Source of the DNA: Candidatus Thorarchaeota archaeon
GTDB taxonomy: Archaea > Asgardarchaeota > Thorarchaeia > Thorarchaeales > Thorarchaeaceae
Direction: 5' to 3'
DNA length: 64,000 nucleotides
Assembly (NCBI GenBank): GCA_004524445.1
Contig: SDNP01000011.1
Span: forward strand, 16,668 to 80,667
Shown here: positions 1 to 64,000 of the stretch, one piece after another
Numbering within the stretch: position 1 is the stretch's first letter
How the letters are laid out: every line of letters starts with the position of its first letter
The notes under the pieces: model-generated
Databases searched by the model: none
What the model saw: only the letters and a program-made list of their open reading frames with translations
Told to the model about the DNA's origin: nothing
Made by a program: the position numbers and the translations under genes

Positions 1-108
1 GAGCGCATGTTTGACGCAGGTGCTGCAAGGGTTTCAACATTACTGAGAATAGATGACAGGCGAGATAAGCCACGAGTGATGGAAGATAAGGTCGAGTCAA
101 TTTCATGA
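1..108 (+). CDS. 3' end of MTH1187-family thiamine-binding protein (partial)
   Basis: Frame 1 reads ERMFDAGAARVSTLLRIDDRRDKPRVMEDKVESIS*; RVSTLL.IDDRRDK...MEDKV is the typical C-terminus of this family. Confidence 0.8.
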   Translation, partial: ERMFDAGAARVSTLLRIDDRRDKPRVMEDKVESIS

Positions 109-176
109 ATAGAAAGATGATGTGCATTTCCTCTTTGGTAAATCCTTAATTTGTCTAACCTTTTCCAAAACTGCCT

Positions 177-1019
177 ATGTCCCAAAGGGAGTTCTCTCAA
201 GTGAATTGCCAGAAATATGACACCGTTGACGAATTCCAACAAGAGGTGCTGGAATGGTGGAACGAAAATTCCCGCCAACTCCCGTGGCGAGAAGATCCAA
301 CCCCCTACCATGTTCTCGTATCGGAGGTTATGCTTCAGCAGACACAGGTAAGCCGGGTTGTTCCAAAATACCTAGAGTTTCTTGAGAAGTTCCCAGATTT
401 CGAGTCACTCGCAAATGCGGATACTAGACACCTCTTACAGGTTTGGAGTGGACTTGGATATAATCGTCGTGCGCTTTGGTTAAGAAACGCGGCACAGGAG
501 ATTCTTAGGAGAGGAGAGTTTCCAAAGGAAGAAGAAGAGCTCAGAGAACTCAAGGGAATAGGGCATTATACGTCACGCTCAATACTCATTTTTGCCTTCA
601 ATAGAGATTTGGCGACAGTTGATACGAACATACGTAGGGTCCTGATATCCTCGGGTTTTGCCACAGAGGAGATGTCGAGGTCTGAGGTCCAAGATGTTGC
701 AGAAAGGCTTCTTCCCAAGGGAATGTCGAGAGACTGGCATAATGCTTTGATGGACTACGGTTCCCTAGTGCTCACATCGAATGCAACTGGAATTACTCCG
801 AAATCTACCCAATCGAGGTTCTCTGGATCATCAAGAGAGATTCGTGGAGTAGTGATTCAACTGATGATAGAAAATGATGAAATGACAGTGAATCAGCTTT
901 CCTCCGAAATTGAACAGCGAAACCTTGATAGCACTGAACTCATGGAGATAGTTGGTCAACTGGTGGAAGAGGGATTCCTTACGTATACGGACTCCGGAAC
1001 ACTATCAATTGCAGGCTAA
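177..1019 (+). CDS. mutY: MutY-like A/G-specific adenine glycosylase (HhH-GPD), no Fe-S cysteine motif, C-terminal wHTH-like region
   Basis: LPWR..PYHVLVSEVMLQQTQV, WSGLGYNRRA, LKGIGHYT (HhH), VDTNIRRV. Confidence 0.85.
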   Translation: MSQREFSQVNCQKYDTVDEFQQEVLEWWNENSRQLPWREDPTPYHVLVSEVMLQQTQVSRVVPKYLEFLEKFPDFESLANADTRHLLQVWSGLGYNRRALWLRNAAQEILRRGEFPKEEEELRELKGIGHYTSRSILIFAFNRDLATVDTNIRRVLISSGFATEEMSRSEVQDVAERLLPKGMSRDWHNALMDYGSLVLTSNATGITPKSTQSRFSGSSREIRGVVIQLMIENDEMTVNQLSSEIEQRNLDSTELMEIVGQLVEEGFLTYTDSGTLSIAG

Positions 1020-1167
1020 TTCATCTCTCGAATGCGATATCCATTTGATATCAGAGTTGAATAAAAACAATCCCAAAATGCGACAATCCCAACAGTATTA
1101 GGAGAATCGGAGAACACAATATTGGATTCCATATCATATCTCAAGAATAGAATGGGAAAGGAAAACC

Positions 1168-1374
1168 ATGTTTGAAGACTATAAGACGACCGATTTTGCA
1201 GTCTTTTGGATTGGTGGCATCATACTAATGACAATTGGCGTGCCAGGGATTCTACTTGGCATCATCTGGCATTATTTCATATTCGGACTGGGTCTCATAT
1301 TCCTTTTGCTCGGCCTCATTGGACAACGAAGAGCAGTAGACGAAAACACAGAATATGCACCCAAACCAGCCTGA
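1168..1374 (+). CDS. small 2-TM membrane protein
   Basis: Two hydrophobic segments; purine-rich upstream region. Confidence 0.6.
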   Translation: MFEDYKTTDFAVFWIGGIILMTIGVPGILLGIIWHYFIFGLGLIFLLLGLIGQRRAVDENTEYAPKPA

Positions 1375-1403
1375 TTATCGGGGTTCTCAATCATAGTATG
1401 GAG

Positions 1404-2015
1404 CTATTTATTCCGCTTTATTACAAAGACAGCCAAGGAAACTACCAGTAGAAAGCCGAAGAAAATAGCCATGATCGGATTAGCAAGAGTGGCCCCTATC
1501 AACAGTCCGTGTACATACGCGAAGAACAACGCGAGATAAATTAGCCCATGGAAATATCTCCAAGCCTTTCTAATACGCTGACGCAGGAATGCCGCAAGTA
1601 CTGCTATGTAGATGACGTAAATTGCCTGACGTCCCGCAAGAGACCAGAATGCGTACCAGGATGAAACATCAGGAATAAAGACGGTTAAGCTGGCGACATA
1701 TATGGCAAAGGTCACGGGATGTGCTGTGGCTAGGATCAGTCCGAGAGCTGCAAACGTATGATGGACAGTCATAAAGGGCCGGCTGAAATGGGTGCGGATT
1801 TCCCGCAGATACATCGAGAAAATTGAGGCGATGACTAGGGACACAAACCCTGACAGAGCAAAAATCCTAATGACCAATTCGAAGAGATTGTCATACGCAG
1901 TGAAAAATGGACCAATCACTGCAACGGAATAGGTGCCAATAATTGCTAGGATGCCCATTAATCCCCATCTTGAAAGACCTCCAATGTAGCGTTTTTCATC
2001 CTGAGAAGAAGCCAT
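1404..2015 (-). CDS. ferric-reductase-like transmembrane (heme b) domain protein
   Basis: About 6 TM; His pairs VHH...AHP and WRYFHGLIY...YVHG. Confidence 0.75.
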   Translation of the reverse strand: MASSQDEKRYIGGLSRWGLMGILAIIGTYSVAVIGPFFTAYDNLFELVIRIFALSGFVSLVIASIFSMYLREIRTHFSRPFMTVHHTFAALGLILATAHPVTFAIYVASLTVFIPDVSSWYAFWSLAGRQAIYVIYIAVLAAFLRQRIRKAWRYFHGLIYLALFFAYVHGLLIGATLANPIMAIFFGFLLVVSLAVFVIKRNK

Positions 2016-2088
2016 TTAATCACCTTATTGTATTGAAGCTTTTGCTATTTGACTGCGTGGACATATTTCAATTGTTTGGTATCGAAAC

Positions 2089-2940
2089 TCATGAATAGTA
2101 ATCCAGCAGAATCCCCAGAAGTCCAAGAAAGATGAAGATAATGAATGCCTTATTCTCCGAACATTCTCCTAGCGTGCTTTCATGGACACCTATACCTCCG
2201 AGGTATGATTTCCAGAATAGCTCAATTAATGTCACCGGCAGTGTAAAGACAATCTGAATCCATGATAGGGTAGCTATCTGATTTTCAAGGATAATCATTG
2301 CCAACTCAGGATTAGTGGTATCAATAGTGACTGTTGGAACGAACGTCCAAATGATGAAAATTCCTATCAGACTCATAAGCAAGCTTGGTGCATAAGAATA
2401 TCCCGTTACTGAGGCTGCATCCTCAAAATCCCACGAACTGCCACTGTCACACAACAGGTATGCAAGTAGACTCTTCACGAGCCAGCGAATAATCATTATG
2501 ATTGGTACTACAAGGAGCAAGAGCATTAAGATTGAATTCGCTGCAAACGCGATCTCTTGCTCATAGGGTCCAGTAAACTGGAGCTTTTGAAACATTATGG
2601 CGGCAGAGAATGTGCCCATAACAGCACTCAGGACAATGATAAAGACAACACCTACATAGTCAGGGGCAGACGCGATATTAGTCATAGCCTTGCGTGGGGA
2701 GGTGAAGACTTTTTGTAATCTCTTCCAGAACGGCCATTGCTCGTGGCGTTCAAATTTGCCTGTTAGATTCGTTTCGAAGCGTTCGGTTCTTTTCATAGAC
2801 TTTGTATCTTCAAATGATGATATTTCTGCGCCACAGCCTTTGCAGAACTTGTCACCTTGTCTTACAGGGTTGCCACAGATGTTGCATCTTCTTGCTGCAC
2901 CCGGCCTCTCATTCCACGAATGGGGGTGATTCATACCCAA
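2089..2940 (-). CDS. Zn-ribbon + Yip1-domain membrane protein
   Basis: CNICG...FCKGCG, then VFTSPRKAM, 5 TM and SVTGYSYAP typical of Yip1. Confidence 0.75.
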   Translation of the reverse strand: MGMNHPHSWNERPGAARRCNICGNPVRQGDKFCKGCGAEISSFEDTKSMKRTERFETNLTGKFERHEQWPFWKRLQKVFTSPRKAMTNIASAPDYVGVVFIIVLSAVMGTFSAAIMFQKLQFTGPYEQEIAFAANSILMLLLLVVPIIMIIRWLVKSLLAYLLCDSGSSWDFEDAASVTGYSYAPSLLMSLIGIFIIWTFVPTVTIDTTNPELAMIILENQIATLSWIQIVFTLPVTLIELFWKSYLGGIGVHESTLGECSENKAFIIFIFLGLLGILLDYYS

Positions 2941-3114
2941 TTCACCGTTCTTATCTTCTGTGTGCAGACTTTTTTGTTTTGCCCTTTTATGTGGAAATTG
3001 CAGAATCGTGGGAACCTATCATCGGAATCAGGGTAAGGTTCTGTTGAATCTCATAAATTTCGCAGGACCAGAGAGCTTTTCTTGATGACATCACACACCT
3101 TTGTGGGATGGCAA

Positions 3115-4215
3115 TTGAGTGAAACATTGATAGACCATGAACAACTGCGAGATTTTGTTATTGCCCTAATGAAGAAACTAGGGGCGCCGGAAGATACCTC
3201 GATATGTGTCGCTGATAATTTGGTTACATCCAATCTTCGAGGCATAGATTCGCATGGCGTGGGACGCTTGAAGCGATATGTAACGGGAATTCGAGAGGGA
3301 TATATTGTTCCAGACGCCAAAGTGGATACAGTCATTGAGAACGCTGTGTTAGCAAATGTCAATGGCAATCATGCTTTAGGCCAAGCTGTAGGAGTGTATA
3401 GCATGAGCCTAGCCATCCATAAAGCATTGTCTGAAGGCATTGGCGTGGTGACTGCATTCAATTCTAATCACTACGGATTTGCTGGGTACTACGCCATGAT
3501 GGCTCTTGACCAAGGTTTTATTGGAATTTCAATGACAAATTCTGAGCCACTAGTTGTACCGACATTTGGTAGGAATGCTAAGCTAGGTACGAATCCCATA
3601 GCAATGGCTGTACCAGCATCTGAAAACAATTCATGGGTGATGGATCAGGCAACTAGTGTGGTGCCAAGTGGCAAACTGCAAGTCTATGAGCGAGCTGGAG
3701 AAGAGATACCTGAGGGGTGGGCAACTGACGAAACTGGGCATAGTACAACTGATCCAACTAGGGTGCTGCAAAACCTGTATGGAGGTACTGGAGAAGGTGG
3801 GATTCTTCCACTCGGTGGTGAAGGTGAAATTCATGGAGGTCACAAGGGGTACGGATTTGCAACAATGGTGGATATTCTATGTGGAGTGCTCTCAGGAGCG
3901 AACTATGCTGATGATGTAGTTTGGTCGATTGACAACGGAATCAAGCATCCAAATGTAGGACACTTTTTCCTCGCGATGGATCCCTCCTTCTTTGGGGATT
4001 TGGAGAATTTCAAGAGTAGGATGGATGACATGATTGAGCGCCTTCATCAATCAGAGAAAGCAGACGGAGAAACGAGGATATTCGTTCATGGAGAGAAGGA
4101 GTTTGAAGAGCACGAACGAAGAGAGAAGACGGGCATTCCTCTGGATGCGAGAACCATTGAGAGCTTGGAGCAATTCGCCGAAGAATTCAACATTGATTTG
4201 GAGTTCAAGGAATGA
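3115..4215 (+). CDS. Ldh_2 family (malate/L-lactate/sulfolactate-type) dehydrogenase
   Basis: RGIDSHG, SNHYG, GTNPIA, GGHKGYG motifs; TTG start at 3115 likely (track start 3082). Confidence 0.9.
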   Translation: MSETLIDHEQLRDFVIALMKKLGAPEDTSICVADNLVTSNLRGIDSHGVGRLKRYVTGIREGYIVPDAKVDTVIENAVLANVNGNHALGQAVGVYSMSLAIHKALSEGIGVVTAFNSNHYGFAGYYAMMALDQGFIGISMTNSEPLVVPTFGRNAKLGTNPIAMAVPASENNSWVMDQATSVVPSGKLQVYERAGEEIPEGWATDETGHSTTDPTRVLQNLYGGTGEGGILPLGGEGEIHGGHKGYGFATMVDILCGVLSGANYADDVVWSIDNGIKHPNVGHFFLAMDPSFFGDLENFKSRMDDMIERLHQSEKADGETRIFVHGEKEFEEHERREKTGIPLDARTIESLEQFAEEFNIDLEFKE

Positions 4216-4239
4216 ACAGACATCTGGTTCTGGTCAGGA

Positions 4240-5121
4240 ATGCATTTGAATCGTCAAAATGAGGAGAAGACCATGAGCCGAGTTGCACTAGTAAGAACGA
4301 ATCAGAATCTTCGAGACTCGCTGCAAGATGTCATTCAGCTCAGTGAGGGATTTGGTGCTATCAAATCTCCGGTATTGATTAAACCAAACATTTGCACCAT
4401 ATCCGATGGCACGGGACATTCTGTTACAGACCCCGCTTTAGTGCAGAATCTAGTCGAGCTTCTTCTGTCACATGATGATAATCTAACAATCAAAATCGTT
4501 GAATCGGACAGCCAAAGCAAATATGCCGATGAGGCATACGAGAAGTTTGGGTATACGAATTTTGTAGGCAGGCTACGGAAGGATGGCGCCGATGTTCGAT
4601 TGGTGAATCTCAGCAAATCACAACTCAAAACCCTCACTTTCGAGGGGGCCTATTTCAATAATTCGAAACTACCCGCAGATATCATTGAGGAGCATCACTT
4701 CATTTCAGTGGCCGTAGCAAAGACTCACTATCTGACACAGATTACAGGTTCCTTGAAAAACCAATTCGGTCTTCTTCCTCAGAAAAATCAAGCATCATAT
4801 CATTCAGATATCAATGACATCATCTTGGACTTCAATGAAATAGTTCAGCCTAAACTCTGCATAATAGATGCCAGAGTGGCAGTTGAGGGTTGGAACGGTC
4901 CAAAGACGCACCAGATGGATTTACTGATAGCAGGCAAGAAGCCGGCCTCTGTAGACTCGGTAATGGCTCAGCTTATGGGACTGCAACCTCAAGATGTGGC
5001 CCATCTAGTGGCTGCTGCAAATCAAGGATTGGGAACACTACAGCCCGATACTGTTGGAGAGGACTTTGAGGCTTTTTCGGGAATATTCAATTCCTCAAAA
5101 TGGACAGGTGGGCTGACATGA
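4240..5121 (+). CDS. DUF362 domain protein
   Basis: VLIKPN...VTDP, AKTH...TGSLKNQFG, IIDA, D.V.A.LMG motifs. Confidence 0.85.
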   Translation: MHLNRQNEEKTMSRVALVRTNQNLRDSLQDVIQLSEGFGAIKSPVLIKPNICTISDGTGHSVTDPALVQNLVELLLSHDDNLTIKIVESDSQSKYADEAYEKFGYTNFVGRLRKDGADVRLVNLSKSQLKTLTFEGAYFNNSKLPADIIEEHHFISVAVAKTHYLTQITGSLKNQFGLLPQKNQASYHSDINDIILDFNEIVQPKLCIIDARVAVEGWNGPKTHQMDLLIAGKKPASVDSVMAQLMGLQPQDVAHLVAAANQGLGTLQPDTVGEDFEAFSGIFNSSKWTGGLT

Positions 5122-5292
5122 TTGTCGCTGGATTTGAAACCCTTCTGAGATTCTTCTCTGTCATGTTGGAAGCACACGCATAATCAGTCCCAACAAAAGG
5201 CCTGGGAAAAGCGTCAAGTTCACAATAGAATACCGAGTTCTTTGAAAGACAAGAAGGCATAATAATTCAAAAGGAATGAATGTACAGTTTAT

Positions 5293-5316
5293 GGGAGGGG
5301 ACCCGCCACCCCTCCC
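5293..5316 (-). terminator. GC-rich hairpin downstream of the small Lys-rich peptide gene
   Basis: gggagggg-N8-cccctccc inverted repeat. Confidence 0.45.
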
Positions 5317-5359
5317 TTGTTCTTGATTATCGCAAGGCACAGGAAGTCCAAGATTCTGG

Positions 5360-5425
5360 TTATTTCTTGGGTTTCTTCTCATTCTTCTTTTTCTGAGTCT
5401 TTGCTGGTTTCTTGTCCTTTGCCAT
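5360..5425 (-). CDS. 21-aa Lys-rich basic peptide MAKDKKPAKTQKKKNEKKPKK (not in ORF track)
   Basis: GAGGTGA SD 5 nt before the ATG; downstream hairpin. Confidence 0.6.
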   Translation of the reverse strand: MAKDKKPAKTQKKKNEKKPKK

Positions 5426-5684
5426 TTATTTCACCTCAACTGACGTTCAGAGGCCCTCCACTGTCAGCCAACCGGTACGACCTGCTCTATATGCAGATGC
5501 TTTGACCTAAGAAATTAGGACCTCACGCCCGTATTTTGAATATATTAGGTTAAAAACATATCTTGTAAAAATTACGGCGTTCATATCCCTTTATTTATAA
5601 TTTTGGGTCATCATAAAACCCATAACTACTGCGGTCTAATGAAAAATTTCGTAATGGTCGATTTCTGAAAAAAGAGAGATAAAA

Positions 5685-5706
5685 TCCTGCTCTGAACGGA
5701 GCAGGA
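5685..5706 (-). terminator. hairpin + T-tract after the DUF1059 gene
   Basis: tcctgctc-tgaacg-gagcagga, followed on the minus strand by ttttatctctctttttt. Confidence 0.6.
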
Positions 5707-5730
5707 CAAAACGGTTTTTCGCGTTTATGT

Positions 5731-5895
5731 CTATATTTTTTGAATCATCTTCTTTCTTTTCTGTAGCTCGTCTTCTGGCATCTCTTCTATGTCATGAGCT
5801 CTTGCACCATGCTTTTTTATCTGTTCAACTGTATCCTCCATTGTTTCGGCGGATATTACAGCATCGCACATCTGACACTTGAATTCGTATGGCAT
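5731..5895 (-). CDS. DUF1059-family small metal-binding protein (not in ORF track)
   Basis: MPYEFKCQMCDAVISAETMEDTVEQIKKHGARAHDIEEMPEDELQKRKKMIQKI: CxxC...H....H pattern. Confidence 0.8.
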   Translation of the reverse strand: MPYEFKCQMCDAVISAETMEDTVEQIKKHGARAHDIEEMPEDELQKRKKMIQKI

Positions 5896-6146
5896 CATCA
5901 TTCACTATTGTTATTTTATCGAGGGGGTTTTTAGTCCTTGGGAATCAATACGCGGATTCAAGTCAAGTTTGGGATAATACCTATTCAATGTGGAATAGAA
6001 TAGCAATAACCTACAGAGCACTACCACGGGCGATTCCGAGCAGATGTAGGACATTTCTTTTCTGCACAAATTTTCAACTCCGGAAACCATATACACAGTT
6101 TACTTATCTCCGGAAAAGCTCAATACAGAATTGGTGGACTGAAACG

Positions 6147-8393
6147 ATGCCTAGTTTAAGGCGAGAAGAGGCTAGAATCGTAGTTGGTATTTTAGTCATA
6201 ATGGGGTTCTCATATGTCTTCTTCATAAGTGATCCACCCTGGCAGACGCACGGCTCAGCTCTAGCATATCACTCTATCTTGGGATTCCTATCTGTTGTAG
6301 CAGTTGCATCAGCAACGAACAGAGTCATAATGGATCCTACTCCGGCTCATAGAGTGTTTCTTGCTGCAACAGGATTTCTTTCGATTGTACATCTTGGAGC
6401 GGCTTTGATACATATGATGCCCGTAACTGAAGCCGTTGCACATACTGAACCAAAGGGAATCTTCGTGGATATTGTGGAGATGGGCATTCTTGGCCTAATG
6501 CTGTTGGTAGCAGCCTATCTGAATAGCGAGCCACTGAAAGAAAGGCCATTATGGAACAAGAGAACCACAACCTTTGGGCTACTAGTCATTTCCTTGGGCG
6601 TATATGGTGCCGCTGCATTTGTATCGGAGCTCCCTGCCCTCTCGGTTTTTCTAGTTGGGGGCGGCATTTCTATCGGATTTTTGGCTTTAGTAGCATTTGT
6701 TCTCTCATGTTTCTTCGCTTTCAAGCGTCCTGCAGACAGTTCTTCTCATGATAGGAAGCGACTGATTGTTTCCTATCTCTTTTTCAGCCTATCAACAACC
6801 ATACTTCTATTGGTGCTACCGTTTCCCAATAGTCTTTGGTTGCTCACAATAATTCTTCAGGCAGGCGCACTCATCTTCATCCTTTTTGCAACTGGATATC
6901 CGTTTCTACTCGATGTTGGACTTCAGGAAAATGTGGCTTACTCCTTCCTCGTTGCACTTGCAGCTCTGGTAGTAACGCCTTTCATCCTCGCCCATCTAGT
7001 CGAAGCATGGTTACCTGTTTTGTCTTATGAGAATAGACCTCTCGGCCTCATTGCACATGCTTCGGCTGCAATGCTATCTGGAATAGCAGCTTATATTTTG
7101 ACAGAACGACTCAAGGATAAGACACCCTGGTATGACGGCCCAGCTATATTTGCGCTACTCTCATGGACAGTTTTAGAATCCATTGTTGTTGGCTTACGCA
7201 TATTTCAGCCAAATGATATTGTTATTGAGTCAGTGCTACCGTATCTGTTTGGAGGGGTCATTACTTCCGTTGCGCTATTAATTGCCATTCGCCGGACTCT
7301 CCAACCACCTCCCGAGGGAACGGCCCAAGAGCACTCGCATGTCAGACATGTTTCATTGCTGGGTATCATGATTGTGACTTTGTTGGTTGAAGGCACTCTA
7401 GTCATGAGTCCATCATTACATACGCAGGTACAGAACTCACCCATCATATTGGCACTTTTACTCGTTGTTGGTTACATTTCTGTCCTAGGGATTATCGTCT
7501 TTGGTATGTTGCGGACTGCACAGACCGGAGGAATATATTCAGTTGAAATCATAGCAGTAGGATCTCTAACACTCTGGGCGATTTCTCAAATATTGAGAGT
7601 CAACTTCTCGATTTTTACTGCCGGGTGGTGGGCTGCAGAACTCCTGCTATTCGTAGTCTTCTTATTCCTTCCCCCTCTGATCACTCAACTGTATGTTGAA
7701 AAGTACCATCTGGAGAAACGCTTGGAAACTGCTGCAAAAATCTATACGAATCTTCTAGTTGATAAGATTGACCACCACCATAGACAATCTTTGGATTCTC
7801 TCAGTGGAATACTAAGTCATGTGGGGCTCAAAGGCAAGGAGATGGAAGGGATTTCCAGGGCCATGACCGAGGTTTCCCGTGCAAATGACATAGCTCAAAG
7901 GTATGATACCATAGTCAAAGGTGGGGTACCCGATATTAAGGAAACGGGGACCATCGGTTTACATGATGCATTGCAGACTGCCTTCGAACAAGTGTGTCAG
8001 ATTCATCCTCATGTGCCAAAATTAATGCTAGGCGCCTGCTCAGGAGATTGTAAGGTATGGGGAGAGAAAATAGTTGTTGACCTATTCTACAATCTGCTGG
8101 AAGGGCTTCTAACGAGGATTCATGCGAATTCTATTTCTGCAAAGATCGAGAGATGCACATCTGATATGTGGTGTGCTACTATTCAGATAGGCATTGAATC
8201 TGATATTCAGGGTTCTTTGAGCCATCTTATCAGTCGATATCTGTTTCAAGTCAGAGAAAGCAATATTGAGTTTCTTCTGGTTAATGAATACATACGACTA
8301 CTAGGAGGGGATGTGGTTGTGGTCGATCCCAAGAAAGAAGACATCCATAATGCAATCATCATGACGGTAAGACTGCCAGCAGTCAATCCGTAA
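6147..8393 (+). CDS. multi-pass (~14 TM) membrane protein with degenerate histidine-kinase-like C-terminus
   Basis: Many TMs after MPSLRR (ATG 6147; track start 5889 overlaps the DUF1059 gene); C-terminus has DLFYNLL (N-box-like) and LLGGDVVV (G-box remnant). Confidence 0.7.
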   Translation: MPSLRREEARIVVGILVIMGFSYVFFISDPPWQTHGSALAYHSILGFLSVVAVASATNRVIMDPTPAHRVFLAATGFLSIVHLGAALIHMMPVTEAVAHTEPKGIFVDIVEMGILGLMLLVAAYLNSEPLKERPLWNKRTTTFGLLVISLGVYGAAAFVSELPALSVFLVGGGISIGFLALVAFVLSCFFAFKRPADSSSHDRKRLIVSYLFFSLSTTILLLVLPFPNSLWLLTIILQAGALIFILFATGYPFLLDVGLQENVAYSFLVALAALVVTPFILAHLVEAWLPVLSYENRPLGLIAHASAAMLSGIAAYILTERLKDKTPWYDGPAIFALLSWTVLESIVVGLRIFQPNDIVIESVLPYLFGGVITSVALLIAIRRTLQPPPEGTAQEHSHVRHVSLLGIMIVTLLVEGTLVMSPSLHTQVQNSPIILALLLVVGYISVLGIIVFGMLRTAQTGGIYSVEIIAVGSLTLWAISQILRVNFSIFTAGWWAAELLLFVVFLFLPPLITQLYVEKYHLEKRLETAAKIYTNLLVDKIDHHHRQSLDSLSGILSHVGLKGKEMEGISRAMTEVSRANDIAQRYDTIVKGGVPDIKETGTIGLHDALQTAFEQVCQIHPHVPKLMLGACSGDCKVWGEKIVVDLFYNLLEGLLTRIHANSISAKIERCTSDMWCATIQIGIESDIQGSLSHLISRYLFQVRESNIEFLLVNEYIRLLGGDVVVVDPKKEDIHNAIIMTVRLPAVNP

Positions 8394-8488
8394 GATGACA
8401 ACAAAAATTCGTGAAAAGTATTCATGGCCGGAATGCCATTTGGAAGATGTTATCAATATCCTTTGACAACGATTCAATGTAGATTACC

Positions 8489-8884
8489 ATGGTTAAAACT
8501 GATAAGGAATGGAAGAAAAAACTCACTCCCGAGCAATTCAAAGTCCTAAGACAATGTGGCACAGAGCCGCCATTTAGCGGGAAATATGTCCATCACAATG
8601 AGGAGGGAAAATATGTCTGTGCAGCTTGCGGGAATGAGCTGTTTTCTTCAGAAACAAAATTCAAGTCTGGAAGTGGTTGGCCTAGCTTTTGGGATAAAGT
8701 TGATGAAGATGCAGTTGAAACAAGAGTTGACACAAGTCATGGAATGAGAAGGACCGAGGTCATCTGTGCAAATTGCGGCGGTCATCTAGGACATATCTTC
8801 CAAGACGGCCCCCAGCCGACGGGGCTAAGATACTGTATAAACTCAGTCGCACTTGATTTCAAGAAAGAAGATACTGAGGAATAA
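8489..8884 (+). CDS. msrB: peptide-methionine (R)-S-oxide reductase
   Basis: [34 protein letters not shown], two CxxC. Confidence 0.97.
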
Positions 8885-8927
8885 TATCACAACGTAGTAT
8901 AGCATTTGTACTATATTCAGAGCTAAT

Positions 8928-9827
8928 GTGAAAGCCATGCGAATTGGATACGCCTGCATGAATAACTCCGTTGGATGCACATCCGCCAGCACATTCCGAC
9001 TATCTTCGTGGTCAGAAAACCGTTTCAAAGAGACCGTCAGACACAATCTTGCATGCTTAGGACGCATCTTGCAGTGGAATATCGAGAATGGCATCTACTT
9101 CTTTCGAATAACATCAGATCTTGTCCCTTTCGCAAGCCATCCAATTTGCTCGGTTGACTGGCAATCTGTTTTCTCTGAAGAATTCGCTCGGATAGGGAGA
9201 TTTCTTACTGACAATCGGATCAGGGTTTCTATGCATCCTGGTCAGTACACTGTCCTGAACTCAAACAGAGTGGATGTTGTGCAGCGGAGCATCCTGGAAC
9301 TTGAATACCATGCTGACGTATTGGACCTAATAAATCAAGGTACAGATGCCAAAATCGTTCTCCATGTTGGTGGAGTCTACGGAGATAAACCCAAGGCCAT
9401 AGATCGGTTTGTTCAAACCTACCAGAATCTATCCGATTCAATCCAATGCCGCTTGATTATTGAGAACGATGAGAGAAGCTACACGGTTCAAGACTGCCAT
9501 ACCATCTATGAGAGCACAGGAATCCCGATCGTGGTTGATAATCTACACCACGAGGCAAACAACTCGGGAGAGAGCTTCATTTCCGCTTTTGATATAGTAA
9601 AGGAAACTTGGAGGACAAAAGATGGTGTCCCCATCATCCACTACAGCTCTCAGGAATATGACGGACGACTAGGAAAACACGCGGAAGCAATTGATGCCCG
9701 GCATTTCAAATCCTTCCTTCATTCTCTAAGAAAATATGAGATAGATGTGATGCTGGAGGTCAAGGACAAAGAGAAGTCCGCAATCAAAGCCATGCAGATA
9801 GCCAAGCAGATAGAGAACTCAAGCTGA
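8928..9827 (+). CDS. uvsE: UV DNA damage endonuclease
   Basis: RIGYACMN, FFRITSDLVPFASHP, SMHPGQY, IENDE, HYSSQ, MLEVKDKE. Confidence 0.93.
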   Translation: MKAMRIGYACMNNSVGCTSASTFRLSSWSENRFKETVRHNLACLGRILQWNIENGIYFFRITSDLVPFASHPICSVDWQSVFSEEFARIGRFLTDNRIRVSMHPGQYTVLNSNRVDVVQRSILELEYHADVLDLINQGTDAKIVLHVGGVYGDKPKAIDRFVQTYQNLSDSIQCRLIIENDERSYTVQDCHTIYESTGIPIVVDNLHHEANNSGESFISAFDIVKETWRTKDGVPIIHYSSQEYDGRLGKHAEAIDARHFKSFLHSLRKYEIDVMLEVKDKEKSAIKAMQIAKQIENSS

Positions 9828-10040
9828 AAAATCAGCTAGTTTCTCTTTCAATTCCATCATTAGGGCTTCTTCATCCTTACTCCTCAATTCCTTGAATCTC
9901 TTCCAAGTTGCAGAGCAGTTTTTGTACTCAATGCCCGCAATATCATGTATTCGCTTGTCAATCTCTCTCTTGTTGCTGTCTGTCACTTCCACACCAATTG
10001 AGTCAAATACAGGGCGAATGTGTCTGAAATAGCAGGTCAA
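9819..10040 (-). CDS. small hypothetical protein
   Basis: TTG start with GGAG upstream; compact protein-like sequence (CYFRH...NCSATWK). Confidence 0.6.
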   Translation of the reverse strand: MTCYFRHIRPVFDSIGVEVTDSNKREIDKRIHDIAGIEYKNCSATWKRFKELRSKDEEALMMELKEKLADFSA

Positions 10041-10224
10041 TTTTGTTGCAGCTCCTTTTGGTTAATCATGATATCAGATAGTATTCTTGATGAAAAGCCT
10101 TTGTTACGGGAAAGGTATGGTGATATATACCCAACTAGATGATTGAGCCCTCTGGTGAAAGAAGAAAGGGAATCGAAACTTTTGAATCAATAGAATTGGG
10201 CCAACATGAATTCTTTTTCTTCAT

Positions 10225-11076
10225 TTATGTCGAAGTCTTCACAAAGGTACCTTGCCTGTATTCCATGAAGGCTGTTCGGATTTCCTCTTGAGTATTCATC
10301 ACAATTGGTCCACGCCAGGCAATTGATTCATTTAGTGGTTTGCCAGAAACGAGTATGAATCGCGCTTCTTCTGGACCGGTTTGTACTCTTACTTGGTCGC
10401 CATCAGTAAGAACCACCAAGTTACCTTTACTAACTCTATCTTGATTGGACCCAAAGACTGCTTCACCTTCGACAACGTATGCTAATACTGTATGTTCTTC
10501 ATCTACCGGATGGTTGAAATCAGAGTTTGCGGGCATCTTCACATCAAGGTATTCTGGATCTACAGCTATCCCCTCTACAGGACCCTTCATTCCCCCGACC
10601 TCTCCCGCTATGATTTTTATTCGGATTCCATCATCGAGTTCAACTTCCGGCATATCATCTCTTGATAGACCTCGATATTTTGGGTCAGTCATCTTTTTGG
10701 ATGACGGCAGATTCACCCAGAGCTGAAGACCTCTTATACTGTCTTCCTTGGGGTCAGGCATCTCCTGATGGATTATGCCACTTCCAGCTGTCATCCATTG
10801 AACTTCACCGGGGCGAATAACTCCGGAACCACCCGTACTGTCTTCGTGTGCCACCTTCCCTTCAAGCATATAGGTCACGGTTTCGATGCCTCGATGCGGG
10901 TGCCAAGGAAAGCCTGCTTTGAACTCATCAGGGTTGTCGGATCCAAAGTCATCAAGAAGCAAGAACGGGTCCATTACATCTGTATCAATATGGCCCATAG
11001 CGCGCCGAACTGTCACTCCTGCGCCTTCTTTCATCTCTCGACTTTGTTGAACTCTGAATACTCGTCTAATAGTCAT
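10225..11076 (-). CDS. pirin family protein
   Basis: DPFLLLD, GFPWHPHRGIETVTY, WMTAGSGIIHQE, GPIVMNT. Confidence 0.95.
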   Translation of the reverse strand: MTIRRVFRVQQSREMKEGAGVTVRRAMGHIDTDVMDPFLLLDDFGSDNPDEFKAGFPWHPHRGIETVTYMLEGKVAHEDSTGGSGVIRPGEVQWMTAGSGIIHQEMPDPKEDSIRGLQLWVNLPSSKKMTDPKYRGLSRDDMPEVELDDGIRIKIIAGEVGGMKGPVEGIAVDPEYLDVKMPANSDFNHPVDEEHTVLAYVVEGEAVFGSNQDRVSKGNLVVLTDGDQVRVQTGPEEARFILVSGKPLNESIAWRGPIVMNTQEEIRTAFMEYRQGTFVKTST

Positions 11077-11100
11077 CTAATAGGCAACTCCACGATGCTA

Positions 11101-11120
11101 TAGTTAACAATAGTAAACTA
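11101..11120. promoter_or_regulatory. palindromic operator-like site upstream of pirin
   Basis: TAGTTAAC-AATA-GTAAACTA (16/20 self-complementary), 25-44 nt before the start. Confidence 0.45.
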
Positions 11121-11196
11121 ATAAGGGCATTGCTTTGTGTCAATTCGCAAACATCCAGTAGAAGATGTAAAGTAGCTGCTAGGAGAACAACATGAA

Positions 11197-11955
11197 TTAT
11201 TCTTCATAAGGTCGAAATAGGTCAGAAAGAGCGGAGGCGAGTTGAGCCTTTGTAGTTCTTACCAAATTGCTTCTGAAACCTCTATTCCATTCAAGCTGGT
11301 ATAGCTCATCAGTAATCACAAGGATGGCAGCGAAATCAATCCCACGATACATAGCCACTGCCATTAGAGCTGTACATTCCATTTCGACTGCAATAGCACC
11401 CTGTTTGGAGTATCGGAGTATCTTATCTCTAGTTTCTCTGAGTCCAGCATCAGTAGTCCATACTCCACCATATTTTGGGTGAAGTGCCTGCAGGCCAATT
11501 TTCATTTCATTGAGTATTTCTCCACGCGGCCGGCACTGAGCTTCGGGCGGAAGATAGTGGTAAGAAGTGCCTTCCTCGCGAATTCCCCACTCAGGTATTA
11601 CGAGGTCACCAATATGACAGTCATCTGAGATTGAACCCGCCTCTCCTATCATCAAGACAGACTCTACTCCTGAGGCAATCAGGGCTTCCATGTGTAGTGC
11701 AGCAGCAGGAGCTCCAAAGAAGCATCTGCTCACAATCATTCCCGGCTTTGATTTGGTTTCTAGGGCACCCGCGATTGTTGGGCGCTCAGTGGATTTCCCT
11801 AAATCCAATGCGTCAGTCACTAGTTCATATGACACTCTCTCAAAACACATTATTGCATGACTGGCATCTATGTCCACTGAAAAGACACTTGGGTCCGTGA
11901 TTGCAGTGTCATGTGAAAGCCAATCTACTGGAGTTATCGATGTTCCATCCTTCAT
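11197..11955 (-). CDS. nucleoside phosphorylase (uridine phosphorylase-like)
   Basis: GAPAAA..MEALIASG, IREEGTSYHY, WTTDA..RET, AVEMEC. Confidence 0.9.
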   Translation of the reverse strand: MKDGTSITPVDWLSHDTAITDPSVFSVDIDASHAIMCFERVSYELVTDALDLGKSTERPTIAGALETKSKPGMIVSRCFFGAPAAALHMEALIASGVESVLMIGEAGSISDDCHIGDLVIPEWGIREEGTSYHYLPPEAQCRPRGEILNEMKIGLQALHPKYGGVWTTDAGLRETRDKILRYSKQGAIAVEMECTALMAVAMYRGIDFAAILVITDELYQLEWNRGFRSNLVRTTKAQLASALSDLFRPYEE

Positions 11956-12104
11956 CCTCTTTCTTCCTCGTTCACTGGTACACTATCGGGCCAGTTACTT
12001 AAGCGGGCATGCCCTTAGCGTTAGCTATGACTAACCCATCAAGCATGGCTTGATTAGCTCTTACAACAGTATGAACTTAAGAGAGCTCCAATCAGCAAGA
12101 ACTG

Positions 12105-12785
12105 TTGTCAACTTGCAGGATGAGGGCCAAAAGAATGAACATATCTATTCTCTATGACAATATGGCAAGAGAGGGGTATCGAGCAGACTGGGGGTTCTCA
12201 TGTTTGATAGACGAGTCACTTCTGTTTGATACAGGGCGTGATTTGAACATCCTTCTCCACAATATGAATTCTCTTGGCGTTGATTTTAGCAAAATTAAGA
12301 GGGTTGTTCTTTCTCATCAACATAGAGACCATGTGGGTGGGATAGGCATTTTGGAGAAACTTGGTGAGGTAGAAGTATTTCTTCCCTCATCAATATCGAA
12401 ACCACTTAAAAAATCCATAGAACGATTTGAGGGGATCAGAGTTGTCGAGGTGTCCGAACCCCAAGATATCACTGACGATGTGATGACTCTTGGCGAATTA
12501 GGTACACGAATCAAGGAGCAATCGATTGTTGTTCAAACAGAAAAGGGAAATTCTCTGATTTGTGGGTGTGCCCATCCCGGACTTGAAGTCATAATGGATA
12601 ACGCACTTGAGTATGGGCCCCTCTACGGTGTCATAGGTGGGTTTCATGATTTTGACCGGCTTCTAGCTCTGGAATACTCGCGTCTTATTGTTCCTTGCCA
12701 TTGTACTTCAAAGAAGGAAGAAATCAGGACCCTCTACAAACTGACAAGCAAAGAGTGTGCTGTAGGCAAAGTCATTGAGATATGA
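12105..12785 (+). CDS. MBL-fold metallo-hydrolase
   Basis: WGFSCLI, LFDTG, LSHQHRDHVGG, GCAHPG, GGFH, PCHCT; start probably ATG 12135. Confidence 0.9.
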   Translation: MSTCRMRAKRMNISILYDNMAREGYRADWGFSCLIDESLLFDTGRDLNILLHNMNSLGVDFSKIKRVVLSHQHRDHVGGIGILEKLGEVEVFLPSSISKPLKKSIERFEGIRVVEVSEPQDITDDVMTLGELGTRIKEQSIVVQTEKGNSLICGCAHPGLEVIMDNALEYGPLYGVIGGFHDFDRLLALEYSRLIVPCHCTSKKEEIRTLYKLTSKECAVGKVIEI

Positions 12786-12801
12786 GGTTGAAGACGCATA
12801 T

Positions 12802-13182
12802 CTAGCAAGTAAGATGCAAGGCGGCTACAACCCTTTGCTGTGATTCTTTTTCGTTATATAGAGTGCATGCCTCTTCTGTCTTCCGCGCTATTAGCTGGCA
12901 ACCAATTTCCTCTATCTTTCTCTTGGTTGCATCCAAGACTTTCATCCGCCCGTAGTATCCCTTTCCAACAAGCAGCAGATTGGGCTTTGCTTCAACTATT
13001 TTGGAGAGGTCATCCGGATGAAGTTCGTGTCCCTTTTGGCGCCACCAATCAGAATAGACCTGACCAGGCAGAATTATCACATCATTTTGGTATTCTTTTC
13101 CATCAATCCGGATTCTTCCGAAGGCGTATTCATCGATATGCATACTAGAGATTAAAGAAGCGTCCCTGTTAAGAGCTCGCAA
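12802..13182 (-). CDS. Mth938-like (DUF498/AAMDC) protein
   Basis: Y.FG.I.IDG...DVII, WWRQKGH, C-terminal AALHLTC; start likely at MHIDEY. Confidence 0.9.
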   Translation of the reverse strand: MRALNRDASLISSMHIDEYAFGRIRIDGKEYQNDVIILPGQVYSDWWRQKGHELHPDDLSKIVEAKPNLLLVGKGYYGRMKVLDATKRKIEEIGCQLIARKTEEACTLYNEKESQQRVVAALHLTC

Positions 13183-13217
13183 ATAGAAGATTGACCGGAG
13201 TACGGGAGAAGGGATTA

Positions 13218-14654
13218 TTAATCCGGGAGAGTTTTGGCTTCGATGGCGCTATCTTGGGAAACATCTTCGTCTTGATTCTCATCCTCAGTTTGTGTTTTTG
13301 ATGCGCGTTCTTTAGCTATTTTTTCCAAGTTCATGACCGACGGGACAAAGAAGGCAGAAACGCTGAGAGATGCAGTCACTAGACCCGAAATAATGAACCA
13401 AATTGGTACGCCAAATGCGTCAGCCACGGGTCCCGCGAATGCCAATCCAATTGGAGTCATGGCAGTAGCACCGCTGATTATAAGCGAGAAGACTCGGCCC
13501 TGCATTTCTGGAGGGATAGTAGCCTGCATGATAGCTATGACTGATCCATTGAATATGGGGTTCATAAACCCAGCAACGAGCAGCAATAAGAAGGCTATTT
13601 CTACAAAGTCACTTGGCAGGGTACCAACGAAGAACAGAGCAGCTCCTTGAATTGCTAGAGCTCCCATTCCGGTTTTTACTCGGTTCTCAGTTCCCCCCCA
13701 AATACCAAGAATCGCGCCTCCGGTTACCATGCCCAAAGCAAAGGCCGACTGCATAAAGGCCAGAGTAGTTGCGTCCCCTCCAAAGTAATTTATTACAAGC
13801 AAAGGGAGCAATGAGAACGCAGGGGTTGCTATGAGGTTGAGAATCATCGCGAAGACAATCAATAAGAGCGCCCCAGTCCATCCCTTGAGAAAACGTAGCC
13901 CATCTGCCATATCAGATAAGGGAGATTGTTTCTCTGAATCGGGGGCCGCCTCCGGTTGCGGAATGTGTATTGCTGCTACGGAAACCACAGCAAAGAATGC
14001 AGTCACTATATCGATTGCGAGAATACTCTCTAGCGGAAATAGAACATAAAGAACCGCTCCGATGGGAGGAGCAAGCACATTGATAACGCCTTGGAGGGAT
14101 TGGTTTATGCCACCAATTCTAGAATAATGTTCCTCAGGGACCATAAGCGTCGTTGAGGCTTGCATAGCTGGAAAATGGAAGGAACCTAGGAACGAAGAGA
14201 CAAGCATTATCAAGTAGATATGCCAAACCTCTTGGATATTGAGATAGAATAGCAGAGCGAGAATCCCGATTGTTGCTGCAATCAGCGTATCAGAGACCAT
14301 CATTACCCGCTTTCGATTCCAACGGTCTACATATGAGCCAGCAAACGGGCCAACTATAATTTGGGGCAACAAGAACATAATAGACGCAGTCGCCAAAACG
14401 GTGGCGGACCCGGTGGCGAGGGTTATCCACCAAATCACTGCAAAGCGAACAAGCCTGCTCCCAAATAGAGACACAGCTTGACCGCCCCACATAACAGCAA
14501 ACGAACGAAGCGATTTTTGTTGTGCATCGGTCTCCAACTCCGGTTCCTCAATAGCAGATCCAACTGTTTTCAACGACAACGACCTCTCTTTCATCGGAAG
14601 GCAGACTTCATTTAAGGCATAAGAAATATGCAATGTCTGCTGTATTGAGGACAT
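13218..14654 (-). CDS. MFS transporter (DHA3/macrolide-efflux-like)
   Basis: GQAVSLFGS, GSYVDRWNRKRVM motif A, MQGRVFS; true start probably ~14594. Confidence 0.92.
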   Translation of the reverse strand: MSSIQQTLHISYALNEVCLPMKERSLSLKTVGSAIEEPELETDAQQKSLRSFAVMWGGQAVSLFGSRLVRFAVIWWITLATGSATVLATASIMFLLPQIIVGPFAGSYVDRWNRKRVMMVSDTLIAATIGILALLFYLNIQEVWHIYLIMLVSSFLGSFHFPAMQASTTLMVPEEHYSRIGGINQSLQGVINVLAPPIGAVLYVLFPLESILAIDIVTAFFAVVSVAAIHIPQPEAAPDSEKQSPLSDMADGLRFLKGWTGALLLIVFAMILNLIATPAFSLLPLLVINYFGGDATTLAFMQSAFALGMVTGGAILGIWGGTENRVKTGMGALAIQGAALFFVGTLPSDFVEIAFLLLLVAGFMNPIFNGSVIAIMQATIPPEMQGRVFSLIISGATAMTPIGLAFAGPVADAFGVPIWFIISGLVTASLSVSAFFVPSVMNLEKIAKERASKTQTEDENQDEDVSQDSAIEAKTLPD

Positions 14655-14707
14655 ATATCTGCTTCTCTGGGGAGCATCATTTTTACAACTAAGATAAACG
14701 CGACCGC

Positions 14708-14980
14708 TTATTCTAAGCGAGGGGATGCAATATCATCGAATTTTGTTTGCTTAAGGGGAGAGAGTCGGTCATGGCTCCATAGTAGAATCACAATCACGAC
14801 TATAATCACGTTGACGGTCATTGTACAAATGGATGGAATTGACAAACCTGATAGAATCAATAATGGGCCCAAGGCATTTACTCCTGCGTGGTATAGCGTT
14901 ACAGCACGTAGGCTTCCGTTAGTGGAGTTGTATAACCAAGTGTACATCGTTGTGGCGATGATTATGTCATACCAAATACA
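14708..14980 (-). pseudogene. C-terminal fragment of a CPBP (CAAX protease/Abi) family gene
   Basis: TWLYNSTNGSLRAVTLYHAGVN is the CPBP motif-4 region; in-frame stop 11 codons upstream of the Met, no EE motif. Confidence 0.65.
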
Positions 14981-15017
14981 TAATCAATGGATTGGAGGAA
15001 GGAAGTTCGGTGCAAAC

Positions 15018-15494
15018 GTGTTGAGTTCATTTGCTTTCCTCAGATCATGGTCATGGATTTTGAGATACTGGCTAGTAGTCTATGCGACCCTCACAATAAT
15101 CGGAATAATAGGAACAGCATTCTATGGACCCCTAATGTACCTCATTCCCTTTCTGTTTGGTGTTCCCCTAGTGATAATTCCAATGACCTATAGAAACCTT
15201 GTTGGAGGAGGTTGTAGTCTAAAATTCGGCATTTGTGCATTAGTAAAAGGGATTCTAGCTGGAGTGGTCTTTGCGGGGCTTTCGCTGTTTGCCAATTATG
15301 TTATCTTTTCTACGATTCATCTCGCACAGGGCCTCAATTTGATGCCCTCCATCCAATCCATTACTCCTACATATCAGATTTGGTTAGTTAGTGCTGCAAT
15401 AGGTGGTTTTGCTGCGAGAATAGCAGAAGTGAGAGGCCATACCGCTGATTATCACTACATGGTTGATGCTTTAGTGGAGCATTCTAAGGATTGA
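15018..15494 (+). CDS. hypothetical 4-TM membrane protein
   Basis: GTG/TTG start after GGAGG; the track's longer ORF (14811) overlaps the CPBP remnant. Confidence 0.6.
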   Translation: MLSSFAFLRSWSWILRYWLVVYATLTIIGIIGTAFYGPLMYLIPFLFGVPLVIIPMTYRNLVGGGCSLKFGICALVKGILAGVVFAGLSLFANYVIFSTIHLAQGLNLMPSIQSITPTYQIWLVSAAIGGFAARIAEVRGHTADYHYMVDALVEHSKD

Positions 15495-15720
15495 GTTAAA
15501 TCCATGTCCAATCAAGGAGCAAGAAATCCGTCCCCACATGACCCAGAATTCCCGTTTCAAGTACATCATGATAGAATATCGCCAATTCCAATCCTAATTT
15601 TGGAATTACTGACGATAAATCCTATAGAAAAGACAGGAAGAAGCTCTATATATTTAAGAATCAATTTGCTCAAGTTCGTAACTGATGGAATCGGATTCAG
15701 ACCTTTAGGAGAATAGACAA

Positions 15721-18700
15721 TTGATAGTCCGTAGGCGGTTCTTTGCCGTCACTATTATGGCTCTACTCTCGCTTTATGCTGTGGGGAGTATAGCTAAAAG
15801 TTTCGTGAATACGGGACAATCTGAGAGTATTACGCCGAGTTCCGAATTCTTTGATGAAACTCGCTTACGAAAGGAAGATGATTCTTCTGATTCTTTGTCG
15901 AAATACTCATTGTCTGACTCTGCACTCACCGGCACTCTGGACCCTGTAGAAGTTGAACAATCTGGATTCATAGCGACAGGAAGCACATTTGCAAGAACAG
16001 ACAATAGTTTCAATACAAATACTACACTCGGGATTGATAGGGCAAATGGATGGTTGGCTAGCCAAGCAGAAGCACAAGTGTGGGGTCTTGAGAGAAGGTA
16101 CGCTATTAACGGGACATTTGACGATGGCATACCTGGAACGTACGCTATGGTAAATGAAACTCCTGTCTACTATCCGTATGGTTGGAGCCCGAGCTACACC
16201 ACTACAAACACTGGCCAAGCACAAGTAGCCGGATACGATGATTCAGGATATGCAATCTTGGAAAATCAAGGAAATAAGGAGGGCCCGAGTGGGAACAAGT
16301 ATACACATTATGCTGGCACGAAGATTCTCTGGAATCAAGAAATCACCAATCAGCCCTACACAAAGAACTTCACACTAAACCTGAGATATCTGTACTCAAG
16401 AGGCCCCTTGGGTTCAGGAGTTCCTGGAGATTGTTCACTATCAGTGTTTGTCAATGATTCAGTAGTCTGGAGTCAGGCACTCCCTGATGTCGCAGGAAGG
16501 GGAATATGGATAGAAACTGGTGAAATTCCAATCAATATAGCAGATGCAGGAAATACCCTAGAATTTGCAGTTGGTATTGTGATAGATGAAACAATGGCTT
16601 TGAATGCCGAGGAGGATTATAACGGGGATGAAATGGCAGAGGGGATCTCAAATACAGTCTATGTCACCGTCAATATCGATGAAATCTCCTTTGTGGGCCT
16701 AAATCCCCCCTCATTTGAAGAAGTTGATTTTAATTTTTCCGCGGGCAATCAAACCACTTCGGTCACAGGTGCGTCTGGCAATGGAACTGCACTCATTTCC
16801 AAGAGTGACTATTGGTCTGTCGAGCAGTTGGACATTGCCTTTACTTCTAATGTCAGCGTATCTTTCAATTATGATGCCTATTTACTCGAGCACAGGTTCC
16901 TCAACTCCAGCTTCACAACTAACACACATCAATTTGGTGTGAAGTACAGCATCTCGCATAATCAAAGTGCAAACCTCGAGTTATTCACATATGTTGGAAC
17001 ACAAGGCGAGTTTTTGGAATTCAACGTAACGATCAGGTATCCTACAGATTGGGAAAATGCAACTATCTACTCCCCGTTCTCAATCGATGTGACGACACAA
17101 TGTCAAATAACGGAGGGTGAAGTGCGTATTCCAACAAGCCTTCTGGAAGATTTGGGTTGGTGGGATGTGGAGCTTCAGTCGCCAAATTATGCAAAATCTC
17201 TCAAAACCCAGATATATGACGATTCGACAGGCTGGACGGATGCTGTACTATTTAGGCCAGGAAACACAACCAGAACATCAGTAGAGATAGGTACAACAGT
17301 AGAAACACCATCCATCTCTAATCCTGTAAATCTAACATGGTATCTGCCTAATGGTACTATTTGGTGGGATGAATCGACTACATCCGGAACTGCGGGATCT
17401 TTGAATTCTAGTCCAGTAGCGTTCGGCCCGACCAATACGACAGCCGGACCATGGAGCATTGAGATAGTTTGGTCAAACGGAACAGAAGTGGCTTATTCTT
17501 CCATTTCGTTTGCACTATATCATCAAGCCACCTTGACCCCCGTTTATAGCTTAATCGAGGGCGACGTTGATGAAACAATCACCAACGTTCTGCGATTTGA
17601 AGACATATATTCTGGAGATTATCTGATGGCCGATGATGCTAACGTAATCGGCAATTGGTCTGGCACTTGGGTAGATTTCATCCCCAACGTTGTAAAGAAT
17701 TGGTGGGAGGGAGATTTCGATACTACAATTGTTGGCGGCGGGAACTTTACCGTACTTGTAAATGCGTCAAAGCCATTCTATGATGATACAAGTTGCTTGT
17801 TCCAAATCACTTCCATATATGCCACTGAAATGCAAACTGATGCTCCCTCTGATGTCCCAGCAGAAATCAATTTCAATGAACACTATTTGGTCAATATATC
17901 GTACAATCTCTCAAATGGCACTGGCATTGTAGATGCGACGATTGGTGTTGATTATACCGGACCAACGGGTGGACTGGACATAGATTCTCCAGTTCCTCAA
18001 ACAACAGGAGAATACCAGCTAGAAATAACAGGACGCCAAACAGGAACGTATGTCATATCAATCGAGGCGTCAAAGGATTTCCACCACAGTCAAACTGATT
18101 CATTCACCCTAGAGGTATTAGAGGCGCCTACCACGCTCACTCAATTGAATGGTACAGCGGATTCTGTCAGATATGGTCAGGATTACAGATATGTCGTCAA
18201 ATATGAGAATTCATCAGGAATCGGTCTAGAGAGTGCAGATATTAGTATAAGTAGCATAGACCCCTCAGTGGGCCTTGGTTTCAGTCCCACATCTGAGATC
18301 GGCGGGGGTTACTACTCTATATTGTTTAGCCCAACAGATACCTCAACATTCACAATTGTAGTCAAAGCAAACTTATCAAACCATCAGACTCGCTTTGTCA
18401 CTTTTACACTAACGGTATCCACTGTGCCAACTACATTGGCTTTGAATGCTACAAGCGAAACAATCTCCATTCAAGAGGTATTCGTTTTAGGACTAACCTT
18501 CATGGATGATTCTGGAGCTGGCATTCCTGGTGCGACTATCACAGCCCAAAACCCACCGGCCGACCTTCATATTTCATCGGCGACTGATTATGGTGATGGA
18601 AACTATTCGATAGTCATAGATCCATTCTATTTCGGGACCTATCTACTCACTTTCTCTGCGTCCAAAACAAACCATCAAACTGCAGCAAACTCCTTTTCGC

Positions 18701-21579
18701 TGATTGTTGACTCTGTCGGAACATCTTTGCTTCGACCAAACGGAACTGCAGACTCAATTTCATTTGGCGAAGACTACCACCTCTTTGTAAGATATGTCAA
18801 TAGTTCTGGATACGGCATAGAGGGCGCCAGTATTTCGGTGGTAGATACATCTCCTGAAACAGGGCTTGCCATAGGGGCTACCCAGGACGAAGGCGATGGA
18901 TTTTACTCGATTCTTCTCTCGCCTAGCTTAACAGATACCTATAATCTGGTGATTGAAGCTAATTACACCAATCACAAAGTGCAATATGTTACCTTCACTC
19001 TAACCGTCAACGATATACCAACTTCATTATTCCTGAACATATCGAGTATAACCATCTCCGTAAATGATCAGCTCGTAGTTGGGCTTATATTTGAGGACGA
19101 GTCCGGGACAGGCGTTCCAGGGGCGGTCATCACTCCACAGAGTCCTCCATCTGAACTTTCATTCTCCGCCACCACTGACTATGGTGATGGTAACTACTCA
19201 TTGGTTATCAATCCGATTTATTTTGGAAATTACCTACTAACGTTTTCAGCATCTAAAGCAAATTATCTAACGGGATATGACTCATTCTCACTAACCGTTG
19301 ATGAAGTAAACACAGTTTTGTTGCGGCAAAACGGAACAGCGGATTCCATCAAGTTTGGTGAAACCTATAATCTTGTTGTGAGATACGAAAATAGCTCGGG
19401 ATATGGTATAGAGGGCGCATCTATCTCAATCTCCAGCATATCACCCGAGGAAGGCTTAGAAATTGGAATCACAGATGATCTCGGCGATGGCTACTACTCC
19501 ATTCTGCTAACTCCCACAACCGCTGATACATATACACTTGTAGTCAAAGCAAATATTACAAATCATAAGGTTCAGTTCGCCACGTTTTCCCTAACTATTA
19601 GTGAAATCCCAACTAGTCTAACTCCCTCACCGTCGAGCGCAACAATTGCTGTTGATTTGATGCAGACGGTTCTACTCACATTCGAGGATGAGGAATCCAA
19701 TGAGATAGAAGGTGCTACGATAACTGTACTGAACCTTCCTGATGGCCTGACCGTTTCGCAAATCGAAGAGGTGGATAATGGGGTCTACCGTGTCATTCTT
19801 GACCCCAATGATGTCGGCACCTATTCGCTATCACTAAGGGCGACTCTCGTCAACTATCAAAACTCGACAGTTGGGTTCAGCCTGACGGTAAGAGAGATTC
19901 CAACTGACTTGTTGTTCATGGGTGGTGGTTCAGCAGCATCCGTAAACTTCTCTGACCCCTACACGCTAGAGCTGATTTATGCAAGAACAGACCTTGGGGA
20001 GAATGTAACTGGAGCGACCATCAATATCACAATAAGCCAAGCAAATGGACCAGATTTCACTCTCACAACTCTTGGTGAGCTATACGCGATAACATTTGAT
20101 ACTTCAATTACTGGTTCTTGGACCATCACTATCCAAGCCGGTAAAGAGAATCATGAGAAGAAGAGTCGTGAATTCCAGTTGGCCATCGAAGCTGTTGAAA
20201 CTAGCATTACAGATATCACATTGCAGGATGAGCTACTCTACGACCATACGTATGTATTCGATTACTATTACCTCATTGATTGGAATAACACGGGCATCGA
20301 CCAAGCTCATGTGACAGTGTCCGGAATTGATGCTGATTGGGTAGAGGTAATACCCAAGGGAGACGGACTTTACACCATTAGTCTGACACCAACAAGCCTA
20401 GGACGACACTCGGCAGCCTTTCTTTTTGATAAGCCAGGTTATGTCAAGCAAAGAACAACTCTTCGTTTTGATGTGGAACAGGTAACAATCGGTATCGAAA
20501 TCCTTAGTGAGCTCTCAGGCAATGCCGAATCTACCAAGACGTTAGAGCTCAGAATATACGAAATTGATAGCGGAAACGCAGTTTTGAATGCCACCGCAAC
20601 GTATCTTGTTATAGGATCTGAGAGTGGTTTGCTGGAACAGGGATTATTTACTGAAATGGGAGATGGTATCTACCGCGCCACATTCGCGATGCCTCCGGCA
20701 GATGATGAGGGTTATAGCTTAGAAGTCACCGTCAATAAGCCAAATCATGTGTTGGGTGCTTCGTTTGGCACATATTCATTGAATCCCTATCTTAGTCAGG
20801 ACCAAGTCTTGAATCAAATCATTCGAACATATGTTATTCCGCCAGCGGTGTTGGTGGTAGGTCTTATAGTTGCTTATGGGGGATATCTTATCTACAGGAG
20901 AAGGAGAAGGGATGAAATCATCAAGCAGAATATTATCAAGAATATATTCAAGGATGCACAGAATCTCCTTGGAGCCTTGATACTCCATAGGAAGAGCGGA
21001 GTTCCTCTATATTCACGCATTATTAAAGGAGGCTTGGATGAAACGGTTGTTTCTGCATTTATTACCGCCATAACCCAGTTCAAGGCAGAATTCGACTTGG
21101 AAACAATTGGTGATGAATATGATGTTACCCCCATCTCAGATTTGATACGAATTGTACCCACAAGGAATTTGATATGCGCATTCATCGTATTGAGAGACCC
21201 CAGTGAGCGACAGAAGCAAATGATGAAGGAATTCGCTCGGCAAATTGGATTCATTTGGGATGACATATATCAAGACACACCATCCGAAATTCTTGATGAT
21301 GCATCCAAGCGTCAATTCGATGAGTTATTCGATAACCTGTTAGATGGATCATTATTGAAGACTCACAAAATTGTTGATGAAAATGAGTTGCCTAGGCGAA
21401 TGAAGTGTGTGCAAGAGGGTCTGGATAGAATTGATGAGGATCAATTCGAATTGCATGACTTGGCACAAGAGATTACAGCTTGTGGACTTGAAGAGGGAAA
21501 GGCCTACAGCGTAATCATGGACGCATTACAAAACAATGTGATAATAGAGAAAGACGATGGGTCCTCCTCCAGTGAGTAG
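15721..21579 (+). CDS. giant (1952 aa) cell-surface protein: signal anchor, Ig-like repeats, TM helix, cytoplasmic longin-like + wHTH-like tail
   Basis: N-terminal hydrophobic segment, many NxS/T sequons, ~100-aa beta repeats with GxGxYSI, TM followed by RRRRR, then LILHRKSGVPLYSR...VSAFITAITQF. Confidence 0.85.
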   Translation: MIVRRRFFAVTIMALLSLYAVGSIAKSFVNTGQSESITPSSEFFDETRLRKEDDSSDSLSKYSLSDSALTGTLDPVEVEQSGFIATGSTFARTDNSFNTNTTLGIDRANGWLASQAEAQVWGLERRYAINGTFDDGIPGTYAMVNETPVYYPYGWSPSYTTTNTGQAQVAGYDDSGYAILENQGNKEGPSGNKYTHYAGTKILWNQEITNQPYTKNFTLNLRYLYSRGPLGSGVPGDCSLSVFVNDSVVWSQALPDVAGRGIWIETGEIPINIADAGNTLEFAVGIVIDETMALNAEEDYNGDEMAEGISNTVYVTVNIDEISFVGLNPPSFEEVDFNFSAGNQTTSVTGASGNGTALISKSDYWSVEQLDIAFTSNVSVSFNYDAYLLEHRFLNSSFTTNTHQFGVKYSISHNQSANLELFTYVGTQGEFLEFNVTIRYPTDWENATIYSPFSIDVTTQCQITEGEVRIPTSLLEDLGWWDVELQSPNYAKSLKTQIYDDSTGWTDAVLFRPGNTTRTSVEIGTTVETPSISNPVNLTWYLPNGTIWWDESTTSGTAGSLNSSPVAFGPTNTTAGPWSIEIVWSNGTEVAYSSISFALYHQATLTPVYSLIEGDVDETITNVLRFEDIYSGDYLMADDANVIGNWSGTWVDFIPNVVKNWWEGDFDTTIVGGGNFTVLVNASKPFYDDTSCLFQITSIYATEMQTDAPSDVPAEINFNEHYLVNISYNLSNGTGIVDATIGVDYTGPTGGLDIDSPVPQTTGEYQLEITGRQTGTYVISIEASKDFHHSQTDSFTLEVLEAPTTLTQLNGTADSVRYGQDYRYVVKYENSSGIGLESADISISSIDPSVGLGFSPTSEIGGGYYSILFSPTDTSTFTIVVKANLSNHQTRFVTFTLTVSTVPTTLALNATSETISIQEVFVLGLTFMDDSGAGIPGATITAQNPPADLHISSATDYGDGNYSIVIDPFYFGTYLLTFSASKTNHQTAANSFSLIVDSVGTSLLRPNGTADSISFGEDYHLFVRYVNSSGYGIEGASISVVDTSPETGLAIGATQDEGDGFYSILLSPSLTDTYNLVIEANYTNHKVQYVTFTLTVNDIPTSLFLNISSITISVNDQLVVGLIFEDESGTGVPGAVITPQSPPSELSFSATTDYGDGNYSLVINPIYFGNYLLTFSASKANYLTGYDSFSLTVDEVNTVLLRQNGTADSIKFGETYNLVVRYENSSGYGIEGASISISSISPEEGLEIGITDDLGDGYYSILLTPTTADTYTLVVKANITNHKVQFATFSLTISEIPTSLTPSPSSATIAVDLMQTVLLTFEDEESNEIEGATITVLNLPDGLTVSQIEEVDNGVYRVILDPNDVGTYSLSLRATLVNYQNSTVGFSLTVREIPTDLLFMGGGSAASVNFSDPYTLELIYARTDLGENVTGATINITISQANGPDFTLTTLGELYAITFDTSITGSWTITIQAGKENHEKKSREFQLAIEAVETSITDITLQDELLYDHTYVFDYYYLIDWNNTGIDQAHVTVSGIDADWVEVIPKGDGLYTISLTPTSLGRHSAAFLFDKPGYVKQRTTLRFDVEQVTIGIEILSELSGNAESTKTLELRIYEIDSGNAVLNATATYLVIGSESGLLEQGLFTEMGDGIYRATFAMPPADDEGYSLEVTVNKPNHVLGASFGTYSLNPYLSQDQVLNQIIRTYVIPPAVLVVGLIVAYGGYLIYRRRRRDEIIKQNIIKNIFKDAQNLLGALILHRKSGVPLYSRIIKGGLDETVVSAFITAITQFKAEFDLETIGDEYDVTPISDLIRIVPTRNLICAFIVLRDPSERQKQMMKEFARQIGFIWDDIYQDTPSEILDDASKRQFDELFDNLLDGSLLKTHKIVDENELPRRMKCVQEGLDRIDEDQFELHDLAQEITACGLEEGKAYSVIMDALQNNVIIEKDDGSSSSE
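18148..19900 (+). repeat. three tandem ~197-aa (591-nt) two-domain repeats within the giant surface protein
   Basis: NGTADS codons start at 18148, 18739 and 19330 (period 591 nt). Confidence 0.85.
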
Positions 21580-21608
21580 GACGTAACATACTCCACACAG
21601 GAATGGTT

Positions 21609-21866
21609 CTACTCCGCCCATTGAGTTTTTGAGAATTCTATTGCATCTGTGACTCCCTGTGTGAAATCCTCAGACTCGCATTCCAAGGTGTACATCACGA
21701 ATCCGTCATAAGCAAAGAAATGCATTCATCGTACGTGATAGACTATATCTGGTTGCGCAATCTGGATGAGGTCAAGGAACTCTCTTTTTCTGAGTTTTAC
21801 GCGATAAGAACTGGTATGTGCCATTGCAGCTGCTGTTACTCCTGCACCACCTCCTGAATACGCCAT
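21609..21866 (-). pseudogene. small gene with an in-frame TGA at codon 47 (not in ORF track)
   Basis: GGTGA SD; MAYSGGGAGVTAAAMAHTSSYRVKLRKREFLDLIQIAQPDIVYHVR*MHFFAYDGFVMYTLECESEDFTQGVTDAIEFSKTQWAE fills the gap. Confidence 0.6.
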
Positions 21867-22019
21867 GTTCTGGGTTCACCTTCTGAATGAGGTTGCGTTT
21901 CGATAGACAATAATTGCTGTCAGCGTAAAGTGGCAATTAACGAATTAGGTGTGGGATTATGGTGGGGGTTATCCTAAAATCTAAATTCCCCTGAAATAAG
22001 GTGATAGTGAGGAAAGGAT

Positions 22020-23084
22020 TTGGTCAGCAAAAAACAACTCGATACTCTTGATGCCCGCATGATCCATGATGCGCTTTTACAGCAACAAGAAGATCGCGGC
22101 ATCAGATGTCTCACCTGCAGTCATCGTTGTGTAATTCCCGAGGGTAAAACTGGAATCTGTGATACCCGTGCAAATATCGATGGTACAATCAAGACCTTAG
22201 TTCATGGAAACATATCTTCTCTGAGCAGTAATCCTGTTGAAAAGAAACCTTTCTTTCACTTTGCACCAGGTACGACAGCGTTTACCGTGGGAAGCTGGGG
22301 GTGCAACGCATCTTGTGAGTTCTGCCAGAATTACTCAATATCCCGTGCTTCACCCGTTTCCAAGTCATCACGCTACCTGAGTCCAGAGGGGTTCATAGAT
22401 GCAGCTCAACAGGAAGGAGCGGAGGGTATCTCCGTTTCATTCAATGAAGCGGCAACCCTTATGCTGGAGTGGAATATGGAGGCCTTCAAAATCGCACATG
22501 AAAGAGGGTTGTATAACACCATAGTATCCAATGGTTACATGACAACACAGGCACTTGATGCGTTGATTGATACGGGTCTAGATGCTGCAAATGTGGATAT
22601 GAAAGGATGTGGACCCGCAGTCAGAGAGATATGTGGCATCACAACCGAACCAGTTTGGGAAAATATCATCCACATGAAGGAAAGAGGAGTGCATACAGAA
22701 GTCACTACACTGGTTGTGCCTGGACTCAGCAATGATGAGGAATGCTTGGAGAGTATTGCGTCACGTATCAAAGATGATGTTGGCAAGGAAACACCATGGC
22801 ATTTGAGCAAATATTTTCCTACGTATAAATACGATGAACCGCCAACCCAACTTAGCACTCTGCTAGCAGCTCGGAACAACGGACGAGATATCGGGCTGGA
22901 ACACGTCTATATTGGAAATGTTAGGGAACCAGGTCTCGAAGACACAATCTGTCCCAGTTGTGGAAAAATCTGTTATGAAAGAAGAGGGTATCTCTCAAGA
23001 AACACCGGAACGGATCAATCTGGACAGTGTGACAAATGTGGCTATGACCTTGGTATTAAATTCTGGCCGTCCGAAGAAGAATGA
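22020..23084 (+). CDS. AmmeMemoRadiSam-system radical SAM enzyme (PFL-activase-like)
   Basis: C..C.H.C N-terminus, PVEKKPFFHF.PG, GCNASCEFCQN, C-terminal CPSCG...CDKCG. Confidence 0.9.
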   Translation: MVSKKQLDTLDARMIHDALLQQQEDRGIRCLTCSHRCVIPEGKTGICDTRANIDGTIKTLVHGNISSLSSNPVEKKPFFHFAPGTTAFTVGSWGCNASCEFCQNYSISRASPVSKSSRYLSPEGFIDAAQQEGAEGISVSFNEAATLMLEWNMEAFKIAHERGLYNTIVSNGYMTTQALDALIDTGLDAANVDMKGCGPAVREICGITTEPVWENIIHMKERGVHTEVTTLVVPGLSNDEECLESIASRIKDDVGKETPWHLSKYFPTYKYDEPPTQLSTLLAARNNGRDIGLEHVYIGNVREPGLEDTICPSCGKICYERRGYLSRNTGTDQSGQCDKCGYDLGIKFWPSEEE

Positions 23085-23107
23085 AGCCGTAAGAATGGTG
23101 TCGAGTA

Positions 23108-23719
23108 ATGTGGTTCATCATATCGTTAATTGGTGCTCTAGTTCTCATGCCGTTGCATTTCATCTCGGTTGAGCATCAGAAGCTTGAGAAGCGATTTGGA
23201 GAACATAGGGGCCGAAGATTGGGAAATATTATGGGAATCATATCAGGATGGGGGTACTTCATATTTCTCTCTGGTCTATGGTTATCTCCTCAACCGAGGT
23301 TATTCCTGCCAATGGAAGTAATAGGCAGATTCTCAATTCCCATAGTTGGCATAGAAACCTCATTGGTCAGTATTATTCTTGGTTTCCTATTTCTGTTGCC
23401 CGGTGCATGGCTTGGGTTGCGTGGCGTCATAGATCTAGGGCTGTATGTGTCAGAAACCCACAGACCAGAGAAACTTGTCACAACAGGGATATATCAGAAA
23501 ATAAGGCATCCACAATATCTGGGTGCAATTCTCTCTCATATAGGGATTAGTATAATGCTCTCATCCTTATACTCCATTCTAGTGACACCTGCTCTCATGA
23601 TTCGAGACTTTCTCATATGTAAGAAGGAAGATAGTGAGCTGGCTAAAGAGTTCGGGACGGAATATGAGGACTATCAAGACAAAGTCCCCATGTTTCTCCC
23701 GAACAAGAGCTCAGAGTAG
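23108..23719 (+). CDS. isoprenylcysteine carboxyl methyltransferase/PEMT-family membrane protein
   Basis: LVTTGIYQKIRHPQYLG; EDSELAKEFGTEYEDYQDKVPMF. Confidence 0.9.
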   Translation: MWFIISLIGALVLMPLHFISVEHQKLEKRFGEHRGRRLGNIMGIISGWGYFIFLSGLWLSPQPRLFLPMEVIGRFSIPIVGIETSLVSIILGFLFLLPGAWLGLRGVIDLGLYVSETHRPEKLVTTGIYQKIRHPQYLGAILSHIGISIMLSSLYSILVTPALMIRDFLICKKEDSELAKEFGTEYEDYQDKVPMFLPNKSSE

Positions 23720-23754
23720 CACAAACCTGGATGCCTATTGGCAGCCATTATAGG

Positions 23755-24120
23755 CTAGTCTATGCCAATTTTGGACGCCACTTTTACCAACACAAATGCA
23801 ACAAATGCGATTATGATGAAAGTGACTAACTCACCAGCGAATGCACCAACTCCGAATGGCCCAATGGCAATCGCTTGCCAATCAACCTCGGGAAGTACGA
23901 GTTCAACTATTGGCATGACAATGTGGTCAACCAAAGCGCTAACGACATTTCCTAAGTAAATTGCAAGGATGAAAGCTACAGCAAGCCCAAGAACCTTGTA
24001 CTTCTTCAGAAATGTCACAAATTCGTCTACGAAGTTGTCAGGGGGTTCTGGAGGAGGTGCGGGAGTGAGGAGTTTCCGTATTTCTCTCAATTCTTCTAAA
24101 ATCTGGTCGTCTGTTGCCAT
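23755..24120 (-). CDS. mscL: large-conductance mechanosensitive channel, apparently permuted
   Basis: EFVTFLKKYKVLGLAVAFI...VVSALVDHIVMP and G.F...VTFIIIAFVAF match the MscL S1/TM1/TM2 segments. Confidence 0.85.
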   Translation of the reverse strand: MATDDQILEELREIRKLLTPAPPPEPPDNFVDEFVTFLKKYKVLGLAVAFILAIYLGNVVSALVDHIVMPIVELVLPEVDWQAIAIGPFGVGAFAGELVTFIIIAFVAFVLVKVASKIGID

Positions 24121-24197
24121 GACATTCCACCGCGAATACTAGGGAAACATAATGGGTATTAACTTAGATATAGTTCTTCTGCACAAAAAACATCTGT

Positions 24198-24488
24198 CTA
24201 GAGGAGATACTGTATAGGCAACAGCCCGATGATAGCTAGAATAGTCCCGAATAGAAGATGTTTTCTGTTTCCTGTCTTCCTTCCCCATCTTAGAAGCGCG
24301 CCACCTACACCGATGCATAATGAAAGAGTGGCATAGAGCCATACCAATCTAACCAGCGGAATGCCATACAGAATAAAACGTAGAAAGATGCCTAGAAGCG
24401 TATAGATTGAAACATCTCTCACAATCATGTCTTCGATCTCGGGCATTCTTAACAGCACACTCATTTGTTTTGCCTTAGTAGTAGTCAA
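24198..24488 (-). CDS. small hypothetical membrane protein
   Basis: 3 hydrophobic segments; fills an intergenic gap. Confidence 0.5.
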   Translation of the reverse strand: MTTTKAKQMSVLLRMPEIEDMIVRDVSIYTLLGIFLRFILYGIPLVRLVWLYATLSLCIGVGGALLRWGRKTGNRKHLLFGTILAIIGLLPIQYLL

Positions 24489-24540
24489 AAGGATTGCCTT
24501 GTAACACCAATATAGTTGTCGTTTTTTAATAGAAACAAAG

Positions 24541-24559
24541 GAGGGCCAGCGAGGCCCTC
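24541..24559 (-). terminator. hairpin downstream of the TspO-like gene
   Basis: gagggcc-agcga-ggccctc, followed by a T-rich tract on the minus strand. Confidence 0.55.
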
Positions 24560-24576
24560 ATGTTGCATGACCAGAA

Positions 24577-25404
24577 CTACTGACTCGTTCGCATCAGATA
24601 GTAATCGATTATACTCTCTTTCTTGATAATTGGAATGGCAAGTATTGCAATCAATACTAGGACTGCTGTGGCAATGGCAGTGTAGCTGATCAACGCAATT
24701 GCAGCCTGTTTAATGGCAATTCCAACACTTGCCCAAATCACAACCAGACCATATGCAAAATCGTGCCGTAAGAATATCATCGATAGTGTAATGACCAATG
24801 CAATGATGATGACTGCAACCGTCCATAGTTCCTGAATCATTTGAGGAATTCCAGGAATCAAGACATTGAGTACGGATGCGGTGCTGGCAATAGTGGCAAG
24901 CGAAATCCATCCAACATAGACGCTGACTGGCAAATGCACTGCTAGCTTCACACCAAGGGGAACCTCCGTTTCACCAATGCCAAGTCGCACATAGGTGAAT
25001 AGAAGTGTAACCAGTAGGAGGACTATTGGCAACTCGGATAATACAAATAATGTTGGGTTACCAAACGAATAGTGGAATACTATCAGCCAAGAAATATTGA
25101 AAATTGCACCCACCAAATATAGGAAACTGATATCCTGAAGATACTCTTTTCCTCGTTCACTAGGTCTAACCTGGTAGATTGCGAAAGTAGCTAGAAGGAT
25201 GTAGATAACTCCCCAAATCGCAAATACATAACCAGGGGGTGTGAATAGATTAGGATAAGAGTCTGCTACTTGACCAGTATTGACCCCGTTGAGAGGTAAA
25301 ATGTTGGCCAGTGAATTGAAAACTATGGTTCCAAATATTGACACAATGTTAATAATCTGAAGGACCAGAGGGTTCGTTCTTGAAGACATGGAATCATTAA
25401 CCAT
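24577..25404 (-). CDS. tryptophan-rich sensory protein (TspO/MBR-related) family
   Basis: LANILPLNG.NTGQV.D.YPNLFTPPGYVFAIWG; SVYVGWISLAT; VVIWASVGI. Confidence 0.85.
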   Translation of the reverse strand: MVNDSMSSRTNPLVLQIINIVSIFGTIVFNSLANILPLNGVNTGQVADSYPNLFTPPGYVFAIWGVIYILLATFAIYQVRPSERGKEYLQDISFLYLVGAIFNISWLIVFHYSFGNPTLFVLSELPIVLLLVTLLFTYVRLGIGETEVPLGVKLAVHLPVSVYVGWISLATIASTASVLNVLIPGIPQMIQELWTVAVIIIALVITLSMIFLRHDFAYGLVVIWASVGIAIKQAAIALISYTAIATAVLVLIAILAIPIIKKESIIDYYLMRTSQ

Positions 25405-25584
25405 GGTTAATGCATAAAAGGGTAACGCTTGAATTCCTCATTTCTAAGAGTAAGCAAAAATTCTCGTGCATTCGCCTCAATCATGCTAGGAAGTAAATAA
25501 TCTTCATGATGACAGAATAAAGGATAAAACATGCGCTCCTTTAAGAAGTGATAAGATTCTAAGATAAAACGGAGCAAGTGTGGC

Positions 25585-26646
25585 ATGGCAACTGAGCCGA
25601 TAAGAAATGACGAATCAATGTTGAAGGAGGTCTTCTTGATAGATGAGGGCCTACTTCAGTTTCATTATAGCAACGATTCTTCGGCCAGCGAGGATGATAA
25701 GGCGGTTCTTTCTTCGGGGCTGCTCACCGCGTTGCAGGACTTTAGCAGCCAAGCAAGATCTGGATCTCTGGAATCTTTTCTGACAGGTGATGAGTACTTT
25801 CTGTTTACAAAATGCCCAGAAACCGACAGAGTAGTTGTGGGAGTTTTTCATCGATTGGCTCCAGAAGAATTAGCTCGCGAGTCTCTTGAGAGGATTCAAG
25901 AGGTATTCAAGAGCGCTGATATCCCTGATGCATCCGGAAAACAACTGCCGGGTGATGAAAAACAAAGGCTCAGGAACCTCATAAAAGAGATAGGCATTCA
26001 TCTATTTGACAAAGAGTATTTCGAACTGCATATTGAAGAGCTGTTGAAAAATAGAAGCGACATCCCCTTGGCATTTCTTGTAGATACTACAGACAATTCG
26101 CTAGTTACACACTTTGCCCGACCCAAGCCACTCTTTCGGAAGAGCCAGCTGGATGATTTCCGTCTACTCTATTCAACTCTAGAAAAATCTCTAACAAGCC
26201 TTGGTATTGCCACTGAGTATTCCTATTTCATAATCAAATCACAAGGCTATTCAGCTGCTTCATACAACTCAGTTCGATTTGCAAGCGTCGCTAGTGGAGC
26301 TATGAGAATCGATTCTGATGCGGTATTAGATGTCGCCATAAAAATGTGTGTTCCATCCGGTGAAATCCCGGATATGGCAGATTTAGACCAAGGAGAAATA
26401 GAAGGCGTTTCGCTGTTATTCAATAATGGAATCCTGAAGCATGAGAGGGGAGAAAGACTTCCGTCTATGAGCCAAGTATATCTCTCGACTCTTGTCAATA
26501 ATGCTGATGCGTTCTTCAAATCAGTCAATCGACGGGTCTTTACGAGATTCGATGTGTTCGGAGGAATAGCCCAACCAAAGAGCATATCATTAATCCGAGA
26601 AGGGGATGGTAAGTCTCTAAGAGTCGAAATCAGACGTTTTCAATGA
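25585..26646 (+). CDS. longin/roadblock multi-domain protein
   Basis: EVFLIDEGLLQFHY...LSSGLLTALQDFS...ESFLTGDEYFLF is the Asgard longin-like pattern; two further similar beta-beta-helix units follow. Confidence 0.6.
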   Translation: MATEPIRNDESMLKEVFLIDEGLLQFHYSNDSSASEDDKAVLSSGLLTALQDFSSQARSGSLESFLTGDEYFLFTKCPETDRVVVGVFHRLAPEELARESLERIQEVFKSADIPDASGKQLPGDEKQRLRNLIKEIGIHLFDKEYFELHIEELLKNRSDIPLAFLVDTTDNSLVTHFARPKPLFRKSQLDDFRLLYSTLEKSLTSLGIATEYSYFIIKSQGYSAASYNSVRFASVASGAMRIDSDAVLDVAIKMCVPSGEIPDMADLDQGEIEGVSLLFNNGILKHERGERLPSMSQVYLSTLVNNADAFFKSVNRRVFTRFDVFGGIAQPKSISLIREGDGKSLRVEIRRFQ

Positions 26647-26705
26647 AGCGAATGGCAATCCATTTTAGTAAGCAATACTCTAGTCTATTGACGGACGAGT
26701 AGCTC

Positions 26706-27446
26706 ATGGAACAGACACCTAAGAAAATGACTTCAGATGATGAAGGCTCGCAGTTGGACGCTGTATTCCTTTACATGGGGATTCTCGATGCGTATGAAGC
26801 TGTGGGAGTTGAGTTGATAGGGCCGGATGTCCTCGAGAATCATGTTCTCCCTCGAATGGTATACTATGTTAGAGAGTTCTTACCTGAGGTGTTCTCGGAT
26901 CGTGCCAACGAACAGGATTTAGCTGCTGAACTACAGGCATTCTTGACGAACTTTCGTCAACGCGTTGATGATGCACGTGGATCTGGAACAGCTGAGGGTT
27001 TGAACATGGAAGGCATATGGAAATTGAGAGCTGCCATTTTTGGCTATGAGAGTGTCTTCATCAACATTCTGGGTGAGGCAGCAATCAGGGATTATGTGTT
27101 CATACGAATAGCCGACATTCTTTCGGCCTATTTACCCGATAACCTTTTGGATCCGAATAGCCCCTTGGAAAACAAACTGCGAGAGTATGCCAAATTTCTA
27201 ACGGATCATGATTTTGTAAAATTTGCACGGGTAGAATCCAAGGGAGATACTATAGTAGTTGCAACCAACAACTGTGCATTTTCAAGAATCCACGATTCAG
27301 AAGCATACACAAACCTGAATGTGCGATTCTGTCCGTGGGGGATGATTGGTTCAGCAATCGTAGCAGCCCACGAAGGCAAAGAAACAGTTCTTGAGTCGAG
27401 CTTGTTCACCACAAGAGGAAGTGTAAGTAATATCGCAAAGAAATGA
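26706..27446 (+). CDS. V4R/methanogen-output-domain-like protein with an internal duplication
   Basis: NNCAF...FCPWG..GSAI Cys pair typical of V4R-like domains; YEAV..ELIG...LP repeated as YESV..NILG...LP. Confidence 0.55.
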   Translation: MEQTPKKMTSDDEGSQLDAVFLYMGILDAYEAVGVELIGPDVLENHVLPRMVYYVREFLPEVFSDRANEQDLAAELQAFLTNFRQRVDDARGSGTAEGLNMEGIWKLRAAIFGYESVFINILGEAAIRDYVFIRIADILSAYLPDNLLDPNSPLENKLREYAKFLTDHDFVKFARVESKGDTIVVATNNCAFSRIHDSEAYTNLNVRFCPWGMIGSAIVAAHEGKETVLESSLFTTRGSVSNIAKK

Positions 27447-27464
27447 GATAGGAGTGGAAAGATA

Positions 27465-27893
27465 ATGCAAATGATAACTGGTGACCAAATCGCTACAATA
27501 GTATTTGTAATAGAAACCATTGTATTCATTTCCATAATGATTGGATGGATATATGGCTCTAAACGGATGGATTATGACACCCACCACAGGATGATTTATC
27601 CAGCTGTGTTGATTCATCTGATCACCGTAAGCGCATGGATGATACCGCGTGCTATGCAGCTCGCCGAAGAAGGACTATTCGCAGACCCTATAGCCAATTG
27701 GTATCAGATTGTCCATGATGTAGTGGGCTTTGTCGCAATAGGCCTGGGAGTAGTATTAGCAGTGACTTTTCTTGTCAAGTCGGGAATGCCACTAAATATT
27801 CTGCAAAAAGCCAAACCATTGATGTGGTTGACACTTGCTTTATGGTTGGTATCGTTTATTCTGGGTATTATTGCGTACCTAGCTCGGTTTTGA
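27465..27893 (+). CDS. DUF420-like 4-TM membrane protein with His residues
   Basis: HHRM, LIHL, IVHDVVG; LWLVSFILG. Confidence 0.6.
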   Translation: MQMITGDQIATIVFVIETIVFISIMIGWIYGSKRMDYDTHHRMIYPAVLIHLITVSAWMIPRAMQLAEEGLFADPIANWYQIVHDVVGFVAIGLGVVLAVTFLVKSGMPLNILQKAKPLMWLTLALWLVSFILGIIAYLARF

Positions 27894-27977
27894 TACCACA
27901 AAAGCAGTCAAAATGTAAATGGTGCAATAGCTCTGGTGCCACAAAACGTATAATCAGAAATGGACTATTGAGTACCG

Positions 27978-28310
27978 GTGCATGTTTTGGCCTCTACTAC
28001 CTACGGACGGCTGTCCCCCATCCAACTTGATGAATTGAAAAAGCTCAAAGAGATCAAAGAAGCTTTAGATAGGCTGAAACGAAAAGGTATCTCTGCGGAT
28101 ATCCCCATCTGCCCCGTCTGCAAGAACCATAGACTTGTCAGGCTAACATCATATTATGACTTGGGCTATATTGGAAGCTTCCATCCAGCTTACTACTGTC
28201 TTGATTGTGGTTGGTATGGCAGGACAACTATCGTCATGTCCAATAGACCTGAGAAGAATGAAGTTCTTGAAGACATGATATTTGCCTTCTCAGACCTAAT
28301 GGAAGAGTAG
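27978..28310 (+). CDS. small Zn-finger protein
   Basis: CPVC...YYCLDCGW; start uncertain. Confidence 0.65.
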   Translation: MHVLASTTYGRLSPIQLDELKKLKEIKEALDRLKRKGISADIPICPVCKNHRLVRLTSYYDLGYIGSFHPAYYCLDCGWYGRTTIVMSNRPEKNEVLEDMIFAFSDLMEE

Positions 28311-28332
28311 TTCAATAGTTCTGCGACCGGCT

Positions 28333-28695
28333 TTATTCTTCATCGATTCGAGTTAGCTCGAAAATTACGGGGTTGAAGCCATCTGGACAAGCATGTGTTG
28401 CTGAACATTGATCTTCTAGCCATGGAAATCTTGCATTGTATGTCATGGCGTACACTTTAGGCATCATTGAATAGAGGGCACTTAGACATATTTTGCCCTT
28501 CACTTCTTCACCTGTGAAGATTATCTCATCCCCAACTTTGTGTCCCGCTGCACACTCACCCTCTTGAGAAATGACGCTACACCGAATCTGCCAGGGTTTC
28601 TGTCTAATGCATTCTTCATTCATGGGGTTCATCTCTTTCGAATTATATTCTGAGCTCCCATATAGACTTTGTACCTGCGGTGAACTAGCATTCAA
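28333..28695 (-). CDS. TIGR04076 family protein
   Basis: G.C.AGHKVGD, ICLSAL, ACPDG.NPVIFEL.RI; start probably at MNPMNEE. Confidence 0.85.
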   Translation of the reverse strand: MNASSPQVQSLYGSSEYNSKEMNPMNEECIRQKPWQIRCSVISQEGECAAGHKVGDEIIFTGEEVKGKICLSALYSMMPKVYAMTYNARFPWLEDQCSATHACPDGFNPVIFELTRIDEE

Positions 28696-28882
28696 ACCAT
28701 GATTGTACTTCTGTCTTTACGAGGTCGGATTTCTCCCTATCCACCAACGGGTAAATGCCATAACAATCTATTGTGGTCATTTCTTTGGGATGAAACTCTC
28801 TCTATGCTATTCCATTTCGCTGATCCTCTAAGGAAATGGCTAGTTCTATGATGACGCCCTCGTGTCCGTGAAGCCTATTTGT

Positions 28883-29563
28883 TTAACTAGATGATTCAGG
28901 CCTCTTGGTTTTTTTGTAGTAGTCACAAATTGAGCGTAGAAAGCAAATATCACATTTTGGTGATCGAGCCTTACAAATTTCTCTTCCGTGTTTCACAAGA
29001 TTGTGATTTAGAGAATAGATGCAGTTTTCGGGAATAATCTCCTCAAGGAGAGGCTGGGCCTGCTCTCGGGAAGTATTGTGGGAAATCAGACCCAGTCTTT
29101 TTGTAACTCTCCAAACGTGCGTATCAACAGGAAGGGTGGGTTTCCCAAAGCAGAATAATAGCACAATAGAGGCAGTCTTTGGGCCTACTCCATGAAGCGA
29201 AGTCAACCAGTCCAAGGCCTCATCTCTATCCATGTGGTCTAGAAGGCCGATATCGAGTCCACCTACACGCTGTTTAATTTCTCCTAAAGATGCCTGGATC
29301 CGTTCTGCCTTGATGCGGAAGAACCCCGAAGAACGAATCGTATCTGCAACTTCTGATTGAGGAGCCTCTAGGACTTCCTCCCACGTGTCATAGGCTTCCT
29401 TCAGGGCGTGGTAACCTCTATACATATTCACATTGGATGTGTTCTGGCTAAGAATTGTCAAAACCAACTCGTCAATGGGAGGCAGGTTTCTTTCTACAAC
29501 CACATCACCATAATGGTCTATGAGTTGTCTACATACGGTTTCTGCCTTGGATTTGAAATCGAT
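28883..29563 (-). CDS. nth: endonuclease III (HhH-GPD, 4Fe-4S)
   Basis: ILSQNTS, LHGVGPKTA, VDTHV.RV, CKARSPKCDICFLRSIC; homology extends upstream of the track start 29503 to an ATC at 29563 with a GGAGGA SD. Confidence 0.92.
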   Translation of the reverse strand: MDFKSKAETVCRQLIDHYGDVVVERNLPPIDELVLTILSQNTSNVNMYRGYHALKEAYDTWEEVLEAPQSEVADTIRSSGFFRIKAERIQASLGEIKQRVGGLDIGLLDHMDRDEALDWLTSLHGVGPKTASIVLLFCFGKPTLPVDTHVWRVTKRLGLISHNTSREQAQPLLEEIIPENCIYSLNHNLVKHGREICKARSPKCDICFLRSICDYYKKTKRPESSS

Positions 29564-29652
29564 ACTAGGTTCCTCCTTTACTCCATGCTATCGTCAGATG
29601 TCTATTCAGAAACGTTTAGTTAAGGGTAATATCAGTTATCTTTTGATTCACG

Positions 29653-30069
29653 ATGACAGTTCTTGTAATTTACGAAACTACCAGGGGCCGAACAAGAGCA
29701 ATGGCGGAAGCAATATGCAAAGGCGTTGAGTCGGAGGGCAAAACCTGCAATCTGGTGGAGTCCAAGAATTTTCGGAGCCTTGGAGAGCCATGCGCCATTG
29801 CGATGGGGAGTTCAACGAGGATGAAACGGATTCTACCAAAATTACGAAGGGTTCTTGCGGAATTGCCAGATCTTCCCGGCACTCCTGCGGCAGCATTTGG
29901 CTCTTACGGCTGGAGTGGAGAGGCACCTGATACAATTGCAGAGGAATTGAAAAAATCGGGCGCCGTATTGGTTGAAGATCAGCCCATAAAAGCAAAAGAC
30001 TACCCCAGCGAGGAAAGCCTCGAAAGATGCAAAGAACTGGGTGTTGTTCTAGCTAAACACTGTGACTGA
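29653..30069 (+). CDS. flavodoxin-domain protein (FprA-like flavodoxin)
   Basis: YETTRGRTRAMAEAI, GSST, AAFGSYGWSGEA. Confidence 0.9.
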   Translation: MTVLVIYETTRGRTRAMAEAICKGVESEGKTCNLVESKNFRSLGEPCAIAMGSSTRMKRILPKLRRVLAELPDLPGTPAAAFGSYGWSGEAPDTIAEELKKSGAVLVEDQPIKAKDYPSEESLERCKELGVVLAKHCD

Positions 30070-30140
30070 TTGATATTCTTTTGATGTCGATGTCACAACT
30101 CTTATCATTCAAAGCCTGATTTCCAAGGGAGAGCGGCAAA

Positions 30141-32033
30141 ATGCAGTATATTAGAAGGCTAACTGGATATGCCTTAAGGTATAAACCACTATTTTTCGGA
30201 TTCCTAGCGTGTGCTGGGATTGGTACCTTATTCAATATATTGAGCCCACTTGTTCTTGCCAATATCATTGATGTCGTGATTTACCAGGGCCAATATGACC
30301 AACTTGCCGCTAATGTCATTCTCTATGTCATACTAATGGGACTATATGCGATATTTGATATCGCGGGTCGGTACGGTGCGGCTATCACATCTCAAAAGAT
30401 CATCTACGACCTGAGGAAAGAGCTATACGACGCCTTGATGGAAAAGGACCTCTCGTTTTATGATCAGGAGGAAACAGGTCAACTGCTCGCAAGGGTCACA
30501 ACCGATGTCAATCAAATGAAACGGTTCCTCTTTTGGGGATATCGGGTGATATTCATAGGGTTTGCCACCATTGTGGGTGTCTACTTTGTCATGTACACAC
30601 TGAGTGTCAGCTTAACGCTGTTCATGCTATTGCTTGTTCCGATAATCATCACTTTTGTCTATGTATTTGCACGGAAGGTTAGGCCCGTCTTTATTGCTGC
30701 AAGGGACCAATTTGGTGACCTTAGTTCAGTTCTATCGGAAAATATTGTAGGAATGAAGGTAGTAAAGAGCTATGCCGCGGGGAATCGTGAAACAGAGAGA
30801 GTGAGAGAGGAGAACAAAAAATTCTTGGATTTGCGCGTGGAAGCATTCAAGCTTTTCGCATTTTATAGACCATTGCTTCCAACCCTCTTTGGTGTGGTCA
30901 CTGGGATTCTGATTTTCATCGGCGGATACTCATTCATTCTGGGAGACCTCTCATATGGCGTCTTTGTTGGCTTTGTGACCTTGGTGGGAATGCTCATGTT
31001 GCCTGCTCGGTTCCTCAGTTGGGGGGTTGGAATGTATCAGAGAGCCTCAGCAGCAGGTGAGCGCTCGTTCTATATTCTTGACCACAAAGATGAAGTTGTA
31101 AGTCCCGAGAACCCAGTCACAAAAGAAATCGAAGGAAAAATAGAATTCGAGAACGTCTATTTCAGTTACGGTAGAGATACGTACATTCTCAAGGGAATCA
31201 CAATGAAGGCGAATCCTGGGAATGTGGTGGCATTACTAGGAGGCACAGGTTCGGGGAAGACAACTCTCATGAATCTGATTCCAAGGTTCTATGATGCCGA
31301 CACAGAGAGAAATGTTTCCTATCAGGGTGAAACTTACAAGGTGATTGATGGTTTTGTAAAAATAGTGGACAAAGAATACGAAGTAGACAACGGAACAGTC
31401 ACAATCGAAGGCGAGCAGTTGGAAGTTGTCGAGCCCGGTAGGCTCTATATCGATGGAGTGGATGTACGTGACTATAATCTAGATGTGCTGAGAGGGAGTA
31501 TCGGGATGGTCCATCAAGACCCCTTCTTATTCTCAGCCACAATACGAGAGAATATTGCATTCGCGAAACCCAATGCGCCTCTTGAGGAAGTAATAGATGC
31601 GGCCAAGGCCGCCATGATTCATGATTTCATTGAAACTCTTGACGAAGGGTATGATGCGCCAGTGGGAGAGAGAGGAGTAACTTTGAGTGGAGGGCAAAAA
31701 CAGCGCATAGCAATTGCGAGAGCTCTCTTGGCGAATCCAAGGATTTTGATACTGGACGACTCGACTAGCTCTGTCGATGCCAATACTGAGATGAAGATTC
31801 AGATGGCTCTAGAGAATCTGATGGTAGGCAGAACCACCTTCATCATCACCCATAGATTAAGCACAGTTAGAAATGCAGATCAAATAGTCATGTTAGAGAG
31901 GGGCAAAATTGTAGAAAAGGGCAGTCATGAAGAGCTCATGAAAGAAGAAGGGCTGTATGCAGGAATACATGATACATTGTTTGAGATGGAACTTGCTGCT
32001 TCTGCGATAGAAGGAGGTGCATCTGGTGAGTAG
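30141..32033 (+). CDS. type IV ABC exporter, heterodimer subunit A (degenerate Walker B)
   Basis: 6 TM + GGTGSGKT, LSGGQKQR, ILILDDSTS; ~44-aa insertion after RFYD. Confidence 0.95.
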   Translation: MQYIRRLTGYALRYKPLFFGFLACAGIGTLFNILSPLVLANIIDVVIYQGQYDQLAANVILYVILMGLYAIFDIAGRYGAAITSQKIIYDLRKELYDALMEKDLSFYDQEETGQLLARVTTDVNQMKRFLFWGYRVIFIGFATIVGVYFVMYTLSVSLTLFMLLLVPIIITFVYVFARKVRPVFIAARDQFGDLSSVLSENIVGMKVVKSYAAGNRETERVREENKKFLDLRVEAFKLFAFYRPLLPTLFGVVTGILIFIGGYSFILGDLSYGVFVGFVTLVGMLMLPARFLSWGVGMYQRASAAGERSFYILDHKDEVVSPENPVTKEIEGKIEFENVYFSYGRDTYILKGITMKANPGNVVALLGGTGSGKTTLMNLIPRFYDADTERNVSYQGETYKVIDGFVKIVDKEYEVDNGTVTIEGEQLEVVEPGRLYIDGVDVRDYNLDVLRGSIGMVHQDPFLFSATIRENIAFAKPNAPLEEVIDAAKAAMIHDFIETLDEGYDAPVGERGVTLSGGQKQRIAIARALLANPRILILDDSTSSVDANTEMKIQMALENLMVGRTTFIITHRLSTVRNADQIVMLERGKIVEKGSHEELMKEEGLYAGIHDTLFEMELAASAIEGGASGE

Positions 32034-33840
32034 TGGACTTGATACTCAAGATGATCCGGATGCTAGGACCTACGAATATTCTGATTCAACTCTCCTTAGG
32101 AGGATGGTTGGGTACCTGCTTGTATATGGAAAGGAATTCGCGTTTGTATCGGTACTTGTTGCAATAAGTATCGTTTTTGATATTGCTATCCCCTTCGTCA
32201 TGAAACAAGCTATCGATGTAGACTTCCCCAGTGGTGACCTGCAAGCACTTGCAACAACAGCCGGGTTATACGTTGCTTTGCGACTTGGTGTCTGGGCAAC
32301 TACCTACGGAACAGAATACATCACATCAAGAATGGGAGAGAATGCCATTTACGATATTCGGCAAGAGCTCTATGAACACTTACAGAACCTCTCTCAAGAC
32401 TTCTATGATCAGTCTTCATCAGGACGTGTTATCAGCCGCTTGACAAATGACATAGAAAAGATGAGCGAACTACTAAATGGTGGACTCATCACTACGTTCG
32501 CACAGATATTCATCGTCATAGCAATAGGTGGTGTCATCTTCTCGGTTGATTTCCAACTGGCATTGGTCTCGCTGGGCGTAGTCCCACTATTGCTAATCTC
32601 CACCATATACTTCAGAAAGAAGCTGCGGGAGGCATATCGCAGTACGCGAAAGACAATTTCTAGTGTGACTTCGAATTTTGCAGAGAGTATCTCGGGAGCA
32701 AAGGTCACCAAGAGCTTTGCAAGAGAGGACACGAACGTTGAGATCTTTGACGAGGTCAATAAAGCGGATTATGAATCAAATATTGATGCTGGAAAAGCGC
32801 AATCCACCTTTTTCCCCACAATTCGGTTTATCGGCGGCCTCGGAATCATTCTCATCTTATGGTTCGGTGGTTTCAGGCTTATTGAAGGAACCATATCATT
32901 GGGAACCGTTGTTCTCTTCCTTCAGTTCAATGACAGGTTCTTCAGGCCAATCCTCATCATCTCAAACTTTTACACATCCGTTCAAAGTGCATTTGCCGGT
33001 GGAGAACGAGTATTCTCGGTTCTTGATGAAGAACCGTCGATTGTAGATAGGGAAGACGCCATTGTGATGCCCCCCGTAAGGGGACATGTGGAATTCAATG
33101 ATGTGACGTTTGGATATGTAGAAGATAAGCCCGTTCTCGAAGATTTCAATCTTGAGATAAAACCAGGTGAATCTATTGCTCTGGTGGGAGATACAGGTGC
33201 AGGAAAATCAACTGTGGTCAACCTCCTAAATCGGTTCTATGATGTCTGGGAAGGCACAGTAGAAATAGATGACATGGATATCAGAAACTTCACCCTCGAG
33301 TCCTTGAGAGAAAACATTGGACTTGTTCTTCAAGATCCTTTCCTCTTTATGGGCACCGTCTTGGAAAACATTCGATACGGAAAGCCAGACGCAACAAAGG
33401 AAGAAGTAATCAAAGCAACTGAAGCAATCGGAGCAAAGAGAGTACTAAAGACTCTCAAGAATGGATTCGAAACGGAGGTAGGTGAGAGAGGAGGGATGCT
33501 ATCGGAGGGAGAACGCCAGCTCGTTAGCTTTGCGCGTGCGCTGCTTGCAGATCCACGCATCCTCGTTTTAGACGAAGCTACAAGCTCTATTGATGTATAT
33601 ACTGAATATGCGATCCAGAAGGGAATGAAAGCACTCCTAGAAGGAAGAACCTCCATCGTGATAGCTCACAGACTGTCGACCATAGTGAATGCAGATCGAA
33701 TACTTGTGCTTGAAGATGGTAAGATTGTTGAAACCGGTACACATGCAGAACTAATCGAGAAGAGAGGTAAGTACTTCTCGCTTTATGAGCTGCAAATCAA
33801 ACCTCGTGCAATGCAAAAAGCGGCTCAGGCAAAAACATAG
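32017..33840 (+). CDS. type IV ABC exporter, heterodimer subunit B (degenerate signature)
   Basis: GDTGAGKS, LSEGERQ, LVLDEATS, IAHRLST; overlaps the stop of subunit A. Confidence 0.95.
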   Translation: MHLVSSGLDTQDDPDARTYEYSDSTLLRRMVGYLLVYGKEFAFVSVLVAISIVFDIAIPFVMKQAIDVDFPSGDLQALATTAGLYVALRLGVWATTYGTEYITSRMGENAIYDIRQELYEHLQNLSQDFYDQSSSGRVISRLTNDIEKMSELLNGGLITTFAQIFIVIAIGGVIFSVDFQLALVSLGVVPLLLISTIYFRKKLREAYRSTRKTISSVTSNFAESISGAKVTKSFAREDTNVEIFDEVNKADYESNIDAGKAQSTFFPTIRFIGGLGIILILWFGGFRLIEGTISLGTVVLFLQFNDRFFRPILIISNFYTSVQSAFAGGERVFSVLDEEPSIVDREDAIVMPPVRGHVEFNDVTFGYVEDKPVLEDFNLEIKPGESIALVGDTGAGKSTVVNLLNRFYDVWEGTVEIDDMDIRNFTLESLRENIGLVLQDPFLFMGTVLENIRYGKPDATKEEVIKATEAIGAKRVLKTLKNGFETEVGERGGMLSEGERQLVSFARALLADPRILVLDEATSSIDVYTEYAIQKGMKALLEGRTSIVIAHRLSTIVNADRILVLEDGKIVETGTHAELIEKRGKYFSLYELQIKPRAMQKAAQAKT

Positions 33841-33846
33841 AGAGAG

Positions 33847-33864
33847 CCCCGTGAAATCACGGGG
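33847..33864. terminator. hairpin between convergent genes
   Basis: ccccgtga-aa-tcacgggg. Confidence 0.6.
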
Positions 33865-33889
33865 AAAGAAATCTCTCTGTTTCGACGCA

Positions 33890-34651
33890 CTACTCGTCAT
33901 CTTCCCAGTCGAAATCATCCACATCGTCAAAGGCATGAGGCATCTTTTTCATGGTATGGCGTAATCCCTTCAGACTCTTCAAGTGCTTCAGGTTGCTCAT
34001 CGCAGATGCTACAGCTTGGGAGATTTGAGGACCAATATTCGCCAACCCAGGAATTCCTGAAATACCGCCTGGGCCCACTCTCAAGGTCCGTCTGCCCTTC
34101 CCGCCAATCTCAACCCCCGAATCAGTGACATGTACTAGCTTATCATCTGATAACACAGAAACTAGCTCATCTCTGACAAACACCAACTTGTCAGTTTCCA
34201 CAACCAGTATGATTTCTTTGTGCTGGTCGGATTTTCCTAGAAAGACCATTCCCCTTTTCAGAGAGATGTCAGATTTGCCGCCATTGATTGAGAAATGTAT
34301 TCTTGATTTAGCGTGCTCTAAGAAGCCTTCAGCAGAATCGTGTCCAGCGATAGGAAAGTCGTTTTGTGATGCCTCCCTAGAGAGGTCTTGGAGACCACCG
34401 CTGCCTAGTAGAATTTGAATGCCTGAGAGGGTACCAGTGGTTGATTCGCCCATGGCACCATCTTCAGTTTCAATGATTGCATCCACTGCGTAGCTGCTTG
34501 CTCCTCCAAACGCTATCCCAACTCTCTTGTCATCATCAAGAAGATAACACCAAAGAGAATTTTTCTCCAACAGTACATAGGCCTTCTTATGGTCTAAGAC
34601 GTTGTAATCCTGATTTGTAACGTATACTTTGCTGTCAGTTGTTAAGGTCAT
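33890..34651 (-). CDS. hypothetical protein, translationally coupled to the upstream ArsR-like gene
   Basis: TAATG stop/start overlap at 34651; beta-rich, acidic tail. Confidence 0.7.
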   Translation of the reverse strand: MTLTTDSKVYVTNQDYNVLDHKKAYVLLEKNSLWCYLLDDDKRVGIAFGGASSYAVDAIIETEDGAMGESTTGTLSGIQILLGSGGLQDLSREASQNDFPIAGHDSAEGFLEHAKSRIHFSINGGKSDISLKRGMVFLGKSDQHKEIILVVETDKLVFVRDELVSVLSDDKLVHVTDSGVEIGGKGRRTLRVGPGGISGIPGLANIGPQISQAVASAMSNLKHLKSLKGLRHTMKKMPHAFDDVDDFDWEDDE

Positions 34652-35457
34652 TAGAATTCCTCCTCGTCAGAAAAATCAATTTCTACTTCGCCTTCACGAG
34701 TTTCAGAATTTTCTACAGACTCCTCATCATCCTCAGGCGGAGAGTCTTTGGCTTTTCCATTCTTATTCCGTTCTTGTTCCAAGCGACTCGTCAACCATTG
34801 AGCTAGGCGGTATGCCAGACGTCCCTCCACCGTCACGTAGTAGGTACCGCGGACTTCGCCCTTTATCACATATCCAGCATCCAAGAGCGGATTCAGGTGA
34901 TGTGTCAGAGAGCTTCCTGTTTTACCGGTATAATTCTCCAACTCATTGAAGGTCTTGCTTCCATCTTTGAGAAATTTCAGGATGTTCAGTCGCTCTTCAC
35001 TACCTAGAGGACTGATCACCTCTGCAACCCTGTCGGGAGGAATGTTCTCAATATCCTTTCTCCTAGCGCTTCTGCCGCGCCTTCGCATGGATATTTGAGG
35101 AAACTTGAAACTGGCATCGATTCCCTCTATGCCCCGCATAGACGCTTCGATCTGCTCTCCAAGACCCTCCATCATGTGCTCAAGGCTCTCGGTTAACCCC
35201 GAAAGATCAACATAAGGATTGGGAGGATGTGGAGGCCTTGGCGCTTTATGATGTCTTCTTGTCTTCGCTATTCGTTCACGCCGAGTCTTTTGGCTCCGCA
35301 CTTCATCTATTTCTTCCTTCAAGGTCTCCTTGAGGCGTCTTACCTCTTCGAGCTCCTTCTTTATTTCGTCAACGCTTGAAGAAGTGGTATTCTCTTGTTG
35401 GGATTCAAAATCCTCCGAGCGTGAGCCATTTTCTTCATCATTATTCCGTCCAAACAT
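34651..35457 (-). CDS. ArsR-family wHTH regulator with N-terminal coiled coil
   Basis: LGSEERLNILKFL..GSKTFNEL...GSSLTHHLNPLLDAGYVIK...GTYYVT.EG. Confidence 0.85.
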   Translation of the reverse strand: MFGRNNDEENGSRSEDFESQQENTTSSSVDEIKKELEEVRRLKETLKEEIDEVRSQKTRRERIAKTRRHHKAPRPPHPPNPYVDLSGLTESLEHMMEGLGEQIEASMRGIEGIDASFKFPQISMRRRGRSARRKDIENIPPDRVAEVISPLGSEERLNILKFLKDGSKTFNELENYTGKTGSSLTHHLNPLLDAGYVIKGEVRGTYYVTVEGRLAYRLAQWLTSRLEQERNKNGKAKDSPPEDDEESVENSETREGEVEIDFSDEEEF

Positions 35458-35481
35458 GTGTGTTCACTAACTGTATTAATG

Positions 35482-35502
35482 TACATTTACCATATAAATG
35501 TA
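35482..35502. promoter_or_regulatory. perfect 8-5-8 inverted repeat over the TATA box of the ArsR-like gene
   Basis: TACATTTA-CCATA-TAAATGTA; the minus strand contains TTTATATG. Confidence 0.6.
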
Positions 35503-35664
35503 TCTTTTTACACCAAACTCCGGAACGCTTCGTGATGATTTAATGAAAGTACGGTTAGAAATAGAGAAACCTATGTTGTGTCCAGGTGTTTAATCTGCCG
35601 AAAATATTCTTAAAAGCAACTGAAAACACTGAAAGAGCCTCGAATTTTGAGGAGTGTGTAAACA

Positions 35665-35865
35665 CTGGCTAAAAAGAAAAAGAAAGTAGAATATCCAACC
35701 TTCATTGTGAAGAGTGCAATAAAGGAATTTGCAAAAATGAATGATATGATGGTGGGCTCTGACGCTTATGACGCCATCAATGAGAGACTTGGGGAGATGC
35801 TCACAGAGGCAGCAAACCGAACAAAGGAGAACGGAAGAAAGACTCTCAAGGGCTACGACGTATAG
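35665..35865 (+). CDS. histone-fold protein (short alpha3, DUF1931/face-to-face-like) with Lys-rich N-tail; CTG start; not in ORF track
   Basis: (M)AKKKKKVEYPTFIVKSAIKEFAKMNDMMVGSDAYDAINERLGEMLTEAANRTKENGRKTLKGYDV; A..R...NGRKT....D histone L2/alpha3 motif; GAGGAG SD. Confidence 0.88.
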   Translation: MAKKKKKVEYPTFIVKSAIKEFAKMNDMMVGSDAYDAINERLGEMLTEAANRTKENGRKTLKGYDV

Positions 35866-35887
35866 GCCTGCTAAGTACATACTGAAT

Positions 35888-35909
35888 GGCAGCAGGGAAA
35901 CTTGCTGCC
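35888..35909 (+). terminator. GAAA-tetraloop hairpin 3' of the histone gene
   Basis: ggcagcagg-gaaa-cttgctgcc. Confidence 0.55.
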
Positions 35910-35946
35910 GCCACTTTCTAATTCTGTTTAATTATCCCCTAGTGAC

Positions 35947-36870
35947 CTACGATTGTTCGATGCCTGCTTTTTTCAGAAGATAGTCAAATACGCTCTTCCA
36001 TATCTTAGCATCATCGCGGGCCTTATTCTCGAAATTGTTGATATTAACGAACCTCTCTAGTGCTCTTTCCGCTTCTTCAGGAAACTCATCCTTACTAATC
36101 GACGAAAGGTAGTCCAATTCAACCAGCGCCTCTTGAATCTTCTTGGACACATGCCCCTCGATATCTAAGAGATCACTTGGGTCTTCTCTACTCAGGAGCG
36201 TCATATCGTAGAGGTCAAAGATTCGCTCTAGCTCGCGAATGGGGTGCGGATGGTCGTCCACTCGAACATCAACATATCTATCATTGCCCCCTTCATAGCC
36301 TCCGGCCTCTCTAACCACCAAAATGGCAGCAGATTGTTTTCCCCTTCTATCACCGCCGGCAGCTTGCCCCGCTTTAAGAGCTGCGAAGAGTTTGTCAATG
36401 AGATCTCCAGACTTGCGCTCATACGCCTTGCTCATATCACCAACCACATCTCGGCCGGCGAGAATGTTTCCTTGGCAGCAGTATCCATCACCAATGATGT
36501 GTCCAGCCCATTCCATACATTCGGACCCTGTATGAACAGCAACGTTGCCTGATGTGTCAACAATTCCGACCTGTCTGTGTTCCGACCCTTGGTCTTGACC
36601 CAGCAACAGATTGAGGGTTTCTTGTGCAGACTTCCCTTCTGACAAATACTGCAACCCATCAGGACCATAAGCTGCATTAGCCCATGCCTGAGTTGCAATG
36701 GCGCCGACATTGGCTTTTGCCCATGGTACTATTGCACCTACAGCAGGGAATTTGGACTGGACAATAATACCTAGGTCTCCATTGTCCGGGTCTCTTGCCA
36801 CTAGAGAAAACGTAGACGGTCTTGCAGATGCATTATGGGGGATTCTTTTGTCCATCATCATAGTCTCCAA
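35947..36870 (-). CDS. DUF1028 (Ntn-hydrolase-like) protein with C-terminal PG-binding-like domain
   Basis: STFSLVARDP, GAIATQ, RQVGIVD, QGNILAG, GGDRRGKQSAA, RVDDHP.P..EL. Confidence 0.92.
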   Translation of the reverse strand: METMMMDKRIPHNASARPSTFSLVARDPDNGDLGIIVQSKFPAVGAIVPWAKANVGAIATQAWANAAYGPDGLQYLSEGKSAQETLNLLLGQDQGSEHRQVGIVDTSGNVAVHTGSECMEWAGHIIGDGYCCQGNILAGRDVVGDMSKAYERKSGDLIDKLFAALKAGQAAGGDRRGKQSAAILVVREAGGYEGGNDRYVDVRVDDHPHPIRELERIFDLYDMTLLSREDPSDLLDIEGHVSKKIQEALVELDYLSSISKDEFPEEAERALERFVNINNFENKARDDAKIWKSVFDYLLKKAGIEQS

Positions 36871-36945
36871 ATCACACCAAGCATACTTGCATTAATCAAC
36901 CTAAAGCTTGGAAATAAATGTGTGGTACAGATGATAAGCAGTTCA

Positions 36946-37314
36946 TCACTTCTTCTGCATATGTGAGGAAAAAGACTCGTCTTTGCCGTGACGAGTAAAG
37001 ATCCTATCCGAGGGAATTGCTTTTCCAGGACCGAATGCGTACTTGGCGGGTTCGTATTCGCAATCAAGAAGTGACGCCTTCCACATGTCGCGCCTTGCAT
37101 TAGTTCTGAAAATACGTTGACGTTCTAATTGTTTTACTTCGATATACGTGCCATATGCAATTACGGCTAAGACAATGACTACAATGCCACCCAGCAAGTA
37201 CGATATCAACATAGCAATTAACAATAGTTTATTATGCATATAATTCTTGCGGGATTGGCGCAAATGCAATCCCAATGAGGGCTTGAATGAGGGAAGTGAA
37301 GTAAATACCCCCAA
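36946..37314 (-). CDS. small single-TM hypothetical protein
   Basis: One TM helix, then a basic tail; start uncertain. Confidence 0.45.
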   Translation of the reverse strand: MGVFTSLPSFKPSLGLHLRQSRKNYMHNKLLLIAMLISYLLGGIVVIVLAVIAYGTYIEVKQLERQRIFRTNARRDMWKASLLDCEYEPAKYAFGPGKAIPSDRIFTRHGKDESFSSHMQKK

Positions 37315-37364
37315 GGGATAGACAGCAAAAAGATAATTATCATGAGAAGTGAATCATTTCCATC

Positions 37365-38336
37365 ATGAGGGTATTAGTAACTGGGGCCTTCGGTAATGTC
37401 GGTGAGAGTGCGTTACTAGAGTTATTGCCCCGAGGAATGGATGTAATTGCATTTGATTTGCCGACCAAACAGAACAAAGAGGTCTATGAAGGCATGGAAC
37501 ACAAGTCGAATCTCGACGTCGTTTGGGGAGACATAAGAGACCGGGAATTGGTTTCACGGACTATATCGAATGGTTTGGATTGCATAATTCATCTCGCGGC
37601 GATAATACCTCCGCAAAGTGAAGCCAATCCCGAACTTGCCTATGAGGTGAATATTGGTGGTACTCGAAACCTGTTAGATGGGGTTGCATTCAGCACCTCG
37701 AAACCAAAATTCGTCTATGCTAGTTCAATTGCCACCTATGGCCATTGTGACGGAACTGGCCCTCCTCGGTCAGCTTCGGACCCGCAGATTGCTACAGACA
37801 ATTATACGTCTCATAAGATTGAGAGCGAGCGCCTAGTGAAAGAGAGTGGTTTGCCTTGGACCATTCTTCGGTTTGGGGTTGTGACACCTCTGACACTAGA
37901 TAGCGATGTCGGCCCCATCATGTTTGACATCCCACTTGAGCAACGTATTGAATTCGTCCATACTAGGGATATCGGCCTTGCTGTAGCAAATGCAGTTACT
38001 GCAGCATCAGAGGGGAAAATATTGCTCCTTGGAGGCGGGGAGGACTGCAGAATGCATTACCGTGATTTTGTGGAGGCGCTCTTAGAAGCTATGGGCGTTG
38101 GAATGCTACCCGAGTCCGCCTTCAAGCAACCAACTTGCCAAGAGGATTATTTCCATACAGATTGGATGGATAGTCGAGAAGCGCAAGAGATTCTACAATA
38201 CCAGACCAGAAGCTTTGAACAATTTTTGGAGGACTATCGAAGATTGCTTGGACACGGCAGGTATCTAGTAAGACTGCTGCGGCCACTGATAAGATGGCGG
38301 TTGCTATCACAATCTCCATACCATAAGAAGGATTGA
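37365..38336 (+). CDS. NAD-dependent epimerase/dehydratase (extended SDR)
   Basis: VLVTGAFGNVG, IHLAA, YTSHK (YxxxK). Confidence 0.92.
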   Translation: MRVLVTGAFGNVGESALLELLPRGMDVIAFDLPTKQNKEVYEGMEHKSNLDVVWGDIRDRELVSRTISNGLDCIIHLAAIIPPQSEANPELAYEVNIGGTRNLLDGVAFSTSKPKFVYASSIATYGHCDGTGPPRSASDPQIATDNYTSHKIESERLVKESGLPWTILRFGVVTPLTLDSDVGPIMFDIPLEQRIEFVHTRDIGLAVANAVTAASEGKILLLGGGEDCRMHYRDFVEALLEAMGVGMLPESAFKQPTCQEDYFHTDWMDSREAQEILQYQTRSFEQFLEDYRRLLGHGRYLVRLLRPLIRWRLLSQSPYHKKD

Positions 38337-38463
38337 ATTTGGACCTTTCACTCTGATGTGAATTCCTGTGCACAATTCTGGCAGATCAGTGTTGGCGCCC
38401 CATTCTCTGTGATGTCGTAATGATATCCCGTACCACCATGCATGCATGCGATTTGATGATTAT

Positions 38464-38748
38464 TCATCCTAGTTTGAGATACTTCCCATCCATGACACGG
38501 GCAACATATTTGCGTCCCTTCAGTACCCACATGATCTCATGCCCCTCTCGCGCCTTCTCTGCCCAGTGGGAGTCCTTCTCGGGATTTTGCTCAAGAAACG
38601 TATAGCCATCGATAGAGAATTTTCGTAGGTTGCTTCGTGATGTCCGCTTCATCTCATACACGTCTCCATCTATCTCGACCGATTCGTTATCCTTGAAGAT
38701 TGCATCGAAAACTACGGGGGCAACTCTCTCAAGGTCCTCTTTATTCAA
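38464..38748 (-). CDS. hypothetical protein
   Basis: TTG start with GGTGA SD; EQNP.K.S.WA..AR.G..IMWV. Confidence 0.7.
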   Translation of the reverse strand: MNKEDLERVAPVVFDAIFKDNESVEIDGDVYEMKRTSRSNLRKFSIDGYTFLEQNPEKDSHWAEKAREGHEIMWVLKGRKYVARVMDGKYLKLG

Positions 38749-38905
38749 GATTAGTCACCGGATATGCAGGGGTTTTCTAAGACATAGGTCTTTTGCAAAA
38801 TGGATGAACAAAACTGGTCCAGCTCGGGCGACCCATTTGGGCACTGGATTGGAGTCAGCTATACTGGATGATTCCTCCATTTGACTGATATACTGATAGA
38901 CCAAA

Positions 38906-40195
38906 ATGAACCACAAGATGAATGAAGCTAGTGCCCCAGAGAATCTTGAACGCCTAGGCTTGATTCTCGCATTCATAGCTGGGTTCCTTCTGTTTATTAA
39001 CGGACTCAGATTTGCAGTCTTTGGCGCTATGCTAGCAACTATTATGCCCGTTTCAGGAGCTATTCTAATTATTGCAGGACTCTTTCTTGGGTCAGCGGTT
39101 CTGTTGAGTCTCTTCATTTATTGGAAAGTGGGCATGCTAGGCGCCGTAGCAATGTTGCTCTCGTCAGCATGGGGAACATTGGTTGTGGATTATCCATATC
39201 TTGCCCCCGTGATGGGAGTTGTCGCAGCACTTATCCTTCTGTATAATTGTGGCCCCGCCATTAGCAAGAAACAAGGCATAACTATTGTCATCACAGTCGT
39301 TCTTGTTTTGGTGCCCTTATTTGGAGTACTGGCATCTCGCTCAGAAGGGTATCGTTACTTGACAGTTGATGGCATGCAGCGGCAGTATCTGCTTCATATC
39401 CCTGATAGCTATGATGGATCCGAGCCAGTACCTCTCTTGGTAGCTCTCCACGGAGGAGGAGGGGATGCAAGAAACATGAAACGCTCTTATGGATTGGATA
39501 CGGTTGCGGAGCGATACGGGTTCATCATAGCATATCCAGATGGCACGGGAGACCTGCAATACTCACTGCATACCTGGAACTCAGGGTATGCGGATGTCTA
39601 TGCTTTCAGAAACAACGTGAGTGATGTCGAGTTTCTATATGATCTGATTGAGCAACTTATAGATGCATACAATGTTAATTCATCGGCAGTCTATATGACC
39701 GGACATTCCAATGGAGCGATGATGACATACAGGTTTGCTGCTGAACACGCAGAGATGGTGAGCGGTATAGCTCCAGTCTCAGGCAGCGTTGGAGGCAAAA
39801 TGACTGAGGATAGCGAGTTGTATGTAATACCGGACCCAGAGCATCCTCTATCCGTAGTGCATGTTCATGGAAAACAAGACAAGCAGGTTCTCTATGAGGG
39901 TGGCAAGGGGGAGAAGGGGTTCCTCGTGGATCGGGTGGATTTATCCGCTAATGACTCGGTTGAGTTCTGGGTGGAAAACAACAACTGCTCTTCAAATCCA
40001 ATTATCGAGATGTCGCCTAATGGGAGAATTGAGATTTGGAGATACGCAGATGGGATTGATGACACGCAAGTTCTCTTAGTGACTCTCAATGAGGGCAGCC
40101 ATGCTTGGGCGAATATGAGTTCAGAGGTTTCAAATGAGGAATTCTATGGCTCAAGCCTAGCGGAGATGATATGGCTTCTCCTCGAGAGAATCTGA
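38906..40195 (+). CDS. membrane-anchored alpha/beta hydrolase (PHB depolymerase/LpqC-like esterase)
   Basis: 5 N-terminal TM; PLLVALHGGGG, AYPDG, WNSG, TGHSNGAMM, HG..D, HAW. Confidence 0.85.
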   Translation: MNHKMNEASAPENLERLGLILAFIAGFLLFINGLRFAVFGAMLATIMPVSGAILIIAGLFLGSAVLLSLFIYWKVGMLGAVAMLLSSAWGTLVVDYPYLAPVMGVVAALILLYNCGPAISKKQGITIVITVVLVLVPLFGVLASRSEGYRYLTVDGMQRQYLLHIPDSYDGSEPVPLLVALHGGGGDARNMKRSYGLDTVAERYGFIIAYPDGTGDLQYSLHTWNSGYADVYAFRNNVSDVEFLYDLIEQLIDAYNVNSSAVYMTGHSNGAMMTYRFAAEHAEMVSGIAPVSGSVGGKMTEDSELYVIPDPEHPLSVVHVHGKQDKQVLYEGGKGEKGFLVDRVDLSANDSVEFWVENNNCSSNPIIEMSPNGRIEIWRYADGIDDTQVLLVTLNEGSHAWANMSSEVSNEEFYGSSLAEMIWLLLERI

Positions 40196-40320
40196 TGTAG
40201 AGATTGATTACTTCTTGAAACAGCAACAGAAAGACATTCTGAAACATAGGAGTTTCTCCACACAAAAAGAATTCACTTGGTGAATCTCCAAAGCCACAGA
40301 AATCAATATGAGAAATCAAA

Positions 40321-40899
40321 TCATATCTCGTATTTGCCGAAGAAGAAATTCTCCTCAGGATTCTTTCTCGTTCTGGCCCGTGTGATTTTTTCTTTTATCT
40401 TGTCCATGAGTTTATCCTGGACTCTTTCAACATCACCCTCGTATCCGACGGCGAATAGCACAACTACTCTGAAGTCCTCGGGGAAGTATAGGGCCTTCTT
40501 GACCTTGGATTCATTATATCCTGCCATCTGATGAACACGTAACCCTTGATGTTCCGCTTCGATAACCAGATTCATCACACTGAGTCCAAGATCGTAAGCA
40601 TAGTATGGAATACCATTCGTATTGCATCCCTTTTCTGGGTCGGCAGCAACAGCAACAAGATACGGAGCTGACTTCGCCCATCCGTTTCCAATATTCAGAG
40701 CGCCGTCCAGCTCGCGTCTAGTCGCATCAGATTTGCCCACAAAGACGTAGTTCCATTCTTGATTGTTGAAGCAGGAGGGGGCCCACCTTGCAGCCTCTAT
40801 CAGAAGGTCGATTTTTTCTTTCTCAACCTCTCTGTCTTCAAATACAATGACACTCTTCCTGTTTTGTATCTCTGGCAGAATCTCCATGGGGTAGTGCAT
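40321..40899 (-). CDS. nitroreductase family protein
   Basis: RKS..F, EAARWAPSCFNNQEW, VHQMAG, AVGY, RTRK. Confidence 0.92.
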   Translation of the reverse strand: MHYPMEILPEIQNRKSVIVFEDREVEKEKIDLLIEAARWAPSCFNNQEWNYVFVGKSDATRRELDGALNIGNGWAKSAPYLVAVAADPEKGCNTNGIPYYAYDLGLSVMNLVIEAEHQGLRVHQMAGYNESKVKKALYFPEDFRVVVLFAVGYEGDVERVQDKLMDKIKEKITRARTRKNPEENFFFGKYEI

Positions 40900-41040
40900 T
40901 CAATGGACAGTAATAATCCTGTTGACCCACCATGACGGTGTTGTTTAGGAACAGAAATGAACTACATCCATTGCGTTAATCTGAGAGGTATTAATGGCAG
41001 AGTCCTCATTACTTGCACCAGTCTATAGGAAGAAAGGACC

Positions 41041-42729
41041 TTGAATAAACAAACAATGGAGCGAAGCCTATTTCTATTCCTGCTGATTTCATCCATGGTT
41101 TTTCCACTTTTTCTTTTGCCAATCGAAACTAAGGCACTCACACCGGTATTTTCTGCAATTGAAACACCTTCAATTGAGCGTACATGGGATGATGTTTCTC
41201 TTCTCTATCCCGACCAATATCTGAACAACACAATGGTAATAGAAGAAGTGGACAACATCCATACGGCCGCCCCTGACTTGATTGATGTTGACATAATTGG
41301 ACAGAGCTATGAGGGTCGAGATATCCTTAGCATTAGAATCACCAATGAGGATGCGGCAAGGCAGAAGGCAAAGACCTTGCTCGTCGCACACCATCACGGT
41401 CGAGAGATGGTTACCGTGAACCATGCCATCTTCTTCATTCAGTGGTTGGTAAACAGCTACGGCGAGGACACTCAGCTAACGGAATATGTCGATACACAAG
41501 AGATCTATGTCATCCCAACCATGAACCCGGATGCCCTTGATTACATATTCAACAATAGCGATTATTGGCTAAGGAAGAATCTCAGGCCCTATGATGATGA
41601 TGGGGATGGATTGTTCGACGAGGATACGTATGACGATGAAAATGGTGATGGGCACATAACTCAGTATGAGGTCTGGGAGAAGGGATCCGGTGGCCGCAAT
41701 ACCTATCTCTACGCATACTATGAGGGCATCGATGATGACGGAGATGGTCAGGTCAACGAGGATTGGGTTGGACACACCGACCTAAATCGAAACTATGATG
41801 CCAACTGGGGAATTGAACCAAGTGCCTCGCTGGATTCAATGAGCCAGGCATTTGCAGGCACTGCGCCATTTTCAGAACCCGAAACACGAGCTTTCAGGGA
41901 TTTTGCCCAAGACCATAGATTCGGAATGGCATACTCTTTACATACAGGAACTAACGCTACATTCTTCGTCACTGGATTTAGTGGAAACTGGATTGAAGGG
42001 CAGCTCTATTCGCAGATGTGGAATGACTACGAAGAGTTTCTCCCTGAAGGCTTCAACTACTATCTTGACTATTCTGCAAAGGAAAATGCTGAAGCTAGAC
42101 CAGCCATACTCTCTGGCGGGTGGGACGAATACATGTACCATGAACTTGATTGTCTTGCACCCATCACGTTTGAGATATATCACAATGCATCAGCAGAGTC
42201 CGAAGAACTCTATTATCTTCACGAGGAAAATTCGACTCATTATATTATGGCGTTCAATGGCATTTACGAGTACTTCAGTCCAGATACAGACTACATTGAG
42301 GACCTTTGGCTGGAACTCATTCCTGCATACGAGTATCTCCTTGAACAAACGCCCCGCATAAGCCTATCTTTCTCTGGTGGGTCTGTAAGTGGAACAAGTG
42401 TTTCGGCCACCATGATGACAACGTGCCTGAGTCCAAGAATAGAAACAGTTGAAGCGATTAAGATACAATTGGATGATGGAACTCTCCTCGACTCAACCGA
42501 GCCTGTCGATGCAGATACAACATACAACGCACCAATAACTCTTCAATTCACTTCTCTAGATGTGAATGCGAGCATTCGAATAAGAGTAGGGAATGAGTTC
42601 TCTGGATATGCCCAATTCGAGATCTCGTTCCGTGAAACCACTTTCATTGAACCTGTCCTTGTTGGTGTTGTTACTATAGCAATTATTGCAGTTGTGATTG
42701 TCTTAGTCTTTGTGTTGAAGAAAAGGTAG
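41041..42729 (+). CDS. M14 zinc carboxypeptidase, secreted and C-terminally membrane-anchored
   Basis: HGRE, NPD, RKN, DLNRNY, SEPET, SLH, TFE; DxDGDG inserts; C-terminal TM + KKR. Confidence 0.9.
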   Translation: MNKQTMERSLFLFLLISSMVFPLFLLPIETKALTPVFSAIETPSIERTWDDVSLLYPDQYLNNTMVIEEVDNIHTAAPDLIDVDIIGQSYEGRDILSIRITNEDAARQKAKTLLVAHHHGREMVTVNHAIFFIQWLVNSYGEDTQLTEYVDTQEIYVIPTMNPDALDYIFNNSDYWLRKNLRPYDDDGDGLFDEDTYDDENGDGHITQYEVWEKGSGGRNTYLYAYYEGIDDDGDGQVNEDWVGHTDLNRNYDANWGIEPSASLDSMSQAFAGTAPFSEPETRAFRDFAQDHRFGMAYSLHTGTNATFFVTGFSGNWIEGQLYSQMWNDYEEFLPEGFNYYLDYSAKENAEARPAILSGGWDEYMYHELDCLAPITFEIYHNASAESEELYYLHEENSTHYIMAFNGIYEYFSPDTDYIEDLWLELIPAYEYLLEQTPRISLSFSGGSVSGTSVSATMMTTCLSPRIETVEAIKIQLDDGTLLDSTEPVDADTTYNAPITLQFTSLDVNASIRIRVGNEFSGYAQFEISFRETTFIEPVLVGVVTIAIIAVVIVLVFVLKKR

Positions 42730-42733
42730 ACCC

Positions 42734-43270
42734 TTAGTAGGTGAATTCGATTTCGCTTGGTTCTGTAGTCAGAGTGTACCAGTTCATGTTATTCCACGTA
42801 AAGGAGACCCTGGCATAGAAATAGGTGCCCTCTTCAAGATTGGGGGAGAATATCTCGTCATCTCTATCTGAGTAGTGTAAAATGACACTCTCTCCAGGTT
42901 CAACGCTATAGGGTAGCTCTTGTGAGGGCGATAAGAAAAGCGAGAGGGTCACTAGCGCCTCGGAGGTGTTATTGTAGTAAATCGTCATTGTGATTGCGCT
43001 GAAATTGTGGAAATCGAGTATACTCTGTCCGGTGTTTGTGACGTTGATTCTGACGGATGAAAAAAATGGTGGTCCTTCTTCCGGGATGATAGGCATGAAG
43101 TCTTGCGCGAACGATGCCTCTGCACGAATCAGGAAATCGCCCCACATCATTTGGTCAGCCTTTTCGTCGGGCGGAGACGAGGGCGGAGGGCTCAACAAAA
43201 GGGCAGTAGCAACGATTCCAACAGCCACTATCAAGACGATTCCCGCAGCAAGTATGTTCCTTTGATTCAT
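42734..43270 (-). CDS. membrane-anchored hypothetical protein
   Basis: N-terminal TM after MNQRN; DFMP...GPP, beta-rich domain. Confidence 0.7.
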   Translation of the reverse strand: MNQRNILAAGIVLIVAVGIVATALLLSPPPSSPPDEKADQMMWGDFLIRAEASFAQDFMPIIPEEGPPFFSSVRINVTNTGQSILDFHNFSAITMTIYYNNTSEALVTLSLFLSPSQELPYSVEPGESVILHYSDRDDEIFSPNLEEGTYFYARVSFTWNNMNWYTLTTEPSEIEFTY

Positions 43271-43410
43271 TTCCTTACGCCTTACAGTAGGGAATGAAAG
43301 AATATGATTCTGATGGTTAGAGTGTCGCATAGTGATGTCCAGATAACGATAGGATTCGGAAACCCCTTATTCGAGTTCTCAGTGGGATAATTCGCACCTT
43401 TCTGCAATAA

Positions 43411-44187
43411 TCAATGGTCTATAGTCCCGTTGAACTCCTCGGGGATAACAAAGATACCTCCAGAGTACTCAATAGTATTGACTTTCACATTGTACACAAA
43501 CTCGATTGCCTCTGGAGTCAAAACCTCCAAGCCACCCTGTACGAAGATTTCTCCGTCATTCAACATCACAATCCGATCACAGAATTTCAAAGCCAGGTTC
43601 AGATTATGGAGAGCCATCACTGCTGAGAGACCGTCACGAGTCTGGTTTCTTATCAGCTTCAGCACCTCCAGCTGATGTTTCAGGTCCAAATTGGAGGTTG
43701 GTTCATCCAAAAGGAGGATATTTGGCTGTTGAGCGAGTGCTCGACCTATTACAACCTTCTGTCTTTCGCCCCCACTCAATTCAGTGATATTTCGTAACGC
43801 AAATTGTTCGAGATTCAGCATTTCTAATAATTGCGAAACAACCCGCAAATCCTTGCTTGTTGGTGCCCATTGAATATGTGGCTTTCGACCCAATAACAGA
43901 GTGTCAAACACCGTGTTCGGAAAAATACGTCCGTTGTGTTGCGGGACATAGCCCATGATTCTTGCAATGTCGTTGCGCCCATATTCTTGCATGGATTTTC
44001 CGTCTATCAGTATGCTACCGTTTTGGGGCTGAAGGATACCATTGATACATTTTAGCAGCGTTGTCTTTCCTGACCCATTAGGCCCGAGAATTGCAAGGAA
44101 TTCGCCTGCCTTGAGATTGAATGTGATGTCATTCAGTATAGGTTTGTTATTGTAACGAAATGATATACTATTAACTTCGAGTTTCAC
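43411..44187 (-). CDS. iron-siderophore/cobalamin ABC transporter ATPase
   Basis: GPNGSGKT, LSGGERQK, LLDEPTSNLD. Confidence 0.95.
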   Translation of the reverse strand: MKLEVNSISFRYNNKPILNDITFNLKAGEFLAILGPNGSGKTTLLKCINGILQPQNGSILIDGKSMQEYGRNDIARIMGYVPQHNGRIFPNTVFDTLLLGRKPHIQWAPTSKDLRVVSQLLEMLNLEQFALRNITELSGGERQKVVIGRALAQQPNILLLDEPTSNLDLKHQLEVLKLIRNQTRDGLSAVMALHNLNLALKFCDRIVMLNDGEIFVQGGLEVLTPEAIEFVYNVKVNTIEYSGGIFVIPEEFNGTIDH

Positions 44188-45233
44188 CAGTATCTCCTCC
44201 CAACGATTACAAGGTACAGAAACAAAGGCGCACCCAAAAATGATGTCAGAATTCCAACAGGCAGAATGACAGGGGAGAGAATAGTCCTAGCGACACTGTC
44301 AGATACTAGCAATAAGATAGAACCCACAATACAGGATGCGGGCATCAAGAATCTGTCATCGCCCCCGATTGTCTTACGAATGATATGAGGGACCACCAAT
44401 CCGATGAAGCCAATTATACCTGTGAATGAAACGATTAGTGCGGTCACTAAGGAAGCGACAAACAGGCTCGTGATTCTGACTCTTTCTACATCTACTCCTA
44501 GGCTCTTTGCGGTGGCATCTCCACTGACTAGTGCCTTGTAATTCCAGACGTTATAAAGAAAGAAGATGATAGACGGTAGCACAACTATTGCCATAATCGA
44601 CAGCTCATTCCAGGATACTCTGCTTAAATCACCAAACATCCAAAAGACAATAGCAGAGAGCTGCAGATCTTCAGCGAAGTATTTCAAGGATGCGAGTCCT
44701 GCGGTAAATAAGGAGCCAAGAGCAACACCCGATAGAATCATGGTCTCCGGCGATGCCCCCCTATATTTTGCAAGCAGAATGATTATTGCTACCGCAACTA
44801 ATGAAAATCCAAAAGCACAGATAGACACTAGGTACGGAATGCTCTGCAAAGTAGGATTTGTTCCCACCCCTAGCACCACGAATGCGAATGCGGCCCCAAA
44901 GCCTGCAGAATGAGAGATTCCAAGTGTATAAGGAGACCCCAACGGATTCATGAGAATACTCTGCATGACTGCGCCGGCCACTGCCAGACCCATTCCTGCA
45001 AGAATAGCAGCGATTACCCGAGGAAGACGGATATGCCAGATAATGATGCTAGTGGGTCCACTGTCCTGCCCCAATAATATCAGGAAGACCTCGTAGGGAT
45101 CGATTTGGACTGTCCCTATGCAAATGGATGCAATAGCGACTACAATGAGAATAATGAAGCAGAGGAGTAGGAAGAGGGTCTTCTTTCGAATCTGCCCCAA
45201 GTAAGCATCTATGGTTTTATTGTTGGAGCCCAG
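44184..45233 (-). CDS. FecCD/BtuC-family ABC permease; probable CTG start
   Basis: IRLPR, NPLGSPYTLG, GIIGFIGLVVPH, LPVG; frame extends to CTG at 45233, preceded by AGGTGA. Confidence 0.93.
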   Translation of the reverse strand: MGSNNKTIDAYLGQIRKKTLFLLLCFIILIVVAIASICIGTVQIDPYEVFLILLGQDSGPTSIIIWHIRLPRVIAAILAGMGLAVAGAVMQSILMNPLGSPYTLGISHSAGFGAAFAFVVLGVGTNPTLQSIPYLVSICAFGFSLVAVAIIILLAKYRGASPETMILSGVALGSLFTAGLASLKYFAEDLQLSAIVFWMFGDLSRVSWNELSIMAIVVLPSIIFFLYNVWNYKALVSGDATAKSLGVDVERVRITSLFVASLVTALIVSFTGIIGFIGLVVPHIIRKTIGGDDRFLMPASCIVGSILLLVSDSVARTILSPVILPVGILTSFLGAPLFLYLVIVGRRYW

Positions 45234-46363
45234 AAAAGTTCACCTACTGTATCCAATTGAATCTTTTTGAATCCGCCCATCGCATCCGCCATCTGGTCAT
45301 ATACCGCCTCGCCAACTAAGAAGGAAAAAATCTCATCAGCTTTGGCCTCGGGGTCTATGTCGCTGAATTTTGTTGAATTGAGTGTCTTTCCAACATAGTA
45401 AGCATCTGCAAATACAACACCATGGTTTAACCCGTACCTTGGATAGGGAAACAGACCATAGACCTCACCAGACACGATGGCACTCAAGTTGCTGAATTTG
45501 GGATCCGTGATATCTTCAAGAACTAAAGGCAGGTTGACCTCATCAACGAAGATTATGTCGGGATCCCAATCTATCAGCTGTTCTGCGTCAATCTCAACAG
45601 TATTTGACAACGAGTCAATATCGCCAGCCACGTTCTTAGATTTGGTGAGAACAAAAGGCGGATACGCCCTCTGGGTCATGGTCAATCCAAATGAACCCTT
45701 TCTCGACAGTCCACCAACATACACTGTTGGCTTGGTGTTGTCTGGAATCTCATCTGTTCTCTCTTTGAGATCCTCAGCAAGAGATTTTACGTAGGATATC
45801 ACGTTCCCAGCCCGATTTTCTTTACCCATGATAGCTCCGACAATCCGTAATGACTCATAGAAATCATTGCGGTCATCGCTATAGTTGAGAGGTTCCGACG
45901 CTCCTTCGCCTGGGCGGACTACTACAACGGGAATGAGGGTATTCTCTTGAATCCTATTGGCGTCCTCGGCGGTGTAATATGATGCAACTATCACATCCGG
46001 GGCAAGACTGATAATGACCTCCATATTCACGCTATCGCTGGATTCTATCTCCGTAAGATTGGTCAAGGAAGGCTCAGCAAGCAGATACGGGAGAACATAT
46101 CTCAGTTTAAGGTCAGTTGCACCTCGCCCCACTATCATCTCCGAGCACTCAAGATATACTAAAGTCCGGAGAGCACCAATACCAATCCCCGCAACTCGCT
46201 CAACCTGTTGAGGAACTTCTACTTCTCTTTCCAGAATGTCCGTTATCTGGCGTGGGTCGCCAACCGGATTTGCACTCTGAAGGAGAAGTCCAACACTGAG
46301 AACTGAGATGATAACTATGGACATGATTACTACTGTGGCGGTCAACCCTTTTTTGGTCATCAT
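45209..46363 (-). CDS. iron/cobalamin ABC substrate-binding protein
   Basis: N-terminal anchor, ITDILEREVEVP..VERV, PDVI, EQLIDWDPDIIFVD. Confidence 0.92.
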   Translation of the reverse strand: MMTKKGLTATVVIMSIVIISVLSVGLLLQSANPVGDPRQITDILEREVEVPQQVERVAGIGIGALRTLVYLECSEMIVGRGATDLKLRYVLPYLLAEPSLTNLTEIESSDSVNMEVIISLAPDVIVASYYTAEDANRIQENTLIPVVVVRPGEGASEPLNYSDDRNDFYESLRIVGAIMGKENRAGNVISYVKSLAEDLKERTDEIPDNTKPTVYVGGLSRKGSFGLTMTQRAYPPFVLTKSKNVAGDIDSLSNTVEIDAEQLIDWDPDIIFVDEVNLPLVLEDITDPKFSNLSAIVSGEVYGLFPYPRYGLNHGVVFADAYYVGKTLNSTKFSDIDPEAKADEIFSFLVGEAVYDQMADAMGGFKKIQLDTVGELFWAPTIKP

Positions 46364-46543
46364 GAACGTGTCTTTCTCCTGCGCGATGCAAATTATACCG
46401 TAGCAACTTTTTGAGATTCGTGTTACTCGGCTTGGTGTCAACTATATATTCTTTTGCAATGCTCAGCTAAAGGGACAAAAACTGGTATTTCTTCTTACTA
46501 ATGGTTGAAATCATTCAAACTGTATCTTGATTGATTTGACAGA

Positions 46544-46771
46544 ATGAGCCTGACAATCGTTGGATTGCCTAACTCAAACTCCATCGGACTCATCATTTGG
46601 TTCAGCAGAGAATTCACAAATTCTGAAACCACTGTATATTATCTTGGCTCCATCCTACTCACCATAATCATTGGTATGCCTACACCCTTCTTACTCTTGA
46701 TTTCATTGGTAGTGATCAAGTTCTATCACCCGCCAAGAACAGAGGGCAGAGGGCTTAATGAAGAAGGCTGA
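46544..46771 (+). CDS. small membrane protein or gene fragment
   Basis: 75-aa ORF with a TM segment; weak support. Confidence 0.35.
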   Translation: MSLTIVGLPNSNSIGLIIWFSREFTNSETTVYYLGSILLTIIIGMPTPFLLLISLVVIKFYHPPRTEGRGLNEEG

Positions 46772-46848
46772 ACTTGTAAGGATGTGAGAGATGATAATGA
46801 AAAAACAGATAGAAGGGAGAGAATAACGGATTACCCATCTCGATTTTG

Positions 46849-46956
46849 TCGCCCTGACTGAATTCGTTCAACCTATTCACCAATTTCAGGGACTACATTG
46901 AATAGGTCGCCAATAAAGCTGAAGTTTGCTACGCCAAAGATTGGTACATCGCAGTC
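46849..46956 (-). pseudogene. decayed copy of the etfA 3' end
   Basis: 77/108 nt identical (ungapped, hand count) to 56283-56390; translates DCDVPIFGVANFSFIGDLFNVVPEIGE*VERIQSGR. Confidence 0.85.
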
Positions 46957-47071
46957 CAAGATCCAGAGATTTGATGAGGGCAAGACTTGCTTCATGAGAG
47001 GATATGCCGGATTTATATCCAAAGACTGTACATAGACTACCGTACTCATTTAGCTTAGGAGTTGTCAGAAC

Positions 47072-47962
47072 GTGCAGACATGTCCAAAATGTGGGAGAGC
47101 AAACGATGTGACGAGGAAGTTCTGCGTTCGTTGCGGGGCCTCTCTGCTAAAGAAAAAAGAACAACCGACACAAGAACCTGCCAAGGTTCCCGAACCTGAA
47201 CCAGTGCCGTTAGAAACTGCTGAATCTGAAGAAGCTAGCGTAAAGCATCCAAGTGGGGTTCCCCCCGATTTAGTGAAACCTGAAGAAGCTGAGCCGGCCG
47301 AGTCATATGTGCTGGACCAGGAGAGCGGTAAGGCAGTCGTCAAGGATATCCTTGAGCGGGTAAGGGCAGCAAAGGCGGGTTCAGAGGCAGAACCTGAAGA
47401 AATCGAGCCCGAAGCAAAGGTAGAGGCCGTTAAGGAACGACCCGTTGAGGAGCCAAGGGCTGAGCAAGAGATTGAGCCCCCCTCACCTAAGCCGGCGCCC
47501 CCGCAACCTAAAGAGGCCAAGATTCCTGATGATGTTCCGACTGCGCCTCCAGCAGCTGTTCCAGAACCTGTCGATGAAGTCGCAAGAGATGAGAAGATCA
47601 GAAGTATTGACTCGGACCTCAAGACATACAACATTGAACTAGGACAACTGAATTCTGAGCTGGATAGTCTGCGGGCTCGCCTTAACGATGAGGTTGACCG
47701 CTATCTCACTGTTGCCGAAACCAAACGAACTCGCTTTGAGGGTCTGAAGAGAGAGCTTGACCTCGCAAAGAAGGAGCATAAAGAAGCAAATAAACAGCAC
47801 AAGAAGGCGGAGAAACGTCGGAAGAAGGAACTGTCAACGGCGGAGAAGCGTATCCGGGACGTAGAAAAACGAATCAAGAAGGCGAAGAAGGCCAGAAAGA
47901 AACGAGTTGAAAAACTGGAGAAGGAGAAACGAAAACGAGAAGAAGAGGCAGCCAAGGACTAG
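47072..47962 (+). CDS. Zn-ribbon protein with Pro/Glu-rich linker and long basic coiled coil
   Basis: CPKCG...FCVRCG; EP-rich region; heptad, K/R/E-rich C-terminus. Confidence 0.8.
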   Translation: MQTCPKCGRANDVTRKFCVRCGASLLKKKEQPTQEPAKVPEPEPVPLETAESEEASVKHPSGVPPDLVKPEEAEPAESYVLDQESGKAVVKDILERVRAAKAGSEAEPEEIEPEAKVEAVKERPVEEPRAEQEIEPPSPKPAPPQPKEAKIPDDVPTAPPAAVPEPVDEVARDEKIRSIDSDLKTYNIELGQLNSELDSLRARLNDEVDRYLTVAETKRTRFEGLKRELDLAKKEHKEANKQHKKAEKRRKKELSTAEKRIRDVEKRIKKAKKARKKRVEKLEKEKRKREEEAAKD

Positions 47963-48293
47963 AGGTTTCTTTCCGATATACATGGATATACTTCGCCCTA
48001 TTACACCATTTCTCGATGGTATAGGCATTGAAGGATCGAGAAGGGAGAATAACAGCTCTGCCCTTTCGATTCTATTGCTTTAATTGAATTCTTTCAGTTT
48101 TCTTAGTGATTTCAGAAACTTCATCATACAGGTCGACTATGATGCTGAAATCGCCCACATTATGAATTAGGACATCAGATTTGTTTTGGTGATAACGATG
48201 GAATCCGATGCCATATACTTGATATTAAATATCCCTATTTAACAGGAATATTAAATAGAGAACGTCAATTTTGAAAATAGTTCAAATTTCAAA

Positions 48294-48773
48294 GTGAGGC
48301 AGATTGCGTTGACTAAGAGTGTTGACTTGGATGACCTAGATATTGCAATTCTACGAGAACTGCAAGAAGATTGTAGAACACCGCTGCAGGAAATCGGCAA
48401 GAGAAATGAAGTATCTATGTCCACTATTCATTATCGAGTTAAACGACTTGAGCGGGAAGGCGTAATCGAGGGATACCATGCCAAAATTAACCCTGAGAAA
48501 ATGAATCTTGAGTATATAACAGCAATAAGAGTTTGTGCTGATTACTCAACAGGGTACTATGAGCAGATGGCTGAAGAATTAGCAGAAATTCCTGGAGTAT
48601 GGGCGGTATACTTTGTGCTAGGTGACTATGATTTCCTAGTGTTAACTCGGTCAGGAGATAGAGAAGCTTTTCTGGAGATAATCCATAATATCCTCAAGAT
48701 GAAAAGCGTGAGGAAAACATCAACTCAAGTTGTGGCAAAACTAATCAAAGAGGACTCGCATTTGGAGTTCTAA
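48294..48773 (+). CDS. Lrp/AsnC family transcriptional regulator
   Basis: LDDLDIAILRELQEDCR...STIHYRVKRLEREGVIEGY; GDYDF in the RAM domain. Confidence 0.95.
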   Translation: MRQIALTKSVDLDDLDIAILRELQEDCRTPLQEIGKRNEVSMSTIHYRVKRLEREGVIEGYHAKINPEKMNLEYITAIRVCADYSTGYYEQMAEELAEIPGVWAVYFVLGDYDFLVLTRSGDREAFLEIIHNILKMKSVRKTSTQVVAKLIKEDSHLEF

Positions 48774-48922
48774 TAGCACGGAGATTCTACATGCGGCATA
48801 GGTTACACGCATATTTTGCAGCGACTAAATAGTGTCCGTCCGAAAATGACATTACTCCTTCCATTTATTAGCAAGCAAACACACAAAAAGGCTAGGTCAC
48901 TGTAAGTCAGACGGAAGCTCTA

Positions 48923-50062
48923 TTGATGTCATCGGCTGATAGAAGTCGCGTTCTTAATCTTGCAAAATCGCTGATAATGACAAAATCGGAGAATCCACCT
49001 GGCCATGAGCATGAGGTTGCTTCTATAATTCGCAATCATCTGGAATCTTATGGAATAAGCTGCAAGCAAGTTGGCAATCCCAAAAGGCCCAATCTAATAT
49101 TTTCTACCAGTGAAAATATCAACGGAAAGCTGCTTTTACACGGTCATATGGATACAGTACCTGCAGGAAGTCTCAAAGAATGGAATATGGACCCTTTTGG
49201 TGCTGTTATGGAGGGCAATTCCCTTTATGGGCGAGGATCTTGCGACATGAAGGGGCCACTATCTGCGCTTGCAGAAACAATGATTCTTTATTCTCAGGAA
49301 CGCCACAAAGAGCCGCTTATGATGCTTGCAACTTCAGAAGAGGAAACCACATGCGGTGGTGCAGAAGCAGCTGCTAAGAGCGATCTGCTAGAAAGTGTCA
49401 AGTACGGGATATGTGCTGAACCAACATCCTTGAATGTGCTGATTGGGGAGAAAGGTCTGTTGTGGTTAAGGCTCTCCACAAAAGGAAGAGCTGCTCATGG
49501 TTCGACTCCTGAGTTGGGCAAAAACGCAATCAAACTATGCATGAAAGCGTTGGAAGTCATATTGCAGTATGACTATTCATTTGTAAAGAACAAAATTCTT
49601 GGAGAACCAACTATTAACCTCGGAAAGATAAGTGGTGGCAATAAGATCAATATCGTGCCTGAGGAATGCGAAGCTGAATTGGATATGCGACTAGTAAAGG
49701 GTCAAATCCCTCAAGAAATCGTAAATCAAATGAATAGCGTTTTGAAACAGCATGGAATTGAAGACGGCGTTTGTATTGATACAATGCGATCAAAGCCTAC
49801 AATTCTCACGCCAAAAGATTCAGAAATAGTCACAATGACATTAGATGCAGTGGAGAATATTTTAGGGAGCAGGCCGCCACTGGAGGCGGCTACATACGGC
49901 ACTGACTGTTCTGTGTTACAACCAAAGCTCGGAATTGAGAACGTGATTTGTGGACCAGGATCAATAAAGCTAGCGCACCAGCCAAATGAGCATATCAATA
50001 TTGATGAGCTCTTGAGAGCTGTCGAGATATATCAGTCAATAGCTCGAAATCTATTGGACTAG
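48923..50062 (+). CDS. M20 amidohydrolase (ArgE/DapE-like deacylase)
   Basis: GHMDTVP, GRGSCDMKG, EE, AEPT, AHGS.P..G.NA, NIVP, GPG....AHQPNE. Confidence 0.92.
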   Translation: MMSSADRSRVLNLAKSLIMTKSENPPGHEHEVASIIRNHLESYGISCKQVGNPKRPNLIFSTSENINGKLLLHGHMDTVPAGSLKEWNMDPFGAVMEGNSLYGRGSCDMKGPLSALAETMILYSQERHKEPLMMLATSEEETTCGGAEAAAKSDLLESVKYGICAEPTSLNVLIGEKGLLWLRLSTKGRAAHGSTPELGKNAIKLCMKALEVILQYDYSFVKNKILGEPTINLGKISGGNKINIVPEECEAELDMRLVKGQIPQEIVNQMNSVLKQHGIEDGVCIDTMRSKPTILTPKDSEIVTMTLDAVENILGSRPPLEAATYGTDCSVLQPKLGIENVICGPGSIKLAHQPNEHINIDELLRAVEIYQSIARNLLD

Positions 50063-50148
50063 CGATGTTTGTTGTATCACAGAGTGCAGGAGGTTAGAAA
50101 CTAGCTACCAAATCATAGCAGCTCTCTGCCCGAAAATAAGAAAAATAA

Positions 50149-50185
50149 GGCCCGAATGAAGCTCTCTTGAGCATTCTCTCGGGCC
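50149..50185. terminator. hairpin between convergent genes
   Basis: ggcccga...tcgggcc with inner gctc/gagc arms. Confidence 0.45.
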
Positions 50186-50205
50186 AAGAGGCAAACGGAG
50201 AACGA

Positions 50206-51219
50206 TTATTCGCTTGGCGACTCACCTGATAGTTCATCAAAGCCGTATCCGAAGAACCACCAGCCTATTGTGAAGCCTACTATGAACTCCCAGAGAACAA
50301 AAACTGCCCATAGTATTAGTGCAAAGAACCAATCCACCCCGAAAAGTGGAAGAACCATTGCAGTCACGTAATATGTAGCTATAGCAGCAACTATGGATAT
50401 TGCAGTACTCACTAATCCTTTAGCAGGTTGTGATACTTTTCTGAGAGGCCACATGTTTCCATAGACTACGAAGGCTAGTGTCCAGAATACTAGAATCACT
50501 GTGAAGGTGGGTCCCTGCAAGGTTGTGAAGAATGATATTCCAAACCAGTCAAGAATTATGGCATATAGCCAAGTAAAGAATCCAGCAATTGGCAAAAGCA
50601 CTATTCCTTTGCCGGGTTGTTCTAGTTCTTGAAATGGCCATGTTTCAAAGAGTAGCAATTGCGAAATTGAAATCGGGAACCAAATCCAAGGGATGTCAGT
50701 ACCTGTATCCAGAACCAGAAAACCTGCAACAACTGAGAAAGTCAAAATGGCTAGTCCCATCCACGGTTGCTTGATGGGCTCTTCTCGGTTCATCTTGCCA
50801 GGCCAATAATCTAGCCAGAAAATCCACACGCCAAACATGAAAATTACATTGGTAACAAAAGGTGTGCTTACCACTATACCTGCCATAGTTGAGATGCCAT
50901 TTACGAGCATATAGACGTAAACAGCAAGAGCCATGTAGATTATTCCCAAAATCGTCATTATTACTCCTTGAGCGTATCGATTATCCGTAATGCGATTCGC
51001 TGGCCACAGCTGAAAAACATGTCCAGTTGTGAACCACAGAAAGGCAAAACCGAAAAAGGCCCAAGCTCCAGTGATTGCCAAGTCATACATCAGGATGTTC
51101 TGAAAGACAAACCAATAAACAGCAGTGAGTATCACTGTCACAACGACACCCACGATCCATTTGATTGGCTGTTTCCACATTGTAGGACGTTCGGTCAAAT
51201 TCATCTCCCAACACAACAT
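50206..51219 (-). CDS. ~10-TM Trp-rich putative solute (amine/amino acid) transporter with four WP...QP..G repeats
   Basis: QLWPANR..AQG, DYWPGK..KQPWMG, ETWPFQELEQPGKG, NMWPLRKVSQPAKG. Confidence 0.6.
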   Translation of the reverse strand: MLCWEMNLTERPTMWKQPIKWIVGVVVTVILTAVYWFVFQNILMYDLAITGAWAFFGFAFLWFTTGHVFQLWPANRITDNRYAQGVIMTILGIIYMALAVYVYMLVNGISTMAGIVVSTPFVTNVIFMFGVWIFWLDYWPGKMNREEPIKQPWMGLAILTFSVVAGFLVLDTGTDIPWIWFPISISQLLLFETWPFQELEQPGKGIVLLPIAGFFTWLYAIILDWFGISFFTTLQGPTFTVILVFWTLAFVVYGNMWPLRKVSQPAKGLVSTAISIVAAIATYYVTAMVLPLFGVDWFFALILWAVFVLWEFIVGFTIGWWFFGYGFDELSGESPSE

Positions 51220-51497
51220 TTGTTAACAAACAGAATATATACTTTTCGCACAAATGACCAAAAAATTAGGATTTGATTCGATTTTTGTGTCTTTGATATG
51301 AATATAATTCAATAACCGGCCGTTTAGTGGCACTAAAAGACCAATTAACGGAAGAATATATCATAGAAAGGCCTCCATAATGAATTTTATTTATTTATTG
51401 TGTCAAAATACCTAATAATAATCTAAAATGATGGGTAAAGTTTAAATCTTGTTTAGTTCAAATACAAGCTCACTAACTTATTGGAGTTGGAGAAAAA

Positions 51498-52421
51498 GTG
51501 ACGTTTAAAGTTCTTGCTGTTCTATGTAGTCGAAAAGACGGTTATACGGCATCAGTTCTTTCCCATGCGATTGAAGGTGTCAAAGAGGTAGATGGTGCTG
51601 AAGTCGATGTGGTGCGCATTCATGATTTCAGTGTCAAGCCATGTATCAGCTGTTTTGCCTGTGTCAAGAAACCAGGGAGCGGTTGCATCATCAAAGATGA
51701 CATGGGTGAGAAAGGAAAAGGTGAGTTGTGGGTTAAGACAACAAAGGCAAATGGGATGATTATAGCTGACCCGGTTCATATGTGGTCTTCGAGTGCAGGA
51801 GCACATGCCTTTATTGAGAGACTTTATCCATATCTCTGGACGGGCGAGATGAATGGAATGCCATTCTTCTATTTCTCATGTGCCTCAAATCAAGGTATGC
51901 AACGCTTTTCAGCAAAGGAGATGAACCGAAGAATGATCCCCTGGGGGGTCCGAATGATTGGTCCGTTAGATGTGCATACCGCTTTCCTAAAGGATGCGTT
52001 TAAAGAGGCGCGGAAACTCGGTAAGAAGCTAGCATTGGAGGCCAAGAAAGATGCCGAAGAGGGAAGAAATGCCTTTGAGGATGAATATGAAAAATTCAAG
52101 TATTATCAAAAAACGATTATGCCCGCTTTAGACATATACATGGAAAATCTCTCTCAAGGGACAAACACGTACGAAAAATCGTTGTTCCCTGATGCCCTAG
52201 ATGCATTTGAAAATGAAGAGGCAATACCTATTCTAGAAAAGGCTGCCAAGGAATTCAAAGAGGCACTAAAGCATTACAAGGCTGGTAAAACAGATGATGC
52301 AATAACATCTATCGTGAAGTGCGGTGACTACTGGACAAATGCAACCTGGATTGAGTATTTGAAGGACAACGTGGTTGGTGCCGAGCAACCTAAGGCTTAT
52401 CGGCCACTTCCGGAGGATTAA
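51498..52421 (+). CDS. iron-sulfur flavoprotein (flavodoxin/FMN reductase family) with C-terminal helical extension
   Basis: SRKDGYT, PCISCFAC...CIIKDDM, ADPVH, FIERL. Confidence 0.85.
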   Translation: MTFKVLAVLCSRKDGYTASVLSHAIEGVKEVDGAEVDVVRIHDFSVKPCISCFACVKKPGSGCIIKDDMGEKGKGELWVKTTKANGMIIADPVHMWSSSAGAHAFIERLYPYLWTGEMNGMPFFYFSCASNQGMQRFSAKEMNRRMIPWGVRMIGPLDVHTAFLKDAFKEARKLGKKLALEAKKDAEEGRNAFEDEYEKFKYYQKTIMPALDIYMENLSQGTNTYEKSLFPDALDAFENEEAIPILEKAAKEFKEALKHYKAGKTDDAITSIVKCGDYWTNATWIEYLKDNVVGAEQPKAYRPLPED

Positions 52422-52459
52422 TAGCTTCGAAATCTTTCCAGTTCTCGGAGAGTTATTCT

Positions 52460-53218
52460 ATGAAGATCCTGGATGGTGTCCATCTAATTGGAAGCGGAAA
52501 TACGGGCTTAGGAATCTCAAATGATTATGACTGTCATATATATCTCCTTGATGGCGGAAATGAAATGGCAATCATAGATGCAGGAGGTGGGCGTGAAACT
52601 GGTCGAATTTTAGAGAATGCTAAGAATGATGGCATAGACATCAAGAAGATCACCAGGGTCTTCCTGAGCCATTCCCATTCCGACCACGCAGCAGGCGCCA
52701 AGAATATGCTTGATTTGCTAGATGCGGAGATACTTGCTCCTTCCGGAGAAACTAAGATAATCGAAACCGCTGATGAGAAGGCCCTCGGTCTCGATGTAGC
52801 AAGAGGTGAGGGGCGATTCTATCCTCCAGATTATATATTCCCACCATGCCCCGTTGACGTGAAACTCGAGCATGAAGACCGATTCCAAATCGGAGAATAT
52901 GAAATTCAGGCAATAAGCGTTCCTGGGCACACATTGGATACTATGTGTTTCTACACAGAAGTAGATGATGAGCACTACGGTAAGAAGAGAGTGCTATTTT
53001 CAAGCGACGTTGTCTTCTTTCAGGGCCTAATAAGCCTCCTTAACTGCCAAGGGTCTAGTCTATCAGCGTATCGTGAAGGAATCAAGAACCTTCGAGGACT
53101 TAATATTGATACTCTCCTCCCAGGGCACTTCACATTCTGCATCAATGGTGGACAAGCTCAGATCGACCAGGCCCTAGCAGCATTTAAGGAAATGAGTGTG
53201 CCGCCGTGTGCGTTTTGA
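52460..53218 (+). CDS. MBL-fold hydrolase (glyoxalase II/lactonase-like)
   Basis: IDAG, SHSHSDHAAG, PGHT, FSSD, LPGH. Confidence 0.9.
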   Translation: MKILDGVHLIGSGNTGLGISNDYDCHIYLLDGGNEMAIIDAGGGRETGRILENAKNDGIDIKKITRVFLSHSHSDHAAGAKNMLDLLDAEILAPSGETKIIETADEKALGLDVARGEGRFYPPDYIFPPCPVDVKLEHEDRFQIGEYEIQAISVPGHTLDTMCFYTEVDDEHYGKKRVLFSSDVVFFQGLISLLNCQGSSLSAYREGIKNLRGLNIDTLLPGHFTFCINGGQAQIDQALAAFKEMSVPPCAF

Positions 53219-53315
53219 ATTTCGGACATATGACCTTGCCTCGATAACAACGAAGGAGCTGAATGTGCAATTAGAATAAACTCTCCGTCTATCTTTTCTC
53301 GATGGTGATATTAAA

Positions 53316-54356
53316 GTGGAATACAGACTCGCGCTAATAGGCTTGGGTGTTGTTGGACAGGGTATAGTCGAAATACTCACAAATGAAAGAAACTCACTTC
53401 AAGAATCATATGATATTGATCTGAAAGTTACTGCTATTTCTGACATAAGGAAGGGTTCAGTATATGATCCTGAAGGAATTGATCTAAAGCAAATCTTGGA
53501 CCTAGTAAAAGAGAAAGATTGCATTGATGATTACATTGGTGGAGTCAAAGGGTGGGATAGCCTCAAGACTATAAGGGAATCGAATGCAGATATTGTGGTG
53601 GAAGCAACAGAAACTGATATTGTGACTGGCGAGCCAGGTTTAACACACATGTTAACCTCAATAGAGCATGGAAAACATGTGGTTACCACAAATAAAGGAC
53701 CACTGAGCCTAGCCAGCACAAAACTTCTCGATCGTGCTGCCGAGGTGGGGGTTCACTTGAGATTTGAGGGTACAGTTCTTAGTGGCACTCCGGCATTGGG
53801 CTTAGCTACTCAACATTTAGCAGCCGCACACATAATAGCAGTTCATGGCATTGTTAACGGAACGTGCAACTATATTCTTACGGAAATGGAAAAAGGTCTA
53901 ACCTACGATGCCGCTTTGAAACAGGCTCAGGAACTTGGCTATGCAGAAGCGGATCCGTCAGCAGATGTTGAAGGATTAGACTCTCTTGCCAAGATAATAA
54001 TCCTCGCCAATACACTGTTGGGAGGAAATCTAAACAAGGACCAAGTTGACTGTAAAGGGATATCGGAAATATCAAGAGAGGATGTGGAAGCTGCAAAGGA
54101 GAATGGAAGACGGTGGAAACTAATTGCTACAGCCAAGGTTGTAAATGATAATGCCATTGAGGCACACGTACGGCCAAAGAAACTCCCACTAGATGACCCA
54201 CTTGCCGCAGTCACTGGCGCCACAAACGCTCTCACTTATGAAACAAGATACCTCGGCAACATCACAATTATTGGGCCAGGAGCAGGCGGATTAGAAACTG
54301 GCTATGCTATTCTTCATGACATTCTAGACATTCATAAAAAACTAAGAGAACAATGA
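53316..54356 (+). CDS. hom: homoserine dehydrogenase (no ACT domain)
   Basis: GLGVVG, HVVTTNKGP, FEGTVLSGTP, GIVNGTCNYIL, AQELGYAEADPSADVEG.D, GPGAG..TG. Confidence 0.95.
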   Translation: MEYRLALIGLGVVGQGIVEILTNERNSLQESYDIDLKVTAISDIRKGSVYDPEGIDLKQILDLVKEKDCIDDYIGGVKGWDSLKTIRESNADIVVEATETDIVTGEPGLTHMLTSIEHGKHVVTTNKGPLSLASTKLLDRAAEVGVHLRFEGTVLSGTPALGLATQHLAAAHIIAVHGIVNGTCNYILTEMEKGLTYDAALKQAQELGYAEADPSADVEGLDSLAKIIILANTLLGGNLNKDQVDCKGISEISREDVEAAKENGRRWKLIATAKVVNDNAIEAHVRPKKLPLDDPLAAVTGATNALTYETRYLGNITIIGPGAGGLETGYAILHDILDIHKKLREQ

Positions 54357-54378
54357 ATGAATACGGTGGTGCTACTCT

Positions 54379-56178
54379 TTGGGATATATGGGGAAATATC
54401 TACGGGTCGACTTATCTGATGAGTCTATAACGAAATATTCCCTGGATATAAGTTTCGCAAGGAAGTTCATTGGTGGAAAGGGGCTTGGAGCTAAGTTGCT
54501 TTATGATGGGCTTGATGCGGGAGTCAATCCATTGAGTCCGGATAATATGATTCTATTCATGACTGGACCTCTAACCGGGACTTCGATTCAGACATCAGGT
54601 CGATGGTGCATTGTTACAAAATCACCACAAACCGGAATCTTCAATGACAGTCATATTGGAGGTCATTTTGGGTATCGACTGAAGCGGTCAGGATACGATT
54701 ACATTGAGGTCGATGGAAAGGCATCAAGCCCCAGCTTCCTAGAAATATCTGAAGAACACGTTGATATTCACCCGGCAGCTGATTTATGGGGGCAGGGAAC
54801 CTTTGAAACAGAACGGATACTGAAAAATCGTTACCCGAAATCCGAAGTCATATCAATTGGGCCAGCAGGAGAGAATCTAGTCCTTTATGCTTGCGCAGTC
54901 ACAGGCAAAACCCATATTGCAGGGAGAGGTGGGGTAGGAGCAGTCATGGGATCCAAGAACCTAAAGGCGCTCGTTGTTCATGGGCAGCGTCCAATTGAAA
55001 CATCTGACCCAACAAAGTTTGCTGAGCTCAGCCAGGACCTGCGAAAGAGAGTATTTTCAAATCCAGGTGTCAAATTAAGACATGAACTAGGTACTGTCAT
55101 GTGGGTTCGTAGGGCTAATGACGCAGGAATTCTGCCAACACACAACTTCCAGTCAGGTACCTTCGATGGGGCAGAAGCCATCTCTGGAGAAAGGATGCGT
55201 GATGAACACGTTATCGGTCACACGGCATGTTATGCTTGTGGAATAGCTTGTGGCAAAACAACGAAATTCGAGAGTGGGGACTACGCGCCTCTTGAAGTTG
55301 ACGGGCCTGAGTACGAAACGACTGCTCTCCTAGGATCTAATTGTGGAATCGACAACCTTGCAGCGATTGCGAAACTTAGCCAGATTTGTGACGACCTTGG
55401 TCTCGACACGATATCGACGGGAGGGTCTGTTGCTTTTGCAATTGAAGCTAGCAACAAGGGAGTTCTCCTGCAAGAAGATATAGACAATCTGGAGTTTGGA
55501 AACGCAAAAGCTGTCATCCAGTTGGTGAATCTAATTGCCACAAGAAGAGGGGTTGGTGATATACTTGCGAGGGGCTCGCTTTCTGCAGCCCAGCAATTGA
55601 ATGAAGATAGCGTTGGCTTTGCAATTCAAGTTAAGGGCATGGAGCTGCCAGGAGTAGAACCACGGGCATCATGGGGGATGGCACTCGCTTATGCCACTGC
55701 TGATAGGGGTGGATGCCACCAAAGATGCTGGACGCCTTCAGCGGAACTTTCCGGAGCTCTCCCAAGATTCAGTATGAAGGGAGTTCCGCAGTATGTTAAA
55801 GAAGTTCAGGATGAACGGGCAGTGTGTTATTCGCTTGTACTCTGTGATTTTCTCCCATTTGATGTTCCGGAAATGGTAGATATTCTCAATTCCGCCACAG
55901 GCTTCTCATTCACGGAAGAGAGCTATATTGAAACAGGGGAGAGAATATGGAACCTTATCAGAATGTTTAATGTTCGAGAGGGGATATCTTCATGTGATGA
56001 TGTCCTCCCGGAGAGGTTCACTAGTGAAACGTTACCCAACGGGGACGGAAAAGGACTGAAAGTCCCCTCGAGTGTCTTTGCGACGGCAAGGGGCGAGTAC
56101 TATAGGCTTCGCGGATGGGACCAAACGGGGATTCCTTCTGACAAATTGTTGAAGTCACTCCACCTGAATCTAGATTGA
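54379..56178 (+). CDS. aor: tungsten-dependent aldehyde:ferredoxin oxidoreductase family
   Basis: IGGKGLG, KSPQTG, IGPAGEN, GRGGVGAVMGSKNLKA, CYACGIAC, GPEYET, DDLGLDTIS, RGGCH. Confidence 0.93.
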   Translation: MGYMGKYLRVDLSDESITKYSLDISFARKFIGGKGLGAKLLYDGLDAGVNPLSPDNMILFMTGPLTGTSIQTSGRWCIVTKSPQTGIFNDSHIGGHFGYRLKRSGYDYIEVDGKASSPSFLEISEEHVDIHPAADLWGQGTFETERILKNRYPKSEVISIGPAGENLVLYACAVTGKTHIAGRGGVGAVMGSKNLKALVVHGQRPIETSDPTKFAELSQDLRKRVFSNPGVKLRHELGTVMWVRRANDAGILPTHNFQSGTFDGAEAISGERMRDEHVIGHTACYACGIACGKTTKFESGDYAPLEVDGPEYETTALLGSNCGIDNLAAIAKLSQICDDLGLDTISTGGSVAFAIEASNKGVLLQEDIDNLEFGNAKAVIQLVNLIATRRGVGDILARGSLSAAQQLNEDSVGFAIQVKGMELPGVEPRASWGMALAYATADRGGCHQRCWTPSAELSGALPRFSMKGVPQYVKEVQDERAVCYSLVLCDFLPFDVPEMVDILNSATGFSFTEESYIETGERIWNLIRMFNVREGISSCDDVLPERFTSETLPNGDGKGLKVPSSVFATARGEYYRLRGWDQTGIPSDKLLKSLHLNLD

Positions 56179-56279
56179 TTTGGTAGAATAAGGCTGACAG
56201 TTGGGGGATTGACTAGCTCAAAGCAAACCCCATCAGGCCTGTAATCTAGTTCTGTATTCGATGAACAATGTGGTTTCAT

Positions 56280-57479
56280 TTATCGCTCTGACTGAACGCG
56301 TTCGATCTCCTCAATGATATGCGGGACTACCTTAAACAGGTCACCAACAATGCCGAAGTCAGCAACATTGAAGATTGGTGCATCAGGGTCTTTGTTAATG
56401 GCTACCACGATTGACGCTGTCTGCATGCCCACCAAATGTTGAATTTGCCCCGAAATCCCCAGCGCGAAATAGAGTTTGGGACAGATGGTCCGTCCGGACT
56501 GCCCGACCTGCTGCGTGGGAGGCAGCCACCCGAGGTCCACGATGGGGCGCGAGCCGCCGACGGCAGCATCGAGCAAGTCCGCGAGTTTCCTGGGCAGTTC
56601 GAGATTGGCGGGTTCCTTGATACCGCGACCACTGCAGACAACGACGTCCGCCTCTTCAACAGACTTCATGCCCTCGGTGACCTGACTGACCTTCTCGAGG
56701 ATTTTGGTTCTGACCTGCACGGGGCTGATTTCGATGTCAATCTTCTCAATCTCGCCTTCTCGTGAGTTGTCAGGTTCTATCGGCTTGAAGACATTGGGGC
56801 GTCCGGTTGCCATCTGCGGTCTGGTATAGGGGGAGAGAATCTCAGCCATGATGTTACCGCCAAAGGCAGGACGGGTCTGAACGAGTTGGCGCTCATCATC
56901 GATATCAAGACCAGTACAGTCAGCGGTGAGACCCAGTCCCATTCGTGCAGCAACGCGAGGCGCTAGGTCACGCCCATTGCTGGTAGCGCCATAAAGCACG
57001 ATTGCTGGTTTTCGTGGTGCAATCAGGGTGTTCATGGCGATGGTGTATGCATCAGTGGTATAGTCCTTGAAGATCTCATCATCAACCACAAGGACCTTGT
57101 CGGCGCCGTGATGGATGAGTCTCTCGGCGTGTTTCTCGATGTCATGACCGATGATAACAGCTACAACCTCTTCTTCCAGCTTGTCCGCCAGATCTCTAGC
57201 CTTTCCGAGGAGCTCGGGACCCACACTGCGGATTTTGCCTTCATTGGTCTCAATCCACACCCAGACATTCTTGAATTCAGCGAGATGCTCCTTGTCGATG
57301 ATTTTTCGTTCAATCCTGATGGCATCAACAGGACACACCTCTTCACAGGAGCCACAGAGAACGCAATTCTCCAGAATGAACTTGACCTTATCACCATCTT
57401 CCTCGATGGCGCCGAAGTTACAGACCTTTGGGCACAACATGCAGCCAATGCACGTATCTCTATCATAATGCAGACTCAT
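56280..57479 (-). CDS. etfA: electron transfer flavoprotein alpha subunit with N-terminal 2x[4Fe-4S] ferredoxin domain
   Basis: CIGCMLC...C and CVLCGSCEEVCP; GLTADCT, QTRPAFGGN, QVGQSG, GISGQIQHLVGM. Confidence 0.95.
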   Translation of the reverse strand: MSLHYDRDTCIGCMLCPKVCNFGAIEEDGDKVKFILENCVLCGSCEEVCPVDAIRIERKIIDKEHLAEFKNVWVWIETNEGKIRSVGPELLGKARDLADKLEEEVVAVIIGHDIEKHAERLIHHGADKVLVVDDEIFKDYTTDAYTIAMNTLIAPRKPAIVLYGATSNGRDLAPRVAARMGLGLTADCTGLDIDDERQLVQTRPAFGGNIMAEILSPYTRPQMATGRPNVFKPIEPDNSREGEIEKIDIEISPVQVRTKILEKVSQVTEGMKSVEEADVVVCSGRGIKEPANLELPRKLADLLDAAVGGSRPIVDLGWLPPTQQVGQSGRTICPKLYFALGISGQIQHLVGMQTASIVVAINKDPDAPIFNVADFGIVGDLFKVVPHIIEEIERVQSER

Positions 57480-57481
57480 CT

Positions 57482-58300
57482 CTATATCGCCCCCTTCTTT
57501 GCGAGGAATTCAACCAGTTGTCTTGCTGCTTCCTTCGGGTCTTCAGCCTCGATTTTGATGCCGCCTTTCTTCTTCTCAGGGGGATATACCTTGCGTACTT
57601 GCGTTGGCGATCCGGATAGTCCCAGTTCGTCCTCGTCCACATCAAGGTCATCAGCACAGACTTCCTCGAGAGGTTTCTTCTTCGCCTTCATGATGCCCAT
57701 AATGTTCGGAAGGCGGGGTTCGTTCAATCCCTTGTCAGCAGTGATTAGGAGGGGCATTTTCGCTCGAACAACTTCGTAGCCCTCGTCTGTTCCACGATGG
57801 GCAATCACATGTTTGCCGTTTTCATCTATCTCAAGATGCCGGACATAACAAATCTGGGGAATTCCAAGAAGTTCAGCCAGTTCTGGACCCACTTGGGCGG
57901 TATCTCCATCAATTGCTTGCTTTCCGCAGATTATCATATCGTATTCCATCTTCTTAATCTGCTGCGCCAATGTGAAGGCAGTAGCCCATGTATCAGCGCC
58001 TGCAAACTTCATATCAGTCATATGGACTGCTTTGTCACCGCCCATGGCAAGAGCCTTGTAAAGTGCGTCTTTTGCTTGTGGTGGGCCCATTGTAAGAATG
58101 GTGACTTCACCACCATGTTCTTCCTTCAGTTTGATGGCTTCCTCTACAGCATATTCGTCAAATGGATTCAAAATGCTGGGAACGCCCTCTCGGATTAGTG
58201 TGCCAGTCTCCGGGTCAACCTCTACTTCGGCAACCTCGGGAACTTGCTTCACAGGTACTATTATCTTCATTAGCGATGCACCGCTTTGTATAACGCTCAA
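57482..58300 (-). CDS. etfB: electron transfer flavoprotein beta subunit
   Basis: VKQVP, NPFDEYAVEEA, MGP, GADT.AT, GKQAIDGDTAQVG, GLSGSPT. Confidence 0.96.
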   Translation of the reverse strand: MSVIQSGASLMKIIVPVKQVPEVAEVEVDPETGTLIREGVPSILNPFDEYAVEEAIKLKEEHGGEVTILTMGPPQAKDALYKALAMGGDKAVHMTDMKFAGADTWATAFTLAQQIKKMEYDMIICGKQAIDGDTAQVGPELAELLGIPQICYVRHLEIDENGKHVIAHRGTDEGYEVVRAKMPLLITADKGLNEPRLPNIMGIMKAKKKPLEEVCADDLDVDEDELGLSGSPTQVRKVYPPEKKKGGIKIEAEDPKEAARQLVEFLAKKGAI

Positions 58301-58454
58301 TCTATCCTCCGCAGGATAGCACTATTATAAAGAAATTTCCATACGGAAAAGAAAATTGACTCATGTAGATAGACATGGTCTTACGTAATGCTTTTATCTG
58401 ACCTGTCGTCGATACGATATACGTTCCAATTACACCAGTTGAGGTAGTTTAACA

Positions 58455-58808
58455 ATGGGCAAAGAAAAGATACTTGGTGCACTTATACTCATCTTCGCAC
58501 TCTTAGTGATGATTTACTATACATGGGGTCTGGTCTTACTTCAGAACCCTTGGTTTGGACTGGGCATGCAAAATTGGGTCATTAGTACATTTGATGCAGG
58601 CATTCTTCGTGATATCTTCCTGCCAGATCCAATGTTCCTGATTATCCTTCCAGTTTGGTTGGCAGCCGTCCTAATTTGCGTTATCGGCATGTGGATAGGT
58701 TGGACAATGCTTACAACTCCCGCTCCTGAACCCCTCGAAGACTTCGATTTCGATGAAGAGAGCATTGAGGAAGAAGAAACCGAGGAAGAAGGCGAAGACG
58801 TCGACTAG
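58455..58808 (+). CDS. 2-TM membrane protein resembling DPM2
   Basis: ILGALILIFALLVMIYYTW...IFLP...IILPV...IGMWIGWTMLTTP; acidic tail; GAGGT SD. Confidence 0.6.
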   Translation: MGKEKILGALILIFALLVMIYYTWGLVLLQNPWFGLGMQNWVISTFDAGILRDIFLPDPMFLIILPVWLAAVLICVIGMWIGWTMLTTPAPEPLEDFDFDEESIEEEETEEEGEDVD

Positions 58809-58834
58809 GCTGGTGTACAGTAATACAGATTATT

Positions 58835-58856
58835 GAGGGGGTCTTAGGACCCTCTC
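58835..58856. terminator. hairpin between convergent genes
   Basis: gagggggtc-ttag-gaccctctc. Confidence 0.5.
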
Positions 58857-58896
58857 TTAACATTCTATTTTCTCATAACTAACTGAGATTTTTACA

Positions 58897-61461
58897 CTAG
58901 CTCTTGCATTCCGGAATCTGCAACACGAATTTTGTTCCAGAGGTTGGGTCACCTTCAATTCTATCTTCAACCCGTACCCTCCCACCATATCGCTCAATGA
59001 TTCTCTTTACAAGTGTAAGCCCGATTCCCGACCCGGATCTTCTATCCGGAAGAAGCCTTGCAAAAAGGCTCTCTTTATGCTCATCTGATATTCCCGGGCC
59101 ATAGTCTGTAACTGAAATTTCAATTAGGTCTTGATGTACAATTCTATCTGCTTTCACTTCAATGGTAATATCTTCAGAATCAGAGAATTTCACTGCATTA
59201 TGGAAAAGGTTGTAGAAGACATCTATCAAGAATTCATCAGCCCTAGCACAGTAGTTCTCATCGATTTCAGTAATGAAGGTGACATCCTTTGTTGGGAAGG
59301 CGTTGATTATGGCATCTTTCGCCGTTTTAATGACGCCGGTTAGTTGGGTTTCTGTCAGGTTACGAGCAGCTTCATCCACTACCGAGAATTTTCTTACATT
59401 TGCGATCAGCTCAAGACTTCGCTTCACTTGTTCCAGAGCTGCCTGCAATTTGTTTTTGAGATGAGAGGGGAGGTCAGGATTTAGTAGTAGAAGCTCAAGA
59501 GAGGTCATAATGCCCTGATGCACATTATTGAGGTCGTGCGCCATTAGATCGTTAAAGAACTCTGCACGTGCCCTCGCGGCTTTGACCTCTTCTTCTGCTA
59601 GCTTTCTCTCCGTTTCATCGGTAATTATGATGAAGTGACTTGCTGAGCCATCATCGTTCATCATTACTGTGTATCTGTTTTTAATGAACGCTCGTGACCC
59701 ATCCTTTCTTTGTACCCAAAATTCAAGCTCGGTCAACTCAGATTCGGATAGTCGCATCTTACCATAAGCTCTCTTCAGGCGTTCTCTCTCTTCTGGGCAA
59801 GCAAGCTCAATGACCGTCATTTCCATTAATTCTTCACGAGGATATCCAAATATCTCGCATGCCCGATCATTGATTAAGACCACACGATCATTACGTCTAA
59901 TGATAAGGCCATCACGGACTGTGTCAGATACTATTCGAAAGTGTTCTTCGGCATTCCTAAGCTGTTCTTCAGTTATTTGTCGCTCCAACACTGTCGCCAA
60001 TAAATCTGCGATGGTATCAAAGAAGCTTCGGTCCAAGTCAACAAATTCTCTTCGTCCTCGCGAGGCAATATTAAGGACACCCAATACATCATTATTTGCA
60101 TTAAGAAGAGGCCAGGAGATTAAGGATTCTATTCCCAATTCCTGAATGCGTTCCATCTGATTCTGTGTTTCGTCACTGATATGAACGTCGCCAGCAAGAA
60201 TCGGTTTCTTAGTTCGTGCTGTACGAGCAACTAGCATATTAGCGCCATCAGATGATTCCATATCTATTTCCTGTTTCACTTGACCTTGATCAACTCCTTC
60301 CAGGGCTATCAGCTGTAATTTGCTCTCCTCTGGCACCAGCAATCGTATCACACCGAGGTCGAAGTCAAGCGTTTCAATCAGACCAGATAATACCCGACCA
60401 CAGAGATCTGCTCTATCCTCAGAATGAACAGCCGCATCAGCAACAAGACGATATGCTTCTCGTTCACGGTGTAACATCATCTTGGCGCGATTTCTTTCGG
60501 TGATATCAAGCATTGCAACATATACTCGATCCCATGTGTCCTCATGCCCAGGAGGGATGGTGACAGTCAGTAGCAAATCCCTGAATTTCCCTGAAGCCAG
60601 CTGAAATTCCGATTCGCCGCGGAAGTGAGTAGCACCATTAGCTAAAGCCACAAGCTCTTCTTTGAATGCATCAGTTGTACCCTCTGAGATGATAGAATCA
60701 ACCCCTTTGATAAGTTCCTCCTGTGACTCTACGTCATGCAGGTCAAGTGTTGCCTGGTTAACATTCAGAAGCTCAACAAGGTGAATACATTTTCTTAGCT
60801 CATCTGGATGTTCATCAAAGTACTTCCTGAAATCACTTATTCCCGAACCACGGAGGGTATCGAAGTATGCCTTAACTCGGGAGAAGTCCTCCTCCCAAAG
60901 CGAAATCGGAGAGTCTTCAAACAAGCTTCTAAATCGGCTCTCACTTTCGCGCAGTAAATCTTCTGCCCTATCAAGATTGGATTGGATTGAATTCATGCTC
61001 TCTTGAGCACGTTTTTCTGCTTCATGCACTCGTTTTTCGACTACTTCAATGGCCGATTGTTCTGTGAGATCACGGATGATAATTGAAACCATGCTCTGCT
61101 CTCCAAACTTTGTGACATCCGCGGATACTGATATCTTTCGAACTCTGCCACTAGAATCAACGAATTCATATTCCTCGTCATCATGTGTTGAATCACTATC
61201 CAGAAGCAAGAAGTATCTTTCAAGAGCTGCAGGGGCAGCATTACCGAGGAGAGAATTGGAGATGTCCGTGAATCTCTTTCCTAGTAGCTCTTGTTTTTCA
61301 GCCTCAAACAAATCAGCGAGGGCTTGATTTGCATATACAATTGTATTATCTTTCACGACTAAGATACCGTTACTTGATTTATCCATAAGCAGTTTTATTG
61401 AATTGCCATCAAGCCCTGGTATCTTGTTGCTCGCCCCGTAATCTGTCAGTTGGTTCACCAC
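58897..61461 (-). CDS. soluble PAS-PAS-GAF-PAS histidine kinase
   Basis: PAS ends RDLTE, DITER, DETERK; GAF (WPL...VLGVLNI); H-box LMAHDLNN, N-box NLFHNAVKF, DYGPGI, GSGIGL. Confidence 0.93.
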   Translation of the reverse strand: MVNQLTDYGASNKIPGLDGNSIKLLMDKSSNGILVVKDNTIVYANQALADLFEAEKQELLGKRFTDISNSLLGNAAPAALERYFLLLDSDSTHDDEEYEFVDSSGRVRKISVSADVTKFGEQSMVSIIIRDLTEQSAIEVVEKRVHEAEKRAQESMNSIQSNLDRAEDLLRESESRFRSLFEDSPISLWEEDFSRVKAYFDTLRGSGISDFRKYFDEHPDELRKCIHLVELLNVNQATLDLHDVESQEELIKGVDSIISEGTTDAFKEELVALANGATHFRGESEFQLASGKFRDLLLTVTIPPGHEDTWDRVYVAMLDITERNRAKMMLHREREAYRLVADAAVHSEDRADLCGRVLSGLIETLDFDLGVIRLLVPEESKLQLIALEGVDQGQVKQEIDMESSDGANMLVARTARTKKPILAGDVHISDETQNQMERIQELGIESLISWPLLNANNDVLGVLNIASRGRREFVDLDRSFFDTIADLLATVLERQITEEQLRNAEEHFRIVSDTVRDGLIIRRNDRVVLINDRACEIFGYPREELMEMTVIELACPEERERLKRAYGKMRLSESELTELEFWVQRKDGSRAFIKNRYTVMMNDDGSASHFIIITDETERKLAEEEVKAARARAEFFNDLMAHDLNNVHQGIMTSLELLLLNPDLPSHLKNKLQAALEQVKRSLELIANVRKFSVVDEAARNLTETQLTGVIKTAKDAIINAFPTKDVTFITEIDENYCARADEFLIDVFYNLFHNAVKFSDSEDITIEVKADRIVHQDLIEISVTDYGPGISDEHKESLFARLLPDRRSGSGIGLTLVKRIIERYGGRVRVEDRIEGDPTSGTKFVLQIPECKS

Positions 61462-61615
61462 CGGTTCTCGCTCTCAAAAGAACCCTCGTAGGACTTCAAC
61501 TTCGATGACATCTATGATAACAAGGTAGGGATTACGGAACTATAAAGGTAATTCGAATAAGTAATTGATTCTCTGGTTTATAAGGAATGCATTCACTTTT
61601 TCTTAGACCTATTTT

Positions 61616-62974
61616 CTAAGACTGTTCTATTGCAGTACGGATCAGTTCAACACCCCTTGCACTCAGCTCCTCAGCACGAGCCAGAGATTTGCTCTCAGCA
61701 AAGCATCTCCATAGAGGTTCTGTGCCTGAAGGGCGCATCAGAATCCAACCATCTTCGAATTGGAGTTTTACGCCATCCAGAGTAATCCTAGACATCCCTT
61801 CAGTCATCTCGAGGAGTTCACCTAGGATAGAATCCTTCTTTTCCTCAGGAACCGGGACCTTGGTTTTGGAGCTATGATAGGTTGGTAATTCATCCACCAA
61901 TTGAGAGAGAGACTTACCTTCGGTCGCCATGATTTCAATGACCTGTGCTGCCGTCATGGCACCATCTCGTACAGGCTGGTGTGGGGGATAGAAAATACCA
62001 CCATTTTCCTCGCCACCCAATTCTGCACCCAAATCTTTCAAGCGATGGGATACAATTATGCTACCTACTCTTGTCCACTCGATTTGCGCTCCAGCTTCTT
62101 TTGCGATATCCTCAATCAGCCGGCCACTACTCACTGGCGTGACAAGAGTTGCCCCATCATGTTTCGATAGAACCCTATTTGCAACGATAGCGAAGGATTG
62201 GTCACCCCAGAGGATGGTACCGTTCTCATCCACAAAGGCTGCGCGGTCCGCATCACCATCATGAGCTACTCCCAAGTCCGCATTTGTCGCTTTCACAGCA
62301 TGGCTCAGACCCGATAGGTTCTTTGGAATGGGTTCGGGATCTCTTCCAGGAAAATTACCATCCAGTTGCGCATTCAGTGACACCACATGGCAGCCTAGTT
62401 CCCGTAGGAGCAATGGTGTCACCAGTGATCCCACACTGTTTGCTCCATCGACAATAACCTTGAGATTCGCCTTTTCGATTACATCTGCATTGACTTGGGA
62501 CTTTATGGCATCGACATAGTGCCGTATTGAGTCGTCTTCAGTTGAAACAGATTTTATTTGATTCCACTCAGCAACGGTGAATTCCTCGTTGAAATATGCT
62601 GCCTCAATCTCTTCTTCTTTCACGCGGGATATTTCGATACCATCAGCACCAATCACCTTGATACCGCTGAATTCGGGAGGATTGTGAGAAGCAGTCACCA
62701 TCACCCCTCCGTCAACACCAAGTCGTGGAACAATGAATTGTAGTCCAGGTGTTGGAGCTGGTCCGATATCAACAACCGAACATCCTGTGGAGAGAAGACC
62801 TGATATCACAGCATTTAGAAACATCTCTCCGCCCTCACGAGAGTCTCTCGAGACCGCAATTGCACCAGGACCAAGTACAGTTCCGATGGCCCTTGAGAGA
62901 CGCAGAACTACGTCCACTGTCAGTTCCTGATTTATTCTTCCTCTAACACCGTTGGTTCCGAAGAGGTCACTCAT
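61616..62974 (-). CDS. alpha-D-phosphohexomutase (phosphoglucosamine mutase/phosphomannomutase)
   Basis: LFGTNGVRG, TASHNP, HDGDADR, GGEENG, RPSGTEP; start MSDLFG at 62974. Confidence 0.93.
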   Translation of the reverse strand: MSDLFGTNGVRGRINQELTVDVVLRLSRAIGTVLGPGAIAVSRDSREGGEMFLNAVISGLLSTGCSVVDIGPAPTPGLQFIVPRLGVDGGVMVTASHNPPEFSGIKVIGADGIEISRVKEEEIEAAYFNEEFTVAEWNQIKSVSTEDDSIRHYVDAIKSQVNADVIEKANLKVIVDGANSVGSLVTPLLLRELGCHVVSLNAQLDGNFPGRDPEPIPKNLSGLSHAVKATNADLGVAHDGDADRAAFVDENGTILWGDQSFAIVANRVLSKHDGATLVTPVSSGRLIEDIAKEAGAQIEWTRVGSIIVSHRLKDLGAELGGEENGGIFYPPHQPVRDGAMTAAQVIEIMATEGKSLSQLVDELPTYHSSKTKVPVPEEKKDSILGELLEMTEGMSRITLDGVKLQFEDGWILMRPSGTEPLWRCFAESKSLARAEELSARGVELIRTAIEQS

Positions 62975-63101
62975 CTGAGTTATCTCCAATCCATGCCAGT
63001 AATACACTGGTCTTAAGCATATTGAATGTGCGGGCTCACTCACCCTATGTAGATACATCACGATTTAAGAGGAGTTCATCTTCCCATGAGGTGATTATTC
63101 C

Positions 63102-63659
63102 ATGAGACTCTTTGGACGCAAGAATGATGACAAGTACACCGAGGCAGCCAAACTGCTTGCGGATGGTGAGGTTGAACAGGCACTAGAACTCTTACGTGAT
63201 TTTCTAGAGGAGCACCCCGACCATGCCAATGCCCATACGTCACTCGGAGTAGCACTGATTCATTTCCAAGAGAACCCTTCGGCAGATAGCCCGGAAATCC
63301 AAGAGGCCTTTCAGCATTTTGAGCGAGCCTTTGAACTTGACCCTGATGACGCGGTTCCAATCTTCAACAAGGCAGTCGCTCTTAGAGACCTCGGGCGTCA
63401 CGACCAGGCATTGGCATCCTTTGACAGAGTCCTTGAGGTTGAGGAACGTAATGCTCTCGCTGTGCTCCACAAGGCAGAGATAAACTACGAACTTGAAAAT
63501 TATGAGGAGGCACTGAGGCTGGCAAAGCTCGCTCTCATTCGTGACCCCGCCCTAGAGGAGCAGCTTGTCTGGGTGAAGGATGCTATGAGACGGGGAGGCT
63601 TCTTGGATGACGGCGGAAATGTCATTGACAAGCCCAAAGAGGACATTCCAGAAGAATAA
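63102..63659 (+). CDS. tetratricopeptide repeat protein
   Basis: TPR-like units: A...LG..L, AFELDPDD, NKAVAL..LG....A...F. Confidence 0.85.
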   Translation: MRLFGRKNDDKYTEAAKLLADGEVEQALELLRDFLEEHPDHANAHTSLGVALIHFQENPSADSPEIQEAFQHFERAFELDPDDAVPIFNKAVALRDLGRHDQALASFDRVLEVEERNALAVLHKAEINYELENYEEALRLAKLALIRDPALEEQLVWVKDAMRRGGFLDDGGNVIDKPKEDIPEE

Positions 63660-63737
63660 CTTTAAATTCACATCTTTTCGAGTCCACTCAGTCTCAGACG
63701 GTCACAAGCTTCTCCGTCTATCACATTCGGTGATCTC

Positions 63738-64000
63738 ATGTCACAAAAACAAGAACCAACATACCGCGGAGTCCCACTCTCTGAATTAGTCAAGATGGAC
63801 ATGGACTCCCTCATCAAACTTTTTCCAGCCAGGAGAAGGCGCACTCTCAGGAGAGGCCTCCCTCCACGTCAGAAAAAATTGCTCGTCAAACTGAGAAAGG
63901 CCCGCAAGGCTCAGCGAAAGGGCGAGGATGTTGTCGTTCGTACCCAATGCCGTGACATGATCATACTCCCCGAAATGGTTGACCTCACAGTCGGCATCCA
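63738..64000 (+). CDS. rps19p: 30S ribosomal protein uS19 (partial, runs off the window; not in ORF track)
   Basis: MSQKQEPTYRGVPLSELVKM...PARRRRTLRRG...VRTQCRDMIILPEMVDLTVGI; GGTGA SD. Confidence 0.93.
   Translation, partial: MSQKQEPTYRGVPLSELVKMDMDSLIKLFPARRRRTLRRGLPPRQKKLLVKLRKARKAQRKGEDVVVRTQCRDMIILPEMVDLTVGI

Follow-up and report, generated by a model that had tools for sequence, protein, structure and literature searches.

Introduction

Histones of the face-to-face (FtF) type constitute the second-largest prokaryotic histone group. They are defined by a closed tetramer, the residues of their profile being R48, N52, R54, T56, and D61, and they have an alpha2 that falls short of the nucleosomal one by 4-5 residues; the term alpha3-truncated applies to a histone fold with an alpha3 of 3-4 residues (Schwab et al., 2024, PMC11390915). 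According to the same work, bacterial dimer histones are devoid of R48 and N52, and archaeal FtF histones are generally tail-less whereas tails are common in the bacterial ones (Schwab et al., 2024). The tetramer of HLp, from Leptospira perolatii, wraps about 60 bp of DNA, which it contacts via the N-terminal end of alpha1, alpha1 lysines and the L1/L2 loops (Schwab et al., 2024, PMC11390915; Hu et al., 2025, PMC12701072). Methylation, and in rare cases acetylation, has been described on the tails of Asgard nucleosomal histones from Lokiarchaeia and Hodarchaeales (bioRxiv 10.64898/2026.07.02.735847). FtF histones are by now well established, and their occurrence in Asgard archaea has already been noted.

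Near-cognate initiation is known mainly from eukaryotes and a few bacterial genes, and CUG is a poor start codon in the bacteria tested. No validated CUG start in an archaeon was found in the literature searched. Across prokaryotes, switches from AUG to CUG are very rare, i.e., two out of 61,358 reconstructed AUG starts (PMC5622118), and ribosome profiling in Haloferax pointed to numerous putative alternative starts, of which about 30% lie at near-cognate codons (PMC7261190).

Here, we describe a histone gene in a stretch of 64,000 nucleotides from a Candidatus Thorarchaeota archaeon, referred to hereafter as the window, which belongs to a metagenome-assembled draft genome of 64 contigs (G000). 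The explanation favoured below, with some reserve, is that of a tailed FtF histone gene which lost its ancestral ATG to a CTG and would still be translated from that position.

Organisation of the histone locus

The coding sequence extends from 35665 to 35865 on the plus strand, i.e., 66 codons including a CTG at 35665-35667, plus a TAG at 35863-35865, and its frame reads (L/M)AKKKKKVEYPTFIVKS...RKTLKGYDV, where the alanine encoded from 35668 is counted as residue 1. On its 5' side, the frame is closed by an in-frame TAA (35659-35661), followed by the codon ACA and then by the CTG, and neither ATG, GTG nor TTG occurs between this TAA and a GTG at 35707-35709, the next ATG being at 35737-35739. 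The initial annotation, made from the letters alone, had described just such a 66-codon histone-fold frame behind an in-frame TAA, with the CTG as the sole start that keeps AKKKKKVEY, and its coordinates and sequence statements were all found to be accurate. The lysine-rich tail proper, AKKKKKVEYP, is encoded at 35668-35697. The GTG, which has no SD-like element upstream, is the codon of an invariant valine (Val14) and the rival start chosen by gene callers for a product of 52 amino acids, and the ATG at 35737 stands behind a product of 42 amino acids on record (NCBI among the sources), which would lose alpha1. As such, the gene is not strictly unannotated, as had been stated at first, but both of the products held in public records are shortened.

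The histone gene stands alone, in divergent orientation to a gene encoding an ArsR-type regulator (34651-35457, minus strand) and convergent with a minus-strand DUF1028 gene (35947-36870), which ends 38 nt past the 3' hairpin described below. Just upstream of the divergent ArsR-type gene, a segment of about 64 nt with the TATA-like CATATAAATG (35484-35547) differs at three positions between the two species of the genus, with diverged surroundings, and is probably the promoter or operator of that gene.

Fold and family assignment

In the AlphaFold2 (AF2) monomer, with a mean pLDDT of 88.9, alpha1 covers residues 15-24, alpha2 residues 31-54 and a one-turn alpha3 residues 62-64 of 65; alpha2 is thus 24 residues long in the model. 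Residues 1-10, i.e., the tail, are of low confidence (disordered), after which T-F-I-V is ordered. Searched with Foldseek, the model superposes on HLp (9QT0) with a TM-score of 0.91 and 1.1 Å, on HTkC of Thermococcus kodakarensis (9F2C) with a TM-score of 0.90, the rmsd being about 1 Å, and on HBb (Bd0055 of Bdellovibrio bacteriovorus) with a TM-score of 0.87 (range 0.84-0.89), with nucleosomal histones at just about 0.5. When a profile of 36 homologues is compared with PDB sequences, the E-values are 1.5e-15 for 9qt0, 6.4e-15 for 9f2c and 2.9e-8 for HBb. The FtF motif R-x3-N-x-R-x-T-x4-D is complete, and R51, N55, R57, K58, T59, and D64, within a local sequence R57-K58-T59-L-K-G-Y-D64, are invariant across the 36 aligned homologues. 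Because R51/N55/R57/T59/D64 match the spacing of the FtF-defining R48/N52/R54/T56/D61 and are invariant, the protein is, as judged from model and profile, an FtF-type alpha3-truncated histone; it carries the RxTxxxxD motif, which combines the L2 loop clamp and the DNA-binding threonine, as well as the dimer-dimer residues of the FtF profile, R48 and N52, as R51 and N55.

Membership of two neighbouring families can be set aside. For an archaeal nucleosomal histone of the HMf type, the match is below threshold (PF00808, 17.1 bits against a cut-off of 21.4; PF00125, likewise sub-threshold, 16.6 bits) and alpha3 has just three residues. For DUF1931 (PF09123), the pseudodimeric family that includes, e.g., Aq_328 of Aquifex, the match is partial, at positions 21-53 of the 138-position profile, and reaches 12.8 bits against a gathering cut-off of 21.8; "DUF1931 domain-containing" is merely the name that NCBI gives to one homologue. 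Consequently, the initial annotation was right in recognising a truncated-alpha3 histone of the face-to-face type, on which AF2, Foldseek and the profile search agree, and its own proviso, a prediction other than a histone fold, did not materialise, but the label DUF1931-type reflects a naming habit.

Compared with the tetrameric relatives HTkC (9F2C) and HLp (9QT0-2), the window histone shares the fold (TM about 0.9, rmsd about 1 Å), 34-38% identity and the complete R-x3-N-x-R-x-T-x4-D signature, including the two tetramerisation residues. At the positions by which HLp contacts DNA, it offers Lys, Ser or Thr, namely K15-S16-A17, K19, K23, and K58-T59. It differs from both in having RKT rather than RxT and in the addition of a conserved lysine-rich tail, and the window genome further encodes a tail-less FtF paralogue and one nucleosomal histone. 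HBb (8CMP, 8FVX) is likewise alpha3-truncated and has the RKT motif, but identity is only about 21% and the HBb type is without the R48/N52 tetramerisation residues that are invariant here. The Asgard nucleosomal histones HLoB and HMpB also bear a lysine-rich disordered N-terminal tail (bioRxiv 10.64898/2026.07.02.735847), but their alpha3 is complete and their tails span 16-32 residues, against about 10-13 residues in the FtF window protein; the parallel drawn initially with Asgard nucleosomal tails is then apt for lysine richness and not for length.

The modelled monomer fits single chains taken from the crystals of the HLp and HTkC tetramers. By analogy with HLp and HTkC, dimers should close into a ring-shaped (torus) tetramer with about 60 bp of DNA wrapped, to which the five-lysine tail may add non-specific contacts with DNA phosphates.

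Tailed and tail-less paralogues across the family

A search of whole genomes recovered the histone protein in 33 of 40 relatives and separated two subfamilies: (i) a tail-less one, which begins M-S-[FY]-[IV]-V-K, and (ii) a tailed one, which begins MAKKK or MSKKK, followed by 3-10 more residues and then by T-F-x-V-K. Both are present in the window genome, the tail-less copy on another contig. All the tail-less relatives start 2-3 residues before the invariant valine, the one encoded by GTG 35707 in the window. Fourteen tailed loci were found in sister genera, eight of them also near nth, the gene for endonuclease III; the distance between nth and the tailed histone gene is 6.7-10.8 kb in nine genomes, that of the window included, and 16 kb in a further one (G008). 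On grounds of sequence and position, the window gene corresponds, as a positional orthologue, to the tailed FtF paralogue that the Thorarchaeota-type family has retained.

At all 14 orthologous loci, which belong to other genera, the reading is ATG-GCN/TCN-AAR-AAR where the window has CTG-GCT-AAA-AAG, behind a shared SD-like motif. The conservation of tail and start position that the initial annotation wished to see checked is therefore borne out: the CTG sits exactly at the ATG of the orthologues, the tailed genes of sister genera keep the lysine-rich tail as coding sequence, and the case that it had feared, homologues that all begin at IVKS, is contradicted by the existence of tailed orthologues starting with ATG. 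These ATG-bearing orthologues are called at full length by gene callers (64-73 amino acids), so that the suggested systematic loss or truncation in annotations applies to this genus, where the callers shorten the gene, and not to its relatives. At the Val14 codon, most of the ATG-bearing orthologues have GTG and five have GTA or GTC.

Several observations on the other histone genes can be added. The tail-less FtF paralogue of the window genome has 56 amino acids, begins MSYIVKK (G000:C62, L002:1498-1668, minus strand) and has a copy in the sister species (L069); both species of the genus start it with a TTG, preceded by GAGGTG, whereas the tail-less genes of nine other genera start with ATG. 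The single nucleosomal histone (PF00808, 55 bits; G000:C27, L034:1465-1710; orthologues L070-L087) has a short basic N-terminus, (M)PRSRKDR, and in most genera with a readable start it opens with a conserved TTG-CCN-CGN rather than with ATG; in the window genome, the listed start is a GTG three codons 5' of the conserved TTG. Beyond the family of the window, in another family of the same phylum (G032), two FtF-type histone genes (L093 and L094) begin MAKKAATEALFVKSK and MAKKTAKNEPLFVKSK, i.e., with short MAKK tails. Scanning metagenomes for further close relatives, by exact pattern or by protein, returned none, and the scan of the genome collection gave the sister species only.

Comparison of the two species of the genus

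At the DNA level, comparison within the genus involves two genomes, namely that of the window (G000) and, from an independent co-assembly, that of G001, the one further species of this genus that the collection contains. The latter also has the CTG, with identical SD and spacer. In the histone core, about 17 synonymous differences separate the two, against 2 non-synonymous ones. From the SD through codon 14, a length of 60 nt, they share every base except at one codon-sized gap, a 3-nt in-frame deletion in a slippage-prone A-rich run that leaves the tail of G001 one lysine codon shorter and is the sole tail difference; of the 18 nt that separate the promoter block from the SD, 8 have changed. 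With 0 synonymous differences where about 4-5 are expected, the tail-coding DNA is more alike than coding needs, and an RNA-level constraint on the leader is therefore possible.

As the ATG of the orthologues and their SD-like element align there, and most of them have TATA-like boxes at a comparable distance upstream, the window CTG is, on the strength of the alignment, a former ATG, mutated in the ancestor of the genus. Because the core differs so much more at synonymous than at non-synonymous sites and the stretch from SD to tail is identical, the gene is to be regarded as alive, under purifying selection in a lineage that has had the CTG since before the species split. The protein cluster comprises five sequence variants on about nine contigs, all called from the GTG (52 amino acids) or the ATG (42 amino acids), and so none has a canonical start upstream.

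Leader and 3' end of the gene

A putative promoter block lies at 35591-35621 on the plus strand, some 50 nt ahead of the start position, and includes a TATA-like element (about 35607-35617); it shows one difference between G000 and G001 (35599, G/T) while its flanks diverge. In the orthologues, boxes of the TTATTAA/TTATAAATAA type are located about 45-55 nt before the ATG in eight cases and about 90 nt in two. The SD-like GAGGAG (35649-35654), 10 nt before the CTG, is identical in G001; its AGGAG is complementary to the 16S 3' end ...CACCUCCU, and a GAGG(T/A/G)G-type element precedes the start by 6-14 nt in nearly all orthologues. Within the 5' UTR, a predicted stem, CCUCGA/UUGAGG with a 3-nt loop (35638-35652, where 35638-35643 pair with 35647-35652), pairs the SD with an upstream anti-SD; in G001, its last two pairs are changed from GA to AG with the pairing kept. 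SD-pairing stems are predicted in most orthologues as well (45 nt before the start, L003-L017), which suggests that translation of these histone genes may generally be throttled.

In this genus, a second predicted stem, of 5 bp with a GUAA loop (35653-35666), takes in the TAA together with the C and T of the CTG. An Rfam match to the C/D-box snoRNA SNORD19B over the leader and tail region (35634-35711, plus strand) scored 29.5 bits against a gathering threshold of 50 (E 0.013) and was taken as chance. At the 16S rRNA 3' end of the window genome (G000:C9, L033:3040-3151), the Rfam archaeal SSU match stops at L033:3087 and the anti-SD end ...TCACCTCCT comes about 60 nt further on; the rRNA stretch near the 3' end reads as if it carried insertions.

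Past the stop codon by 22 nt, a hairpin GGCAGCAGG / GAAA / CTTGCTGCC (35888-35909, plus strand) has 9 pairs, one of them G-U, and is worth -16 kcal/mol when folded alone. G001 has the same hairpin, base for base, between flanks that diverge. A single hairpin of -12.7 kcal/mol or stronger occurs 11-35 nt after the stop at 21 of the 25 FtF genes of the family, tailed and tail-less alike, against a background of 7% among 200 random long ORFs of the window genome. Their stems differ in sequence around a conserved GCNGC/GCUGC core, with four of seven core pairs compensatory, and their loops vary across the family. Thus, the 9-bp hairpin with a GAAA loop pointed out initially is indeed there, but it is the hairpin that is conserved and not the GNRA loop, GAAA being found in this genus only. 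Downstream of the nucleosomal histone gene, a clean single hairpin was not found.

The window hairpin is followed by a pyrimidine-rich tract (CTTTCT, TTCTGTTT; 35910-35935) and is not called by a bacterial-type terminator scan, its tail CCACTTTCTAATTCTGTTT failing the T-run rule; most hairpins of the family precede a T- or C-rich run, with T5-T9 in many orthologues. From this distribution, we infer a family-wide 3'-end element of FtF histone mRNAs, in termination and/or protection against 3' decay, and the GC-rich hairpin past the stop would act here as a terminator and/or as a block to decay from the 3' end.

Where translation starts

In both species, no in-frame canonical start precedes the conserved N-terminus, the CTG takes the place of the start of the orthologues, and the SD stands at the orthologous distance from it. 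Given that promoter, 5' UTR stem, SD-like element and tail frame would all have been kept since the ATG turned into CTG in the ancestor of the genus, translation most likely still begins at the CTG position. That the tail is still made from CUG thus appears the best reading of the comparison, held with a little more than even confidence; of the initial proposal of CTG initiation, the alignment with the ATG of the orthologues behind an SD is solid, and initiation itself is a matter of comparative deduction.

The foremost competitor would have the start moved to GTG 35707, giving a 52-residue tail-less histone whose old tail codons, SD and hairpins are kept as a regulatory leader. In its favour, the GTG is the only canonical start that keeps alpha1 and the one picked by gene callers, and the genome already has a functional tail-less FtF paralogue. 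On the claim made at first that this start would cut into alpha1, the model disagrees, as alpha1 covers residues 15-24 and Val14 just precedes it; what the GTG start would do is delete T-F-I, which is both ordered and conserved, and put another residue in place of Val14, invariant in the family. None of the 36 homologues starts closer than 2-3 residues to this valine, and all keep an aromatic residue plus Ile/Val, which are ordered in the model; this favours CUG. So does the SD, which lies 52 nt from the GTG and is unable to serve it, yet is perfectly kept at the orthologous distance from the CTG; SDs are found at a minority of starts in this genome, so their absence before the GTG is not decisive. 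The absence of any substitution in the tail DNA exceeds what coding alone predicts and would suit a leader, but the sole length change between the species, in a slippage-prone A-rich run, is one whole codon and hence in frame, as befits a translated tail. Lastly, CUG is favoured because the same genus shows other weakened starts, namely the TTG of the tail-less paralogue and, in the window genome, the ATC in nth. A start at GTG is thus the less probable reading, at something like one chance in four.

Less probable again, and at best a minor contender, is the use of both starts, CUG for a minor tailed isoform and GUG for a tail-less one. Both codons are kept in both species, and the many putative alternative start sites of Haloferax, with their share of about 30% near-cognate (PMC7261190), offer a precedent, but most ATG-bearing orthologues also have GTG at the valine with no sign of dual use, and five have GTA or GTC.

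That the gene is a pseudogene, dying from the loss of its start codon, is very unlikely: a canonical start is absent indeed, but the two CTG-bearing species are separated by about 17 synonymous against only 2 non-synonymous core changes, the FtF signature residues are all intact, and promoter, SD and 3' hairpin are conserved. With a draft genome assembled from metagenome data, one might suspect that the CTG is a misassembled or misread ATG, but this is practically discounted by the identical CTG in an independent assembly of another species and by about nine public contigs with five protein variants, all with shortened calls.

Returning to initiation at CUG, the initiator Met-tRNA would read the near-cognate codon behind the SD, and the complete protein with its tail would be made, though at a rate below that of an ATG. 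An unusual initiator tRNA was considered and rejected, as the A1-type tRNA-Met has a normal CAU anticodon; with this anticodon, a CUG start is a first-position mismatch and would insert Met, the removal of which gives the AKKKK N-terminus of the relatives. The expected tailed N-terminus of the mature protein is (Ac-)AKKKKKVEYPTF..., and that of the GTG-start product M/V-KSAIKEF. Reinitiation via mini-ORFs before the CTG (TTG 35647 ... TAA; GTG-TAA 35656) is at most a remote possibility, since the orthologues do not share them and no SD stands at a suitable distance from either.

Elsewhere in the genome, a second gene was noted for its start. In nth (28883-29587, minus strand), no ATG, GTG or TTG occurs between the TAG at 29590-29588 and a GTG at codon 29, and AAGGAGGA-N7-ATC (29563) precedes the conserved N-terminal helix (region 29503-29590, minus strand). 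The nth of the sister species has a TTG two codons past that ATC position and is without the GTG, and in other genera the gene starts close by, with ATG or TTG. A second near-cognate start thus seems to be implied. A CTG in the gene of a FecCD-type permease (45233; 45200-45239, minus strand, behind AGGTGA-N6) was rejected as a parallel case, because a normal N-terminus, just past the stop of the upstream gene, is obtained from a TTG some 11 codons further on.

Genome-wide, tests based on motifs and on duplex energy detected no enrichment of SDs before CTG, ATC, ATT, ATA, and ACG relative to other codons, their power being low with SDs at fewer than a quarter of first ATGs and a noisy ORF set. 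Across 80 kb of synteny between G000 and G001, no convincing further near-cognate case emerged, the two genomes being too similar for the extent of the alignment to discriminate. Both outcomes weigh against initiation at CUG, as do the rarity of AUG-to-CUG switches among prokaryotes and the excess identity of the tail-coding DNA.

Significance for Asgard histones

FtF histones themselves are known, and the tailed archaeal paralogue and the ATG-to-CTG switch are modest novelties. What seems to be new is (i) a conserved tailed FtF paralogue in the Thorarchaeota-type family, with MAKK-tailed genes in at least one further Asgard family, (ii) a lineage-specific switch from ATG to CTG with a consequence for annotation, and (iii) a family-wide 3' hairpin of FtF histone genes; no mention of the tailed archaeal paralogue, the switch or the hairpin was found in the literature searched. 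In practical terms, since the records for the genus hold just the fragments of 52 and 42 amino acids, surveys of Asgard histones would score the gene as tail-less, broken or absent, and a check for conserved coding sequence 5' of the called start would recover it.

An AUG-to-CUG change held under purifying selection through speciation is rare. With respect to near-cognate CUG initiation elsewhere, the case presented here is deduced by comparison, and has a CUG at a conserved start position, behind an SD, in front of a protein under purifying selection. If true, it would be a natural archaeal case of a use of near-cognate starts that is otherwise associated with eukaryotes. The window gene is also a clean natural test of whether archaeal initiation, the factors of which are shared with eukaryotes, can work from CUG. 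More speculatively, with an FtF histone made from CUG and nth from AUC, SD-backed near-cognate initiation could be a selected setting of protein dose; the change from ATG to TTG in the tail-less FtF paralogue of the same genus would fit a lowered dose of FtF histone, so that both FtF histones might be lowered relative to the nucleosomal one, a proposal that we hold as tentative and rather less probable than initiation at CUG itself.

For the family, the whole Thorarchaeota-type group keeps tailed and tail-less FtF paralogues beside one nucleosomal histone. Among the closest relatives of eukaryotes, then, the lysine tails that serve as substrate for histone marks are encoded in FtF as well as in nucleosomal histones.

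Follow-up and report, generated by a model that had tools for sequence, protein, structure and literature searches.

A homoserine dehydrogenase and aldehyde:ferredoxin oxidoreductase pair on a genomic island of a Thorarchaeota genome, with a proposed role in homoserine oxidation

What does a homoserine dehydrogenase gene (hom) do when its immediate downstream neighbour encodes an aldehyde:ferredoxin oxidoreductase (AOR)? The question is raised by a 64,000-nucleotide stretch of a Candidatus Thorarchaeota genome (GenBank assembly GCA_004524445.1, contig SDNP01000011.1), referred to here as the window. An earlier note had listed nine genes in it and had read them as a candidate system for the salvage of quorum signals or homoserine lactones, in which a lactone is imported, opened by an MBL-fold hydrolase and deacylated by an M20 enzyme, after which hom and AOR convert the product to aspartate and the acyl chain supplies Etf. 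All nine genes were confirmed by position and family.

A 9.6-kb island and its genes

The region is bordered by two imperfect 100-nt direct repeats (46479..46578 and 56123..56222; 78% identical, spacing 9644 nt), the right copy overlapping the 3' end of the AOR gene. Synteny with a genome of the same genus (G146) stops at about 46460, coinciding with the left repeat, and resumes at 56274. The hom-AOR pair is missing from this same-genus genome and was found in only 2 of the host family's 27 genomes. A genomic island is recognised by direct repeats at its edges and by its absence at the syntenic site in a close relative, and we conclude that the window carries a horizontally acquired 9.6-kb island. 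No integrase was seen in the block.

Inside the island, a Zn-ribbon protein gene (47072..47962, + strand; PF13240 Zn_Ribbon_1) precedes a conserved block of seven genes and has no counterpart in contigs L065-L068. The block opens with an Lrp/AsnC-type regulator (48294..48773, +; 72% amino acid identity with the first block gene in contig L067) and an M20 ArgE/DapE-family deacylase (48923..50062, +), which is 67% identical to its L067 counterpart and matches TIGR01910 over the cut-off (229.8 bits; cut-off 217.6). A candidate transporter lies on the opposite strand (50206..51219, −); this Trp-rich polytopic membrane protein (6.8% Trp, about ten hydrophobic segments) is 82% identical to its L067 counterpart, had no Pfam or NCBIfam match, and gave only unnamed clusters in the Atlas. 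Isf proteins by definition combine an FMN_red fold with a compact CX2CX2CX4-7C motif, and the next protein (51498..52421, +) has both, with a PF03358 match of 46 bits and a CX2CX2CX7C motif, CISCFACVKKPGSGC, at residue 49; we call it an Isf-like iron-sulfur flavoprotein. It is followed by the MBL-fold metallo-hydrolase (52460..53218, +), hom (53316..54356, +) and AOR (54379..56178, +). These four genes share a strand with intergenic gaps of 38, 97 and 22 nt, short enough to fit an operon.

The hom product contains a full-length catalytic domain and scores 424.7 bits against NF004912 (PRK06270), over the curated cut-off of 373, and 199.8 bits against PF00742; GLGVVG at residues 9-14 represents the N-terminal GxGxxG dinucleotide fold. 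Both AFOR domains of the AOR are full length (PF02730, 252 bits; PF01314, 423 bits), the CxxCxxxC cluster motif is present as CYACGIAC at residue 284, and 9mqx and 1aor are its closest matches among solved chains, with 438-458 bits to solved AORs.

Beyond the right edge, Fd-EtfA (56280..57479, −; N-terminal 2x[4Fe-4S] domain) and EtfB (57482..58300, −) form a conserved flank at 56280..58300. Thorarchaeota genomes lacking hom-AOR carry the same flank at 71-82% nucleotide and 74-92% amino acid identity. EtfAB therefore belongs to the family's conserved surroundings, and the link between Etf and the pair drawn by the earlier note is only positional.

General conservation of the M20 and Lrp genes together with the pair was not supported: 18 other hom-AOR loci (283 kb covered) have neither of them, nor the membrane protein. 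In favour of the earlier note, the block Lrp-M20-membrane protein-Isf-MBL-hom-AOR is found again, at 67-84% amino acid identity, in metagenome contigs that flank it differently, and it moves as a unit. Because the seven genes travel together, the upstream genes Lrp, M20, membrane protein, Isf and MBL are possibly a lineage-specific front end supplying homoserine. Such a front end may take up a homoserine derivative, unmask it and also handle electrons. A candidate homoserine-supplying enzyme was not identified, which counts against homoserine oxidation.

The metallo-hydrolase and the lactone reading

The MBL protein shares its fold with AiiA and AidB, the lactonases of the known AHL lactonase and acylase systems, and its HxHxDH metal motif is intact (HSHSDH at residue 71). 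This motif is common to the whole MBL superfamily and so does not discriminate lactonases. With every lactonase model the protein scored well short of the threshold; against the AidB model NF047979 it reached 44 bits where 360 are required, in an alignment spanning residues 23-171 only. The DxxY motif of AiiA-type enzymes, to which the earlier note had drawn attention, reads DVVF here. No orthologue was found in 150 other Asgard genomes. Relatives that are 40-79% identical adjoin flavin reductases (FMN_red or OYE-type flavoproteins) and never hom, and the Isf-MBL pair also occurs without hom-AOR. The neighbourhood of the MBL gene is not conserved with hom. A lactonase function for this protein is unsupported by these comparisons.

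Together, these results make the complete salvage scheme of the earlier note very improbable. The cohesion of the seven-gene block on contigs with differing flanks, the intact metal motif and the support for the hom-AOR step itself speak for it, as do distant MBL-fold genes that adjoin or sit near hom-AOR in one genome (G051) and in one family (f5). Set against these are the lactonase scores, the flavoprotein partners of the MBL relatives, the loci that lack the M20, Lrp and membrane protein genes, the presence of EtfAB in relatives without the island, and the fact that the island showed no genes for beta-oxidation. A lactone or AHL substrate found no support, and among the genes listed in the earlier note only the link between hom and AOR is widely conserved.

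The hom-AOR pair across archaea

In about 30 genomes, from Asgard archaea of the Hodarchaeota type and from Thermoplasmatota, hom is directly followed by AOR, the two usually abutting or overlapping. We considered AORs at least 51% identical to that of the window in 151 Asgard genomes, the window's own (G000) included, and every one of them lies directly 3' of a same-strand hom where the contig permits this to be seen (14 genomes besides that of the window; two further genomes are cut by contig ends). The pair was present in 11 of the 12 matches in a 121-genome class sample of Thermoplasmatota. Nearly all of these genomes lack asd and aspartokinase: PF02774 (asd) was found in 0 of the 11 Thermoplasmatota and in 0-1 of the 15 Asgard genomes that bear the pair. 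The hom of the pair is the only hom of each such genome. One Thermoplasmata genome (G002) encodes both aspartokinase and asd but no hom other than the AOR-linked one, an observation that counts against homoserine oxidation.

Sister clusters in Thermoplasmatota (n = 6) have the AOR slot occupied by a non-acylating NAD(P) aldehyde dehydrogenase (ALDH; PF00171, 501-537 bits), and the hom tree nests an AOR-linked member (L015) among the ALDH-linked ones. Hom is thus coupled to an aldehyde-oxidising enzyme, independently of asd and aspartokinase, in about 30 genomes with AOR and 6 with ALDH. Non-acylating NAD(P) ALDHs work only towards the acid and cannot reduce a free acid. The hom-linked AORs form one clade (FastTree support 0.886), and the nine further AOR paralogues in the window's genome fall outside it.

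Compared to asd-linked hom, the hom genes of asd-less genomes also form a clade of their own (support 95/93), and the two groups differ at about 20 positions. Their catalytic residues are common to both: K226, D217, D222 and E211, from a Lys/Asp/Glu block of established catalytic role, are near-invariant among 47 hom sequences of the two groups. At the dinucleotide site the asd-independent clade has Q15 and D43; in asd-linked sequences R or K mostly takes their place. These residues suggest an NAD-type rather than an NADPH-type cofactor site: a preference for NAD generally goes with Asp at the end of beta-2, which is a rule and no direct measure of specificity. A bacterial NAD-specific class of homoserine dehydrogenase (HSD), which includes an enzyme described as acting in oxidation only, carries a different marker, an Asn within its glycine motif (bioRxiv 10.1101/2021.02.09.430557).

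The clusters of other archaeal genomes carry two further genes. One encodes an AspAT-like aminotransferase that belongs to the conserved cluster; none lies in the island of the window, and the best match in its genome is 38% identical. The other, c2, heads the cluster and encodes a very conserved protein without known family, whose predicted model is a TIM barrel with generic matches only; of the 26 host-family genomes without hom, 25 have c2 as well.

Direction, substrate and known systems

The comparisons show what the genes are, how the pair is conserved and distributed, the exchange of AOR for ALDH, the distinct hom clade and the edges of the island; which way the flux runs, what the substrates are and that ferredoxin is the acceptor we infer from them. 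Hom would oxidise L-homoserine to L-aspartate 4-semialdehyde (ASA) with NAD+, and the AOR, proposed here to be an aspartate-semialdehyde:ferredoxin oxidoreductase, would oxidise ASA to L-aspartate; a fermenting anaerobe would gain NADH and two reduced ferredoxins from this. That the pair burns homoserine in this way is, judged from sequence and gene context, probable by a modest measure. This part of the earlier note is favoured by the conserved pair, the dedicated AOR clade, the exchange of AOR for ALDH, the separate hom clade with its NAD-type signature, the missing partners and sinks, and the accessory status of the pair; the same two steps, homoserine to ASA to aspartate, have been reconstituted with purified HD and ALDH (PMC9533460).

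The absence of biosynthetic partners, noted before for the window, extends to the genome, which is 90% complete. No asd (PF02774), aspartokinase or ThrB was found in it, and no second, biosynthetic hom; searches for asd and aspartokinase were positive in 14 of 14 reference genomes used as controls. Nor did this genome contain ThrB2 over the cut-off, DHQ synthase II or HcyBio, and neither of its two DapA-like genes has the ASA-binding Arg, leaving no true DHDPS. ThrC-like genes occur on contigs other than that of the window, and the best of them has Leu where the PLP lysine is expected. One ThrC-like copy (C41) retains the lysine, which counts against homoserine oxidation.

AORs are reversible, so AOR-type clusters could in principle run reductively. 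Reduced ferredoxin would then drive reduction of the beta-carboxylate of aspartate to ASA, and hom would pull the product to homoserine, replacing aspartokinase and Asd without ATP cost. AORs are able to reduce acids, and AOR together with alcohol dehydrogenase turns acids into alcohols, which offers a parallel. Such kinase-free biosynthesis would agree with the aminotransferase of the conserved cluster, with the single hom per genome, and with an almost perfect complementarity between hom-AOR and asd/aspartokinase among hom-bearing genomes; this complementarity is equally expected of a biosynthetic replacement and counts against homoserine oxidation to that extent. Two Hodarchaeota-type genomes with the pair (G139 and G142) carry the ASA-consuming DHQ synthase II and therefore need ASA, which points the same way. 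We nevertheless regard biosynthesis as unlikely, since the ALDH of the sister clusters is incapable of the reductive step, the cofactor site of the hom clade looks NAD-type, the window's genome lacks the enzymes that would use the products, and the pair is an accessory island missing in 25 of the 27 family genomes.

A different substrate would keep the oxidative direction: the hom-clade enzyme and AOR or ALDH might act on an omega-hydroxy acid, or on a 4-hydroxy amino acid other than homoserine, made by c2 and the aminotransferase. The divergence of this hom clade from asd-linked hom, the position of c2 at the head of other clusters and its occurrence in genomes without hom are consistent with this, but hom scores over the curated homoserine dehydrogenase equivalog cut-off as asd-linked controls do, it retains the shared catalytic residues, and the bacterial HSD and ALDH pair acts on homoserine and ASA (PMC9533460). 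We consider another substrate quite unlikely, and compare homoserine oxidation with known systems below.

The AOR shares full-length AFOR_N and AFOR_C domains and the CxxCxxxC motif with AOR sensu stricto (Pyrococcus furiosus AOR, 1AOR; 9MQX, 9G7J); it differs in belonging to a separate clade always joined to hom, and its substrate would be a dedicated amino-acid semialdehyde rather than the broad range of aldehyde detoxification. The canonical aspartate pathway (aspartokinase, Asd, Hom, ThrB, ThrC) has the same PRK06270-type homoserine dehydrogenase, but the window's hom falls in another clade and its genome yielded none of aspartokinase, Asd and ThrB. DoeC of ectoine degradation, an ALDH-type, non-phosphorylating aspartate-semialdehyde dehydrogenase receiving ASA from diaminobutyrate by transamination, catalyses the same catabolic step to aspartate, in a route with neither hom nor AOR.

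The closest parallel is bacterial homoserine catabolism by HSD and ALDH, known from the canavanine pathway of Pseudomonas canavaninivorans and Rhizobiales (PMC9533460), together with AnHSD, the NAD-specific HSD of Arthrobacter nicotinovorans (bioRxiv 10.1101/2021.02.09.430557). Those clusters differ from the archaeal ones, which have no gamma-lyase or aspartate ammonia-lyase and, in genomes other than the window's, have the AspAT-like aminotransferase and the TIM-barrel protein instead. The hosts here are anaerobic archaea without any asd or aspartokinase, and the aldehyde step is proposed to be carried out by a tungsten-type AOR with ferredoxin as acceptor. Both systems couple a hom that stands apart from the biosynthetic pathway, with an NAD-type cofactor site (predicted for the archaeal enzyme), to an aldehyde-oxidising enzyme, the proposed course from homoserine through ASA to aspartate is the same, and the sister archaeal clusters use ALDH exactly as the bacteria do. 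If homoserine oxidation is correct, hom-AOR would amount to an anaerobic form of that bacterial route.

Gene content and borders of the island

All the genes from Lrp to EtfB named in the earlier note were recovered by ORF listing and profile searches, at the coordinates given there. Profile search placed an Lrp/AsnC regulator at 48294-48773 (+), followed by an M20 deacylase of the ArgE/DapE subfamily at 48923-50062 (+; TIGR01910, 229.8 bits against a cut-off of 217.6). A membrane protein with no family match, about 10 hydrophobic segments and 6.8% Trp lies on the opposite strand (50206-51219, -). Next come an FMN_red-fold protein (Isf; 51498-52421, +) with a CX2CX2CX7C motif, which we take to be that of an iron-sulfur flavoprotein, an MBL-fold hydrolase with the motif HSHSDH (52460-53218, +), the homoserine dehydrogenase gene hom (53316-54356, +; NF004912, 424.7 bits against a cut-off of 373), and an aldehyde:ferredoxin oxidoreductase (AOR; 54379-56178, +) with two domains, each full length, whose closest solved chains are 9mqx and 1aor. 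The gaps between these last four genes, all on one strand, are 38, 97, and 22 nt. Profile searches identified Fd-EtfA and EtfB (56280-58300, -), which converge on the AOR gene.

Comparison with a genome of the same genus (G146) revealed that the two sequences match on both sides of this block at 81-82% nucleotide identity. The left match, over ABC transporter genes, ends at about 46460 and the right one, over EtfA, EtfB, and a histidine kinase, restarts at 56274; the G146 sequence between the equivalent points is unrelated to the window. A 100-nt direct repeat (78% identity) lies exactly at the borders, at 46479-46578 and 56123-56222. We saw no integrase in the island, and base composition was rejected as a mark of it, since its G+C (0.441) does not differ from that of the rest of the window (0.449). 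A hom gene of any kind occurs in 2 of 27 host-family genomes, and the closest relatives of the window hom and AOR are Hodarchaeota-type. The island shows the module moving between Asgard lineages.

The synteny with G146 covers EtfA and EtfB, so these genes belong to a conserved flank outside the island and their convergence on AOR is positional; the proposed link of Etf to the system is not supported. Relatives of EtfA at 74-92% amino acid identity are nearly all labelled Thorarchaeota. EtfA (56280-57479, -) carries an N-terminal two-cluster ferredoxin domain, and Thorarchaeota MAGs retain it along with EtfB and a GAF-PAS histidine kinase (58897-61461).

The genes Lrp, M20, membrane protein, Isf, MBL, hom, and AOR recur in the same order in metagenome contigs, at 67-84% amino acid identity. 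Their flanks there are unrelated, so the seven genes form a coherent block in at least two lineages. The other genes of the proposed system are not conserved with the hom-AOR pair: 18 other hom-AOR loci (283 kb) contain no M20, Lrp, Isf, or Etf and no relative of the membrane protein, the sole likeness being distant MBL-fold genes (23-29% identity). No orthologue of the window MBL was found in 150 other Asgard genomes. Its relatives at 40-47% identity stand beside FMN_red or OYE-type flavoproteins and never beside hom, and every score against lactonase, glyoxalase II, and B3 beta-lactamase models was far under the cut-off. Nothing is specific to lactones or AHLs, and the idea that MBL and M20 open and deacylate such signals is not supported; the front end may release homoserine from a derivative. 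Isf and MBL are also found as a pair of their own beside an MFS transporter. In three metagenome contigs (L069-L071) this pair, with an MBL 79% identical to that of the window, lies without hom-AOR near genes for an MFS transporter, an SDR, and cytochrome bd subunit II, a setting that suggests that the two have a redox or detoxification role of their own.

The hom-AOR pair and its phyletic distribution

We surveyed 151 Asgard genomes and a 121-genome Thermoplasmatota class sample. AORs at least 51% identical to that of the window were present in 15 other Asgard genomes, belonging to families f5, f22, and f15, and in 14 of these hom lies directly upstream on the same strand, with a spacing from an overlap of a few bases to a gap of about 35 nt; in the fifteenth (G083) the contig end falls inside AOR. 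A pair whose AOR is truncated by the contig end occurs in each of two more Asgard genomes, G095 (family f25) and G130. Among Thermoplasmatota, 11 of 12 AOR orthologues adjoin hom, in one case with a contig break between the two. The hom-linked AORs form a single clade (support 0.886), separate from the nine other paralogues of the window's genome and from those Bathyarchaeia and Desulfobacterales AORs that have no hom. Literature searches found no published description of the pair.

Most of the 18 other loci have a different conserved cluster, in which hom and AOR are accompanied by a 427-aa protein (c2) and an AspAT-like class I/II aminotransferase. In three f22 loci of Hodarchaeota type (L013:6479-7672, L037, and L040), a PatB-type C-S lyase gene (TIGR04350, 475 bits) directly follows AOR and adjoins a cysteinyl-tRNA synthetase gene. 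The c2 protein, which heads hom-AOR or hom-aldehyde dehydrogenase (ALDH) clusters in other genomes (for example at L013:970-2253), is very conserved between Asgard and Thermoplasmatota (mean column identity 77%). Searches against Pfam, NCBIfam, and PDB sequences gave no match, and its Atlas features were uninformative. AF2 models it as a TIM barrel (pTM 0.81), for which structure searches gave only a flat list of generic hits: Foldseek TM scores were 0.35-0.5, and in VIA glutamate mutase E scored Z 12.7 alongside numerous barrels at Z 11-12. We rejected c2 as a missing homoserine kinase given this generic barrel, the lack of a family match, and its presence in 25 of 26 hom-less host-family genomes, where it is divergent from a ThrC-like gene.

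The pair is largely complementary to asd, the aspartate-semialdehyde (ASA) dehydrogenase gene. PF02774 matches were found in 0/13, 0/4, and 1/7 genomes of the pair-carrying Asgard families f5, f15, and f22, the single f22 match being weak and partial (77 bits), whereas a strong asd is present in every other Asgard family with hom (e.g., 25/25 in f9). Likewise, none of the 11 Thermoplasmatota with the pair has a match, compared to asd of at least 100 bits in 12 of the 20 with hom and no pair. One exception is Thermoplasmata G002, which has aspartokinase, asd, and the pair; a second hom was looked for there and none was found, leaving one only. Taken alone, this complementarity fits either a purely catabolic hom or a biosynthetic replacement of ask/asd, and the latter, a ferredoxin-driven biosynthesis via AOR and hom, is a live rival that we consider improbable in light of the evidence below.

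Possible fates of aspartate semialdehyde in the host genome

The window is part of contig C28; the whole assembly amounts to 2.79 Mb and is 90% complete. A genome-wide search detected 10 AOR paralogues and one hom, that of the window, and hence the check for a second, biosynthetic copy returned this gene alone. In this 90% complete genome we found neither an asd-type domain nor aspartokinase, in searches that detected the positive controls in 14/14 reference genomes. Neither ThrB nor a ThrB2-type kinase was found in it, nor were HcyBio and the DHQ synthase II of the DKFP route. By family, DHQ synthase II was present in 0/13 f5, no f15, and 2/7 f22 genomes, and on these counts a demand for ASA by that route was rejected.

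Two tandem DapA-like genes (C62:38382-41269, +) encode proteins of 469 and 495 aa, each extended at its C terminus by about 190 aa. With YNIPQxT in both, they lack the ASA-binding Arg of true dihydrodipicolinate synthases, and these fusions were rejected as an ASA sink. The genome's best ThrC-like protein (495 aa; C53:11466-12953, +, locus L050) reads PTGSFLDRG, with Leu replacing the PLP lysine, and is probably not an enzyme. Its gene adjoins c2 (C53:9347-10624, - in this genome, same locus) throughout the host family. Almost every sampled Asgard genome, hom-less ones included, has a ThrC-like gene scoring about 200 bits. Because of this near-universality and the loss of the PLP lysine here, ThrC is not diagnostic of biosynthetic use.

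Probable direction of the pathway and its precedents

In six Thermoplasmatota genomes with hom and no strong asd, the gene after hom encodes a 471-473-aa NAD(P) aldehyde dehydrogenase (PF00171, 501-537 bits) and AOR is missing there, in an otherwise identical cluster (c2-hom-ALDH-aminotransferase). The closest curated family is methanogen lactaldehyde dehydrogenase, and the enzyme is therefore neither phosphorylating nor CoA-acylating. To our knowledge, NAD(P) ALDHs of this kind run in the acid direction only.

When 49 hom sequences were analysed by maximum likelihood, all those from asd-less genomes, of both phyla, fell in one clade (95/93) comprising AOR-linked, ALDH-linked, and four other members, with every asd-linked hom on the opposite side. 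An AOR-linked Thermoplasmatota hom (L015) nests among the ALDH-linked sequences, and thus the swap is recent. Three Asgard members of the clade (L034, G105:C50; L033, G111:C248; L030, G115:C61) adjoin neither AOR nor ALDH, and in the first the aminotransferase is retained upstream of hom. Enzymes of the clade share the catalytic Lys/Asp/Glu block with asd-linked ones. Their dinucleotide site carries Gln15 and Asp43, whereas Arg or Lys is usual there in the asd-linked enzymes. An acidic residue ending beta-2 is a classical sign of NAD preference. PRK06270 membership was discarded as a marker of catabolic enzymes, as asd-linked controls also exceed its cut-off.

Biochemical precedent comes from Pseudomonas canavaninivorans, whose purified NAD-specific homoserine dehydrogenase and ALDH take homoserine via ASA to aspartate (PMC9533460), and from Arthrobacter, with a homoserine dehydrogenase working in oxidation only (bioRxiv 10.1101/2021.02.09.430557). 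Together, the ALDH swap, the hom tree, the cofactor site, the missing sinks, and this precedent tip the balance toward oxidation. The core of the earlier interpretation, from homoserine via ASA to aspartate and reduced ferredoxin, therefore stands as the best-supported reading, in which we place moderate confidence, and its AHL/lactone front end and Etf link are not supported.

If oxidation is correct, Asgard and Thermoplasmatota archaea would own a tungsten enzyme dedicated to an amino-acid semialdehyde, and one AOR clade among the many unassigned paralogues in these genomes would have a specific physiological role. Low-potential electrons would be drawn from homoserine, which is not regarded as a substrate of these sediment archaea. 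It would also explain the persistence of a 'biosynthetic' hom in genomes without the remaining pathway, and would bear on metabolic reconstructions that deduce threonine or methionine prototrophy from the presence of hom. The exchange of AOR for ALDH is a clean natural experiment, the same step being solved by anaerobes and by less strict relatives. The module would be a variant, new in form, of a known, homoserine-catabolic kind of pathway.
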